The position numbers were made by a program, and so were the translations under genes. Source: Paraphysomonas bandaiensis (taxonomy: Eukaryota; Protista; Chrysophyceae). From it: a DNA stretch of 64,000 nucleotides. Positions within the stretch are counted from its first letter, which is position 1; each line of letters opens with the position of its first letter. A model generated the notes under the pieces. The model did not search any database. It was not told where the DNA came from and saw only the letters and a program-made list of their open reading frames with translations. The stretch covers positions 14,207 through 78,206 of the forward strand of contig CBFFRP010000559.1 of assembly GCA_965644295.1 (NCBI GenBank), given 5' to 3'. Below are positions 1-64,000 of this stretch, in pieces.

Positions 1-163
1 GGATCATTTTAGATATTCTTGTGGCAGAAAGGGGTTATTTATGAAGCTATATTATATAGTACATGGTACAACGAGAAGGATGAAGTGGTGTAGGTAGTAG
101 ACAGTAACTAGGATTAGATCAGAAAGTATATAGGACTATAGAAGTAGGTAGTAGGATGTTAAG

Positions 164-356
164 GCCCTCGACAAAGTTGGACTCGCACCTTTTCGTGGTG
201 TTCTGGGGAATAAGTACCAGAGATATTTCTCCGGGAAATTAACGTGAGCCGCAAACATTACAGATAGATGTCTATCTAGCTTGACTAGTTTTTATCTAAC
301 TACTGAGCTGATCCTGATTCTTAACACCTATTCCTAATAATATACGACTTTCAATA
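164..356 (+). repeat. Dispersed repeat family A, copy 1 (internally deleted)
   Basis: GCCCTCGACAAAGTTGGACTCGCACCTTTTCGTGGTGTTCTGGGG... matches 47155 (+), 62215 (-) and 63087 (-). Its tail (CCTATTCCTAATAAT...GACTTTCAATA) matches the far end of the longer copies, but the middle is missing. Confidence 0.85.
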
Positions 357-919
357 AGGTGTTAAGTGATTTGTATATGACTATTTCTGGAAGCTATGGG
401 AAAACCGCTTCTAGAATTAGCTATGGGGAAAACGGTAGAAGAATATAGGATATAGCTGAGTCTTGAGAGTTTAAGAGTAATAAGTTACAAGTGATAAGTG
501 ATGATAGTTGTGAGAAGGCTTATTAGCTCTATAAATGTCAACTGGTGTATTATTTACATTACAGTCACCAAAACATTCCAATTTTAGCGCTTGTTGATCT
601 ACCTATGGTAACGCTTAACTAGCTAGAAAGGGGTGTTGATTATAACTTTTCTAAATATCACCAGTCTATTACGAGTACTATCTCATTGAAAGCCTGGTAA
701 GGTGAGGCTATTCGAGTCCATGGGTCAATAGTCAAAAGCGTGTGTTTTACGACTGGGCACATCAGTGTGTAAGCGGAAGTGTCATATGCCTCACTGGTTA
801 TCCAACGATTGCAAAGCAAAATAAATTTCATCTTTACTAATATCTTTCGGTCCATTAATTCATATACAGTTAACATCCAATATCTGCATTCTTTACACGC
901 ATTACTCGCATTCTCATAA

Positions 920-3396
920 CTACCACTGTCCAGCAGCAATGCATATAAGCTTGTCCTTCATATATCTGAGATTTACTGGGGTGTGTTTGGTGTTCCATTT
1001 CCTAGCGCATTCCCAGGAGCAAAATTTACATTCTTTACCCACTTGGTTTTTAAATCGATCACGAGTTGTGATTTGGTTATCAAGATGTCCACTCAGCAGA
1101 GGATAGCCTGTTGCACAAGTTGTTGTCATGAGGTAAGATTATATGTTTCGCGCAATATAACCACATGTAAAAATACATAATTGCACACACGATGTTTCAA
1201 GTGCTTGGTAATTTTAAGAAAATTCACAAGTAAACTTTTATACATTATACAACAGATTATAACACACAGGAAATAGAATGCAATAAGTTTAATGCAAGTT
1301 ATTGTCCATAGTAGCGCACCTGCATCTACCACTTCAGCTACCACTGGACTCAGGTGATCACCATGAGATGGTAAAGCATTTTCAATATCTAAATTCTTCA
1401 GTGCTGACGGAATTTTTTTCGATTTCCCCTTGTATCGGTTTCCACACTCTGAGCACTTTTTCTTGCCTCTAGGTTTATGTCTCGTACTGCCTTCACCGTC
1501 ACTATTGCGTTGGCCACGATGAGTGTCGCGGCCTTTACGAGCTTTGTTGCCACGAGCATGTCGATGTGATGATATCTGAGAGGCAGGAATACTGTCCAAC
1601 GAACTGTCGTCAGCAAATACGTCACCTTCGCTGCTTATCACGCTATCCAGCGATCCCATAGCTTCATCAGCATGACGTCCTGATGCAGGACGAGTTTGAT
1701 GAATATCTGGAAGGGTAACAGCTTGCGGCGTGGAAGAATCATTGCTGTCTCGTTTCATAGATCTGAGTCCATTTATTCCAACAGCAGGTGGACTATCATC
1801 TACATGGAAGAGGTATATTTTAAAAAAAACTTGTCATATGAAATACAATCGAATACCAATCCACAAAAGGCAGAGTATCCAACTCATTATTGTACACATA
1901 TATCACTCTACTATGACATTACCATTATTCTCAAAGTCCATCGTGTAGGCCATATCGTCAGGATCACCAGGATCTTCACCAAAATTCACCTTGCTTCCTC
2001 TACTTTGATTCCTACTGTTGGCCGTGTTTCTCCTACTGTTGTTAGTGCTTGTAGCTGCGCTTGAATAAGGCCTACTGAGCACCCTGGCCTTTTCAAGTAT
2101 CGATTCCACGTTGTTACCAAATTTCTTTTTTAATTCGGATTGCAGCACTTCGATTTCCTTTTTGAGACAGTCGATTTCATACCTCATTTCTGATTGACTC
2201 TTAAACAGGACTTCATTCTCGGAATTCACGTCTTGAAGTGACACTTCACTGTCTTGGTATTTTTTGGTCAAATCAGAGACCTGAATCTTAAGCAATTCAA
2301 TTTCCTTGATTTTGTCAACTACTTCGGTATCATGTCGGGATGATGATTCCTGTAATTGAGTGTAGTTTTTGTGTATACGATCAATCTCGTAGTTGGCTGC
2401 CTTCAGTTTCATTTCATAGACAGAGTTCATATCGATTTGCTTGCTGAGACTGTCTTTGACAATAGCCAACTCAGCTTCCTTTGATGAATACGCTTCCTAC
2501 AATCACATCAGTACATCAGTACTACGTTTAATACATGTCCATACACCAAAGATGCCACACTATCAACAGGGTACGGAAAGAGTAATAAAAATAATACAAG
2601 ACTCACCCGTATACCATCCACATCTGACTGCATATCCTCCATCCTATAATTGGCATCATCTAAATCTTGAGAAAGGCGCTCCACTGAAGACCGAAGTTCA
2701 ATGACTAACTCAGCATTTCGAATACTCTGGCATGTAGCAAAATTACAATGATGCGCTGGACATAGAGCAACTAGCCATAGTGTATGTTTTATATTTGACA
2801 GTAATAATAACGACAATAGCTATCCCACAGTACTACACTCTACTTGCTGTGAGTATCATAGTACATATACCCACCTCTTCATCTGGCTCTGTTTGCACAG
2901 CTCGTTCATGCACAACAGGAATCTTATCAAGAATATCTTGTTGAATCTTCTTCTCACGTTCCTATGAACTCATTCAGTCACTAATACATGCATAACATGA
3001 GCCGCTATGTACCTCATAGTATTCTTTTAACTGCTTCTGCTCCTCTGATGCTTCTAATAACTTCTGTAAGAGCGCCTTATTCAGTGCCTCCTTTTCATGG
3101 ATCGTATCTAATAATTCCGTGTTTTTATATCTCTCATCTTGTAGAGACGCATCAGTTTCAGTTATCTTTTCATTGGTTTCATTTTGATATCTCTCAAACT
3201 GTTGATTCAGTTGATTGTATTGGGTTTGTATGGCCTCATAGTCAGACCTCAATGCAGATGATTTATGCTCATATGAAGCACGTTCTTTCGCAGATAAACG
3301 AATCTGACGTGAAAGACGCTGTTGCAATTCAAGTCGAGAGTTTTCAAGGTCAATAATCTCATCGCGTATGTCTGTATGAGTCTCTAATTCTCCCAT
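920..3396 (-). CDS. Multi-exon coiled-coil protein with C-terminal FCS/TRASH-like Zn-finger (CSECG...FCSWECARKWN)
   Basis: ORFs 2974-3426 and 1903-2469 are E/K/Q-rich coiled coil. The last three exons (within ORFs 1903-2469, 1126-1758, 920-1129) join in frame via GT-AG introns; the small exons at ~2490-2960 were not fully traced. ATG at 3396, TAG at 920. Confidence 0.75.
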
Positions 3397-3496
3397 CTGT
3401 ATGTGTATGTATGTATATGAGACCACAGCGTCTATATGATACGAGTGAGTTCATATGATCACATACCTCTGCATTCATATCTAAAGAAGTGTGATC

Positions 3497-3524
3497 ATAT
3501 GATTGGTTACTATGATATGATTGG
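3497..3524. promoter_or_regulatory. Two tandem ATATGATTGG motifs (reverse-complement CCAAT box, CCAATCA)
   Basis: Located 100-130 bp upstream of the ATG at 3396 in a divergent intergenic region. The same 10-mer occurs three times at 51299-51402. Confidence 0.5.
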
Positions 3525-4382
3525 TTCACTTCATTGAAGTAAATATCTTTTTCTTTTCTTCGTTTTTGTCTGCAGTTTTGTTGCATTAAATAAAGTCTTG
3601 AATCTTCCGTAGCGATCAAATCGAAGTCCGTCATCCTACAGAACAATCCCTATACAGGTACACAGGTATACAGGTACACAGGTAAAGAGGTCTATAGGGA
3701 CACGTATGATCACTACGAAATAACTTAATAATTGAAATACTTTAATTGAGGGGTAGTGAGTATATGGAAGACCCCTTCACACTTAACATACACACAGAAA
3801 CATTGACACAGACAGTTACTTACAACTGAGGTGTTATACGGTACAGATAATACATACGTATGTATATAGATACAGTCATGTCCCACATACAGCAGAGCAG
3901 TACACTCCGTACAGAGATGTAAAACGTAAACAGACAGTATACACATATATGTACTACTGTACTGTACCGTACTGTAGGAGGTACACATGTACAGCAGTAG
4001 GTACAGCTATGCACAGCAGAGTATTGATGATGATACAAAATCATAAAATCCGTGGTTTTCCTATAAATGTGGGTTTTCCATGCCACTTACCACTGTACCG
4101 CCATGATGACTATCTTTTATGGTCCAAAACTTTTCAGTTTTCTGTTTCCATTTGAATATTAAAAGCAATACATAGAGGCAGAATTCATGGACTCCATTGT
4201 AGAGGATCATATTATAGTAACTATGGCTCTGATTACATCAGTGAATCACTCATAATAAACCCCATTGAGTCATACGAGTAGTGAGTTTCTATTTGAATTA
4301 AACTAGCAGTTATCGTTCCTTAATTCACATACTCTCGAAGTCTCAATAACAACCAATCAAAGTGACTGTATATTCCATCAAT

Positions 4383-6723
4383 ATGTCAAATTCCACTGAA
4401 AAAAACACTGTATCAAGCTCTATGCTCTGGATACTAATCGGCAGTATCTTCATGGCATCAGCCAATAGCATCCTATACAAACAAGCATTGAATGCCTTCT
4501 CATCCCCTACATCAAACTATGGGTTTTTTGTAGGTCAATTCTCTATATTGCTGTATATTGGACAAGCTGCTGTAGTCTCTGTATTTGTCATATGGAAAAA
4601 CCCGCATACATTAAGGGAGATATACAACCTCCCGCAGAGTGTGTATCTATATATGGGAGGGCTGGATAGTGGATCCTCGACATTAGGTGCAATAGCAGGA
4701 GCTTATTGTCCAGGAGAAATGCAAACAATACTGAATCAAATGGTTATACCCTTAACGATGATTGGTGCCTTTACGTTTCTTGGATCACAATTTGAGAGGT
4801 ATGACTGTATTACAATCTCTACAGCCGGTGTCTGACGGACATGACTTGTAGATATCAGATCTATGGCAGTGTGTTGATCCTCATTGGAGCAGCAGTTGCA
4901 TCAAGTGATTATTTGTTTTATCCTAGTCATCATGGGTCGCATATTGATCCTTCTGCTGATGCTGATGCTCCTGATGATAATCAGGTATCTTAACTATGCA
5001 TGTGGATGTGTCTATCTATACATATGGTGCATAACATGCATGTATGTGCAATGCACAGACTCACAGTGGCGGCATTGATCTACCAGTGGCCATATCCATC
5101 TATCTCATATCAGTGGTCCCCTCTGCACTGTCAAACATATACAAAGAGCGTAAGATGAAGGAGTTAGATATGAATGAAGTGCACACATCAACGATCGTAT
5201 CTTTTTGGCAGCTGTGGATCGGGTTTATATTTCTGCCAATGCTGTCCCTTCCATCTTTAGGTACAACTCGAACCCGTTATGGAAATATGAAGAAAATGCT
5301 GTATTTATTATACAAATGAACACGAACAACATGCTGTGCTCTCTGTTTTGTTACATGATAAAACTGCCGTATGCTGCCCACCTGTACCATTGTATTTCTG
5401 AAGTTGACATATGTATCCTGTATGGCAGTTGTCGCTTTCAGTAACTTTAGTTTATCAGGTGGGCTATCGTATGAACAGATGACATCTCAGCTCTCTGATG
5501 GATACACTTGTTTTACTGGGGTTAATCCACACGATTCTAACGGCAACTGCTCCAGTGCAGCTTTTTACCTGATGGCGTATATATTAGTCAACTTCTTCTA
5601 CAACATTTTGTTATTAGCCATAACGAAAAGAGGGAGCGCAGTGTTACTGGTTATGTCTCAGGTATAGAACTTATGAAGAACGTATTGTACGTACACAATT
5701 GCGCCTTATTGTAGTACAAACGGTTCAATCTTAAGCCTTCACTGAGGTGTTGTTTAAATGAAATATGTTAGCAATGTATTTGTTATCTGATTGTGAAATT
5801 CTATGAAATATGGGCTACGTTGACACCTTGGCATGTTCATCATTTATTTAATTATCATTTAGGCATTATCACTTCCTCTTACCAACATAGCATTTACCCT
5901 GACACCCCTTATGGGTGATGATGCGGAGCCGTTATCAATAATGGATCTAGTTGGGCTTGTTCTAGTATGTATTGGCTTTTTGGCCTATAGTGGTTTTGGG
6001 TTTGCTCCAAACTTTATGGTGGCTCAGGTAATACTTGAATGTATATAAATATGTTTTATGGGGGATTATCTGAAGTATATCGTGGTACAGTATGAATATG
6101 CTCTCATAGCTGTTATCGATTTATATAGGGGCCTCCAGGACAAATGGCCTATGCCCATTTCGAAGACCATAACGAAGTCATTGTGTCCACGAAGGTGGCA
6201 ACTGATCCACAAGAGCTGGCTGACTTTATTGTGGGATCCATTCTTCAGAGCATGACCATTGCTGATGCAAAAGGTGAGTGCATGATTATATAGTAATGCA
6301 TTGCATTGTCGTGTGACATGTACAGACCACACTTACGATTAATATGTAGATGAGGAAAGTGGGACATTGGCATTAGAAGATGATAAAACATCGCCACTGC
6401 GGGCAAGTACGGCAGCTCTAGATGTGCTGAAGCAAGCAACTGTAATTGTTGAACGCCATGTGAATGCAATGAAAAGGGGCCTGGAGACAAAGCATATGAC
6501 TACCCCAGAGATAATGCGGCGATACAATACAGTTACATCATCTCCTCATACAGGCAAGCAGATGAATGAACATATTGTTGCAACACAAGTGAGCCTCATC
6601 GAGGAAAAAATATCCCGATCACGAGATAATACACCAATGGCTCAGAGAAATCATGATGACTCAAGTCCATTATTACCAGGCCGTAGATGGGTGAAAGATA
6701 AAAGCAGCACCTACACATCTTGA
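4383..6723 (+). CDS. CRT-like (chloroquine-resistance-transporter family, DMT superfamily) transporter with extended C-terminal tail
   Basis: Multi-TM exons with family-typical segments NSILYK...NYGFFVGQF, QTILNQMVIPLTM, SALSNIYKE and NFFYNILLLAITKRGSAVLLVMSQALSLPLTNIAF. GT-AG introns; stop TGA at 6721-6723. Confidence 0.85.
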
Positions 6724-7213
6724 AAAACAACGAAAATTTCTTGGTAATTGTTAAATCTATTTTGGTAGAGTTGAAATACATGTCGATGTAGTCACTAACT
6801 TCAGAAGGAAAATAAGTGAGTCAAAATATTGACATTAGGGATAGTTTGTTGTGTCAAAGTTGTTTACTTGCGACGCGCTCTACTACGCGACTGTAGCAAA
6901 AATAGAGGTTTATTGAGTTATCACGTCACGATTATAATTAAGATACTACATGATTTATATTGTTGCAGACTATCGTTCGTTCTAATTGAGTCTATCTACC
7001 TCATTTCATTCCAATATGCAAGTTAATCGTTTTACGTGTCGTAAGTTAACTAGGCTAGTAAAACTCAGCTGATCGAAACAGTTTAGTTATAATTTTGTTT
7101 TTCGAATCTACCACATAGTGCATGATTAACTGTCACGAATTTCACACCTTTCTGCAAAAATAACATGAAAGCGAAGCAAAATTATCCCCAAGAAATTAGC
7201 GGAAATTTAATCT

Positions 7214-9259
7214 TTACAAATTCTCATCTGCGATTGGTCCCTTCGATGATGTCAGCACTGTCGTCGCTTTCTCTTTGAGAAGGTACTTCTTTACGTGTAC
7301 CAAAATAGATACTGTCAGAATACATACTACAAAAACAAGAACTAGCAAAATTGACATCAATATAGTTAGCCATTCTGTATCATCATCGTCGTCATCATCA
7401 TTGTTGTTATTGTTCCCCTTATTGGAACTAGAATCATCGTCGCTGTTATATGTCACTTTATAGGACACGATCCTCCAATTAAGTGTGTATTCATCATAAG
7501 TCTGAACTTCTGCCGTAAATCCGTCCAACTCCATGACATCACCGTCACTAATTGTCACGGTATTTCTCAAATACTTCGCAGATGTCGAAATATAATAATC
7601 CTCCACACCAGATACATCGTAAGCCTTAAACTGGGAAGTCGAGTTAGCGACATTGGCTTGGCTAGAAGTAGCCAGCATATCAAAGTCTTTGCTATCACCC
7701 AACGATAATTCGGTTTCAGTAATATACACACCAGCACCATTAGAGTTATAATCCGCAAGAATGCTATCAATTTCATTCAGTTTGAAATCTGTTCCCACCA
7801 CGCCAATGAAAGTCTGGTCATCATATATGGGGATTGCATAGGTGATTCCAACATCACCACTGTTGGCAAAGACATAAACCTGTGAATATAACCCATGCCC
7901 AGCGCTCTTAGCACTTTTATACCATGTTCTTTGACGTGGATCGTATTCTTTGGCAACTACCGGCCCAGAGCTCGACTTGCCAGTTTCCGGGTCAACGTAG
8001 TACAGGTACCGAGTTGTATCTGGACTCACGTCAGCAAGGCGCATGGCTAGATATTTCAGGTCCTCTAAATATCCCGTAAATGTCCCGTCTTCATATCCAA
8101 TATATGACGACCGCACAGTGGGAAAATTTTTGCTTGTTGCGTACATAAAATCTTGAACACCATTTTCGAGGTCAATGCCGCTGACAGAAGAGTAGGGCAA
8201 TATACCAAGGTACATCGCTCGCTCTATGAGCCCCCCTAAATCAATGCACTTGAGGAGAAACTCGTCAAGGTCTCCGCTAACAAGGCCCAAAATATCAGAT
8301 TCAACCTCAAAATCACAGTTTATATCGTCTGAATTGGGCTCAACGACAACGATATACCAGTGAAGGGTATCGTGCTCCTAATTCATTATCGTAATGATCT
8401 GGTCGTCATGAAGCAAAGTCTGATCCGATCTGAAGTAATTTAACAACAAATATGATGAGCTATCACTGATAATATCATTCAAAGAATCCATTGCATTGAT
8501 TCTTTGCGCCGAAGTGCTTACAACGGGAGATTTATCGGATGTCGCCACAAGATAACCATCACTTTCCATAACATAAGCGACAGCCTCTCCACTTACAGAA
8601 TTCTCAAGCATAGTACTTATAGTACTAAGATGGTAAACCATGGTTGTTACACCACTAATATTCTCAGATGCACTAGAATATTCCGGGATACCTAGAGAGG
8701 GCTGAATTGACAGAGTGTTACCTGTAGTCCCAGTTATGTTTGGCCACGTGATGCCACAGGTATACGTGCCCTCCAGGTCTGCCGAACAAGCATCTATAGC
8801 ATCCTTATAATACGGTAATTCACGAGGATCAGAGAGCACGCTAAAAAGCATCGGACCAGAGGAGTCACCATTTAAAGCATTATAAGCATAAGACTGCATA
8901 TAACCCGTACCAGATGTACTGTCCTCGCGCCAATACAATACAGACTTGACGGGATCGTATCCGACATACACACCATTTTCAAATGCAATACCATAAGAAT
9001 CATCCTCTCCAAAATTAAGTAAAAGATCATATAAAGTTCGCTGGTAGGGTGGCGACATGTCATTAATTTGATCTGCAGGGGCGGAGTAGTTCATATAGTT
9101 GACTATACTGTCCATCACATTCAGCGCTTCATTCGGAATCTGATTATAAGAGATATCAGTCAAAACAAAGACCACAAATGCATTATGACCACCTCCATGT
9201 ATAAGGATAACTCTTGATGGATCCCAACTGCAATGGTGTCTTCGATTTGGATTTGACAT
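7214..9259 (-). CDS. Single-pass membrane protein with two tandem dCache domains; in-frame TAG at 8378-8380 (possible pseudogene or readthrough)
   Basis: ORFs 8378-9259 and 7214-8290 share a frame and are separated only by TAG plus 29 sense codons. The second repeat has YDPRQRTWY...Y...GVVGTD, then a D/N-rich linker, a TM helix (WLTILMSILLVLVFVVCILTVSILV) and a short tail. The true 5' exons probably lie at ~9260-9520 and are unresolved. Confidence 0.75.
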
Positions 9260-9633
9260 TCACTTGCCAATGCAGTCCACATCATTCCTAATACAACAAT
9301 CATTCCATTGTATTGCATCATATTGCACACTTCAATTGTACAATGAGTTTAATTGACTATCTATCTCTTAGATATGTAAGAGATGTTGTTGTTCTGCATG
9401 TCTTGCATTGCAATCATGGCATTGTGTTGCATGCATGCATGATGTGTGCATGTTACCATGACAAAATTGTCCTCAACTGGAAAAAAAAACGAAAAGGTAT
9501 CTAATTAACAAATCATCTTCTTTCAAATAATAATGATTGGATGTAGTTTAATGTGAGTCTGGATATATACATATGGATCTAGCCTGTTATACTGCTGTAT
9601 ACACAGTAGTATGAGAAGGTGTGGACATACATC

Positions 9634-9778
9634 TATGTATGTATGTATGTATGTATGTATGTATGTATGTATGTATGTATGTATGTATGTATGTATGTAT
9701 GTATGTATGTATGTATGTATGTATGTATGTATGTATGTATGTATGTATGTATGTATGTATGTATGTATGTATGTATGT
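9634..9778. repeat. (TATG)n microsatellite, ~36 units
   Basis: Perfect tetranucleotide array just upstream of the dCache gene. Confidence 0.98.
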
Positions 9779-10613
9779 TTCAGTTGGCCATTCGGTAGAC
9801 CAAAAACGCGCTGGATTTTCAAAAAAAATACAGAATTTCGCTCATCCACTGGAATAAATTAGAGAATTTAGACCTTAAACACAATATCCTGGAGTTTCGA
9901 CATATAAAGTGTATAAATATCCAGTATATTTGATCAAAAATCCAGCCTATATTACGGTTACAGTGAGATTGCAGACAAAGATGCATAGAAATGCAGAGGG
10001 GACATAGGAATGAGCGTACAGTGAAGGTTACTGTTGTTATGAATTGCTTCTATAGATATGAATGTGTTGTTGAGAGCAGCTATTGCAGATATATATGTCT
10101 GTGTTGACTGGAAGTGTGCACCTCATCATCTAACTGTATATCCACATCGTATCGTATCATCTGCTGTGGTTAACTTCTGTGTGATGTCATTACAATCCAC
10201 TAACTATCAACAACTATTACTACTAGTACTGTAACAGTAACTGCAGGCACTCATCTGTTTTCTCTCAGCTGATATACGGATCCCGCTGTGAGAGTCACCC
10301 CACTGCCCCTTCAGTGTTCGCCTTTACAAAGATTATGCGGGATTTCTCATAGCTATGCAAGACGTATGTATGTAATTCACGCAGATTTTAGCCAGGCCAT
10401 GTTCACCTTCCCATCCCCTAACAAAGATGCATCGCTCAGTATAGGCCTAGCATTGATTTGGCTGAGACCCCTCCTCGCCCAGAATGCGCGGGGTTTCTCG
10501 TAACATGTATGAAACATGCCAGTATAGTTTAGATTTAGCTGAAGCATCAACATGTCAAAGTGTCTATGTGTCTTTCGCTTGCAGAAATCAGTCAACCTCT
10601 CACAAACATTGGT

Positions 10614-10725
10614 AGTGCTCTGGTTAAAGTGTATATGCATATACTGACCCTTATACTGACACAATTATTATGCTAAGAGATGGTAGGTGGGTTTGTTCCT
10701 ATGATCAGTAGCTATGTAGCTATAC
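10614..10725 (+). repeat. Dispersed repeat family B, copy 1
   Basis: GTGCTCTGGTTAAAGTGTAT...ACTGACCCTTATA...TGGGTTTGTTCCTATGATCAGTAGCTAT resembles 22019-22155. Confidence 0.6.
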
Positions 10726-11266
10726 AGCTTAGCTAGGATTCTATTTGTATATCTATAATCTATATAATTTATAATAATTGGAACATTTACCATAGTAATA
10801 AGCTGTGCTCATTGCTCAGCAACCATAAAAGACAGTTTCCGCTCTAACCGAATACTGAAGTTGAATGATTATATTTTCCCGGGGCTAGTGTAAGGTTGAA
10901 GTGTTCAGTTGAACCCAACTCAGAGTCAACATGGAGATAAGCTAATGCAAAACTTGTCACCTGTCCACTATGCACGCATTTTTAAGTAAAACTACGTACG
11001 TCAATTAATTATTTTGTAAAAGATAGATAGCACAACAGAAGCCGGGCCACTGCCCTTCGACCTCGCAGCGAGCGAACAATGCAGTGTGATGACACAAAAA
11101 CAGGCTACACTATCGCTACTGCTAAAACTCTCCTCGTACGTTTTTTCTACCTATCTAATATCATCTCCTATATTAACTATGTCGGCTCTGTTGTTTTCAC
11201 ATATACCGTACTCACACAACCCACCAACTCCCATATATGAGAGAGGATGGAAATGTATGAAGATGT

Positions 11267-14403
<3,137 letters not shown>

Positions 14404-14686
14404 TTTACTATAGTTGAATATCGAATTGAGGTGATTATGAGCCCTCGTCTAGGAGATGAACGACTTATGGAGGGATAGACACACACAGACATGTGTATGT
14501 ATGTATATACAGACGAACAGACTAACAGACATACGAAGATTGTAGTAGTTATTTTTTGTCATCGTCTGTAGCCCAAACATTCTGATTATAGAGTATCTTA
14601 AATAGTCATACTTACGATGTCCAGTTAGAGAAACTGAAAATGAATTATGAATACGTATGTGTGGACGCACGTATCTATGTACAAAC

Positions 14687-15151
14687 GTATGCATGTATGT
14701 AGGTATGTATGTATGTATGTATGTATGTAGGTATGTATGTATGTATGTAGGTATGTATGTATGTATGTATGTATGTACGTATGTATGTATGTATGTATGT
14801 ATGTATGTATGTATGTATGTATGTATGTATGTATGTATGTATGTATGTATGTATGTATGTATGTATGTATGTATGTATGTATGTATGTATGTATGTATGT
14901 ATGTATGTATGTATGTATGTATGTATGTATGTATGTATGTATGTATGTATGTATGTATGTATGTATGTATGTATGTATGTATGTATGTATGTATGTATGT
15001 ATGTATGTATGTATGTATGTATGTATGTATGTATGTATGTATGTATGTATGTATGTATGTATGTATGTATGTATGTATGTATGTATGTATGTATGTATGT
15101 ATGTATGTATGTATGTATGTATGTATGTATGTATGTATGTATGTATGTATG

Positions 15152-15183
<32 letters not shown>

Positions 15184-15349
15184 TGTATGTATGTATGTAT
15201 GTATGTATGTATGTATGTATGTATGTATGTATGTATGTATGTATGTATGTATGTATGTATGTATGTATGTATGTATGTATGTATGTATGTATGTATGTAT
15301 GTATGTATGTATGTATGTATGTATGTATGTATGTATGTATATATGTATG
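14687..15349. repeat. (TATG)n microsatellite, ~165 units, between divergent CDPK and RAD51
   Basis: Direct inspection; a few variant units near the ends and one internal TA slip. Confidence 0.98.
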
Positions 15350-15552
15350 CAGGTGTGTGGATTTCGAGTTGTTAGAACTTTCCTTATTTTGAATTTTGTA
15401 TGTATTTCTGTGTATTTCTACGTATGTGTGTATGTATGTGTGCAGATGTCTATGTACTCATATATATATATATATATATATGTCTATGTATGTATGTATG
15501 TGCATGCTGTTAGTGGTATTGTTGTTAGTGTTATATATCGAATAAGGTCACT

Positions 15553-18500
15553 ATGAATATGCTTGAGCGAGATGAGGTGGAGTATGTCCAAGAAGAGGAT
15601 CAGCATGAAGTCATGGTACGTGTCTCTGTACGCATGCGTGTGTCTCTGTGACGAGAGTGGGCAGCATCAGGTCTCATACTCCAGAATAGAGATACTGGAG
15701 AATCACGGCATCAATAAGACTGATATCAACAAACTAAAAGCATCTGGATTTCATACAGTTGAATCGGTACGTTCATAACCCTATGCACATACACATAACC
15801 CTATGCACATACACATAACCCTATGCACATACATATAACCCTATGCACATACACATAACCCTATGCACATACATATAACCCTATGCACATACATGTAACC
15901 CTATGCACATACATATAACCCTATGCACATACATGTAACCCTATGCACATACATATAACCCTATACACATACATATAACCCTATGCACATACACATAGCC
16001 CTATACACATACATATAACCCTATGCACATACATATAACCCTATGCACATACATATAACCCTATGCACATACACATAACCCTATGCACATACATATAACC
16101 CTATGCACATACATGTAACCCTATGCACATACATATAACCCTATACACATACATATAACCCTATGCACATACACATAGCCCTATACACATACATATAACC
16201 CTATGCACATACATATAACCCTATGCACATACATATAACCCTATGCACATACACATAACCCTATGCACATACATGTAACCCTATGCACATACACATAACC
16301 CTATGCACATACATGTAACCCTATGCACATACATATAACCCTATGCACATACATGTAACCCTATGCACATACATATAACCCTATGCACATACATATAACC
16401 CTATGCACATACATATAACCCTATGCACATACATATAACCCTATGCACATACATATAACCCTATGCACATACATATAACCCTATGCACATACATATAACC
16501 CTATGCACATACACATAACCCTATGCACATACACATAACCCTATGCACATACATGTAACCCTATGCACATACATATAACCCTATGCACATACATATAACC
16601 CTATGCACATACATATAACCCTATACACATACATATAACCCTATGCACATACACATAGCCCTATACACATACATGTAACCCTATGCACATACATATAACC
16701 CTATGCACATACATATAACCCTATGCACATACACATAACCCTATGCACATACACATAACCCTATGCACATACATGTAACCCTATGCACATACACATAACC
16801 CTATGCACATACATGTAACCCTATGCACATACATATAACCCTATGCACATACATATAACCCTATGCACATACATATAACCCTATGCACATACATGTAACC
16901 CTATGCACATACATATAACCCTATGCACATACATATAACCCTATGCACATACATATAACCCTATGCACATACATATAACCCTATACACATACATATAACC
17001 CTATGCACATACACATAGCCCTATACACATACATATAACCCTATACACATACATATAACCCTATGCACATACATATAACCCTATGCACATACATATAACC
17101 CTATGCACATACATATAACCCTATGCACATACATATAACCCTATGCACATACATATAACCCTATGCACATACATATAACCCTATGCACATACATATAACC
17201 CTATGCACATACATGTAACCCTATGCACATACATATAACCCTATGCACATACATGTAACCCTATACACATACATATAACCCTATACACATACATGTAACC
17301 CTATGCACATACATGTAACCCTATGCACATACATGTAACCCTATGCACATACATATAACCCTATGCACATACATATAACCCTATGCACATACATATAACC
17401 CTATGCACATACATGTAACCCTATACACATACATATAACCCTATGCACATACATGTAACCCTATGCACATACATGTAACCCTATGCACATACATGTAACC
17501 CTATGCACATACATGTAACCCTATGCACATACATATAACCCTATGCACATACATGTAACCCTATACACATACATATAACCCTATACACATACATGTAACC
17601 CTATGCACATACATATAACCCTATGCACATACATATAACCCTATGCACATACATATAACCCTATGCACATACATGTAACCCTATGCACATACATGTAACC
17701 CTATGCGCATACATGTAACCCTATGCACATACATGTAACCCTATGCACATACATGTAACCCTATGCACATACATATAACCCTATGCACATACATATAACC
17801 CTATACACATATATGTAACCCTATACACATACATATAACCCTATGCACATACATATAACCCTATGCACATACATATAACCCTATACACATACATATAACC
17901 CTATGCACATACATATAACCCTATACACATACATATAACCCTATACACATACATATAACCCTATACACATACATATAACCCTATGCACATACATGTAACC
18001 CTATGCACATACATGTAACCCTATACACATACATATAACCCTATGCACATACATATAACCCTATACACATACATATAACCCTATACACATATATGTAACC
18101 CTATACACGTATAAACCTTACACTCATAGTACCCTATACACACATAACCCTATACACGTATAAACCTTACACTCATAGTACCCTATACACACATAACCCT
18201 ATACACGTATAAACCTTACACTCATAGTACCCTATACACACATAACCCTAGACACTTATAACCTTGTACACATATATCTTCTATACACATAGAACCCTAT
18301 ACACATAGAACCCTATACACATAGAACCCGATACACATAGAACCCCTATACACATAGAACCCTATACACATAGAACTGCTGTACTCATAGGTTGTGACAT
18401 TTATACCATAACATATAGATTATAACTGATATTTTATAACCTTACTTATAGTATATGTAATATAGTGTATATTCCATAACCCTTATATCATGACATATAT

Positions 18501-20378
18501 CAGTATAACTTATTTATATAGATAGCACATGCCACGATAAGGAAGTTGACAGATGTCAAAGGAATAAGCGACCAGAAGGCTCAGAAACTTAAAGATACCA
18601 TAAAAGTGAATCAGTTAGTATATACGGGGTTTCAGTCGGTACGTTATCGCTGGGTATGTGTTTGTTGTTGATTGTGTGTATCAGGCCACAGACCGGCTGG
18701 AGCAAACAAAGGATGTTATCTCTATATCAACTGGTATGTACTAATAGATACTGGCTTTCAAATATCATTGGAATGGAACGACTAGGTTCGAGTGATCTGG
18801 ATGGGTTGTTGGGGGGTGGAATAGAAACTGGAAGCATGACAGAGATATTTGGCGAATTTAGAACGGGCAAAACACAGATATGCCATACTCTGTGTGTGAT
18901 GTCTCAGCTTCCTCTAGATCAGGTATTTAACCGTCCAATGTGTAATATATTTTGTGTGTGTCTATACTTTGACACACAACGCCACTTTGCCGCATCATTG
19001 GACAGTGAACATGTATACTCTATGTAATAGCTGCACAGGGTGGTGCTGAAGGCAAAGTCATTTACATTGACACCGAAGGAACGTTTCGACCCCAGAGACT
19101 AGTTGCTATTGCGGAAAGGTGATGCCACAGTACGCGTTGGTACATGCTGCTGTTGAATATACTGGTGCCTCCCGTTCTGGGCAGCATATTTTATGAAGTG
19201 TGTTTGACGTATACCGTAGGTTTCAGATGGATCCGACAGCTGTGCTGGTGAGTCGTGGCAGTACACTATTGTTATTATGCAGTGATATGGAAAGTTACAA
19301 ACTCTTATACACGTATGTCCAGGACAATGTTGTGGTGGCTAGAGCTCATAACTCCGAGCAGCAGATGGAACTCTTATCTGATGCTGCTGGCCTGATGTGC
19401 GAGGACAGGTGCGCTACATACCCTCCACTTTGTTTGCAGTTTTTACCGTTTAGACATGCTACCTTTGCTGTATATGTATTTTACGCAATTTCATATGTCT
19501 GTACGTTCATGCCCACGCAGGTATTCTTTGTTGGTCGTAGATTCTGCAACAGCGCTATTCAGGACGGACTACCAGGGAAGAGGAGAGCTATCCGAGAGGT
19601 GTGTTTATAGAGTGCACAACATAGCTGCTGTGTAGTTTGCAATGCTGAAATGTGTACAACACTGAATACGTTTAGCACTGTACAAGATGTACTGCATTTC
19701 GTCGTTTGCGTTACATAGACTCTAGGCAAATGCAACTTGCGCAGTTCCTACGGCAACTTACTAGACTTGCGGAGGAGTTCGGTATTGCCGTAGTTTTGAC
19801 GAATCAGGTACAGCGACGATATTGCCAGAGGAATATATACCAGTAGCTTGCTGTAGGAAGTATATTATGCGTATGCAGTGAAACTACATACATCTGTAGT
19901 TGCTACATGCTGTTGTTGCATAGTTATAGATTTCACGGAAGCAGTTGAGTTCAAGTTATGCGATATATACTTGAAATCATCTTAGTATCCCAACGGCAAA
20001 GCTTTGTATATAACGCCTGGTGCCTTTGTGCAGGTGGTCGCAAACCCGGATGGTATGAGCTTCGCAAAAGATGCTACGAAACCAATCGGCGGTAACATTA
20101 TAGCCCACGCATCAACCACCCGGCTTAAGTTCAAGAAAGGGAGAGGAGATAACAGGGTGTGTCAGGTGAGTGGTATGTGGTGAAAAGTTAGAACGCAGCA
20201 TAGTATATATTTGTGAGCAATGTATGCGGGTACAATGTTGAGCGCGACATTTTGTATTTACAGTTCAATGTGAATGTGTTCATACGATTTTCAGATCTAC
20301 GATTCTCCTTCTCTACCGGAGTCGGAGTGTGCTTTTGCCATCACTAGTGCCGGTATAGATAATGCCAAGGATATTTAG
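15553..20378 (+). CDS. RAD51: DNA recombinase RAD51
   Basis: [20 protein letters not shown], Walker [22 protein letters not shown], Walker [68 protein letters not shown]. The GGNI and NQVVA residues are RAD51-type rather than DMC1-type. Confidence 0.92.
15777..18107. repeat. 20-bp minisatellite (TAACCCTATGCACATACATA)n, ~116 units, in RAD51 intron 2
   Basis: Strict 20-nt period visible in the 60-nt lines; variants at only a few positions. Confidence 0.98.
18098..18376. repeat. Related ~49-bp (x3) and ~17-bp (x5) tandem repeats sharing the ACCCTATACAC core
   Basis: ACCCTATACACGTATAAACCTTACACTCATAGTACCCTATACACACATA repeats, followed by TAGAACCCTATACACA repeats. Confidence 0.85.
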
Positions 20379-21289
20379 CCAGCCTGTGCATATAAGCTGC
20401 CTCAAATAAGTGCACTGCTGCTCCTGTCGACCATGGCTTTGTCAGTAGTGCACCTTGGACTTTTTATTTTGATATTTAATGCAGTATAGTTTAGTGAAGA
20501 TGTTATTAATACACTATTGTTTTTGTACTTAATTTAATTCAAGTAGGTTATTTTTTGCCTGCGTACTATGATAGAAATTAATGTGCTCACATTTCCTTAA
20601 TTTATCGCTCTTGAATTTTGGCGCGGGGTCGCAAAAAAGATTCTGATTTAAAATAATATAATTACCACATAGAGAAGTGGAATATCATTAAAGTTGTCAT
20701 TTGAAATAAATGTACATAGTGAGCGCAACACTAAACTAAAATATTGTATGCTAATATGTTACCTTGCCCAATAATATGTTGTCAAATAATAAACAAATGT
20801 TTCAGTTTTAAAAGATGTTTTAAATACTCGGTTGCGAAACACAGTCATTGCAGGGAAGAGCTTTCAAGAATTCAACATCTGGAGAGTTGCTAGAATATTT
20901 TTTCTCATTTGATCTATTGCTTTTTAGGGATTTTTACAAAAAGTGGGGCAAATGGATTAGCATCTAATATTACAGAAAGTGCCTTATTATTGCAAGTAGA
21001 CTTTACATGTGACTACTAAATCTAAAGTAAATGTAATGAGCACTCTGTTGCTAATATTCTATATTCTACTATTATGTATTATGTTATGTAGCGCTAGGAG
21101 AGCTATTTGCCTAACAGCATGTTGATATACCAAACGTCTGCTGAATTAAAAGGATTGTTGAGTCATTGAGTCCTTATGAAGTGAACTTAACGTTGTCTCT
21201 TGAGGTGGCCCATTTACGGATGCTTAATTATTTATTGCCTGTAGATGTCGATATGAGCATAAGAGACAATGAGTGGGGTTATAGTGCCT

Positions 21290-21540
21290 CGTCTTACTCA
21301 TCATTCTCAATCTCGTCATCGAGTTTGCCTTCGTGTGCGCGGTTCAGTTCTTGTTTCCTACCGTGGTGAATTTTGACTAATGATTTCTCAAAATCTGCAT
21401 TCTGAACGATTTCCGAGTCTGCGACCAGGTTACTGACGAACTAAATCATCAAATTGTACCCGGAAATCAAGCTGTTCTTCTCTATCTGATTGATAAAGTT
21501 ACAGACGATGATAAAACTCCTATCCTAGATTGCTCCACAT
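21290..21540 (-). pseudogene. Degenerate DNA-transposase fragment (hAT-like, oomycete type)
   Basis: Frameshifted and stop-containing translation SVTLSI / DREEQLDFRVQFDDLVRQ* / LVADSEIVQNADFEKSLVKIHHGRKQEL resembles, from memory, the SVT..LQ...VR.LFD.L...L...A.IV....FE...VK segment of oomycete transposase-derived proteins. Confidence 0.5.
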
Positions 21541-22018
21541 CGCTTGGGACAAATAGCACACATCAAAATCAAACCACACACACTCACATGAGTGGATAAT
21601 TCCATGTGGCTCTTAATCCAGCTTGAACCTTGTCAGTCCAACCAGCATGGAAATTGGTGTGGTTTGCAAATTGCGTCCACCCTGGTTCATTTTCTTGAAT
21701 AGGCCCTTCCTAAATGTGAAATTCTCTGCGTTTCCGTTTAAAAAACCTTTCTGGTAGTTCCTTTTTAATTCAAAAAAGTACTCGTGAAATTTGTTCTTAT
21801 GATGCCATTGTCCCAATGATTCTAACCCGTAATTATTGCACACACACGTAGTGATCCCTAACGGATACACATAACGTCATTTATTTGCACTACTATACTT
21901 GAATATTTCAAAGCCGTTGAATATATTCAATCACCTTTTTCTATGCATCGCGACGGTCGTTGTGGAGGTGCCCAGTTTGTTCTTGTCAACGAGCTTTGAC
22001 ATGCTATATTACTCTTGT

Positions 22019-22155
22019 GTGCTGAGGTTAAAGTGTATACTGACCCCTATATTGTCACACAATTATGATTAATAAAGTGATAAAGTGACTGTGCACATAC
22101 ATCCAAACTTCTGTGATAACAGATAATGGGTTTGTACCTATGATCAGTTGCTATA
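22019..22155 (+). repeat. Dispersed repeat family B, copy 2
   Basis: GTGCTGAGGTTAAAGTGTATACTGACCCCTATA...TGGGTTTGTACCTATGATCAGTTGCTAT resembles 10614-10725. Confidence 0.6.
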
Positions 22156-23598
22156 CATCTTAAGATGCAATATATAATTAAGCCAGACAATCAATAGCAA
22201 TGAATTGGCACCATGCACCAATAATAATTGACACTATCATTTCTTAAACCAATAAATTGAAAACCTATTAATTGTTACGCAAGCCTGTGTGTAGTGAGTG
22301 ACTGCCTAAATTACATAAATGAATAAATATATTCAAGTTTAAGATTTTTAGAAGACCCCTCCAGACCCCTCGTACAACCTGGACATAAACTGTACACAGA
22401 GTTTAACCCTCTTATAGACAACACATAACAACATGATGCTGAACGGTAATGTAATCGATAACTGCTGTTGAAGGTGGACTCACTTGAGATCAGCTGTTGC
22501 ACCCCGTCCTTTGACACTATGAGCTCGTGTGTTGCACGAAGCTGATGTAGCCTTTCGCATTAATAGGGATCGATGAGGCCTGCTTTTAAGCCTCCCTGTT
22601 GCATGTGAGGTCGTTCCTGTAACGGATGTATGGTAATAAGTGATGCTCGAGAGATGTCTGTGTATGCAGCATTAGTGCAGCTTCACGATCCACTGTACGC
22701 AGGCATTCTCCGTATAGTCTTCCCGTTGAATGCAGTGATGATGACTATGAGCAATCATCTCACTGGATGTAAAACCACTGCATTGTAGTGTATTAAATAG
22801 ATGCCATAATATTGCAATGAACTGTAGGAGCTGCTCTGTTACCTTGCAACCCTGTCAATGCATGCATGGGCGGCGCATGTGAGGCAGCTTAACAGTCAGT
22901 TGAGGACAGGATGACATTGCAAGATATTCGAAAATCCCGGAAATTGTGTTTTCAGTCCCAACAAAAATCTAAATTCTATGGGTTTTTTCCCAGCTAATGA
23001 GCATATTTTGCATATATTTGCATATAGTAGATGAAATCCAGAGCTTTTAGGCTGTAGAGAAGAGAAAAGCCTAAAATCATGGGGAAAAAATAATAAAAAG
23101 GTACTTTTTACTATAAATTCTATATTTTTTTCATATTAGCAATCAAAATAATGCGATTTTACCACTTTCTTTTACCCGTTTGGTGGGAAACATCCCGTGG
23201 AATACCATTCATAACATAGATCTCAAAGTGTGCATAGATCTCCAGATATTATGATATTATACTTAAAGTTAAAGTTGGTTGTGCATTAAAAAGCCATAGT
23301 ATTCTACTTTTCAGCGAAATTATCTCGGTAATTTTACTAAAATATTCTATAAATCGTAATCCCAATTGTTTCCAACTATATGTAGCCTGTAACGGGAGGT
23401 ATCCCATTTATGTAACCTGTTCGATTTATATGTAGCCGGTTTCGGGAACTGATTCCATCTCAACCACAGGTCTCTAATCTGCTGCTCCTGATGGCAAGTC
23501 CCTCCTATACTTGTGGTGGTTAGTGTTCATATGTATCTACAGGGTTTTCTATAGGTTAGTTTCTCCTCTATACGGTACTACCATGCAGACCTCTCGTG

Positions 23599-23636
23599 TA
23601 CATACATACATACATACATACATACATACATACATA
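23599..23636. repeat. Short (TACA)n array upstream of CCT2
   Basis: About 9 units, ~85 bp before the ATG. Confidence 0.9.
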
Positions 23637-23718
23637 GGCGTGGATGTGCCTATAGAACCCTCATCCATTAAGAGTGAGTATATATATACACACACATCTC
23701 ATTATATACATATCAACA

Positions 23719-26497
23719 ATGGCAGCAGAGGTATGGAACACACACGGTATGATGACATGAATTCATTGTTTTAACAGGCGGTTGTGAATGCGGAAGCGGA
23801 GGTTCAAAAGGTCAGTAGAGGGTCGCATGGATCTCATTGATAAACACATGAATAAATAGGGAGAAAATGCGAGAATGTCTTCATTTGTTGGAGCAATTGC
23901 GATTGCTGATTTAGTGAAGACAACTCTCGGTCCGAAGGGGATGGATAAGATCCTCCAGTCGGTACGTACAGACATACATACACATACATACATACACATA
24001 CATACACATGCATATATAGAGACATACACATACATATAGAGAGAGGGAGATATACATACATACACATAGAGGCTCATATATATAGAGACACACTCATATA
24101 TATACATACATACACCCATACACACACACATATATATATGAATATATAGACGCGCATATATACATACATGCACGCGTATGTATATATACACTCTAATACA
24201 TATACACATAAGCATATCATAGTGTCGCATACGAATATATAGTGTACAGTGGACTATATACTGTGGTATGCATTACTAATATCGTTACCACACACAGGTA
24301 TCTGATCCCAATAACCAGCGCATTACTATTACCAATGACGGGGCAACGATATTAAAGTCTGTGCCTGTGGATAATCCCGCCGCGAAGGTGTTGGTTGAGA
24401 TTGCCAAAACTCAGGACGATACTGTCGGTGACGGGACCACCAGGTGAATTATACTTCTTGAATAATAATTTTTCTGTATTGTGTTGTATTTAGAATGATA
24501 TACAAGTGAAAGTTCTATTTAAACTCTATTGCAGTGTGACAGTATTATGTGGAGAACTTCTGCGCGAGGCAGAGTTTCTAGTAAACCAGCGTGTTCACCC
24601 AATGACAATCATGGCTGGATGGCGTAATGCTGTCCAAATCGCCCGCGGGGCCCTTGAAGGGGCAGCTGTTGACCACGCTGCTGATCCTGTTGCATTTCGT
24701 GAGGACCTCCTCAACATCGCCCGTACAACCTTGTCATCAAAGCTTCTTAATGTCGAAAAGAATCACTTTGCTGAGCTAGCTGTGGATGCCGTATTGAGAC
24801 TGAAGGGATCTGGAAACCTTGACTATATTCAGGTTTGGTTCGCGTGTTATCTCTGTCTATATTCTGTTTTTCATAGATCTGTGTTGTCATTTGTCATATC
24901 CAATGTTTGTACCAACATAATCTGTTGTACGTGTACCCAGGTCATTAAGAAACCTGGAGGGTGCCTACATGATTCTTTTCTTGAAGATGGATTTGTTTTG
25001 GACAAAAGCTTTGGGACAGGACAGGTACCTGATGCCAAGCAATGTCATGTCTTATATCACATAAATATGCCAAGCCGCTGATGTAAATCTACGATACGTC
25101 ACTTTTTAATAAATCACTCAATTATTCACGCGTTATGTACGCAATTATTGTTCAATGCCTTATTGTTTGTGTAGGTCCATCGTGTGGAGAAAGCCAAGAT
25201 TTTAGTTGCCAATACCCCAATGGATACAGACAAGATCAAGATATATGGGTCCAGGGTAAGCATACCATGATACCATGTGCACCACATGATATGTGCTGCG
25301 GACTATGTCGCAACAATTTCTATGCTGCACACTATGTGCACCGCACTGCGTAATGTGTCAAGGACTTGTTCTAATTTCTATTGGTGTCGTGTAGGTCAGA
25401 GTGGACTCTATGGCGAAAGTGGCTGAAATCGAAGATGCGGAGAGGGAGAAGATGCGCAAGAAGTGCCAAAAGATCATTGATCATGGAATCTCCTGCTTTA
25501 TCAACCGACAGCTCATATACAACTTCCCAGAGCAGATCTTCACCGATGCTGGGGTGGTTAGCATTGAACATGCAGACTTCGATGGCATTGAGCGCCTTGC
25601 CGCTGTCACTGGTGGTGAAATTGCATCTACTTTTGACAGGTATGATCGTATAATCTCATTGTTCCCGTTTATATCCGCACTACATTTGTCATATATATGT
25701 AACTACCGATATTTATTTTCCGATCGTATCAATTGTTCATACTTTTGCGCCATATCATCTCTTAATTGCGCACAGGCCTGAATTGGTTACCCTTGGAGAG
25801 TGCGACCTAATTGACGAGATCATTGTCGGAGAAGACAGACTGATCAGATTCTCTGGCTGCAAGGGCGGATCTGCGTGCTCCATCATCCTTAGAGGAGCCT
25901 CTTCTCATTTACTGGATGAAGCCGAGCGATCTCTTCACGATGCTCTTTGTGTTTTAACAGAAACTGTAAAGGAAACTAGGGTTGTGTGCGGAGGTGGCTG
26001 CATGGAGATGCTCATGGCTCAGGCTATTGACGTGCAGGTGATGTTACTTCCGCGTACTCATATGCTAGGGGTGTCATGTATATGGGTATTTATCTTAGCA
26101 CTGGTTCACAGGTTCCGACCACTGCTGGCAAGGCTGCGCTTGCCATGGAAGCCTTCTCAAGGGCCCTGCGTCAACTACCCACCATCATTGCTGATAATGC
26201 GGGTTACGATTCCTCTGAGCTCATCACTGTTCTCAGGGCGAAGCACGCCAGTGGAGAGAAGCATGCGGGCCTGAACATGAAAGACGGTGAGGTTGGAGAC
26301 ATGTGGGAGCTTGGCGTCAGAGAATCTTTCAAGAGCAAACTACAGGTGCAGTATACGTTTATATATACCTTCTCTGTGATGTGATGTAACTGTGTATTTG
26401 TATTTGCGAAAAGGTACTGGTCAGTGCAGCGGAGGCAGCAGAGATGATTCTTCGCGTGGACGATATCATCAAATGCGCACCCAGACAGAGAGAGTAG
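23719..26497 (+). CDS. CCT2: T-complex protein 1 subunit beta (CCT-beta chaperonin)
   Basis: [121 protein letters not shown]. Confidence 0.97.
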
Positions 26498-27290
26498 GCG
26501 AGAATTTCTCAGATGATCGTGTGCGCTGTTTATATTTATGGAGTATAAGCAGTTTGCGTGGTGGTTGTGCATTGACTATCGTTTGGTATACTATCATGGA
26601 TTGAGCAGTCCGTACTTGTGTAGAGGCCATGGGTAGAATGAATAGCGCTTTCATAGCAGTTTTAATAATTGACTGTTCGTCAATGTGCGTTGCTTTGGTG
26701 CGACACTTACACTTAATTAGCACTACTTCAGTATCTACGGGTACTATTTGTATTATTGAAATATTATAGTTATCTTTTATTTAGAGTTAATCTAGTATCT
26801 AGTACAATTGCCATTCCTTAAAAGCTTATGTATAAATCCCATTGATTTGAAAAGTTATTTTGATTTCCTTCGCTCTATCACTAAAAGCAAACACCGTTAG
26901 CAGGAAGAATGTTGATATGTATTGTTCCGATGTCCTCTTAAATAAATGCATATAATGATTTTTGTCAGCTTATACAATTGTACGTTGTATGATATCCACG
27001 CAATATGATTGGTGCGTAGTGTGCTACGTTCTGAAAATATTTGGCGTCGCTAGAGGTGTCTGAGGTGCTATGTACTATTTAATGTACGTTGCATAGACGT
27101 TTTATTAATACGTTGGCACATTTATGAAGCCTAGGAACTTCAATGAAATCATCGCAGCAGCTACACAAATCGTGCCAAAATACTTCTTAGTACAAGCTAC
27201 AGAAACACATTATCTTACGAAATATATGCCATACACTTGAAAAAATACCCGCACAGTAAATGGCGCCATCACAGCAAAGCAGCTTCACAC

Positions 27291-29422
27291 CTAGTACGTA
27301 TACATCAATGTTGTTCCTGGCAGTGCCCCAGGGGGTACTGTTAACTGCATCATCACCCCATTCGGGCTCTTAACTTGAAGCACAGTTCCGGGGGGGCAAT
27401 TCGGAGGAACCGTAATCTATAGCACATTTACACTGTAAGGTAGCCATAGAACAAAATACAGTGATGGCTATATTTATCAATTGCATTGTAACACCAATCT
27501 ATGTAAATAGTGGAGTACCTGAGCTTGTCTCGACTGACCACCTGCAGGAGGAGCTCCTGGGGGAGGAGCATATGCAGGCGGAGGCTGGTTATAAGCAGGA
27601 GGGGGAGGAAGTCCCCCCGTCGCCGATGAGTAATTAGAGCCTTGACTATGAGTCTGGGAGAGCATGTGCGACACATTTCCCACGCTTCTGGTAGGTTTCC
27701 CATCAACATAACCTGCCTGAGATTCTCGTGAACGCTGTTCCGCTTCGCTTATAATGTTCCTTGCATGAACCTTCTCGTTCAGAAAGCGAGAGTACACGTC
27801 CACATAGAGCGAGGCATGCGGATTGCGTTCAAAGTAGAACCTATATATAAATGAATACGTTAGTTGTAATCAGTACTTAAGAACTCAATCACCTATACTC
27901 CTCGCTTGTGTGGGTTCTCCCGAGCAAATTATCCATGGTGTATTTAGAAAATGGCAAATTTTCATCGAGTGCGTCCAAGTCCATGGGGTTAATTGCTGCC
28001 ACCAGCTGAGCCACCATCCAAAGTCCCTTGGTAAAGGGAAATGCCGGGCCTTGGTCAGTGAGTACCTCAATCTTTTCTGCGTTGTAGTCATCCAGCTCAG
28101 CGGTAAATGGGGCCACTTCTTCCACCTTAAAAAATTAAGTCGTGAAAAAGTCCATACATATATACATACGACGGTACACGTACAGAGATTGTTACTGTTA
28201 AGTACATACAATGCTGCAAGTTCCTTATATATCTTCACTATACTCACTCATATGTATTCTAATATGCAGGACATTATGGCTTTTCAAAACACACAATGTG
28301 AGGTGCATATATATAGCGTACCTGCTTCATCCATTCGACCTCTGAGTCCTCATTACTGCATGAGAGAAACGTAACGGGATTCTTGTCCGGTTGTGCTCTA
28401 TTGATAATAAGTTCAGACACTGCATGTACAGGTCTATCTGTTGGCACCCCATCCGTTAATAAATAATGCATTGTAGGTTCTGAATGTTTAGAAGCTTCTT
28501 GAAATGCTTTTGACAAGACTGTGTATGTAGGTGTCTTGTATCGCACATCAATGCTTGCAAATGTATTCCTGATAGCATCATGACACTCTCTTTTAAAGTC
28601 ATCAATTGATTTTCCTGTTCTGTTAAAGGTGAGAATGTTCTCAGCATTTAAGAATTGGATCTGAATGGAGTATGTAGGTATGTATGCCAAGATATCCAGC
28701 ATGACATGCAGTCTGTTCTCTGCTTCTTGCCAGCGTGTCATTTGCACATTTGGGGTACGAGAAATAGCCGGTTGACCATTTGATGGTGGTGTGAATAATG
28801 ATGGACAGCCTTCTGTAAGCATGACGTCTGTAGGAGCTCGCATGGATCCTGAGAGACGAAGGAATCATATGGAGATATATGTACAGATGGATATGTACAG
28901 ATAGATGTGTATTGAAGTACATGGAGAAGTGTATATGTACATATATTTATATATTCATGTATATATGTACAAGTGTATATGTACAAGTGTATGAGTACCT
29001 GAATCATCGACTATGAAGTTGAGTCGATAGTGTCTCAATGCACTCAATTTACTTATCAATCCCACTGGAACTTCATACTGAATGAAGTAATCTGTGAGTC
29101 CCTCCAATAGTTCGCCTCCATCAAGCTCTTGATTGGAATGGAATGAATTGAGATATGTATCATCCTGCATATTTTCCATAGCAGATATTGTCGAATCAGA
29201 CATCTGCATAGGAGTCCCTGTGCTCTCTGATTGGATAGCAGTAGCTTCAGCAATATCTGATAATGAAGACACTACAGCAAGAGTGTCCCCTGAAGATCCA
29301 GAAGTATGTGAATTATTTGAAGTACTCGAAGGATCTGAATGTGCTTTCACCCAATTCAGATATTCAGGATTTTGTTGCATAATTCCATTAACGAAAATGT
29401 ATTTCTTGGGTTTACTTGACAT
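27291..29422 (-). CDS. vWA-domain protein with Pro-rich linker and C-terminal V.VP.G..PG repeat module
   Basis: MIDAS-like FIVDDSGSM spans an intron, plus YLLTDGVP. Followed by PPPPAYNQPPPAYAPPP and a last exon TVPPNCPPGTVLQVKSPNGVMMQLTVPPGALPGTTLMYTY*. Confidence 0.8.
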
Positions 29423-29632
29423 GATTGAAGATGTGAAGGGAGAGATATTGTGTTTTGAGGTTATATGTATATGTATGTGAATCTGTCAGTCGATAAGGAT
29501 CCATATATAACACATTTATATATACATATACACACAACACTGCAACAACACACATACCTCAACGTCACAGTGTTCTCACACTAGTGCTACTAGTGACATA
29601 CATATGTATACAGGTACACTGTACCCATATAC

Positions 29633-30175
29633 ACATACATACATACATACATACATACATACATACATACATACATACATACATACATACATACATACAT
29701 ACATACATACATACATACATACATACATACATACATACATACATACATACATACATACATACATACATACATACATACATACATACATACATACATACAT
29801 ACATACATACATACATACATACATACATACATACATACATACATACATACATACATACATACATACATACATACATACATACATACATACATACATACAT
29901 ACATACATACATACATACATACATACATACATACATACATACATACATACATACATACATACATACATACATACATACATACATACATACATACATACAT
30001 ACATACATACATACATACATACATACATACATACATACATACATACATACATACATACATACATACATACATACATACATACATACATACATACATACAT
30101 ACATACATACATACATACATACATACATACATACATACATACATACATACATACATACATACATACATACATACA

Positions 30176-30209
<34 letters not shown>

Positions 30210-30655
30210 CATACATACATACATACATACATACATACATACATACATACATACATACATACATACATACATACATACATACATACATACATACATACAT
30301 ACATACATACATACATACATACATACATACATACATACATACATACATACATACATACATACATACATACATACATACATACATACATACATACATACAT
30401 ACATACATACATACATACATACATACATACATACATACATACATACATACATACATACATACATACATACATACATACATACATACATACATACATACAT
30501 ACATACATACATACATACATACATACATACATACATACATACATACATACATACATACATACATACATACATACATACATACATACATACATACATACAT
30601 ACATACATACATACATACATACATACATACATACATACATACATACATACATACA

Positions 30656-30685
<30 letters not shown>
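29633..30685. repeat. (CATA)n microsatellite, ~260 units, between divergent vWA and PhyH genes
   Basis: Near-perfect array with a single variant near 30205. Confidence 0.98.
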
Positions 30686-30686
<1 letters not shown>

Positions 30687-30817
30687 CTCTGTATATGGTA
30701 TAGAGTACTGCAGGAGTGTACGTGTGTACAGTATGTTGTGGTGGTCCTGCGGCAGTGTATGTATGTGTTTGTTAAGAGTGTTCTCTATAGACCAGCCCTT
30801 CATCTTCTATCCTCATA

Positions 30818-33696
30818 ATGGACTTCATTGACAGTGACAGTGACACAGAGGGTCATGAGGACTCATATATGTGTGTTGTCTATAGAGAATTGTTTAAATC
30901 TATTGTACAGTTGCGACCCTCTACGAAACAGCGATCGGAGGACGCATCACACACTGAGATAGCTCTTAATGTCCTTGTTATTGGCACCATAGAGGTGAGA
31001 GGATCGAGACACACATACACATACATACACATACATATATATGAGTGTATACGTACATATACGTGTATATATACATACATATGACTGCATAGACACACTC
31101 ACATATATATATACACATATACATACATACATGCATACATACATGCATATATAGATCTAATTTTCAGTTTAGATTTCAGATTTTTTGAATAATTTATCAC
31201 TGATAAAGTTACTGAGAGTCCAATCGATTGATTCATATGAGGATTTGATTGCATCGGATTGTATTGACAGCGACTTGTTTGATGTTGTTGTGGATACTAT
31301 TCATGCATATGACTGCAATAGTAATACATACGATGCAGAGGCCTATACGTCTGTTGTCAAGAGATTATATGCTCGTATTACACCCGGCGGCATACTTTTG
31401 ACAACTGAGCATACCAACTCGTCAAATAGTGTTCTTAATTCGGCACACCTTTGGACTTCTTCATCTACGTTGGATATGTCAAGAGATAGTTTGTTGACTG
31501 TGCCCCCAGCAAGCTCAGCGTTCATTTCAACAGATGGGTCTCCGTTGCCGTCTCCTTATGATCATATTCTGTTGGTTCATAGAAAACGCTTAGCGATATG
31601 TGTGAACACTACACAAGCGCTTTATTGGGGAAGTCAAGGGGTTTCGATGGAAAGTGACGGAGAGGCAGATACTGGTTCATTGGCGCTAGAAAGAACGTTC
31701 CTTGAAAGTATTACTGTGACACCTTACGTGAATCAGGAGCGCTTGACCGCTTTGGACAAGAAGAAAGCCGCTGAGTCACTGGTCGAGCATGGAGTTTGTA
31801 TCATTAGAAGTCATTTTTCAAAAAAGGTAATATGTGCTGTGCATAGTTAATGTATTTGTTGTGATATAAGGTAGTGTATGTATTGACGTGGTTACTTTAT
31901 TGGCTATGATTTGTATTTAACCTGCTACGATATACACTACAATTGTGTATTATGTGTGCATAGTTCATGTACCAGTTTACGTACTACGTATCGTAGTCAT
32001 GTGTGACGAAATATGGGGGTATGCATGATGATTGGGTAGTAATGACCTTGTGAGCCATAACTTGACACGATATACATGTGTAGATGGTTTTAGAGTGGGG
32101 AGAGGCAGCTCTAGTGGATTTTCAGTATGCTTATGATGAACTGAAGACTTCTAAAGGTTAGCATGTTCCATACGATTCTGTGTTACTGCGATATGTATAT
32201 TATGACTGCTGCTCCCATTTTTTGGTCACATACACCTGATTTCCGTTTCATTTCTGTAGGTATAGATCTTGACAACCCAGTAGAGGGTCAGGTATGTGAA
32301 TTTGTCACTTTTGGAGAGTGGTAGTTTTTTTGACAGAAACACTCTTGCAGATCATCAATAATTTTCATGAACTTTCAATGAGAGAAGCACGTCGTGTCGA
32401 TTTACGAAATGGCTTAGCTATAAAGCGCAAAATAAAATCACACCCAGATGCATTCCGCTCAGATGACATTAAAAGTATTCTTGATGTAGTCATGAACCCA
32501 GAAGGTCCTCATGCTGGTGGAAACTGGGGAAGGTATATCTTTGACTGCATGTAGTAACCGCGATGCCTATGTTGTTTAGTTATGCACTAATGCCGAAAGC
32601 CTCATATCAGTGTGGTTTAAGAGTCATCTCTTGTACTAGGTGGAATTTCAATGGAGGAGGTCCTAATGCTGGGCCGCCACCTCTTACTCAAGGGGAACCA
32701 GGGGCAGTGATTTCGCTACCTGGATGCATGGATCAAACTATACATGCCGATACACCACATCTATGCACGTTATATCATGTACGATACAAGTACTTCCCCA
32801 TGAAAACAGTATATATTGGCTGCATACGTTGGCTACCGTATCATTACTACTATTTCACGCTGTCGCCTTACTTCATATGAACAGTGCTACATAGTTTATA
32901 TACGCTAATACCGCCCTTTATATATATAGCTGCCACCACACTACATCAACATGTTCATGATTGCTGCTGACCCGCACCAACAATTAAGGGATGATTCAAA
33001 TGGCACAACTGGTTGTGAGTGCTGCGACCTTAGGTATGTGGATCTCGCTTTCCTTAATTATGTATTCTCTAGAACAGTCTATGCGAGTTGTTTGTATAGT
33101 TCTATTTAGTAATATGGACCGCAGGGTAGGACAAACAGCCTTTGTTATGGGATCTCATATGTTACCAGTTACTGAACGTCTCATGACTACTGGTGAAGCA
33201 GGTATGTGGTGGGTGTGTATCCTTACAACATACCCGGGAGTCAACTATATCGAAGCAAAACTTATACTTGTAACATACATGTGTAGGGCTATTTAGAGGG
33301 TATATGTCAAGTAGTGTTGTACATGTTCTATGATGTGACGTGGGATGTCTAGCACTTGAAATACGTTGTATCGTTCCATGTACATGATACCCTATACATA
33401 AAGTATCTGCAGCTGATTCGTGTCTTGTATGCTCTTCGTAACTGATATGTGCAGGAGAAAAAGAGCTAATGCTTAGACTAGTTAGACCCCACATGAAACC
33501 AGGAGATGTGCTTTTATTTGACTGTCGTGTACTTCACTTTGGCCTGTCGAATAGGAGTTCAGGTACCTGTGATAGCGCCGTACCTGCAAGTACCAATGGG
33601 ACCAGACGGCCAATCATATATGTTAATCACCACCAGACTTGGTTTAATGACCCTAAAAACTGGAATGATAACGAGAAATTATTTCCTACAAATTAA
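30818..33696 (+). CDS. Phytanoyl-CoA dioxygenase (PhyH)-like 2OG-Fe(II) oxygenase with N-terminal methyltransferase-like region
   Basis: LVEHGVCII, QTIHADTPH (HxD), GQTAFVMGSH, MKPGDVLLFDCRVLHFGLSN (distal His), RPIIYVNH. The N-terminal exons contain LNVLVIG and FDVVVD...ITPGGILLT. Confidence 0.85.
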
Positions 33697-35099
33697 AATA
33701 GTAGCATGAGTAATAAAAAGAAAGTATGAAGAAGTTAGTGTATGTATTGCACATTTTTCTACTGGAGCTTGCAATAGTTCTCTATATATGCTAACTAGAG
33801 CGTGTTTGCATTTTGCTCTTACACACAAAGGTGTTCGTCAAAATGCTCTATCGAAGGGGTTGCTAATAAGTTTTACATATTCGTGGAATAGTACTGACAT
33901 TTCTCTTATCACCAAAAATGTGAAATATAGATTAGCACAATCCGTCCAAAAATTCTCGATTGAGAACTCAGCAACTTGATAAATTAATTCAAGTGAATAC
34001 AAGATACAAGTATTAGATATATTAAAAACCAATCTGCTCCGAAATATGTACTAAGTTGGTGGTTCTCACTTGTAGCTAATCCTGTATTCTGTGTAACAAA
34101 TAATCAGACTTTCATATATTCTGTGTAACAATAGAATCCAAAATCTACAAAATTACAACCACAAAGAACCTGAGAATAGAGTCGTAGTTGTTAATGTCAA
34201 GTTATGACACAATTGGATAATTTGTTTAGATCTGAAGATTCTATATACTTGCAATTGAGTGCAGTATTATGTGAGATGCAAGGATCGAAAGATATATATG
34301 TAATTAGTACATTATATTGTGTAGTATGAAACTGAAGTAGAAGTGGGTGACTATACAGGATACGATCACTGAGTGTGTGGTTTGTACACTATAGTAGTAA
34401 GTGAATGGTGTTGAACACATCGAATACAACTTAGGTTCTTTATCATGTAATGTTTATAATTTTATCTTATCAATTGAGAATAGCAAACCTTAGCAAATAA
34501 TGTCAAGTTCTGATATAATTTACTAAGTTAACTAAACGTGTATTCACTCACTAATAATCTTAAAACTGTAATAATAATAAAACATATCATGTTATCTCTA
34601 CTACCACTCATTTCAAATTTCAAGTATGATCTTACCTCTTACATCGCCACAATCTTCTTGTATGGTATATATATTCAGTTCTCATTACTTCTCATAATAC
34701 GGTTAACTACTACTGTATTATCTAGTAACCATCATAATTTCAATACCTTAGAATTAGAGCTTTTGATTGCTCAAACAGCAACACTCAACAGTTAAACATA
34801 TGACTTGTACAAAACAATATTGGTATTGGTGACTGATGTACTGCTACAATCACACTACTTCTACAATAACAACAACAAACAACTTCACTATCAGCAATGT
34901 ACAGCGTTTCTTGAAGCCCAACTTAAATCACCAATTAATAGGATGTTATTTATTTACAAAACGTCAAGAAATAATCTGATATTATAAAAACAAACTATAT
35001 ATGCAGTAAAGATAGAGAGACTGAAATATTCGTGTTTATGGTTTAGAAAGCAATTTTTATAGTCTTGATTTTGCTTTCACCGACTTAAACTTGATCATC

Positions 35100-38000
35100 A
35101 AATACAGTTAGAGACAGCAGAGCACATGAATGGAGATTCCTTTTCATTAAATCGAATCACGTATTGGTTGAACATTGCCAAGTGGTGTTTCAGGTCTCCA
35201 GTAATAGTTGGAATATTTAACCTTAAGTATTTACAGAATCATGTCGTGCTGATAAGATATCTTCCATTGTATAGGACGGAGAAAGAACGGTAAGTGACAA
35301 AGATAATCGATAAAATTATATAGATTATGACACATCAAAGAAGAGGTCAAGCTATGAACGACACGTCATAAGAGTGGTTGTGTAAGGTCATGTATTTGAC
35401 ACTGTCTCATGTAGTTGAACAAGATTCAATAGTAGTCATGTACTACAGTATGTGCCTGTTATCAATACAGCCGTACTGAAAGAGAGATATACAGTATACC
35501 ATGCATGAAGGATTTCATACTATAACTGTGTATCTGCCTATTTCTTCCCGTGCGCACTGAGCCAGAGTTGCAGATGTAGATAAATTACTCACATCTTTTT
35601 ATCTTACGCATACTCGAGCAACCGTTGTGAGCCGTAAAACTGTCGTACAGATTATATTCCCTGCTAAGACAAAAACATACCACTGATACAAAGACAACGT
35701 CCTTATTGTTACTTAAGACTATCACTGCACGATGCTACAACGAATGTATTCCACAAACATACCATATATAGAGTTGAACAGCATTCTCACTGTATCAGGT
35801 CGTATTAACATATGGGAACATCACAAGCCAATCAAGCGCTAACATGAAGAAAATACAAGCGGTTAAATTTGACAGTTTTAACTCGATCCAGCATTGTATT
35901 TGAGCGGAACACATATTCCTGTATGATGACCTTCCAACAGGGCTATTTTTTTGTTTTCTAAAGAGAAAATTAGAACGGCACGATAAGTGCACAGCCTCCA
36001 CATCTATTTTAAAGTGCATACCACCATTGCATCACAATAAACAAAACACATGCTATACATCGCATGTACACGGCACTGAATATCTGTGAGAAGACTAATA
36101 CCAAAACCCATGATACGTAAAGCTGATGCATGGGTGCCTACCTTCAGCAGCTTTCATAATTGCATTCGTGTCCTGTAGAGATAGTGGAAGGCCTTGTAGC
36201 ATCATGACCTCAACCATACTCTCCTTGCACTATATTCGGAATACACAACTATCAAGTGGACGGTACAAAATATGGTACTACAAACCTTGAGTAAATTCAC
36301 TATACTCTCTACACTCTTCTTTGTAGTAAAAGTATAGGCCATGTCAATTACCTTCGGAAATCAATGAGATATAGACAACATGTGAAATGCATGCACTAGA
36401 TAAACGAAATACCGGAAAATATCATATGAACTGATAACAGTATGTATCCCTAGTTGTCTAATATACGTACCCTGAGCTCTTCTTTTCCGGCAATTGCTGA
36501 CAAACAGTGCTGAAACCCACGGTCTCCCATCCGATTATAGGCCAATGACACCACTTGGAGCTTATGAAGGCCAGACAAAATCTGATACGCAGGTATTAAC
36601 CATTGTGAATAAGCACGCTATAGTTGCAACTAGGTTGAAGTACAAATATCACGAAACGTGTACAACATCATACAATCTGAATATACTGCTTAACAGATTT
36701 GTTAATTACATCAGTTATATTCTTCTTCTGATTCGGCAGCACGAGTGTGATCCTATTCCAGCTCAGATCCAGCAGCCTAAACATAGAAAAGAATAAGATA
36801 ACGATAGAAATCAACATTTACACCTTAAAACCTAAATACACAAACAATGCACGCTGTCACGATTTACTTACTTGAGCTTCGTCATTTCTATTAGTTGAGA
36901 TGCTATAACCGCTGGTAAAATATACGATTAAGTGATGTATTTGATAGAACTTATCAGAAGAAATACAATAACAAATGTATCACAATTGATGAAACACAAT
37001 TTCATCAATATCAGGCAAATCGTAAAGGAATTCAACACAAGTAGATACGGTGAAGTATTATGTAGTTTGACACGGTATAGTGTACTGCATTATATATCTA
37101 AATGTAAAGTGGCAGTGCATTACGTTCATTTAATGTTATCGCGTTGTCACGGAGATCTAATTTGAGCAAGGTATCGTCCCCACCACCATCCCGAACGGCA
37201 ACTGCAATTGTACCACGTAAAGAATAGTAACACACGACAAAATAAATAACTTGCTAAATACTTACTCAATAGCTCAACCATCCCGAAATCTGATATTCCG
37301 TTTCCCCGGAGACTGAAAATATGTGAGGAAAATATAGTCCCAAGAGTATACTAGATATTACATGCATGCACATAAACGTTCAGTCTACAGCATTTGCAAA
37401 GCAAGTATAACTATAGCGCAGAATATATCAACATTTTAAAACTTAATATTTTTCGCACTGAATTAGTTTTACCATATATCCGTGATTGAACGACATTCTG
37501 TTGATAAAGCATCCGATATGACAGACACACCAGTATCCCCAATCCTACAAAGATATCAACGTGAGTACATAGAAGCACAAAGACGGAAAAGAAACAAAAT
37601 AGTAGTTTTAAATAGTGTGTCCTACTTGTTTCCTCCCAAGTCAAGCTTCCTGAGAGTTTTGAGCGGACACTTCCCTCGTAAAGTGAACTTATCGAACACA
37701 TCTTGAAGAGCAGTAGCACTCAACAACACATCCTGCAACCACCACACAAAATTTCATATCAGTGCTACAATAGAAATTTTACATATCCATCACTGTACGT
37801 ACCGTAAGTATAAGACTCTCAATCGAATTATCAGGGGTGGTGATAGGAATTTCTGATGGGCGAATCTTTCCATAGTGGCCAAGATCAACAGTCTGTCGGT
37901 TGTGAATGCCACTGGGAGAGGCTGTTCTGTAATATGGTACACGTAAGAAACTACGGTACTGGACAGCACACAGAATAGTGGAGAAGCAAACTGCAGTGCG

Positions 38001-41000
38001 AGCTACAGGGCTTTCAAGTACAAACCTGAAAATCATACATTCCTCTGCCATAGCATTCCTATCGTGACCAATAGGAGCTGCGGAAAGCCTTCTCTTGAGC
38101 TCTGATGGGCCTACAGAGTACTCCACACATACCCCACGTCCTACACCATCATACCGCTTACGATGTACTGAATATGTTCACAAATATCTATTTTTTATAA
38201 CACTGGTTTCGCCAGTCTATGACTAATAAAGCGGTACAGCACAGACGAACAAATATTTGAATAAACATGGTTTTGATATCAGATGTACCAATATAAACAA
38301 CCACATACCTTTGCTATTGGGCTGTATACTTGTCGATGATGCAATTGAGACCAAGCTTTCTGATCCATTTAAAGACGAGTACTCCTGTAAACAATTCGAG
38401 TAGAGTATACATAATTACATGACAAGCACAGAATAAGTGTACACACCGATGGAGCAGGGGCTGTCATGGAAGGAGAGGTATTCGGTCTCAAAACCTTCGC
38501 GTTGACGAGAATATCACTACTTATGGTCGGATTCAGTATATCAGTTAAGTGAACCTACATATGTTGCGCGGTGGGATAAGAGCATATCCAAAAACAAAAT
38601 ATACACTTACAGAGTGACGAACAGGCTTCGGGCTCTTCCATGGAGATGTTTCAGTTAGTGATAGCTTCCGGCTACTTAGAGGCTCGTTGCTAGTCAACGG
38701 TGACATTATACTTCTAAGCTCCTGTACCTCTTTCTTTACAGACATATTTAAACTCGTAGTACTATCGCAGTGGAGCGTATATCTCATTCTATTTCTGAGT
38801 GTAGCTTTTCGTGGAGTGATGCCAGTAGATATGTTAGATAAGGACCTTTGAATCTGCTTTGATTGAGGAAGTGTATCTACAAAGACGTCTCTCTTTTCTT
38901 CTTCATTAACATCAATATCATCGTCAACGGATACTTTGCCTAGCTCAGATGGAAGGTATCTATAAATTGGTCGTCAACTACAGTTACCACATACAGTAAA
39001 AACGGAACACAGCACAGCACAACATCAAATGAGACGGCATGTATTCTGCACTTACACCCCACTGTGCATGAAGTCTCCAAGTGTTGAGGGCCTCCTGAGA
39101 AGTTTCCTAGCATTAGAAGAGGACCTATTCAGGGTAGCCTTATCTCCAGCTGCACATATGGATTCCTCAGATCACAACAGCAATATGGTACGTCGATTTG
39201 TGGAAATCGTATATGATGATGTCATAATTAAATTCTGCGCACTCAGTACTGTGTATAAAGACGGTTTACCCAATACCAACCTTGATTATCCTGTTCCAAT
39301 GTTTGAAAACTTCCGAGTCTATCTTCAGGAAATTCATAGGCTCCAAATTCCCAGTCTGAAAAGAATTTTAGTACTTATATGGTATACAGCCCCAGCCACT
39401 TTTCCTATCTGAATATATACACGATGTTTACAGTGGTGAGGAAATATAACTGACCTCCACTTGAGCTAAACGACCCAAGGGTTTTAATCGCCGCCTTCTC
39501 TTCCGTCGGAAGTACACTCTTGGAAGAAATGGGAACTGTGTTGACTCTCCTTAACACATACAATTGATACTCCCCAATGGGCTTCGGGCGACCTGCACAA
39601 AGCATAAACCATTCCTATACACTCATATGTCCCAACGCGTCGATAGACGGCATATATATTAACACTCCACACTTGGTATCATCACACAGTGAGATACACA
39701 CTGCATACACAAGCTCATGTAATAGCGGCCTACCTACTACTCTCCCAACTTCAACTTCACTTTTCACTCTCTCTTCTACAGCTTCGTCTAAAGTTAGGCT
39801 GCCCAGAGACCCATCATCTATCATTAAAAACAAAGTAACTTTTAACTCTATAGGATGCATTTTCACAGGCTTGAAACAATCTTGTGATAAGTTCGCAGTA
39901 ACTGTACGTAGTAGGTATATGTATATTAAATAAATGGACCTGTGGGTCTCTCCTTCGGAGATATAGGTGGTTCCTCAAGTATTTTATTCGAAGAACGAAT
40001 GCTTATGCCGCCCCAAACCCAATCATCTGTCCAACCCGAGTCCGACATCAGTTTCTCCCATTCTTCTAATTTACGAATCTATACATAAATATTCACACGA
40101 TAACTGGGGTATATATATCATGGGTAAGTACACCAACACTTATGTAGTAATAATATAGATTTTGCTCTTATAGTGGGTGAAAAAAATAAACATAAATTAC
40201 GTGGAGATCAAACAAATTTTCAATGGATGACTACCTGAAGCATGGTGACCTTCGCTAGGTGTTCCAACTCAGCATTGCTTTTCGTCAACAAGGCCTTATG
40301 GTCTTGATTGGAGTACGGCATAATCCCTAACGTGCGATGAGATTAAAGTGAGTACAACCACAAAATTAAATGTTTTGGTCTAATAGGGTCAGATCAAGGA
40401 ATTGTAAGTTAGCACAATCGTCATACGTGTCATCTGATTTTATGGGTACACAACAATACCATAGGAGCATATTATCGCACAGTAACAGACCAACCACTTC
40501 TAGCAGGGTTACCTTTTTCCCGTGACTCTTTTCGAACTTTATCCCAATCTATACCCGTCGATGACATAGTCTAGAGTTGTTGAATCAGATAAATTTAAGT
40601 AGATTCGTAGGTGGTAATATTGTACATTCTATACATCACAATTCGAATCTTTTATCTCGGCAGCTGTTGAGAACCGTATGTTTGTACACGCTTAACATTT
40701 ACTAACCTTATTTCGTCTACTTGTGGCGGTACTCCTAGTACTATCACTGCTAAGAGATGCGTCTTCAGAGACTTTGTTAGGCAACCGGCCAATTTCGTAT
40801 GAGCTTAATTCCTTGTCAGCATACACATCGTAAATGTATTTAAGTGTTTTCTTGTGGCCAGTGGTTAGCTCACTCGATGATTTCTATTGGTACAAAACTT
40901 GTTACTTCAACATATCCTTCATTGAACTGTGCGAAGCGATACAGATAGATAGTACAAGATAGAAATCTAAAGACTTAGTGGAGTGATATTTGTACATCAT

Positions 41001-44000
41001 CAATACCGTAAACAGCAATTTTGTAACATGAGCTTACAGTGAAGGGCTGAGTTGTAGGTTTTAGTCCATGTCTCCTACTCTGAGCATATTTATTCATCTT
41101 AATTTTCTGCAGCACATGCTCGCACTCTCTATCCCATGCGTCCAATATCATACATACAAAGTATGGTACACAAATGGAATGATTCTTGCAGTGCTTCAAA
41201 GCTGAATCACATTGTTAAGCACATCACCATGGTTGACAATTATATGGTTGTGCGGGCAATACATATAGTTTATACACTGTATAATGTGCACATGAGAGCA
41301 TACGGAATGCGATAGTATCATTTATTGTACACATAATAATCACAAGGAATTTCAGCGTATGCAAAATATAAAAACCTGTCGGAAAATCTAACGGGGCTAA
41401 GAGCTGCTTTCCTTCCCACAACCGCTGGACCACCACCGGGAGTAAATTAACAGGAGGGTACACGTTAATATCGTATTGCGCCTCAGAGACAGTTGGTATA
41501 GGAATACCCTGTATATTGGGTTTAGTATTGCCCGCTGCAGCACTCGTGAATGTATTATTCGGTGCCGTATTTTGATTCGAACTGTGCCCTGCATTAGCAG
41601 CTGTATTTTGAGTATTATTCTGCTGTTTTGTAGGCGATTTGGCTGCCGATTTCTGGGGAGTGTCTGACCCAGATGTAGTAGCTGCTTCGACAGCTTTCGC
41701 CTGGGCCTGTATACACACTCGAAGGTCAGTTGGCAAGATGGCGCTTTGTAGTAGTATTGGGTGTCATCATATTCAGCATAAGGATACCTCATTACACTCC
41801 AGAATCGCTTCGGCCTTCATGGTCCCGTACAATGATACCAATTTACAGGGGTTATCAGAAGTGGAGACCAGCATATGCAACAAAGCACTTATGCTTGATT
41901 CATTCCACGGTATATCAACCCCTATATCACACATATTACAGCGTACAGACACAAGTATGTTACAAATTGGTGGCGAAATGTATAAAATTAGCATATGCGA
42001 CATATATGCATGGACACAATGAGTATCAACTAGTCTTTATCCAAACAAGATTATATGTAAGCTATAATCAAACATTGCAATATATTCTATACGTAGTTCT
42101 TCAATACTGACCATACTCCACACATGCCGGAATTAAGGCCCTCATTGTAAAGCGGCATTCCTCTGATTCAATGAGGCACTTCAGGATTAACACTGCTCGT
42201 TTAAGTGTGATGGTCGAAATTTTCTTGGCTGCATATGTACAGATCAGATTATAACGAACACATATAAAAACATTTACGCAATAACAGTACACACTTGAAA
42301 CACATAACCTCACCTACAAGACTTTGCTTTGCTGATGATCCAGTGAGAGTCATTTTCATATAAAACTCTTCCGGCGTGGGGTGGTGTACACCTTGACCTT
42401 CATCATCATACACTAGCTTGTTAACTTTGACACACCTGATTCGCCAAGGTTAAATCTATTCATACATATGTACAAAGGTTCACTAGACATTGTGTGCAAT
42501 ACAACGCTGTTTTTTTCAACCCAGTGCACACCACTATGCAGTAAAAAATAAGCATGATACACACACACTGTTACCTTTCATTCAAGGTCATCACCAACAA
42601 TATGGCAACAATATAGGCCGCCCCAGGCTTTGTGTATTCCTGAGCCTTTGGAAGTAACCCTAGAAGCTTTCCGAATATATACAAATGTGTATTAGTGCAA
42701 TTATAATCCGCCAGTGGATGAGAAATCACAGGAAATAGCTTCGTTTTATTAGAAGAAAATGACCTTCCACTTTCTTGAGTATGTGGCCTCTTCGGAGAGC
42801 AATTCGAGTGCCTTTGCATTCGAGATAAATTTTTCTGAGTTAATGTGGGAGATTGTCTGCACGCAGAAGCAGGAGCTGTACTCGGAGGCTTATCACACTG
42901 CACTACCGACACATCCGGCGAAGTGGGTCTGCTAACATTCCTGCTTGGTGCCATTGACGCATAACTTGCCGCGTTGTTTGTTAGCATGGGCATGTTGTCG
43001 TACTGTTGACATGGGACTATCTGACTAAAAAAGTCAACAACGGACTTAACTTTCGCCTCAACCACATTGCGAGACAGGCGATTTCGGCTAAAAATATCCT
43101 TTAGAATATCATAAATTGGCTCATAGCTATCCAAAAGGTAGTTCTTCCAGAGCTTGGTATATACATCGACAATGAAATCCAATGCTGTAGAATTAGTATA
43201 CGCTGGAATCGAAATGGGTAAATTCGGTTGTTGTGCAGACGATGGATTCATGGCATTTGTCAACTGAGTTTTGGATGTGTTCGCCTTCATACTGGTACCT
43301 CGTTTTTTATTCGAAAGAGATTTCGAAACTTTGTCCTTCCTCATTTGTTTAGTATGTCCTTGAGGTGTCAATGTCGTAAGTTCGGAGTCATCAGAAAGAC
43401 TTACCAAATCAGCTGGAGCAGCACTTTCATTAGGTCTTGGCGGAAGGCCTTAGATATTTACATTGAAATCACTTCAACTTGAAACGATGGCAACAATATA
43501 TCAAAGCACGTACCTATTGGTTTAGGCGGTCCTCTAGTCGGCACATCATTATCTTTGATACGACCATGACCATGTCTAAGGTAGAACATCAACGAAAGTG
43601 TCAACGATGCCATAGAAATAACCACATGTAACCAATGATGAAGATAAAGAATGGCTGACAACAGATGATGTATTTATACACCACGCATACTCTATTGGTC
43701 GCTTACATAAATACGGTCATCGTACTACCATCGAAGTGTACAACATTTTGTAATAGGGAAACCTATCTACTACATACCACACTCCTCGAAAGGAGACCTC
43801 ATTGGTAGTAACCGAATGATAAAGACTATGTAGAACCACATTACCTGAGCTGATGTTGTTTTTTGTGTGGCACATTCGCACTTTGCTGGATGTTGTGATG
43901 CCCAATTGAGTGGTACAGTAATGAATCCTTCGAAGTAAGAGCTTGTGACCCCGTTAAATCCTACACAGGTAAATTAGCACAGAACATCCAAACAGTGAAT

Positions 44001-44553
44001 ATGCCGCTAGAAACAATATCATAGACGTTATTCAGTGATGAAGCTAACATATTCTCGGAATTATTCCAATAAATATCTTAGAGAGACTTCAAATCTCCAT
44101 GTTGAATATGAAAATTCAGATACACAGGAAACAACCCAAGAATAAAAACAAGATACGACAAATATCTCAAGTATACATGTATAAATACCACTATACATTA
44201 GCACTGATGTATGTATGGTATGTAATACATCCCATTCTATATATAATACGGCTACATCGCTACCTTTCTAGCTCGTTTGATCGTAGTAATCATATTAGGA
44301 GCCATTGGATGAGCACATAATGGACATCCAGGATCACATCCTTTGCAAGTAATAAAGCATCCAGTGATAAGTTTCAGTATCTGTGATAGTGTTGAAACTC
44401 ACCTGGTTTAGCTTGATCAAGACATCGAATTAATAATTGTTTAATTCCAATCGATAATTGACAATGAGAACATATCAAACATCTTCCTTCACAGATTACA
44501 TGAATGGCATCATCAATACGTGAACAAAAGCTACAATTAGCATCATGTGACAT
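35100..44553 (-). CDS. Large multi-exon protein: N-terminal RING-like Cys cluster, long low-complexity middle, C-terminal RI-like leucine-rich repeats
   Basis: Starts MSHDANCSFC...VICEGRCLICSHC...GCPLCAHPM. LRR exons LRKLDLGGN, SLRGNGISDFGMVEL and LLKLDLRDNAIT lie near 37130-37730. The 3' end is approximate and the region could hold two genes. Confidence 0.6.
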
Positions 44554-44720
44554 ACATACAACACTATTGATAACTACACAGATACACAGCAACTTGATTA
44601 ACGATACAGATTCATTATATAATAATCAAATATTTTAAGAAATAGATTTATATGAAGATATTGTGTGTCATGATGATGGTAGTGTGTGTGATGGGTACTT
44701 TAAGTGGGGAGCGTATGGAT

Positions 44721-44846
44721 AGTCAGCATCTTATTTTTCGGAAATAAATTGAAGCAAATATTCTCTATAATACTACAATACAACTACAGCTGGAATACAC
44801 ATAATTGTTGTCTCAATATTAGAGGCATCTTAGAACAAAAATATAC
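44721..44846. repeat. Dispersed repeat family C, copy 1 (promoter-proximal)
   Basis: AGTCAGCATCTTATTTTTCGGAAATAAATTGAAG...CAATATTAGAGGCATCTTAGAACAAAAAT is closely similar to 61196-61321. Confidence 0.9.
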
Positions 44847-45356
44847 CAAGGCTCTCATATATATACACACCTCTTTGCAATGTAACAGATAGATAGATCC
44901 GTATACGGATAGTGATCCGTTATCGGGTTAGACTTATCTATCTCATAGGTGTTGTATATCCGGTTGACGGATCTTTATCCGCTACCGTATGATCTCATCC
45001 CAGTTTATAACTCCTATAAATTCTCAAAAATTATATAAAATATCTAAAAAACACATAAAACTCTAAAAACCTAGATATTTCAATGTAAAAATCCTTCATA
45101 TTTTCTAAGTACGATGACATTCTCGACCTCATCAGCAGCAGATTTGAAATTTTCATTAAGGGTATGTCTGTAGTGTCCCCCTGTGGCCATATACATATAC
45201 ATACATATACATGTATAAGGTATGGTAGATCCCGTACAGTCCCTCCACTGTCATGTAGTGAACCATATCTACAGGGATTTCTATACATTAGCATTCATTC
45301 TCTTAACATTCACTAGAAGATAGTATGATATATTAACCAGAGGGTTTTAATAGATC

Positions 45357-46342
45357 ATGATACTCATGAATACACGTATTGGAGTGACCTTCATCACCCT
45401 CTTCATAGCAGGTAACATCATCCTCTCTTTATCCCTCTATTCATCCATACATACATACCCATCCATCCATATACATACATCCCCATATCTCATATATACA
45501 TATATACAGGTGTAACTTATCATATGGCCAATGAAATTACACCACTTAATATTGAAGGAAATTCAACAGAGATTCAAATTGCATTACAATCAAATGAGAA
45601 TACTGATAGTCAAGAGTTGGGTCAAGGGGAGTGGGAGTGTACATGTGATCAATTGTTTTTCCCGACTAGTATACCAACATCATTACCATCATCAGGGCCA
45701 ACATATGCACCAACATATGCACCAACATATGGACCAACATTTTCACCAACATTTCAACCAACATCACCACCGACTTTTCAACCTACAATACGACCTGTAT
45801 TACCTAAGTCACCTACTGTTGCACCGAGTATTCGTAGTGCTAATCAACCTTCCAAATCACCTACTAGAAGTCCTACATGTTCTCCCACTTTGACCGTTTC
45901 TCCTACACAATCACCAACCACTACGAGCCCAACACCTGTACCGACCTCGTGTCCTTCAACTGTGCCAACCACTTTCCCTAGTGGTACCCCTACTATAATG
46001 CCTAGTGGCCAACCTACTTCCCTTCCATCCTCGCTCCCAACCGGATGTCCTTCTAGAGTACCCACTGGACTACCAACTGGTTTGCCATCAGGTTTTCCAA
46101 CTGTCTCCCCCAGCGCCCCTACTCCAGCTCCTGTAGACAACTCCCCTACATTCACTCCTACTCGTGCTCCAACCTTCAAACCTACGGCCACTCCAACTTT
46201 CAAACCGACTTTCGCGCCTACTAGTGCTCCTACCCTTCAGCCTACTGTCGTGGCTATGGTCCCCGTAAGACGGCGCAGAGGAATACCTGAGGCAGGCGAT
46301 GAACACAACTCTCCTGAATCAGAGAGAAACATAATTGTATAA
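45357..46342 (+). CDS. Secreted Pro/Thr/Ser-rich (PT-repeat, mucin-like) protein
   Basis: Exon 1 MILMNTRIGVTFITLFIA is signal-peptide-like. An intron (~45412-45509) is followed by an exon with PTYAPT/PTFQPT/PSGQPT repeats. Confidence 0.85.
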
Positions 46343-47154
46343 GCACATTTTATTCTACTGGAAGCTGGCATCATCATTGTCGAGTTTAGCAGAACGTTGT
46401 ACAGGATAATGCCCGCTTATATTTAGCATTGCTTCTGCGTAGCGCTATGTCGTGTGTTGAAGATTAATTTCCATATTATATTATTGTTCTCCCTATTCTA
46501 TGTAGTGCTGATGCTGGGATCAGCAGGGCAGTGTCTAAAAAGTATAAATTAACCACAACACTATTAACTATTAATGATTTAAAATTATGACGAGTTTTGA
46601 ATTGAATTTTAATACCATCTCTGATCTAAATCACTCCTCTAACTACAAGAAGAGTCTTTCTTATCCTCATATATTTTATCTGAAGTGTTACGTGTATACT
46701 TGCTGCTTGCTAGTTTCACCATTTCGATAACAATGTTGGATCTGACGATCACTCCATTCAGCACTTAATACCAAATATGCGTAAAATTTATATGGTAAGT
46801 GTGTGTACCACAAACGAATTCGTATAGATCTCACTGCAAAGTTAATCAGGACGCCAGAATATAAAAGAGGTAATAAGCATGAAGAATGACGACAACCTGC
46901 AATAACTATTTTATGGCTATTGCTTCAACGGATAAGGTTAAATCGATAACACTAAGGAACTTAATGAATATTTTGATGGAGGTTGTATGCATACCGGGTC
47001 GGATCCTCATCCCTTAATAACCCTCAACCACGATGTACTGCATTTCATACAAAACTTTACACATTGGCTTAAGCTAGTTTCTCTTTTCCTACCCTGTAAC
47101 TTTGATATTTTTGACGTACTTTCAAGCTGTATGAACCGAGGTTTCTACTTTCAA

Positions 47155-47650
47155 GCCCTGTACAAAGTCGGACTCGCACCTTTTCGTGGTGTTCTGGGGG
47201 ATAAGTACCGGAGAGATTTCTCCGGGAAACTAAGGTGAGTCTACTCATAGCCTAATGCTTTGTGGTACAAGAGGGACACTAATATAAGTGTCACTGGTGT
47301 AGATGTCTCTGGGTCTTGGCGAATAAGCAGGCATCCGATATTGGGCCCACCTCAAGGCCATCCGGGGTATTGGGCTGCCTGCTGAAGTCAAGCATCCGGG
47401 ATGTTCACCTTAAGGACTCAAAAATCCTGAAGTTAACAGATGCCAGGTGTATCAACATTCTTCTTGCTCACGGTGTTTGCTTTGAGTGATAGAATGAAAG
47501 TAGTTGCACCTTGGTGCTTGCGGTGACGCACAGGCATCGTAGCGTTAATAGTAGGATATCAGAGTTAAACCCTAATTATTAAATTACAATGCTAAATTAG
47601 TTCTGACTCTTAAATGCCTATTGCTAATAATCAGACATTCACTACTAAGG
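47155..47650 (+). repeat. Dispersed repeat family A, copy 2 (near full length)
   Basis: Aligns by eye over ~480 bp to the reverse complement of 62605-63087. Confidence 0.88.
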
Positions 47651-48123
47651 GTTTCCAGTTCCAACCTATTGAAAATCGTAAAAGTCGTGATATCACCGTT
47701 GTCATGAGTTTTGTGATATGTCTGATAAACGATAAACACAGGAATGAGAAACTTACGTTAGCGATAGACAACTTTGGAAATAATTAACACACAGTTCAGT
47801 AATTTGCTCAATTGTACTTGTACGCAGAGGATAATAGCACAATTATAAAAATGAAATTGATAGATCTATTTATCAGTACTCGCACCAATTGTCATAAACA
47901 TAATACTATTCAAAAGAGGCGACATCAGGTTATTGGCTATCCGTAACAAAAGTAAAATATAAAAAATCTCTACGTACAACATTGCAACGTGCATAAGTAA
48001 AACCAGTCAGCCGATGCTTAAGCAGCCGTGGAATAGATTTCGACATATACACGTCACATACTCGCATAGATTTGACTCCCATACCAGGCTACAACACATA
48101 GATATATTATCATTTCGGGCGCA

Positions 48124-50997
48124 TCACTTGTTAGCTGCCTGCACAATAGATTCCACATCGTACTGCCCCCTGAGGAAAAGGGAATATTAACATTAGAAAG
48201 AAGTCCCATACACTATTGACTACCACCATGCGGCAATATAACATTTACACCACACACTGAAGAAGAGTGTACTGTAGTGGTATACTAACCTCTTCATTGG
48301 AGATTCTTCAGCCGATTCATAAACCTCTAGTTTTTCATATGCACTACATACGCACATGTAAACATATACACATCAGTGTGCTAATAGTCATTACCGAGTT
48401 ATTATCTTGATCACTGCGGTCCAATGTTTGTAGTCATTACCATCACCAGCCATGAATTCACCAGTTGGGAGGGGGGACAATTCTGAAAAAACCTATGGTA
48501 TACAAGCGTAAATCATAGAAGCACAAAGCGAAATGTAACACTATCCTGTTCTGCGTAAAAATATAATACATTGCTACCATACATAATTTAAAAAGTGCAT
48601 ACACAAGTCACAATTTCTTTCTGGACTGCATACAAATCACTATCGAAAACGCATTTTGAAAACTTACCCTGGGAGCTAGCACAAACCTATATTTCTTGAC
48701 AGCCTCCTTCAAGTCATAGTCTGAAGTTGCTAGATCAAAGAGAGATATCTCACTCTGTCCTGTGAAAAGCGATCGCGCAGCCATAATACCAGTGGACATA
48801 TGTTTCGGGAAATATCTGGGGTACATATGCATGTAAGTACATGTAGCACTCAAATTTCACTACTAGAGTCTAATTTATGCGGAACTTTACATACATACTG
48901 AACACTATATGTAGGTAAACTACATACGCATTATACCATCATCTATCATAAAGAACGTCCCACAAAATACACACCACAGGCTCACCACATCAAAAATAAC
49001 GATTTCCACAGATATAATAGCATTGGTAAATACATTTCTTATAACATAATGTGTTCTTTATTCCAGTATTACAACTCATATCGCAAGCTAACCTGTAGTC
49101 CTGAACCAATCTATACTGAAATAGCTTATACGGTTTATCTGTCAGTGCATTGTTCCCCTTCTTATAGTCCTAACGGAAAGAATTAAAATACGAAGCAATG
49201 CGAAAAGTATGAATTACAAACATAGTACATCATACCTAAAAATACTATACGATGTACTGCACAATACACACATTTCAATACACAACCATTACATTATAAA
49301 CGAAAGCATGCATCGTATACTGAATTACATAACACAAGACGAATATTGCAAACACCCAAGTTCTGTTATCTACTACAATACATATTATCAACTTATCTAG
49401 ACAGGACCTACCTCTTCACTGCTATATATATCCAATCTACCCCTGTCAATGACAGCGTAACATTCGACAAGCTCTCCTCCGTCATCAATAGGTTCACGCC
49501 ACCACAATCTCCCACGTGCCTTGCTCATTGCCTCCTATTCATAGTTACGGTTTAGGATATTCTATTCATACACTGCAGAGCTCATCTGAAATTCAGTGGT
49601 TTGGTACAGCAAGCATATCACAGCTCTAGCAGCAAGGCAAACAGTATATATAACATGTCACACCGCAGTAGATTCATTAACCTTCTTTAGTAGAGTTACT
49701 TCTTCCATTTCAACTTCAACATCTACAGGACTCCGACTTCGCTCATCGCTTGTATGACCTTTTGTTGGTGCTGATGACGACGTCGGAGTATGGAGGTAAT
49801 CTGGAGAGAGTGCTGATTGAAGCTTGTCTACGAAACGAAATGGATTACACAGATTGCATACATACAACTATACAACAGCTACACCAAAGGCATTCCTGAA
49901 GATATTTGGTAACACATTCAATAATTAACGCATCATTAAGACTGTGTACCACGACGTACGAAGCAGCGCATAGTACAGCATGGATTGAGATAATACCTGA
50001 TAGAGAGGTCGTAACAGAATGTTTTCTATCAGGATGAAACTTTTTATAGCATCTCAAACCCTCATATACACACAATATAAAACCAGCTGTAAAGAGCACA
50101 GTGCTGGATATACAGACTGGTAGGGACACTTTAGCCCAAAAGTTAAATAGCAGCGTTAAAAACAGGCATACAAGTGTATATGCTCCCAATTTCATGATGA
50201 ACTTTCGTTGTGCACGCATATGTTCTGCAACAACAATGACAGCATTGTAATCAGATCCTTTCAAAGCAATTGATGGTCCATGAATGATAACCAGAGCACA
50301 TTGAGTTGTTACAAATGTACCGAGAGCTAATGCAAGATGAATAGAAGTATCAAATAGAAAATTCAAACCAAACCATGTGAATCCAGTGGTTGGGATTGTG
50401 ATTTCGCCAATGCCTGTGCATTATCATCAGCAGAGAGTTATAAGATAAGCAGATAATGCATCATATGTCCACATATCTATCACACATATCTTTAAACTAA
50501 ACCACTGAAAGATCTCATAGTGTCTCTTAAAGATCTCATACATCACTTCACTTCACTTCTATACATGTGTGTCTCTTAAAGATCTCATACATCACTTCAC
50601 TTCTATACATGTGTCTCTTAAAGATCATACATCACTTCACTTCACTTCTATATATATATATGTCTCTTAAAGATCTCATACATCACTTCACTTCACTTCT
50701 ATACATGTGTGTCTCTTAAAGATCTCATACATCACTTCTATACATATGCGCCTCTTAAAGATCTCATACATCACTTCACTTCTATACATGTGTCTCTTAA
50801 AGATCGACAATACATATATATACATATATACGTATACCGTATATTCACTTACCGACGTATGCCATTGCGGCTATAAATGCAGCTTGAGTGCCAACTGACT
50901 GCAAATTCGCCACATAAAGTTCAATTAATCGACTTTGCATGGCTAGCATGCCTTTTTCTAAATTAGCTTTGAGTAATTTCTTATCAGCAACCAACAT
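48124..50997 (-). CDS. Orai/CRAC-like 4-TM channel protein fused to a C-terminal PH domain
   Basis: TM1 LQSVGTQAAFIAAMAYVGIGE aligns without gaps to Orai1 [21 protein letters not shown], followed by three more hydrophobic helices. Later exons encode GRLWWRE...CYAVIDRGRLDIYSSEE...YRFVLAP...EFMAGDGNDYKHWTAVIKII (PH pattern). Stop TGA at 48124. Confidence 0.7.
50507..50805. repeat. ~45-bp imperfect tandem repeat (~7 units) in intron 1 of the Orai-like gene
   Basis: Unit TGTGTCTCTTAAAGATCTCATACATCACTTCACTTCTATACA. Confidence 0.9.
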
Positions 50998-51298
50998 GAT
51001 AGGGCGTAGAGGGGTGAGAACCCGATATGAAAGGTGCCCTAGAAGGTCTTGTTAAGATGAGTGTTAATGTATATATACATGCATATGGTCACAACTGCAG
51101 AGCTCTGCTTCTTCAAAATACAGATGAATACCGATGGAATACAGTGAGGATGTTAAGAGTAGTAAACTGAAAATCTATTAAGGATACTATTGGACTACGC
51201 AGTATTCTCTGTATATGTGTACGTGCGATGTTTGTACTATATTGACCTCCACTAACATATAATGAACCAATAGAGTCGACGATAAGCCATATATGTTC

Positions 51299-51402
51299 AT
51301 ATGATTGGTTATAATCCACTAGTAGAGTAAGATTATGTTGATATGATTGGCTCTTCTCCACCAATAGAATACACGATATACAGTATATATTAATATGATT
51401 GG
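51299..51402. promoter_or_regulatory. Three ATATGATTGG (reverse CCAAT-box) motifs in the bidirectional Orai-like/MFS promoter
   Basis: Copies at 51299, 51341 and 51393. Confidence 0.55.
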
Positions 51403-51564
51403 CTCTAATTGACTAGTAGGATGTATGTGGACATGTACGTATGATGCATATGTTCATATGGTGTGATTGTAACTGGCCTCAACTGCATTCAATTGCAATC
51501 CATACACTCAATTAGCCATAACCAGTTGCATAATCTTTCTTCTATTACTTCAACTGGTTTATGC

Positions 51565-54001
51565 ATGATGAGTCAAGATGATAAAAGTGATAAAAGTGAT
51601 GACTGTATGCTTGAACAGTCTGCCAGTAAGACACTATCAAACAAAGTCACACATGACTCCTCATTAAGTCCATCAACTTCATGGATGCTCTCTATGTGCT
51701 GTTGCTTTAAGGATCCATCTGACAAGCAAGCAGCGTATATTATCTTTGCATCTGTATTGCATTTTTTAGCGATAGGTCTCACGAGTGTTGCGCTCAAATT
51801 GCTTATAAACAAAAGGTGCCCCTGTCCAATAAGGGGACTCTATCATGTTAATATTTATACATAGAATTGCTGGAGATGCACAAGAGCCGAACAGTGAGAG
51901 TGCATTTGTGGATACTACGAATGTATTTATTCATGCATTTATGAGCTTTTGCTTTGGCCGATACACATCAGGCCTAGGGGATTACTTAGGACGCAAACCA
52001 ATGCTAATCCTATCTTCTTTAGCGGCTATCTTTACTCGACTAGTATATCTTCACAGTATGAAGCCAGGAGGTTTTTATTTTGCAGCTTTTGTTGGTGGAG
52101 GATTGGATTGTTTCTACTTTTCTGCATTGGCTTGGATTTGCGACCTTTATCCGGAGGTGGGAAGCTAGATATTTCCTGTATTCGGATGCTGTACTGACAT
52201 GCTATGTCTATCTATTATCCGATGCGGATATGTTATGTCGTATTATGTATTTGACGAAATGTGCGTATGTTAATATCCCTGATATGATTTTTACATATGT
52301 TGTTGATACTTTTCTTGATTCCTCTACCTGTCACAGGGGCGGAGGCGAAGTAAGAGAGTCGGTCTGTTTGTTGGCATTGTTGGAGGTCTGGCTCTCACCA
52401 TCGGTGCCCCGTTGGGAGCTGTGATTGCAACCTATGACAGTCCCTCTACACCATTTATTATTGCCCCGTTCGTATCAGTTTTGTGCATTATGTTCCTTAT
52501 CATACTACCTGTTGATGACACTATTGGGATACAGAAGGAGATTCATGATATTGTCCGGGTGTGGGGAAATCGAGGGGTTCCTGCAAATATTAGAGACTAT
52601 CTGAAAGTTAATTTCCCAATCAGCTTTGGCTCGTTGGTGATAATCCAAAGGGCGAAGTATCCTGTTGATTGGGTCACAAACTTCCTCATGCACATTTGTA
52701 CCTCCACTCTGAGTATGATCATTATTCAATTCTGTTTGGGTGTATTCGATTGGAGTGCTCCTGTAGCGTCTGCAGCGGTCCTGTCTATCGGTTTGTGTTT
52801 AGGTATCTTTGCTCCATCACTGCTCCATCGTTTCAATCCTGTACCTTTGGCATTTTACATGATGACGGTATTTACAATTGGATTGGCCCTTATGAGTGTA
52901 GCTGGAACTGGGTTATCGATTGCCCCTTTACTAGGTAATAGAGGAATTCTGTGCTACATGTGCTTTACTTTTTATTTCTATTTTGATGTACAGTTCATTT
53001 ATATATTTTTAGAATATATTCTTACTCGCTTCAAGTAACATCCTTTGTACACAGGGGTAATTGGTATTATATGTATGGCAGTAAGCACCAGTTGGGTTCC
53101 ATCTCTACAAACCAATCTGACCAACCAATACGGTCAAGACGTTCAAGGTATTTATTTTTATGTTTGCATGCCTAGCCATTCCGGAAAGTTGAGTGTGCAT
53201 TTTGTGAATTAGTCCCATTGTTTGCGAACATCACGATTTGAGAATAGCGTAGTTCATGTTTGCTGATGTATATTACAGGCTTAGTTAGTGGTCTTCTGGG
53301 ACAACAGAATGATTTGTCGATGCTTCCAGCATATGTTATATCTTTGGGTTTCACGCTGTCATTGCGACGGGAAGGTAGTGTCTATTGGCCAGGTTCCTCT
53401 TTTGGCGCCGTAAGTCTCGTGTAGATCTGATATTGGTTATATGCCCCGTATTGTATACACAGTTACCCTTTTTCGACCTACTGTTGGTAATGTACACCGT
53501 ACATGTGGTTCATTGGTATTTTGCACTTGGTCCTGTGGAATTTTGTATGTTATAATGTGTGCTTGTGTATAGAATGTGTTCAATGCCCAACGGTATACTC
53601 ATGTATATTGTATATGTTACTGCGCTAGATAATCTCTAGCGTCCAGTCTTCTATTTCATATGGTACTGAGAGTGGACGCATTTATATCGTACAGTGACAC
53701 CTTCATCTGCGTTTCGTTTTTGTCCCTCACGTATTGTCCTCTGCAGGCTGCGTTTATCGGACTTATATCTATATGTCTACATTACTCTATCTATAAATCT
53801 GAGGCGACTCATCTCTCTCGTCGAGTCTCGTCCACAACCACAGCCAGTCCTACTGAACGTGAATCTATGGTGGTAATGCGAGCTATCAGTACCGAATTGG
53901 AAAATGGTGTTTCGAGTCAGGCGGTGTCTCCTTTTGCCGAGGAACAGAATAATGCGACACCACCACCAATGGAGTCGAAAGGTGGGGGTGGAGAAGTGTA
54001 A
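51565..54001 (+). CDS. Major facilitator superfamily transporter (TetA/DHA1-like)
   Basis: Motif A-like SGLGDYLGRKP, AWICDLYP, motif C-like GLALTIGAPLG, and multiple TM exons; stop TAA at 53999-54001. Confidence 0.88.
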
Positions 54002-55022
54002 TAATAGCAACACACGGAGCTCTGAGGATATACCAGTCGTGATTTGTATCTATTCTACAATGGATTTTGTCTCGTTATATATATGATACACTTCGTTGTG
54101 AACTAACGATCATGAAGGTCCTCCTCAGTCGCTCAAGTATGCCATTGACACTCTACACATTTAATTGGATGCACTTTCATTTGTTTATTACGAAAATAAC
54201 GACAACGGAATACTTCTTCAGTATTCATTGACATAATTATAGTTTATGCACTGAATTTTTTAAGAATATTTCTTTCTATGTCATTAAATAATATAGCAAC
54301 TTTTGGTTTCTGCATATCAAGCCTTGTAATATACCGTTTTTTACTTTAAAATATAATATACAGAATTAATAATTCATTACGAATTTTTCCAATTGAAGAT
54401 ATATATCCATGGAATATATATGCGATCAAAAATTTATACGGATAGCCACCGTTAGGAAGATATTTACTATACATAGTGCCGCTCAGCTTAGCCATCGTCT
54501 GGGGTCTGTGGCAGTACACTTAGTAAATTTTTAAGTTGAATTGATTTTTAAAAAGAATTAAGTATATCATTGATGTGGGTTTTGTTGTCGTCAAGATTAA
54601 GTACTTCCTGGTATATAGCTTGTAAATTTTTAATGAGGACGGAGAAATATTAATTGATGTGATGTGTATGGTTCAAAGTTGGAGTGGAACCCACTCTAGT
54701 CCAGTCGAGCTCTTTGTGTCGTCATCAGAAATGAGAAGCACGCAACTACTTCTCGTCACCATCATATCATAATAATACTTACTTGATATTATGCTGCTAA
54801 AAATATAGCAAAAAACGGGGGAGAATTTTTGACTCTCTTTCTCATATTCCCCTGTTTTTTACAGCTCATAAATAACGTGAAATACGGACACATTTACTTT
54901 ATTTAATCCAAATTTCGCTAAACACATGAATTAGAAATATGTTTGACCAAAATCTATTTATCTTGCTGTATGCATGGGCATCTCTTTGACATTTTTCGTG
55001 AAAAAAGAGTATTCGCATTATT

Positions 55023-58000
55023 TTATAAAAATAAGTCTGCGTATCCTGGAGCCCATAATGCGCTCGACATCAAAGCTTCAGACTTTGGTATGTCTTTCCA
55101 CTCATCTTTCTCGGCTTCCTCCTCCCCCTCAACGACTTCATCGACCATAGATAGTATTTTCGTCCGCTTCCACACCGTGAGATAGTCTCGACTAAAAGGA
55201 AACGACACAAGAGGGACAGAAGCAACACAGTGATAGAACTCACTCAATTTAACCTTTAAAACACGTTAGCCAAATTCTTAGCGCAGTAGCATGTGTGTTC
55301 TCTTCCTACCTGAAAATCAGGAGAGCTAGATCTACCCCACGGAGACTGAGGAGAACCACTCGCGCACCCAGTGTGAATTAACTCCCCAACATGAAGTATA
55401 TAATCACTGAAAGCACTGAAGGAAAAATTTATAAAGGACAGTATATGTATCTATTGCTTTCCGACAGTGTGCGGCTACTGACACGGAGATCTAATATATA
55501 GGGCACCATATAAACTGTCGGGCACACAGGTAACATCAATAGATAAAATCGATGTGATTCACTTCAACAGGGTGCTCATAGTACTGCAAGAATATACAAT
55601 ACTGTTGCAGTACATAAACCGCAGAGAAGGAGTTGCATACACACCACGAAGACCAATGGTATCACAGATACTACCTCTCATTATTAGATTCAGCATCTTG
55701 TGATGATACTATATGCTCAAGGCAAGGTAAAGCCACAGAATCTGCTTCATCAGGGTAGCACAAAAAGAGGGTGAGGCCCTTACATCCCTTGCCTTTTAGA
55801 TTCAAGAGGGTCTGGGGCGTTCCTTTACGGACCTGATGAAAGCAAGGAAAGTACGTATCATCACACAATAGTAATTCGTATGATGTTAATCCACTTCATG
55901 CACTCCACAAAAATACAACAAACATTGCCCTCTGCACATATGCATACCTTGGTCCAGGATTCCTTTGGTGGGTTGATATCGTAAGGCAAAACCGAACAAC
56001 CATAACGTTGTAGCAAATACGACCAATAACCCTTCCCAGCACCTGAATAAGATGTTGTATAAATACAAAAGTACCAGAACTTTCTAGAGCGTCGCAAACT
56101 GAGAAAACATGACAAAGCGCATAAATTATGAGTTTACCTATCTCTACAATAGGAGAAAATTTTCTCATAACATTAAGGGCTTCTGGTGTCGGTATCGCCC
56201 AAGCGTACTTCTCAAGCAATGGCTGACCTAATACCTACCCAAAAAAATCACCTATCCAGTCTTCCATACATATACATATATAGTGTATAGTGCACATGTA
56301 TCTTACATCTATACGGATCCAGTCTTCCATACATATACATATATAGTGCACATGTATCTTACATCTATACGGATCCAGTCTTCCATACATATACATATAT
56401 AGTGTATAGTGCACATGTATCTTACATCTATACGGATCCAGTCTTCCATACATACATATACATATATAGTGTATAGTGCACATGTATCTTACATCTATAC
56501 GGATCCAGTCTTCCATACATACATATACATATATAGTGTATAGTGCACATGTATCTTACATCTATACGGATCCAGTCTTCCATACATATACATATATAGT
56601 GCACATGTATCTTACATCTATACGGATCCAGTCTTCCATACATATACATATATAGTGTATAGTGCACATGTATCTTACATCTATACGGATCCAGTCTTCC
56701 ATACATATACATATATAGTGTATAGTGCACATGTATCTTACATCTATACGGATCCAGTCTTCCATACATATACATATATAGTGTATAGTGCACATGTATC
56801 TTACATCTATACGGATCCAGTCTTCCATACATATACATATATAGTGTATAGTGCACATGTATCTTACATCTATACGGATCCAGTCTTCCATACATATACA
56901 TATATAGTGTATAGTGCACATGTATCTTACATCTATACGGATCCAGTCTTCCATACATATACATATATAGTGTATAGTGCACATGTATCTTACATCTATA
57001 CGGATCCAGTCTTCCATACATACATATACATACATATATAGTGTATAGTGCACATGTATCTTACATCTATACGGATCCAGTCTTCCATACATATACATAT
57101 ATAGTGTATAGTGCACATGTATCTTACATCTATACGGATCCAGTCTTCCATGCATACATATACATATATAGTGTATAGTGCACATGTATCTTACATCTAT
57201 ACGGATCCAGTCTTCCATACATATACATATATAGTGTATAGTGCACATGTATCTTACATCTATACGGATCCAGTCTTCCATACATATACATATATAGTGT
57301 ATAGTGCACATGTATCTTACATCTATACGGATCCAGTCTTCCATACATATACATATATAGTGTATAGTGCACATGTATCTTACATCTATACGGATCCAGT
57401 CTTCCATACATACATATACATATATAGTGTATAGTGCACATGTATCTTACATCTATACGGATCCAGTCTTCCATACATATACATATATAGTGCACATGTA
57501 TCTTACATCTATACGGATCCAGTCTTCCATACATATACATATATAGTGTATAGTGCACATGTATCTTACATCTATACGGATCCAGTCTTCCATACATATA
57601 CATATATAGTGTATAGTGCACATGTATCTTACATCTATACGGATCCAGTCTTCCATACATATACATATATAGTGTATAGTGCACATGTATCTTACATCTA
57701 TACGGATCCAGTCTTCCATACATATACATATATAGTGTATAGTGCACATGTATCTTACATCTATACGGATCCAGTCTTCCATACATATACATATATAGTG
57801 TATAGTGCACATGTATCTTACATCTATACGGATCCAGTCTTCCATACATATACATATATAGTGTATAGTGCACATGTATCTTACATCTATACGGATCCAG
57901 TCTTCCATACATACATATACATACATATATAGTGTATAGTGCACATGTATCTTACATCTATACGGATCCAGTCTTCCATACATATACATATATAGTGTAT

Positions 58001-61000
58001 AGTGCACATGTATCTTACATCTATACGGATCCAGTCTTCCATGCATACATATACATATATAGTGTATAGTGCACATGTATCTTACATCTATACGGATCCA
58101 GTCTTCCATACATATACATATATAGTGTATAGTGCACATGTATCTTACATCTATACGGATCCAGTCTTCCATGCATACATATACATATATAGTGTATAGT
58201 GCACATGTATCTTACATCTATACGGATCCAGTCTTCCATCATACATATACATATATAGTGTATAGTGCACATGTATCTTACATCTATACGGATCCAGTCT
58301 TCCATACATATACATATATAGTGTATAGTGCACATGTATCTTACATCTATACGGATCCAGTCTTCCATACATATACATATATAGTGTATAGTGCACATGT
58401 ATCTTACATCTATACGGATCCAGTCTTCCATACATATACATATATAGTGTATAGTGCACATGTATCTTACATCTATACGGATCCAGTCTTCCATACATAT
58501 ACATATATAGTGTATAGTGCACATGTATCTTACATCTATACGGATCCAGTCTTCCATACATATACATATATAGTGTATAGTGCACATGTATCTTACATCT
58601 ATACGGATCCAGTCTTCCATACATATACATATATAGTGTATAGTGCACATGTATCTTACATCTATACGGATCCAGTCTTCCATACATATACATATATGTA
58701 TAGTGTATAGTGCACATGTATCTTACATCTATACGGATCCAGTCTTCCATACATATACATATATAGTGTATAGTGCACATGTATCTTACATCTATACGGA
58801 TCCAGTCTTCCATACATATACATATATAGTGTATAGTGCACATGTATCTTACATCTATACGGATCCAGTCTTCCATACATATACATATATAGTGTATAGT
58901 GCACATGTATCTTACATCTATACGGATCCAGTCTTCCATACATATACATATATAGTGTATAGTGCACATGTATCTTACATCTATACGGATCCAGTCTTCC
59001 ATACATATACATATATAGTGTATAGTGCACATGTATCTTACATCTATACGGATCCAGTCTTCCATACATACATATACATATATAGTGTATAGTGCACATG
59101 TATCTTACATCTATACGGATCCAGTCTTCCATACATATACATATATAGTGTATAGTGCACATGTATCTTACATCTATACGGATCCAGTCTTCCATACATA
59201 CATATACATACATATATAGTGTATAGTGCACATGTATCTTACATCTATACGGATCCAGTCTTCCATACATATACATATATAGTGTATAGTGCACATGTAT
59301 CTTACATCTATACGGATCCAGTCTTCCATGCATACATATACATATATAGTGTATAGTGCACATGTATCTTACATCTATACGGATCCAGTCTTCCATGCAT
59401 ACATATACATATATAGTGTATAGTGCACATGTATCTTACATCTATACGGATCCAGTCTTCCATACATATACATATATAGTGTATAGTGCACATGTATCTT
59501 ACATCTATACGGATCCAGTCTTCCATACATATACATATATAGTGTATAGTGCACATGTATCTTACATCTATACGGATCCAGTCTTCCATACATACATATA
59601 CATACATATATAGTGTATAGTGCACATGTATCTTACATCTATACGGATCCAGTCTTCCATACATATACATATATAGTGTATAGTGCACATGTATCTTACC
59701 TCTATACGGATCCAGTCTTCCATACATATACATATATAGTGTATAGTGCACATGTATCTTACATCTATACGGATCCAGTCTTCCATACATATACATATAT
59801 AGTGTATAGTGCACATGTATCTTACATCTATACGGATCCAGTCTTCCATACATATACATATATAGTGCACATGTATCTTACATCTATACGGATCCAGTCT
59901 TCCATACATACATATACATACATATATAGTGTATAGTGCACATGTATCTTACATCTATACGGATCCAGTCTTCCATACATATACATATATAGTGTATAGT
60001 GCACATGTATCTTACATCTATACGGATCCAGTCTTCCATACATATACATATATAGTGTATAGTGCACATGTATCTTACATCTATACGGATCCAGTCTTCC
60101 ATACATATACATATATAGTGTATAGTGCACATGTATCTTACATCTATACGGATCCAGTCTTCCATACATATACATATATAGTGTATAGTGCACATGTATC
60201 TTACATCTATACGGATCCAGTCTTCCATACATATACATATATAGTGTATAGTGCACATGTATCTTACATCTATACGGATCCAGTCTTCCATACATATACA
60301 TATATAGTGTATAGTGCACATGTATCTTACATCTATACGGATCCAGTCTTCCATACATATACATATATAGTGTATAGTGCACATGTATCTTACATCTATA
60401 CGGATCCAGTCTTCCATACATACATATATAGTGTATAGTGCACATGTATCTTACATCTATACGGATCCAGTCTTCCATACATATACATATATAGTGTATA
60501 GTGCACATGTATCTTACATCTATACGGATCCAGTCTTCCATACATACATATATAGTGTATAGTGCACATGTATCTTACATCTATACGGATCCAGTCTTCC
60601 ATACATATACATATATAGTGTATAGTGCACATGTATCTTACATCTATACGGATCCAGTCTTCCATACATATACATATATAGTGTATAGTGCACATGTATC
60701 TTACATCTATACGGATCCAGTCTTCCATACATACATATATAGTGTATAGTGCACATGTATCTTACATCTATACGGATCCAGTCTTCCATACATATACATA
60801 TATAGTGTATAGTGCACATGTATCTTACATCTATACGGATCCAGTCTTCCATGCGTCTCTCTGCATCTGCACTGAATAAACAGTCCCAATTCTTGATAGT
60901 TTTTTTTAATTTTAAAACTTCTTTTAAATATGGATTTGATTGTTTTTCTTCATGACTTTGATTTGTTTCTGATGTTTTCAGTCTCTTCATAGCTGCATTA

Positions 61001-61115
61001 ATCAACAATTACACTCATACCCCTCCATCTCTCCATATACACACATACACACACCTGTTGATCTTAAGAATGATAATTTACGTTTTTTATTAATAGTTTT
61101 ATTAAAATCTTTCAT
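55023..61115 (-). CDS. SAM-dependent methyltransferase-like protein; intron 2 expanded to ~4.6 kb
   Basis: Spliced reading MKDFNK...ERRMEDWIRID|VLGQPLLEKYAWAIPTPEAL...PIVEIG|AGKGYWSYLL...VLPYD...TLFLCYPDE contains motif I (EIGAGKG). Confidence 0.78.
56254..60852. repeat. ~63-bp minisatellite, ~73 units, derived from the exon-2/intron-2 junction of the methyltransferase-like gene
   Basis: Minus-strand unit ATGGAAGACTGGATCCGTATAGAT|GTAAGATACATGTGCACTATACACTATATATGTATATGT; length variants of ~56-71 nt. Confidence 0.97.
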
Positions 61116-61195
61116 CTTTTAATGAGAATTATGGGATGGATTGGCTTTATTTCAATGTATGTATATGGATTGAGATGATGTGAGATGTGTATCAG

Positions 61196-61330
61196 AGTCA
61201 GCATCTTATTATTCGGAAATAAATTGAAGTAAAAATTGTCTATAGTACATACATACAACTACAGCTGGAATACTGATAATTATTGTCTCAATATTAGAGG
61301 CATCTTTGAACAAAAATACACAAAGGATGC
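61196..61330. repeat. Dispersed repeat family C, copy 2 (promoter-proximal)
   Basis: Closely similar to 44721-44846; ends in an imperfect hairpin GCATCTTTG...CAAAGGATGC. Confidence 0.9.
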
Positions 61331-61518
61331 CGATACGTGAGACTGCTATTAACAACACCAACTCTACGACTCTTCACTATGAACAAACTCATTCCATAAA
61401 TATGCCAGTTTTAGTTACAAAAACTCAACTATTTTGAAATTTTCCTTGTTTTATAGATGTGAAAATTTCCCTCCCCCCAAAAAAACAACCCCCATCCACT
61501 TCTATATACCGTCTCTTG

Positions 61519-61590
61519 GGTCTGGTCTGGTCTGGCCTGGTCTGGTCTGGTCTGGTCTGGCCTGGTCTGGTCTGGCCTGGTATGGTCTGG
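61519..61590. repeat. (GGTCT/GGCCT)n pentanucleotide microsatellite
   Basis: About 14 units. Confidence 0.9.
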
Positions 61591-61894
61591 AAAATGCTGG
61601 GCCAAAGTGGGAGCTGTATGGAAGGGATGACCGGGTCCAAATAAGTCCATTTTTCATACCCAAAATCCCAAAACCCCTTAAAAAAACCAAATATTGGCTA
61701 TTTTTTAAGATTTTCTTAACTGACTTTTATATAAGTATAGATGGATATGGTAGTGAAGGTCTTGCATATTAACAAGAAGCGTGGAACAGTCAATGCATAA
61801 CTCTGATATCTTACAATATCATGCTACGATAGTTGCTGATATCATCATTGTATGCATCAAAATGCAACCATCTCCACTTTCACTCAATCACTGA

Positions 61895-62215
61895 CTCCTG
61901 CTGACTTCAGGATGGTTGAGTCCTTCAGATGAGCAGCTCGGATGCTTGACTTCAGCATGCATCTCACTGTCCCGGATGCCCTTCAGATGGACCCTGTTCC
62001 TGGATGCCTGTGTATTCGTCAGAGCCCAGAGACGTCTACACAAGTAACACTTACATCAGTGTCCCTGCACTTGCACCACACAAGCAGGCTATGAGAGGGC
62101 GGAACTCTATCTGCTGACTGCGTATGCGGCTCACGTTATTTTCCCAAAGAAAACCTCTCCGGTACTTATCCCCCAGAACACCACGAAAAGATGCGAGTTC
62201 GACTTTGTTGAGGGC
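61895..62215 (-). repeat. Dispersed repeat family A, copy 3
   Basis: Reverse-complement match to 47155-47410 and direct match to 62815-63087. Confidence 0.88.
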
Positions 62216-62604
62216 TCATAGAAATATCATCGTAACATCTGCATTCATCTCACCACTATATGTAACCGTCAGATATATATCCATTTTAATGTAACGAATA
62301 TTAACGTCAATTTCTATATGTTATTAGTGTGTATTTAATTGTACTGTTGTTTACCTGGGATCATGAAATTTGGATTGTCACTAAAGAATGGCCTCATAAT
62401 CCTAATTTCATGACAAAATTTGAAGTTGACCAACACTTGGACAATGGATTGTGTCATAAGGAATGTAATTTACCATTTATGCAATTTTTGTCGCTAGATA
62501 ACATATAAAATATACAAGATACTTCCTGTTCACACTCAATGCTATAATTATAAATTATGATGAATCTCACATATCATTCATTGTCATTCGCCAAATTACA
62601 TATA

Positions 62605-63087
62605 TATTGAAAGTCTTATTATTAGCAATAGGCGTTAAAAACCTGCACCAACTTAGTAGCTAGATGAATGCTAGACATACTAGTTAGACTTCTACTTGTA
62701 ACTAATCAGCAAACACTTTTTTCATCCTACTACTTAACGCTACGGAAGCTGCTTGTGCGTCACCGCAATCACCAAGGTGCGACCACTTCCACTCTGAGTT
62801 CTTAAGGTGAACATCCCGGATGCTTGACTTCAGCAGGCAGCCCAATACCCCGGTTACCCTTCAGGTGGGCCCTGTCCCGGATGCCTGTTTATTCGTCAGG
62901 GCCCAAAGACGTCTACACAAGTGACACTTATTGGTGTCCCTTGTACCACACAAGCACATGGCTATGAGAGGGCAGAACTCTATCTGCTGACTGCGTATGC
63001 GGCTCACGTTAGTTTTCCAGAGAGAATCTGTCCGGTACTTATCCTCCAGAACACCACGAAAAGGTGCGAGTTCGACTTTGTTGAGGG
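62605..63087 (-). repeat. Dispersed repeat family A, copy 4 (near full length)
   Basis: Reverse-complement match to 47155-47650. Confidence 0.88.
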
Positions 63088-63667
63088 AAATTTACACTAT
63101 CTCAAGTACCAATCATTTTCATACGATCTTATACAGTCAGTATATTTCAGCTTCACTACTCATGATTACCATAATCTCAATAGTGCATGTAATACTGCGA
63201 ATAACAACTGTATTCCTTCATGTAACGGTCATAGAACTTCAGCTTTTCATTGCCATCAAATAGCAAAGCTCAATATAAAAATTACTCCAAACTCAAGATA
63301 TTGTATGATCACATTGTTATGATAGTGTGATTGATTTGAAACCGCTAGTACTAATATTTATCTACAACCATTTATTCAGTTGATTTTATAATACACACGA
63401 CTTGTATATATATAGGAGTAGATTTCATTTCAACTCATGCTGGACCATATGCTTTATGTAAGAATAATAGAACTATTCTCACATTGAATATCGTAGGAAA
63501 AAGCGCTGCTGTTCTTTCGAGTACTAACCAAGAAGTAGATAGTGTAAACACTTTGTTAAAATTCTAATTATAAAACTGCTTATATATTTATTATCTCTCA
63601 TCTTCAAGCTCGTTCTATGTCAAAATCGTTATCAACAAAACAATAACATAATCCACTTGTCCTACAT

Positions 63668-63954
63668 TTACTCCTGCAGTGGCATTTCTATACTACCGTA
63701 ATTATAATCTTTAGTCTTCGAAGAATTGTGCGAAGTAATTTTATTGCCTGTATGCGGCGACGATGTAACTGTGTTGTATCTTCGCATAATCTCTGGCGTG
63801 GTCATGTGAGTAGCAGTTACCCCTCTTTGAAGAGCCCTCACATGCTTCTCAACAATCACAGTGGCTTGCTTTAACACATCTAAAGCCGCCGTACTCGCCT
63901 CCAATGGATTCGAAGAATCATCATTCGAAACAAGAAGAGAGCGCTCATCATCTA
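63668..63954 (-). CDS. Last exon of a probable second CRT-like transporter paralog (gene continues beyond window)
   Basis: ASTAALDVLKQATVIVEKHVRALQRG...HMTTPEIMRRYNTVTSSPHTG is nearly identical to the tail encoded at 6400-6556; a polypyrimidine tract and CAG acceptor lie at ~63955. Confidence 0.85.
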
Positions 63955-64000
63955 CTGCACAAAAAAATTTAGAAAAAAAACAACAACAATACATTACATG

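Follow-up and report, generated by a model that had tools for sequence, protein, structure and literature searches.

A gene of nine exons on the minus strand of the window, the 64,000-nt stretch of Paraphysomonas bandaiensis DNA that we analysed, is expressed, and its product is probably a pore subunit of the Orai family, strongly diverged and bearing a PH domain at the cytosolic C-terminus. Its coding sequence spans 417 codons (1254 nt) with zero in-frame stops, and all eight introns start with GT and end with AG (Table 1), the exon boundaries having been taken from transcript contigs. The initial annotation had joined exon 1 to exon 2 across a divided glycine codon (G|GC) to read TM1, and this proved exact: exon 1 ends AAMAYV plus the G, and exon 2 supplies GC followed by IGEITIP. 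The PH domain that it had spread over four downstream exons does occupy exons 4 to 7, and every motif quoted for it was found there, namely GRLWW, CYAVI and LDIY in exon 4, YRFVLAP in exon 6, and EFMA and DYKHWTAVIKII in exon 7.

Table 1. Features of the nine-exon gene (positions are those of the window)
Feature	Coordinates	Strand	Description
Coding sequence	48124-50997	-	nine exons
Start codon	50997-50995	-	ATG
Stop codon	48126-48124	-	TGA
5' UTR	beyond 51050	-	transcript contigs extend upstream
Exon 1	50853..50997	-	conserved N-terminal cytosolic helix running directly into TM1; ends NLQSVGTQAAFIAAMAYV plus first base of a Gly codon
Intron 1	50414..50852	-	GT..AG, 439 nt; interrupts TM1 three residues upstream of the Glu
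Tandem repeat	50520-50835		49-bp repeat inside intron 1
Exon 2	49997..50413	-	TM1 end with the Glu (G-IGE-ITIP), TM2, TM3, TM4
Exon 3	49682..49827	-	linker between TM4 and PH domain; Ser/Thr/Pro- and acid-rich, non-conserved
Exon 4	49412..49534	-	PH beta1-beta3: ARGRLWWR, acidic loop EPIDDGGE, LVECYAVI, RLDIY
Exon 5	49093..49169	-	PH beta3-beta4 region, KPYKLFQYRL
Exon 6	48668..48815	-	PH inserted segment, then strand YRFVLAP
Exon 7	48395..48492	-	last PH strand EFMAGD and capping C-terminal helix with conserved Trp
Exon 8	48290..48343	-	helical tail C-terminal to the PH domain
Exon 9, coding part	48124..48169	-	C-terminal motif conserved in the family, VE..V.AAN (VESIVQAANK in this gene), and TGA
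3' UTR	below 48124, at least to 48050	-	

Within exon 2, a conserved cytosolic GP..AL.G loop lies between TM2 and TM3, and a basic juxtamembrane stretch follows TM4. TM3 closes with FWAK, which aligned to CWVK of Orai, the two sharing a W-x-K motif at the outer end of this helix. The segment inserted into the PH domain by exon 6 contains some helix, and part of it was modelled with low confidence. An intron at the position of intron 1 is apparently present in one paralogue (L012) as well.

All nine exons were joined in single transcript contigs of 1430-1574 nt in three runs (X1, X2 and X3), and a 774-nt contig from a poly(A) marine metatranscriptome (X5) joined about six exons, within exons 9-3. 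Since single contigs carry all exons, the TM exons and the PH exons share one mRNA, a point on which the initial annotation had sought RNA evidence. Many database relatives are short, TM-only models of about 180-250 aa, as would be expected had the neighbouring genes of a TM protein and a PH protein been wrongly joined here. However, the transcript contigs span both halves, the transcriptome-derived relatives P0097, P0111 and P0112 are full-length TM-plus-PH proteins, and the same arrangement recurs in five other paralogues (L011, L012, L014, L015 and L019). We therefore rejected a two-gene mis-join, which has practically no chance of being correct.

The nine-exon gene is not unique, being one family locus among about a dozen in this genome, where it stands beside canonical Orai genes. 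At least six of the family loci carry the PH module, the nine-exon gene included. Canonical Orai is encoded by at least three loci of the same genome (C66, C374 and C348), and a canonical Orai protein of the organism (P0096) scored 102.6 bits against PF07856. With exon 2 as the query, HMMER returned 64 matches; full-length relatives from other organisms (387-465 aa) were colinear with all exons, and those with a named source came from chrysophytes in every case. Database entries call the family proteins "hypothetical" or, at best, PH proteins.

The N-terminal half of the protein, with its four helices, is a highly diverged Orai-family domain. In human Orai1, E106 forms the selectivity filter and V102 the hydrophobic gate, and E178 is the fly equivalent of E106. 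The family profile was built from 56 relatives, and when the TM-only profile (A2) was searched against 177,635 PDB sequences, the sole matches at E <= 10 were six Drosophila Orai chains (E 0.001-0.011), with the TM1 Glu placed on E178 and a second aligned stretch on TM3-TM4. The full-length profile (A1) returned no Orai chain from the PDB sequences and weak PH matches only. Sub-threshold matches to Pfam Orai-1 occurred in 31 of the 56 relatives (best E 2.7e-4), while any other family appeared in at most two. Relatives scored 11-19 bits against Orai-1, and no family member passed its curated cut-off of 25 bits; paralogue C430, which matched the family profile at 6.8e-30, fell just short at 24.0 bits (E 3.5e-5), its alignment covering positions 4-151 of the 173 in Orai-1. 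An exon-by-exon Pfam scan of the nine-exon gene reached no family, with no Orai-1 match even at E 10, and its locus was absent from the genome-wide PF07856 matches. Both HMMER and hhalign aligned the Glu of GIGE, at the exon 1/2 junction, to the Orai Glu, and language-model features pointed likewise to Orai-1 clusters.

Similarity to the organism's own canonical Orai was marginal. The family profile scored 2.8 bits against P0096, a value equalled by 87 of 3000 shuffles, and hhalign of the family against this single sequence gave a probability of 1.3%, yet in the same register. When the canonical Orai exon of the genome and P0096 served as queries in a word-indexed protein search, P0096 itself was the only match to either.

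Structural models were those of relatives P0004, P0025 and P0097, which stand in for the protein of the nine-exon gene. The AF2 model of P0004:1-185 (pLDDT 87.8) contained helices at residues 2-51, 63-100, 104-143 and 146-174, giving Orai topology over the N-terminal 180 residues, with a TM1 helix of roughly 50 residues that runs from the cytosol up to the Glu. A direct reading of the positive-inside charges, including those of the exon 2 loops, likewise placed both termini in the cytosol (N-in/C-in). The best Foldseek matches of the relative's model were Orai structures (7kr5, 6bbi and 4hkr; probability 0.97-1.0). In the VIA comparison, 6bbi_B ranked first (Z 12.3, rmsd 2.6 A, 134 of 138 residues), and only Orai chains covered all four helices. 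In an unbiased structure search, Orai came fourth amid generic helical bundles at a Z of about 10, and the fold Z-scores for Orai (10-12) were not above those of such bundles. A shape search of the Atlas returned, at TM 0.90, a haptophyte cluster with PF07856 in 34% of its members.

Self-association was predicted along the TM1 pore face, as in Orai. Four copies of P0097:1-185 gave an oligomer score of 0.36 against 0.00 for the best control, in a job that used four copies rather than the six of Orai and a tool calibrated on two; the score may stem from the model's memory of Orai. Among proteins of known structure, 21 of 30 pairs of one chain attained a mark of 0.36, as against 0 of 23 single chains; the runs agreed in at least 84% of contacts, and partner pLDDT was at least 62. 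The TM1-TM1 contacts of the tetramer fell on residues 37, 41, 44 and 48, which correspond to the R91/L95/G98/V102 register.

We considered whether the TM half might resemble Orai by convergence and have no kinship with it, as a four-helix membrane bundle of another kind, such as the PGG domain that the initial annotation had named as an alternative. That all of the Orai sequence matches lie below threshold, that the likeness to the organism's canonical Orai is so slight and that helical-bundle Z-scores are non-specific would fit this reading, and the Atlas search fitted to the model, at TM 0.66, a cluster of plant ankyrin-PGG proteins (PF13962), which also have a four-helix membrane domain. 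However, Orai was the sole family to recur in every independent method, the register was constant, with Glu on Glu, and C430, aligned along almost the entire domain, missed the Orai-1 cut-off by 1 bit, making convergence very unlikely. A PGG identity was ranked below Orai because PGG was absent among the Pfam families listed and its shape score was below that of the Orai-annotated cluster (0.66 vs 0.90); moreover, PGG proteins bear an N-terminal ankyrin array where the present family bears a C-terminal PH domain.

With the TM half thus read as Orai-like, as the initial annotation had proposed, its TM1 Glu stands on E178/E106 and its Val on V102 in the profile search. Compared with animal Orai1 and Drosophila Orai (PF07856; PDB 4HKR, 6BBF and 7KR5), the protein has the same four TM helices, long cytosol-reaching TM1 and cytosolic termini, and the nine-exon gene shares the ALxxGFA-type core of TM1 as well as the Val and the Glu. 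It differs in that identity is only about 13-16%, below the Pfam cut-off, and in that Gly98 and Phe99 are replaced by Ala and Met in the nine-exon gene.

The initial annotation further described the protein as a candidate CRAC-type channel with an intact selectivity Glu. The Glu and Val are indeed in register, but a CRAC-type pore is not a given because the basic inner-pore residues of Orai (the R91, K87 and R83 equivalents) have given way to Thr, Ser, Asn or Gln across the family, the R91 column being Thr in 48 of 55 members and the K87 column Ser, Asn or Gln. The TM1 Glu itself is kept in 20 of ~50 family members (about 40%), with Asp in four more, and in 7 of ~10 paralogues in the genome. 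With the basic residues absent and the Glu retained at this frequency, ion selectivity, and even channel function, is not assured.

These losses at the pore, which extend to the TM1 Glu in more than half of the family, also favour a reading in which an Orai fold was co-opted as an anchor or scaffold that does not conduct, the product being a membrane-tethered PH adaptor rather than a channel; the large expansion of paralogues with variable TM1 ends is likewise compatible with diversified non-pore roles. Nevertheless, no part of the family is better conserved than the TM1 positions that face the pore (Thr in 48/55, Leu in 48/55, Gly in 41/55 and Phe in 47/55), the subfamily of the nine-exon gene keeps a strict G-I-G-E-I motif, and the predicted oligomer contacts follow exactly this pore-facing side of TM1. 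We consider the anchor reading quite unlikely. In the more probable case of a pore subunit, the subunits would assemble around TM1 as in Orai, with a ring of Glu at the outer mouth, and the resulting pore would conduct cations and probably be permeable to Ca2+. Its inner part would be neutral, since the Arg/Lys ladder of Orai is replaced by Thr, Ser or Asn.

Over the C-terminal 180 residues the chain folds into a PH beta-sandwich that is interrupted by an insert and capped by a Trp-bearing helix; a further helical tail follows, which ends in a conserved C-terminal motif. An AF2 model of relative P0025:226-405 (pLDDT 80.5) adopted the PH fold of a seven-stranded beta-sandwich with a capping helix, and Foldseek with this model returned 74 PDB matches at E <= 0.001, with a PH-type domain in 50 of the 50 matches listed; the leading matches were the PIKE split PH, SKAP55, AKT and the PLCgamma2 split PH, and target TM against isolated PH domains was 0.7-0.8. 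PF00169 was matched by 28 of 37 rows (best E 1.5e-7), two relatives have a precomputed PF00169 call, and single exons of the nine-exon gene gave no PF00169 match. The exons of the nine-exon gene aligned to every PH element, including the Trp of DYKHWT. A true PH fold is thus fused to the TM half, as the initial annotation had recognised from the motif pattern. Like the split PH domains of PIKE and PLCgamma2, it has an insert of ~45 residues between strands, and with the PH domains of SKAP55, AKT and Slm1 it shares the beta-sandwich and the C-terminal helix cap with a conserved Trp. Unlike these domains, it is joined to a membrane domain that resembles an ion channel, has no basic phosphoinositide motif in the nine-exon gene, shows an invariant GG in its loop and continues into an extra helical tail ending VE..V.AAN.

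That the PH domain would sense phosphoinositides, as first suggested, received no support from the sequence of the nine-exon gene. From the end of beta1 to beta2 it reads REPIDDGGELVECY, which at a net charge of -4 is the most acidic in the family, and the basic residues of beta2 that belong to the KXn(K/R)XR motif are missing, the motif region reading R-EPIDDGGELVEC-Y (net charge -4). Most PH domains, moreover, show no specific binding of phosphoinositides. Several observations nonetheless favour a domain that binds phosphoinositide, or senses the membrane, and in this way takes over from STIM in targeting or gating the channel: a real PH fold hangs on TM4 at its cytosolic end, lipid-binding PH domains (AKT, TAPP1, Slm1 and PLEKHA7) are among the structural neighbours, some subfamilies have basic beta2 residues (RKR or KR) with a loop net charge of +3 to +4, and the Arg that closes beta1 is almost always present (33/34). 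The absence of STIM would also be in keeping with it: a search of the genome, which the initial annotation had advised, detected no SOAR above noise (best E 0.62, below the cut-off). Given the acidic loop, we regard lipid sensing by this PH domain as unlikely.

Animal Orai is gated by STIM through the C-terminal M4 extension. In the nine-exon gene, this STIM-binding extension is replaced by the linker, the PH domain and the helical tail, in a genome without detectable STIM. Because STIM is absent and the PH module would occupy the position of the M4 extension, the tethered PH-plus-tail is likely to act as a built-in regulatory or targeting element. Phosphoinositide is the less probable ligand since the canonical lipid pocket is acidic, and this PH domain would more probably engage either a protein or the cytosolic helices of the channel itself. 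More specifically, and as a tentative and rather doubtful extension of this scheme, the PH-plus-tail could serve as a built-in gate in the role of STIM, with a cytosolic or membrane ligand that binds the PH domain opening the pore as this domain pulls on TM4, much as STIM acts on the M4 extension. If true, a non-metazoan Orai would for the first time have an activation mechanism assigned to it, and the protein would be a self-contained CRAC-like channel in a single polypeptide.

Orai-type proteins occur in organisms without STIM, and Murphy et al. (2024) described a "divergent" clade of diatom Orai (PMC11085791). The term PH domain has 0 occurrences in that paper (PMC11085791), and our literature search found no paper describing an Orai-PH fusion, in agreement with the initial annotation, which had not recognised the architecture as described. 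Like the non-metazoan Orai proteins of STIM-less pre-angiosperm plants, green and brown algae and diatoms, the nine-exon gene keeps the selectivity Glu; the PH-fused family differs from them in being more diverged than the organism's canonical Orai and in carrying a C-terminal PH domain.

How Orai is controlled outside animals, without STIM, is an explicitly stated open question (PMC11085791). An Orai-like pore covalently tied to a signalling domain, at about a dozen loci in one protist, is a candidate for STIM-independent control. Since this family is annotated merely as "hypothetical" or PH proteins, Orai-type membrane domains appear to be more widespread than Pfam thresholds reveal. If conductive, a single-polypeptide channel with a neutral inner pore would offer a useful contrast for judging what the Arg/Lys ladder and the Glu ring each contribute.

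Positions 48124-50997 hold the coding sequence of a gene on the minus strand. Its single mRNA encodes a four-helix membrane domain of Orai type, with the glutamate retained, and a cytosolic PH fold after TM4. All nine exons were carried by single assembled contigs of 1430, 1574 and 1534 nt from runs X1, X2 and X3 of three studies, so the TM and PH exons share one transcript, as the initial annotation had proposed. In the poly(A) marine metatranscriptome X5, a 774-nt contig joins exons 9 to 3 and a second contig spans the exon 1/2 joint. When the run contigs were aligned to window positions 48050-51050, all eight exon joints were GT..AG on the minus strand. The CDS of 1254 nt (417 codons plus TGA) was stop-free upon exon-wise translation with the frame taken from the running length. 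The exon 1/2 splice originally read from the DNA was exact, with e1 ending in ...AAMAYV plus G and e2 giving GC and then IGE, and the PH motifs quoted at that time were all found in e4-e7.

Coding exons of the gene (e1-e2, TM half; e3, linker; e4-e7, PH domain; e8-e9, tail)
Exon	Positions	Strand	Source
e1	50997-50853	-	run contigs
e2	50413-49997	-	run contigs
e3	49827-49682	-	run contigs
e4	49534-49412	-	run contigs
e5	49169-49093	-	run contigs
e6	48815-48668	-	run contigs
e7	48492-48395	-	run contigs
e8	48343-48290	-	run contigs
e9	48169-48124	-	run contigs

The spliced transcript (48050-51050) was present with zero differing letters in the poly(A) marine metatranscriptomes X5-X8, and thus the organism or a near-identical strain lives in the sampled sea water and expresses the gene. 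Most of intron 1 consists of tandem copies of a 49-bp unit (50520-50835, ~4.6 copies, 85% matches), in which periods of 39 and 88 are also readable. To judge from short contigs of the runs whose ends hang loose at 50661, this unit seems to occur elsewhere in the genome too. Approximately 1.8 kb past the 3' end of the coding region lies a plus-strand, 272-aa open frame (45524-46342) that is mostly repeats of Pro, Thr and Ser (PTxxPT units) and resembles a mucin or a protein of the cell surface.

The family to which this protein belongs is conserved and expanded. Queries were single exons or database relatives, and structure models were those of the relatives P0004, P0025 and P0097. A HMMER search of 1.84 billion representatives with e2 yielded 64 matches, several of them full-length (387-465 aa) and colinear with e1, e2 and e4-e7; full-length relatives share the C-terminal motif of e9 (VE..V.AAN). 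About 30 further full-length members, every one annotated 'hypothetical', were recovered by profile search. Members are mostly metagenomic, and the named sources are the chrysophytes Paraphysomonas, Epipyxis and Chromulina, except for one truncated Symbiodinium record. This record (P0084, 302 aa), entered as 'unnamed protein product [Symbiodinium microadriaticum]', shares 75% identity with P0025 (JGI), a family member closely related to Paraphysomonas sequences; either contamination of the Symbiodinium assembly or a genuine dinoflagellate copy may explain it. Searching the window's own genome (62.5 Mb) with the family profile revealed about a dozen more loci, with TM and PH visible together in paralogues L011, L012, L014, L015 and L019. 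The closest paralogue, L012 (G000:C429:106182-106775, minus), has an apparent intron at the same TM1 site, just before GIGE, and this common position points to duplication after intron gain.

The TM half had been described as Orai-like, and the searches bore this out. A TM-only family profile (A2, 56 rows) compared with all 177,635 distinct PDB sequences found six Drosophila Orai chains (E 0.001-0.011) and no other match; the TM1 alignment is gapless and pairs the family Glu with the selectivity Glu, and TM3-TM4, including a W-x-K motif, form another aligned stretch. When the 56 rows were scanned singly against Pfam, 31 matched Orai-1 (PF07856, best 2.7e-4), while any other family was matched by at most two. 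A six-frame genome scan with PF07856 found both C430 and C296. C430 clearly belongs to the family (6.8e-30 against A2), and its match to Orai-1 (24.0 bits, E 3.5e-5, positions 4-151 of 173) falls one bit below the cut-off. The 214-aa open frame at this locus (L017, G000:C430:1273-1917, minus), which scores 109 bits to the profile of the PH-fused family, is intermediate between that family and canonical Orai; PH exons were not detected within 1.2 kb downstream, where the contig stops.

The AF2 model of a close relative (P0004:1-185, pLDDT 87.8) has four long helices, with a TM1 of 50 residues, and Foldseek ranked Orai structures first (probability 0.97-1.0, TM 0.5-0.68, E 0.025 or weaker). A second look with VIA placed 6bbi_B first (Z 12.3, rmsd 2.6 Å over 134/138 residues), a value to be read against structural Z-scores of 10-12 being ordinary for helical bundles, which limits the weight of the Orai Z-scores; all four helices were covered by Orai entries only. 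An Atlas shape search led to a haptophyte cluster (TM 0.90, rmsd 1.6 Å over 179 residues) with PF07856 in 34% of its members, and language-model features likewise point to Orai. Against P0096, the organism's own divergent canonical Orai, the family profile scored 2.8 bits, a value that 87 of 3000 shuffles also reached, and the probability from hhalign was 1.3%, yet in the same register. No single test of the TM half reached the curated threshold for Orai, but the independent tests all single out Orai. Taken together, the TM half is very probably homologous to Orai, of which it is a deep, separate branch.

Pore positions were read from the gapless TM1 alignment with Orai, in which this copy has the Glu and Val that had been assigned to E106 and V102.

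Residues of the family and of this copy at Orai1 pore positions
Orai1	Family	This copy
R91	Thr 48/55	Thr
L95	Leu 48/55	Phe
G98	Gly 41/55	Ala
F99	Phe 47/55	Met
V102	mostly Thr, Ser or Ala	Val
E106	Glu 20, Asp 4 of about 50	Glu

The subfamily of the window protein has a strict G-I-G-E-I motif, and the TM1 Glu is kept in 7 of ~10 paralogues of this genome. In contrast with Orai, the family lacks the basic ladder (R83, K87, R91). Modelling four copies of P0097:1-185 gave a score of 0.36, compared to 0.00 for the best control; the oligomer mark was reached by 21/30 proteins solved as one-chain pairs and 0/23 solved as single chains. Contact agreement in the four-copy runs was at least 84% and partner pLDDT at least 62, and the confident TM1-TM1 contacts, at residues 37, 41, 44 and 48, are exactly the R91/L95/G98/V102 face. 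This predicted arrangement supports likeness to the Orai assembly rather than a hexamer as such, and may owe something to the model's memory of Orai.

For the C-terminal half, PF00169 was matched by 28 of 37 alignment rows (best 1.5e-7). The AF2 model of P0025:226-405 (pLDDT 80.5) shows the strands and an insertion that is partly helical and drops below pLDDT 50 at residues 71-85, followed by a capping helix with the conserved Trp and then another helix. Foldseek returned 74 PDB matches at E <= 0.001, and the best 50 of the 74 all hold a PH-type domain, led by the split PH of PIKE, SKAP55, AKT3, Slm1 and the PLCgamma2 split PH. The PH fold is settled; lipid binding is less certain. At the canonical phosphoinositide site, basic residues are required both where beta1 ends and within beta2. 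The Arg of beta1 hardly varies across the family, but the loop after beta1 together with beta2 reads EPIDDGGELVEC in this copy, with a net charge of -4, the most acidic of the family, and with no basic residue at the phosphoinositide motif positions, whereas other subfamilies (such as those with RKR or KR) are basic there. Of the initial annotation's PH-fusion claim, the fold stands, while phosphoinositide sensing is not supported for this copy. The GG of the beta1-beta2 loop is invariant and, with the conserved C-terminal motif, suggests a specific partner, not necessarily a lipid.

The genome has no detectable STIM, since a search with the model of its SOAR domain gave nothing above noise (best E 0.62), in agreement with the literature, where STIM is not known from plants, green algae or diatoms (PMC11085791). 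At least three canonical Orai loci (C66, C374 and C348) lie above the Pfam cut-off. A canonical Orai locus of this genome shares 99% identity with a transcript of Paraphysomonas MMETSP1103, which marks the genome as that organism's or a very close relative's. L001 (G000:C66) and L002 (G000:C374) have near-identical first exons and TM3-4 exons, and are either recent duplicates or a single gene on two haplotype contigs; they encode P0096 (transcript-derived, 245 aa), which scores 102.6 bits to PF07856 and is without a PH domain.

The architecture had been supposed undescribed, and a full-text literature search found no description of Orai with a PH/pleckstrin domain in algae or stramenopiles; the closest paper covers divergent, STIM-less Orai in diatoms and leaves PH domains unmentioned (PMC11085791). 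The gene adds a previously undescribed domain fusion to the known Orai family and does not amount to a new type of system. Its subunits would assemble round TM1 to form a cation pore with a neutral inner vestibule, for which the Glu ring makes permeability to Ca2+ probable. The tethered PH-plus-tail module would sit where Orai has its STIM-binding M4 extension and may regulate or localise the channel, with a protein or intramolecular partner favoured over a phosphoinositide for this copy.
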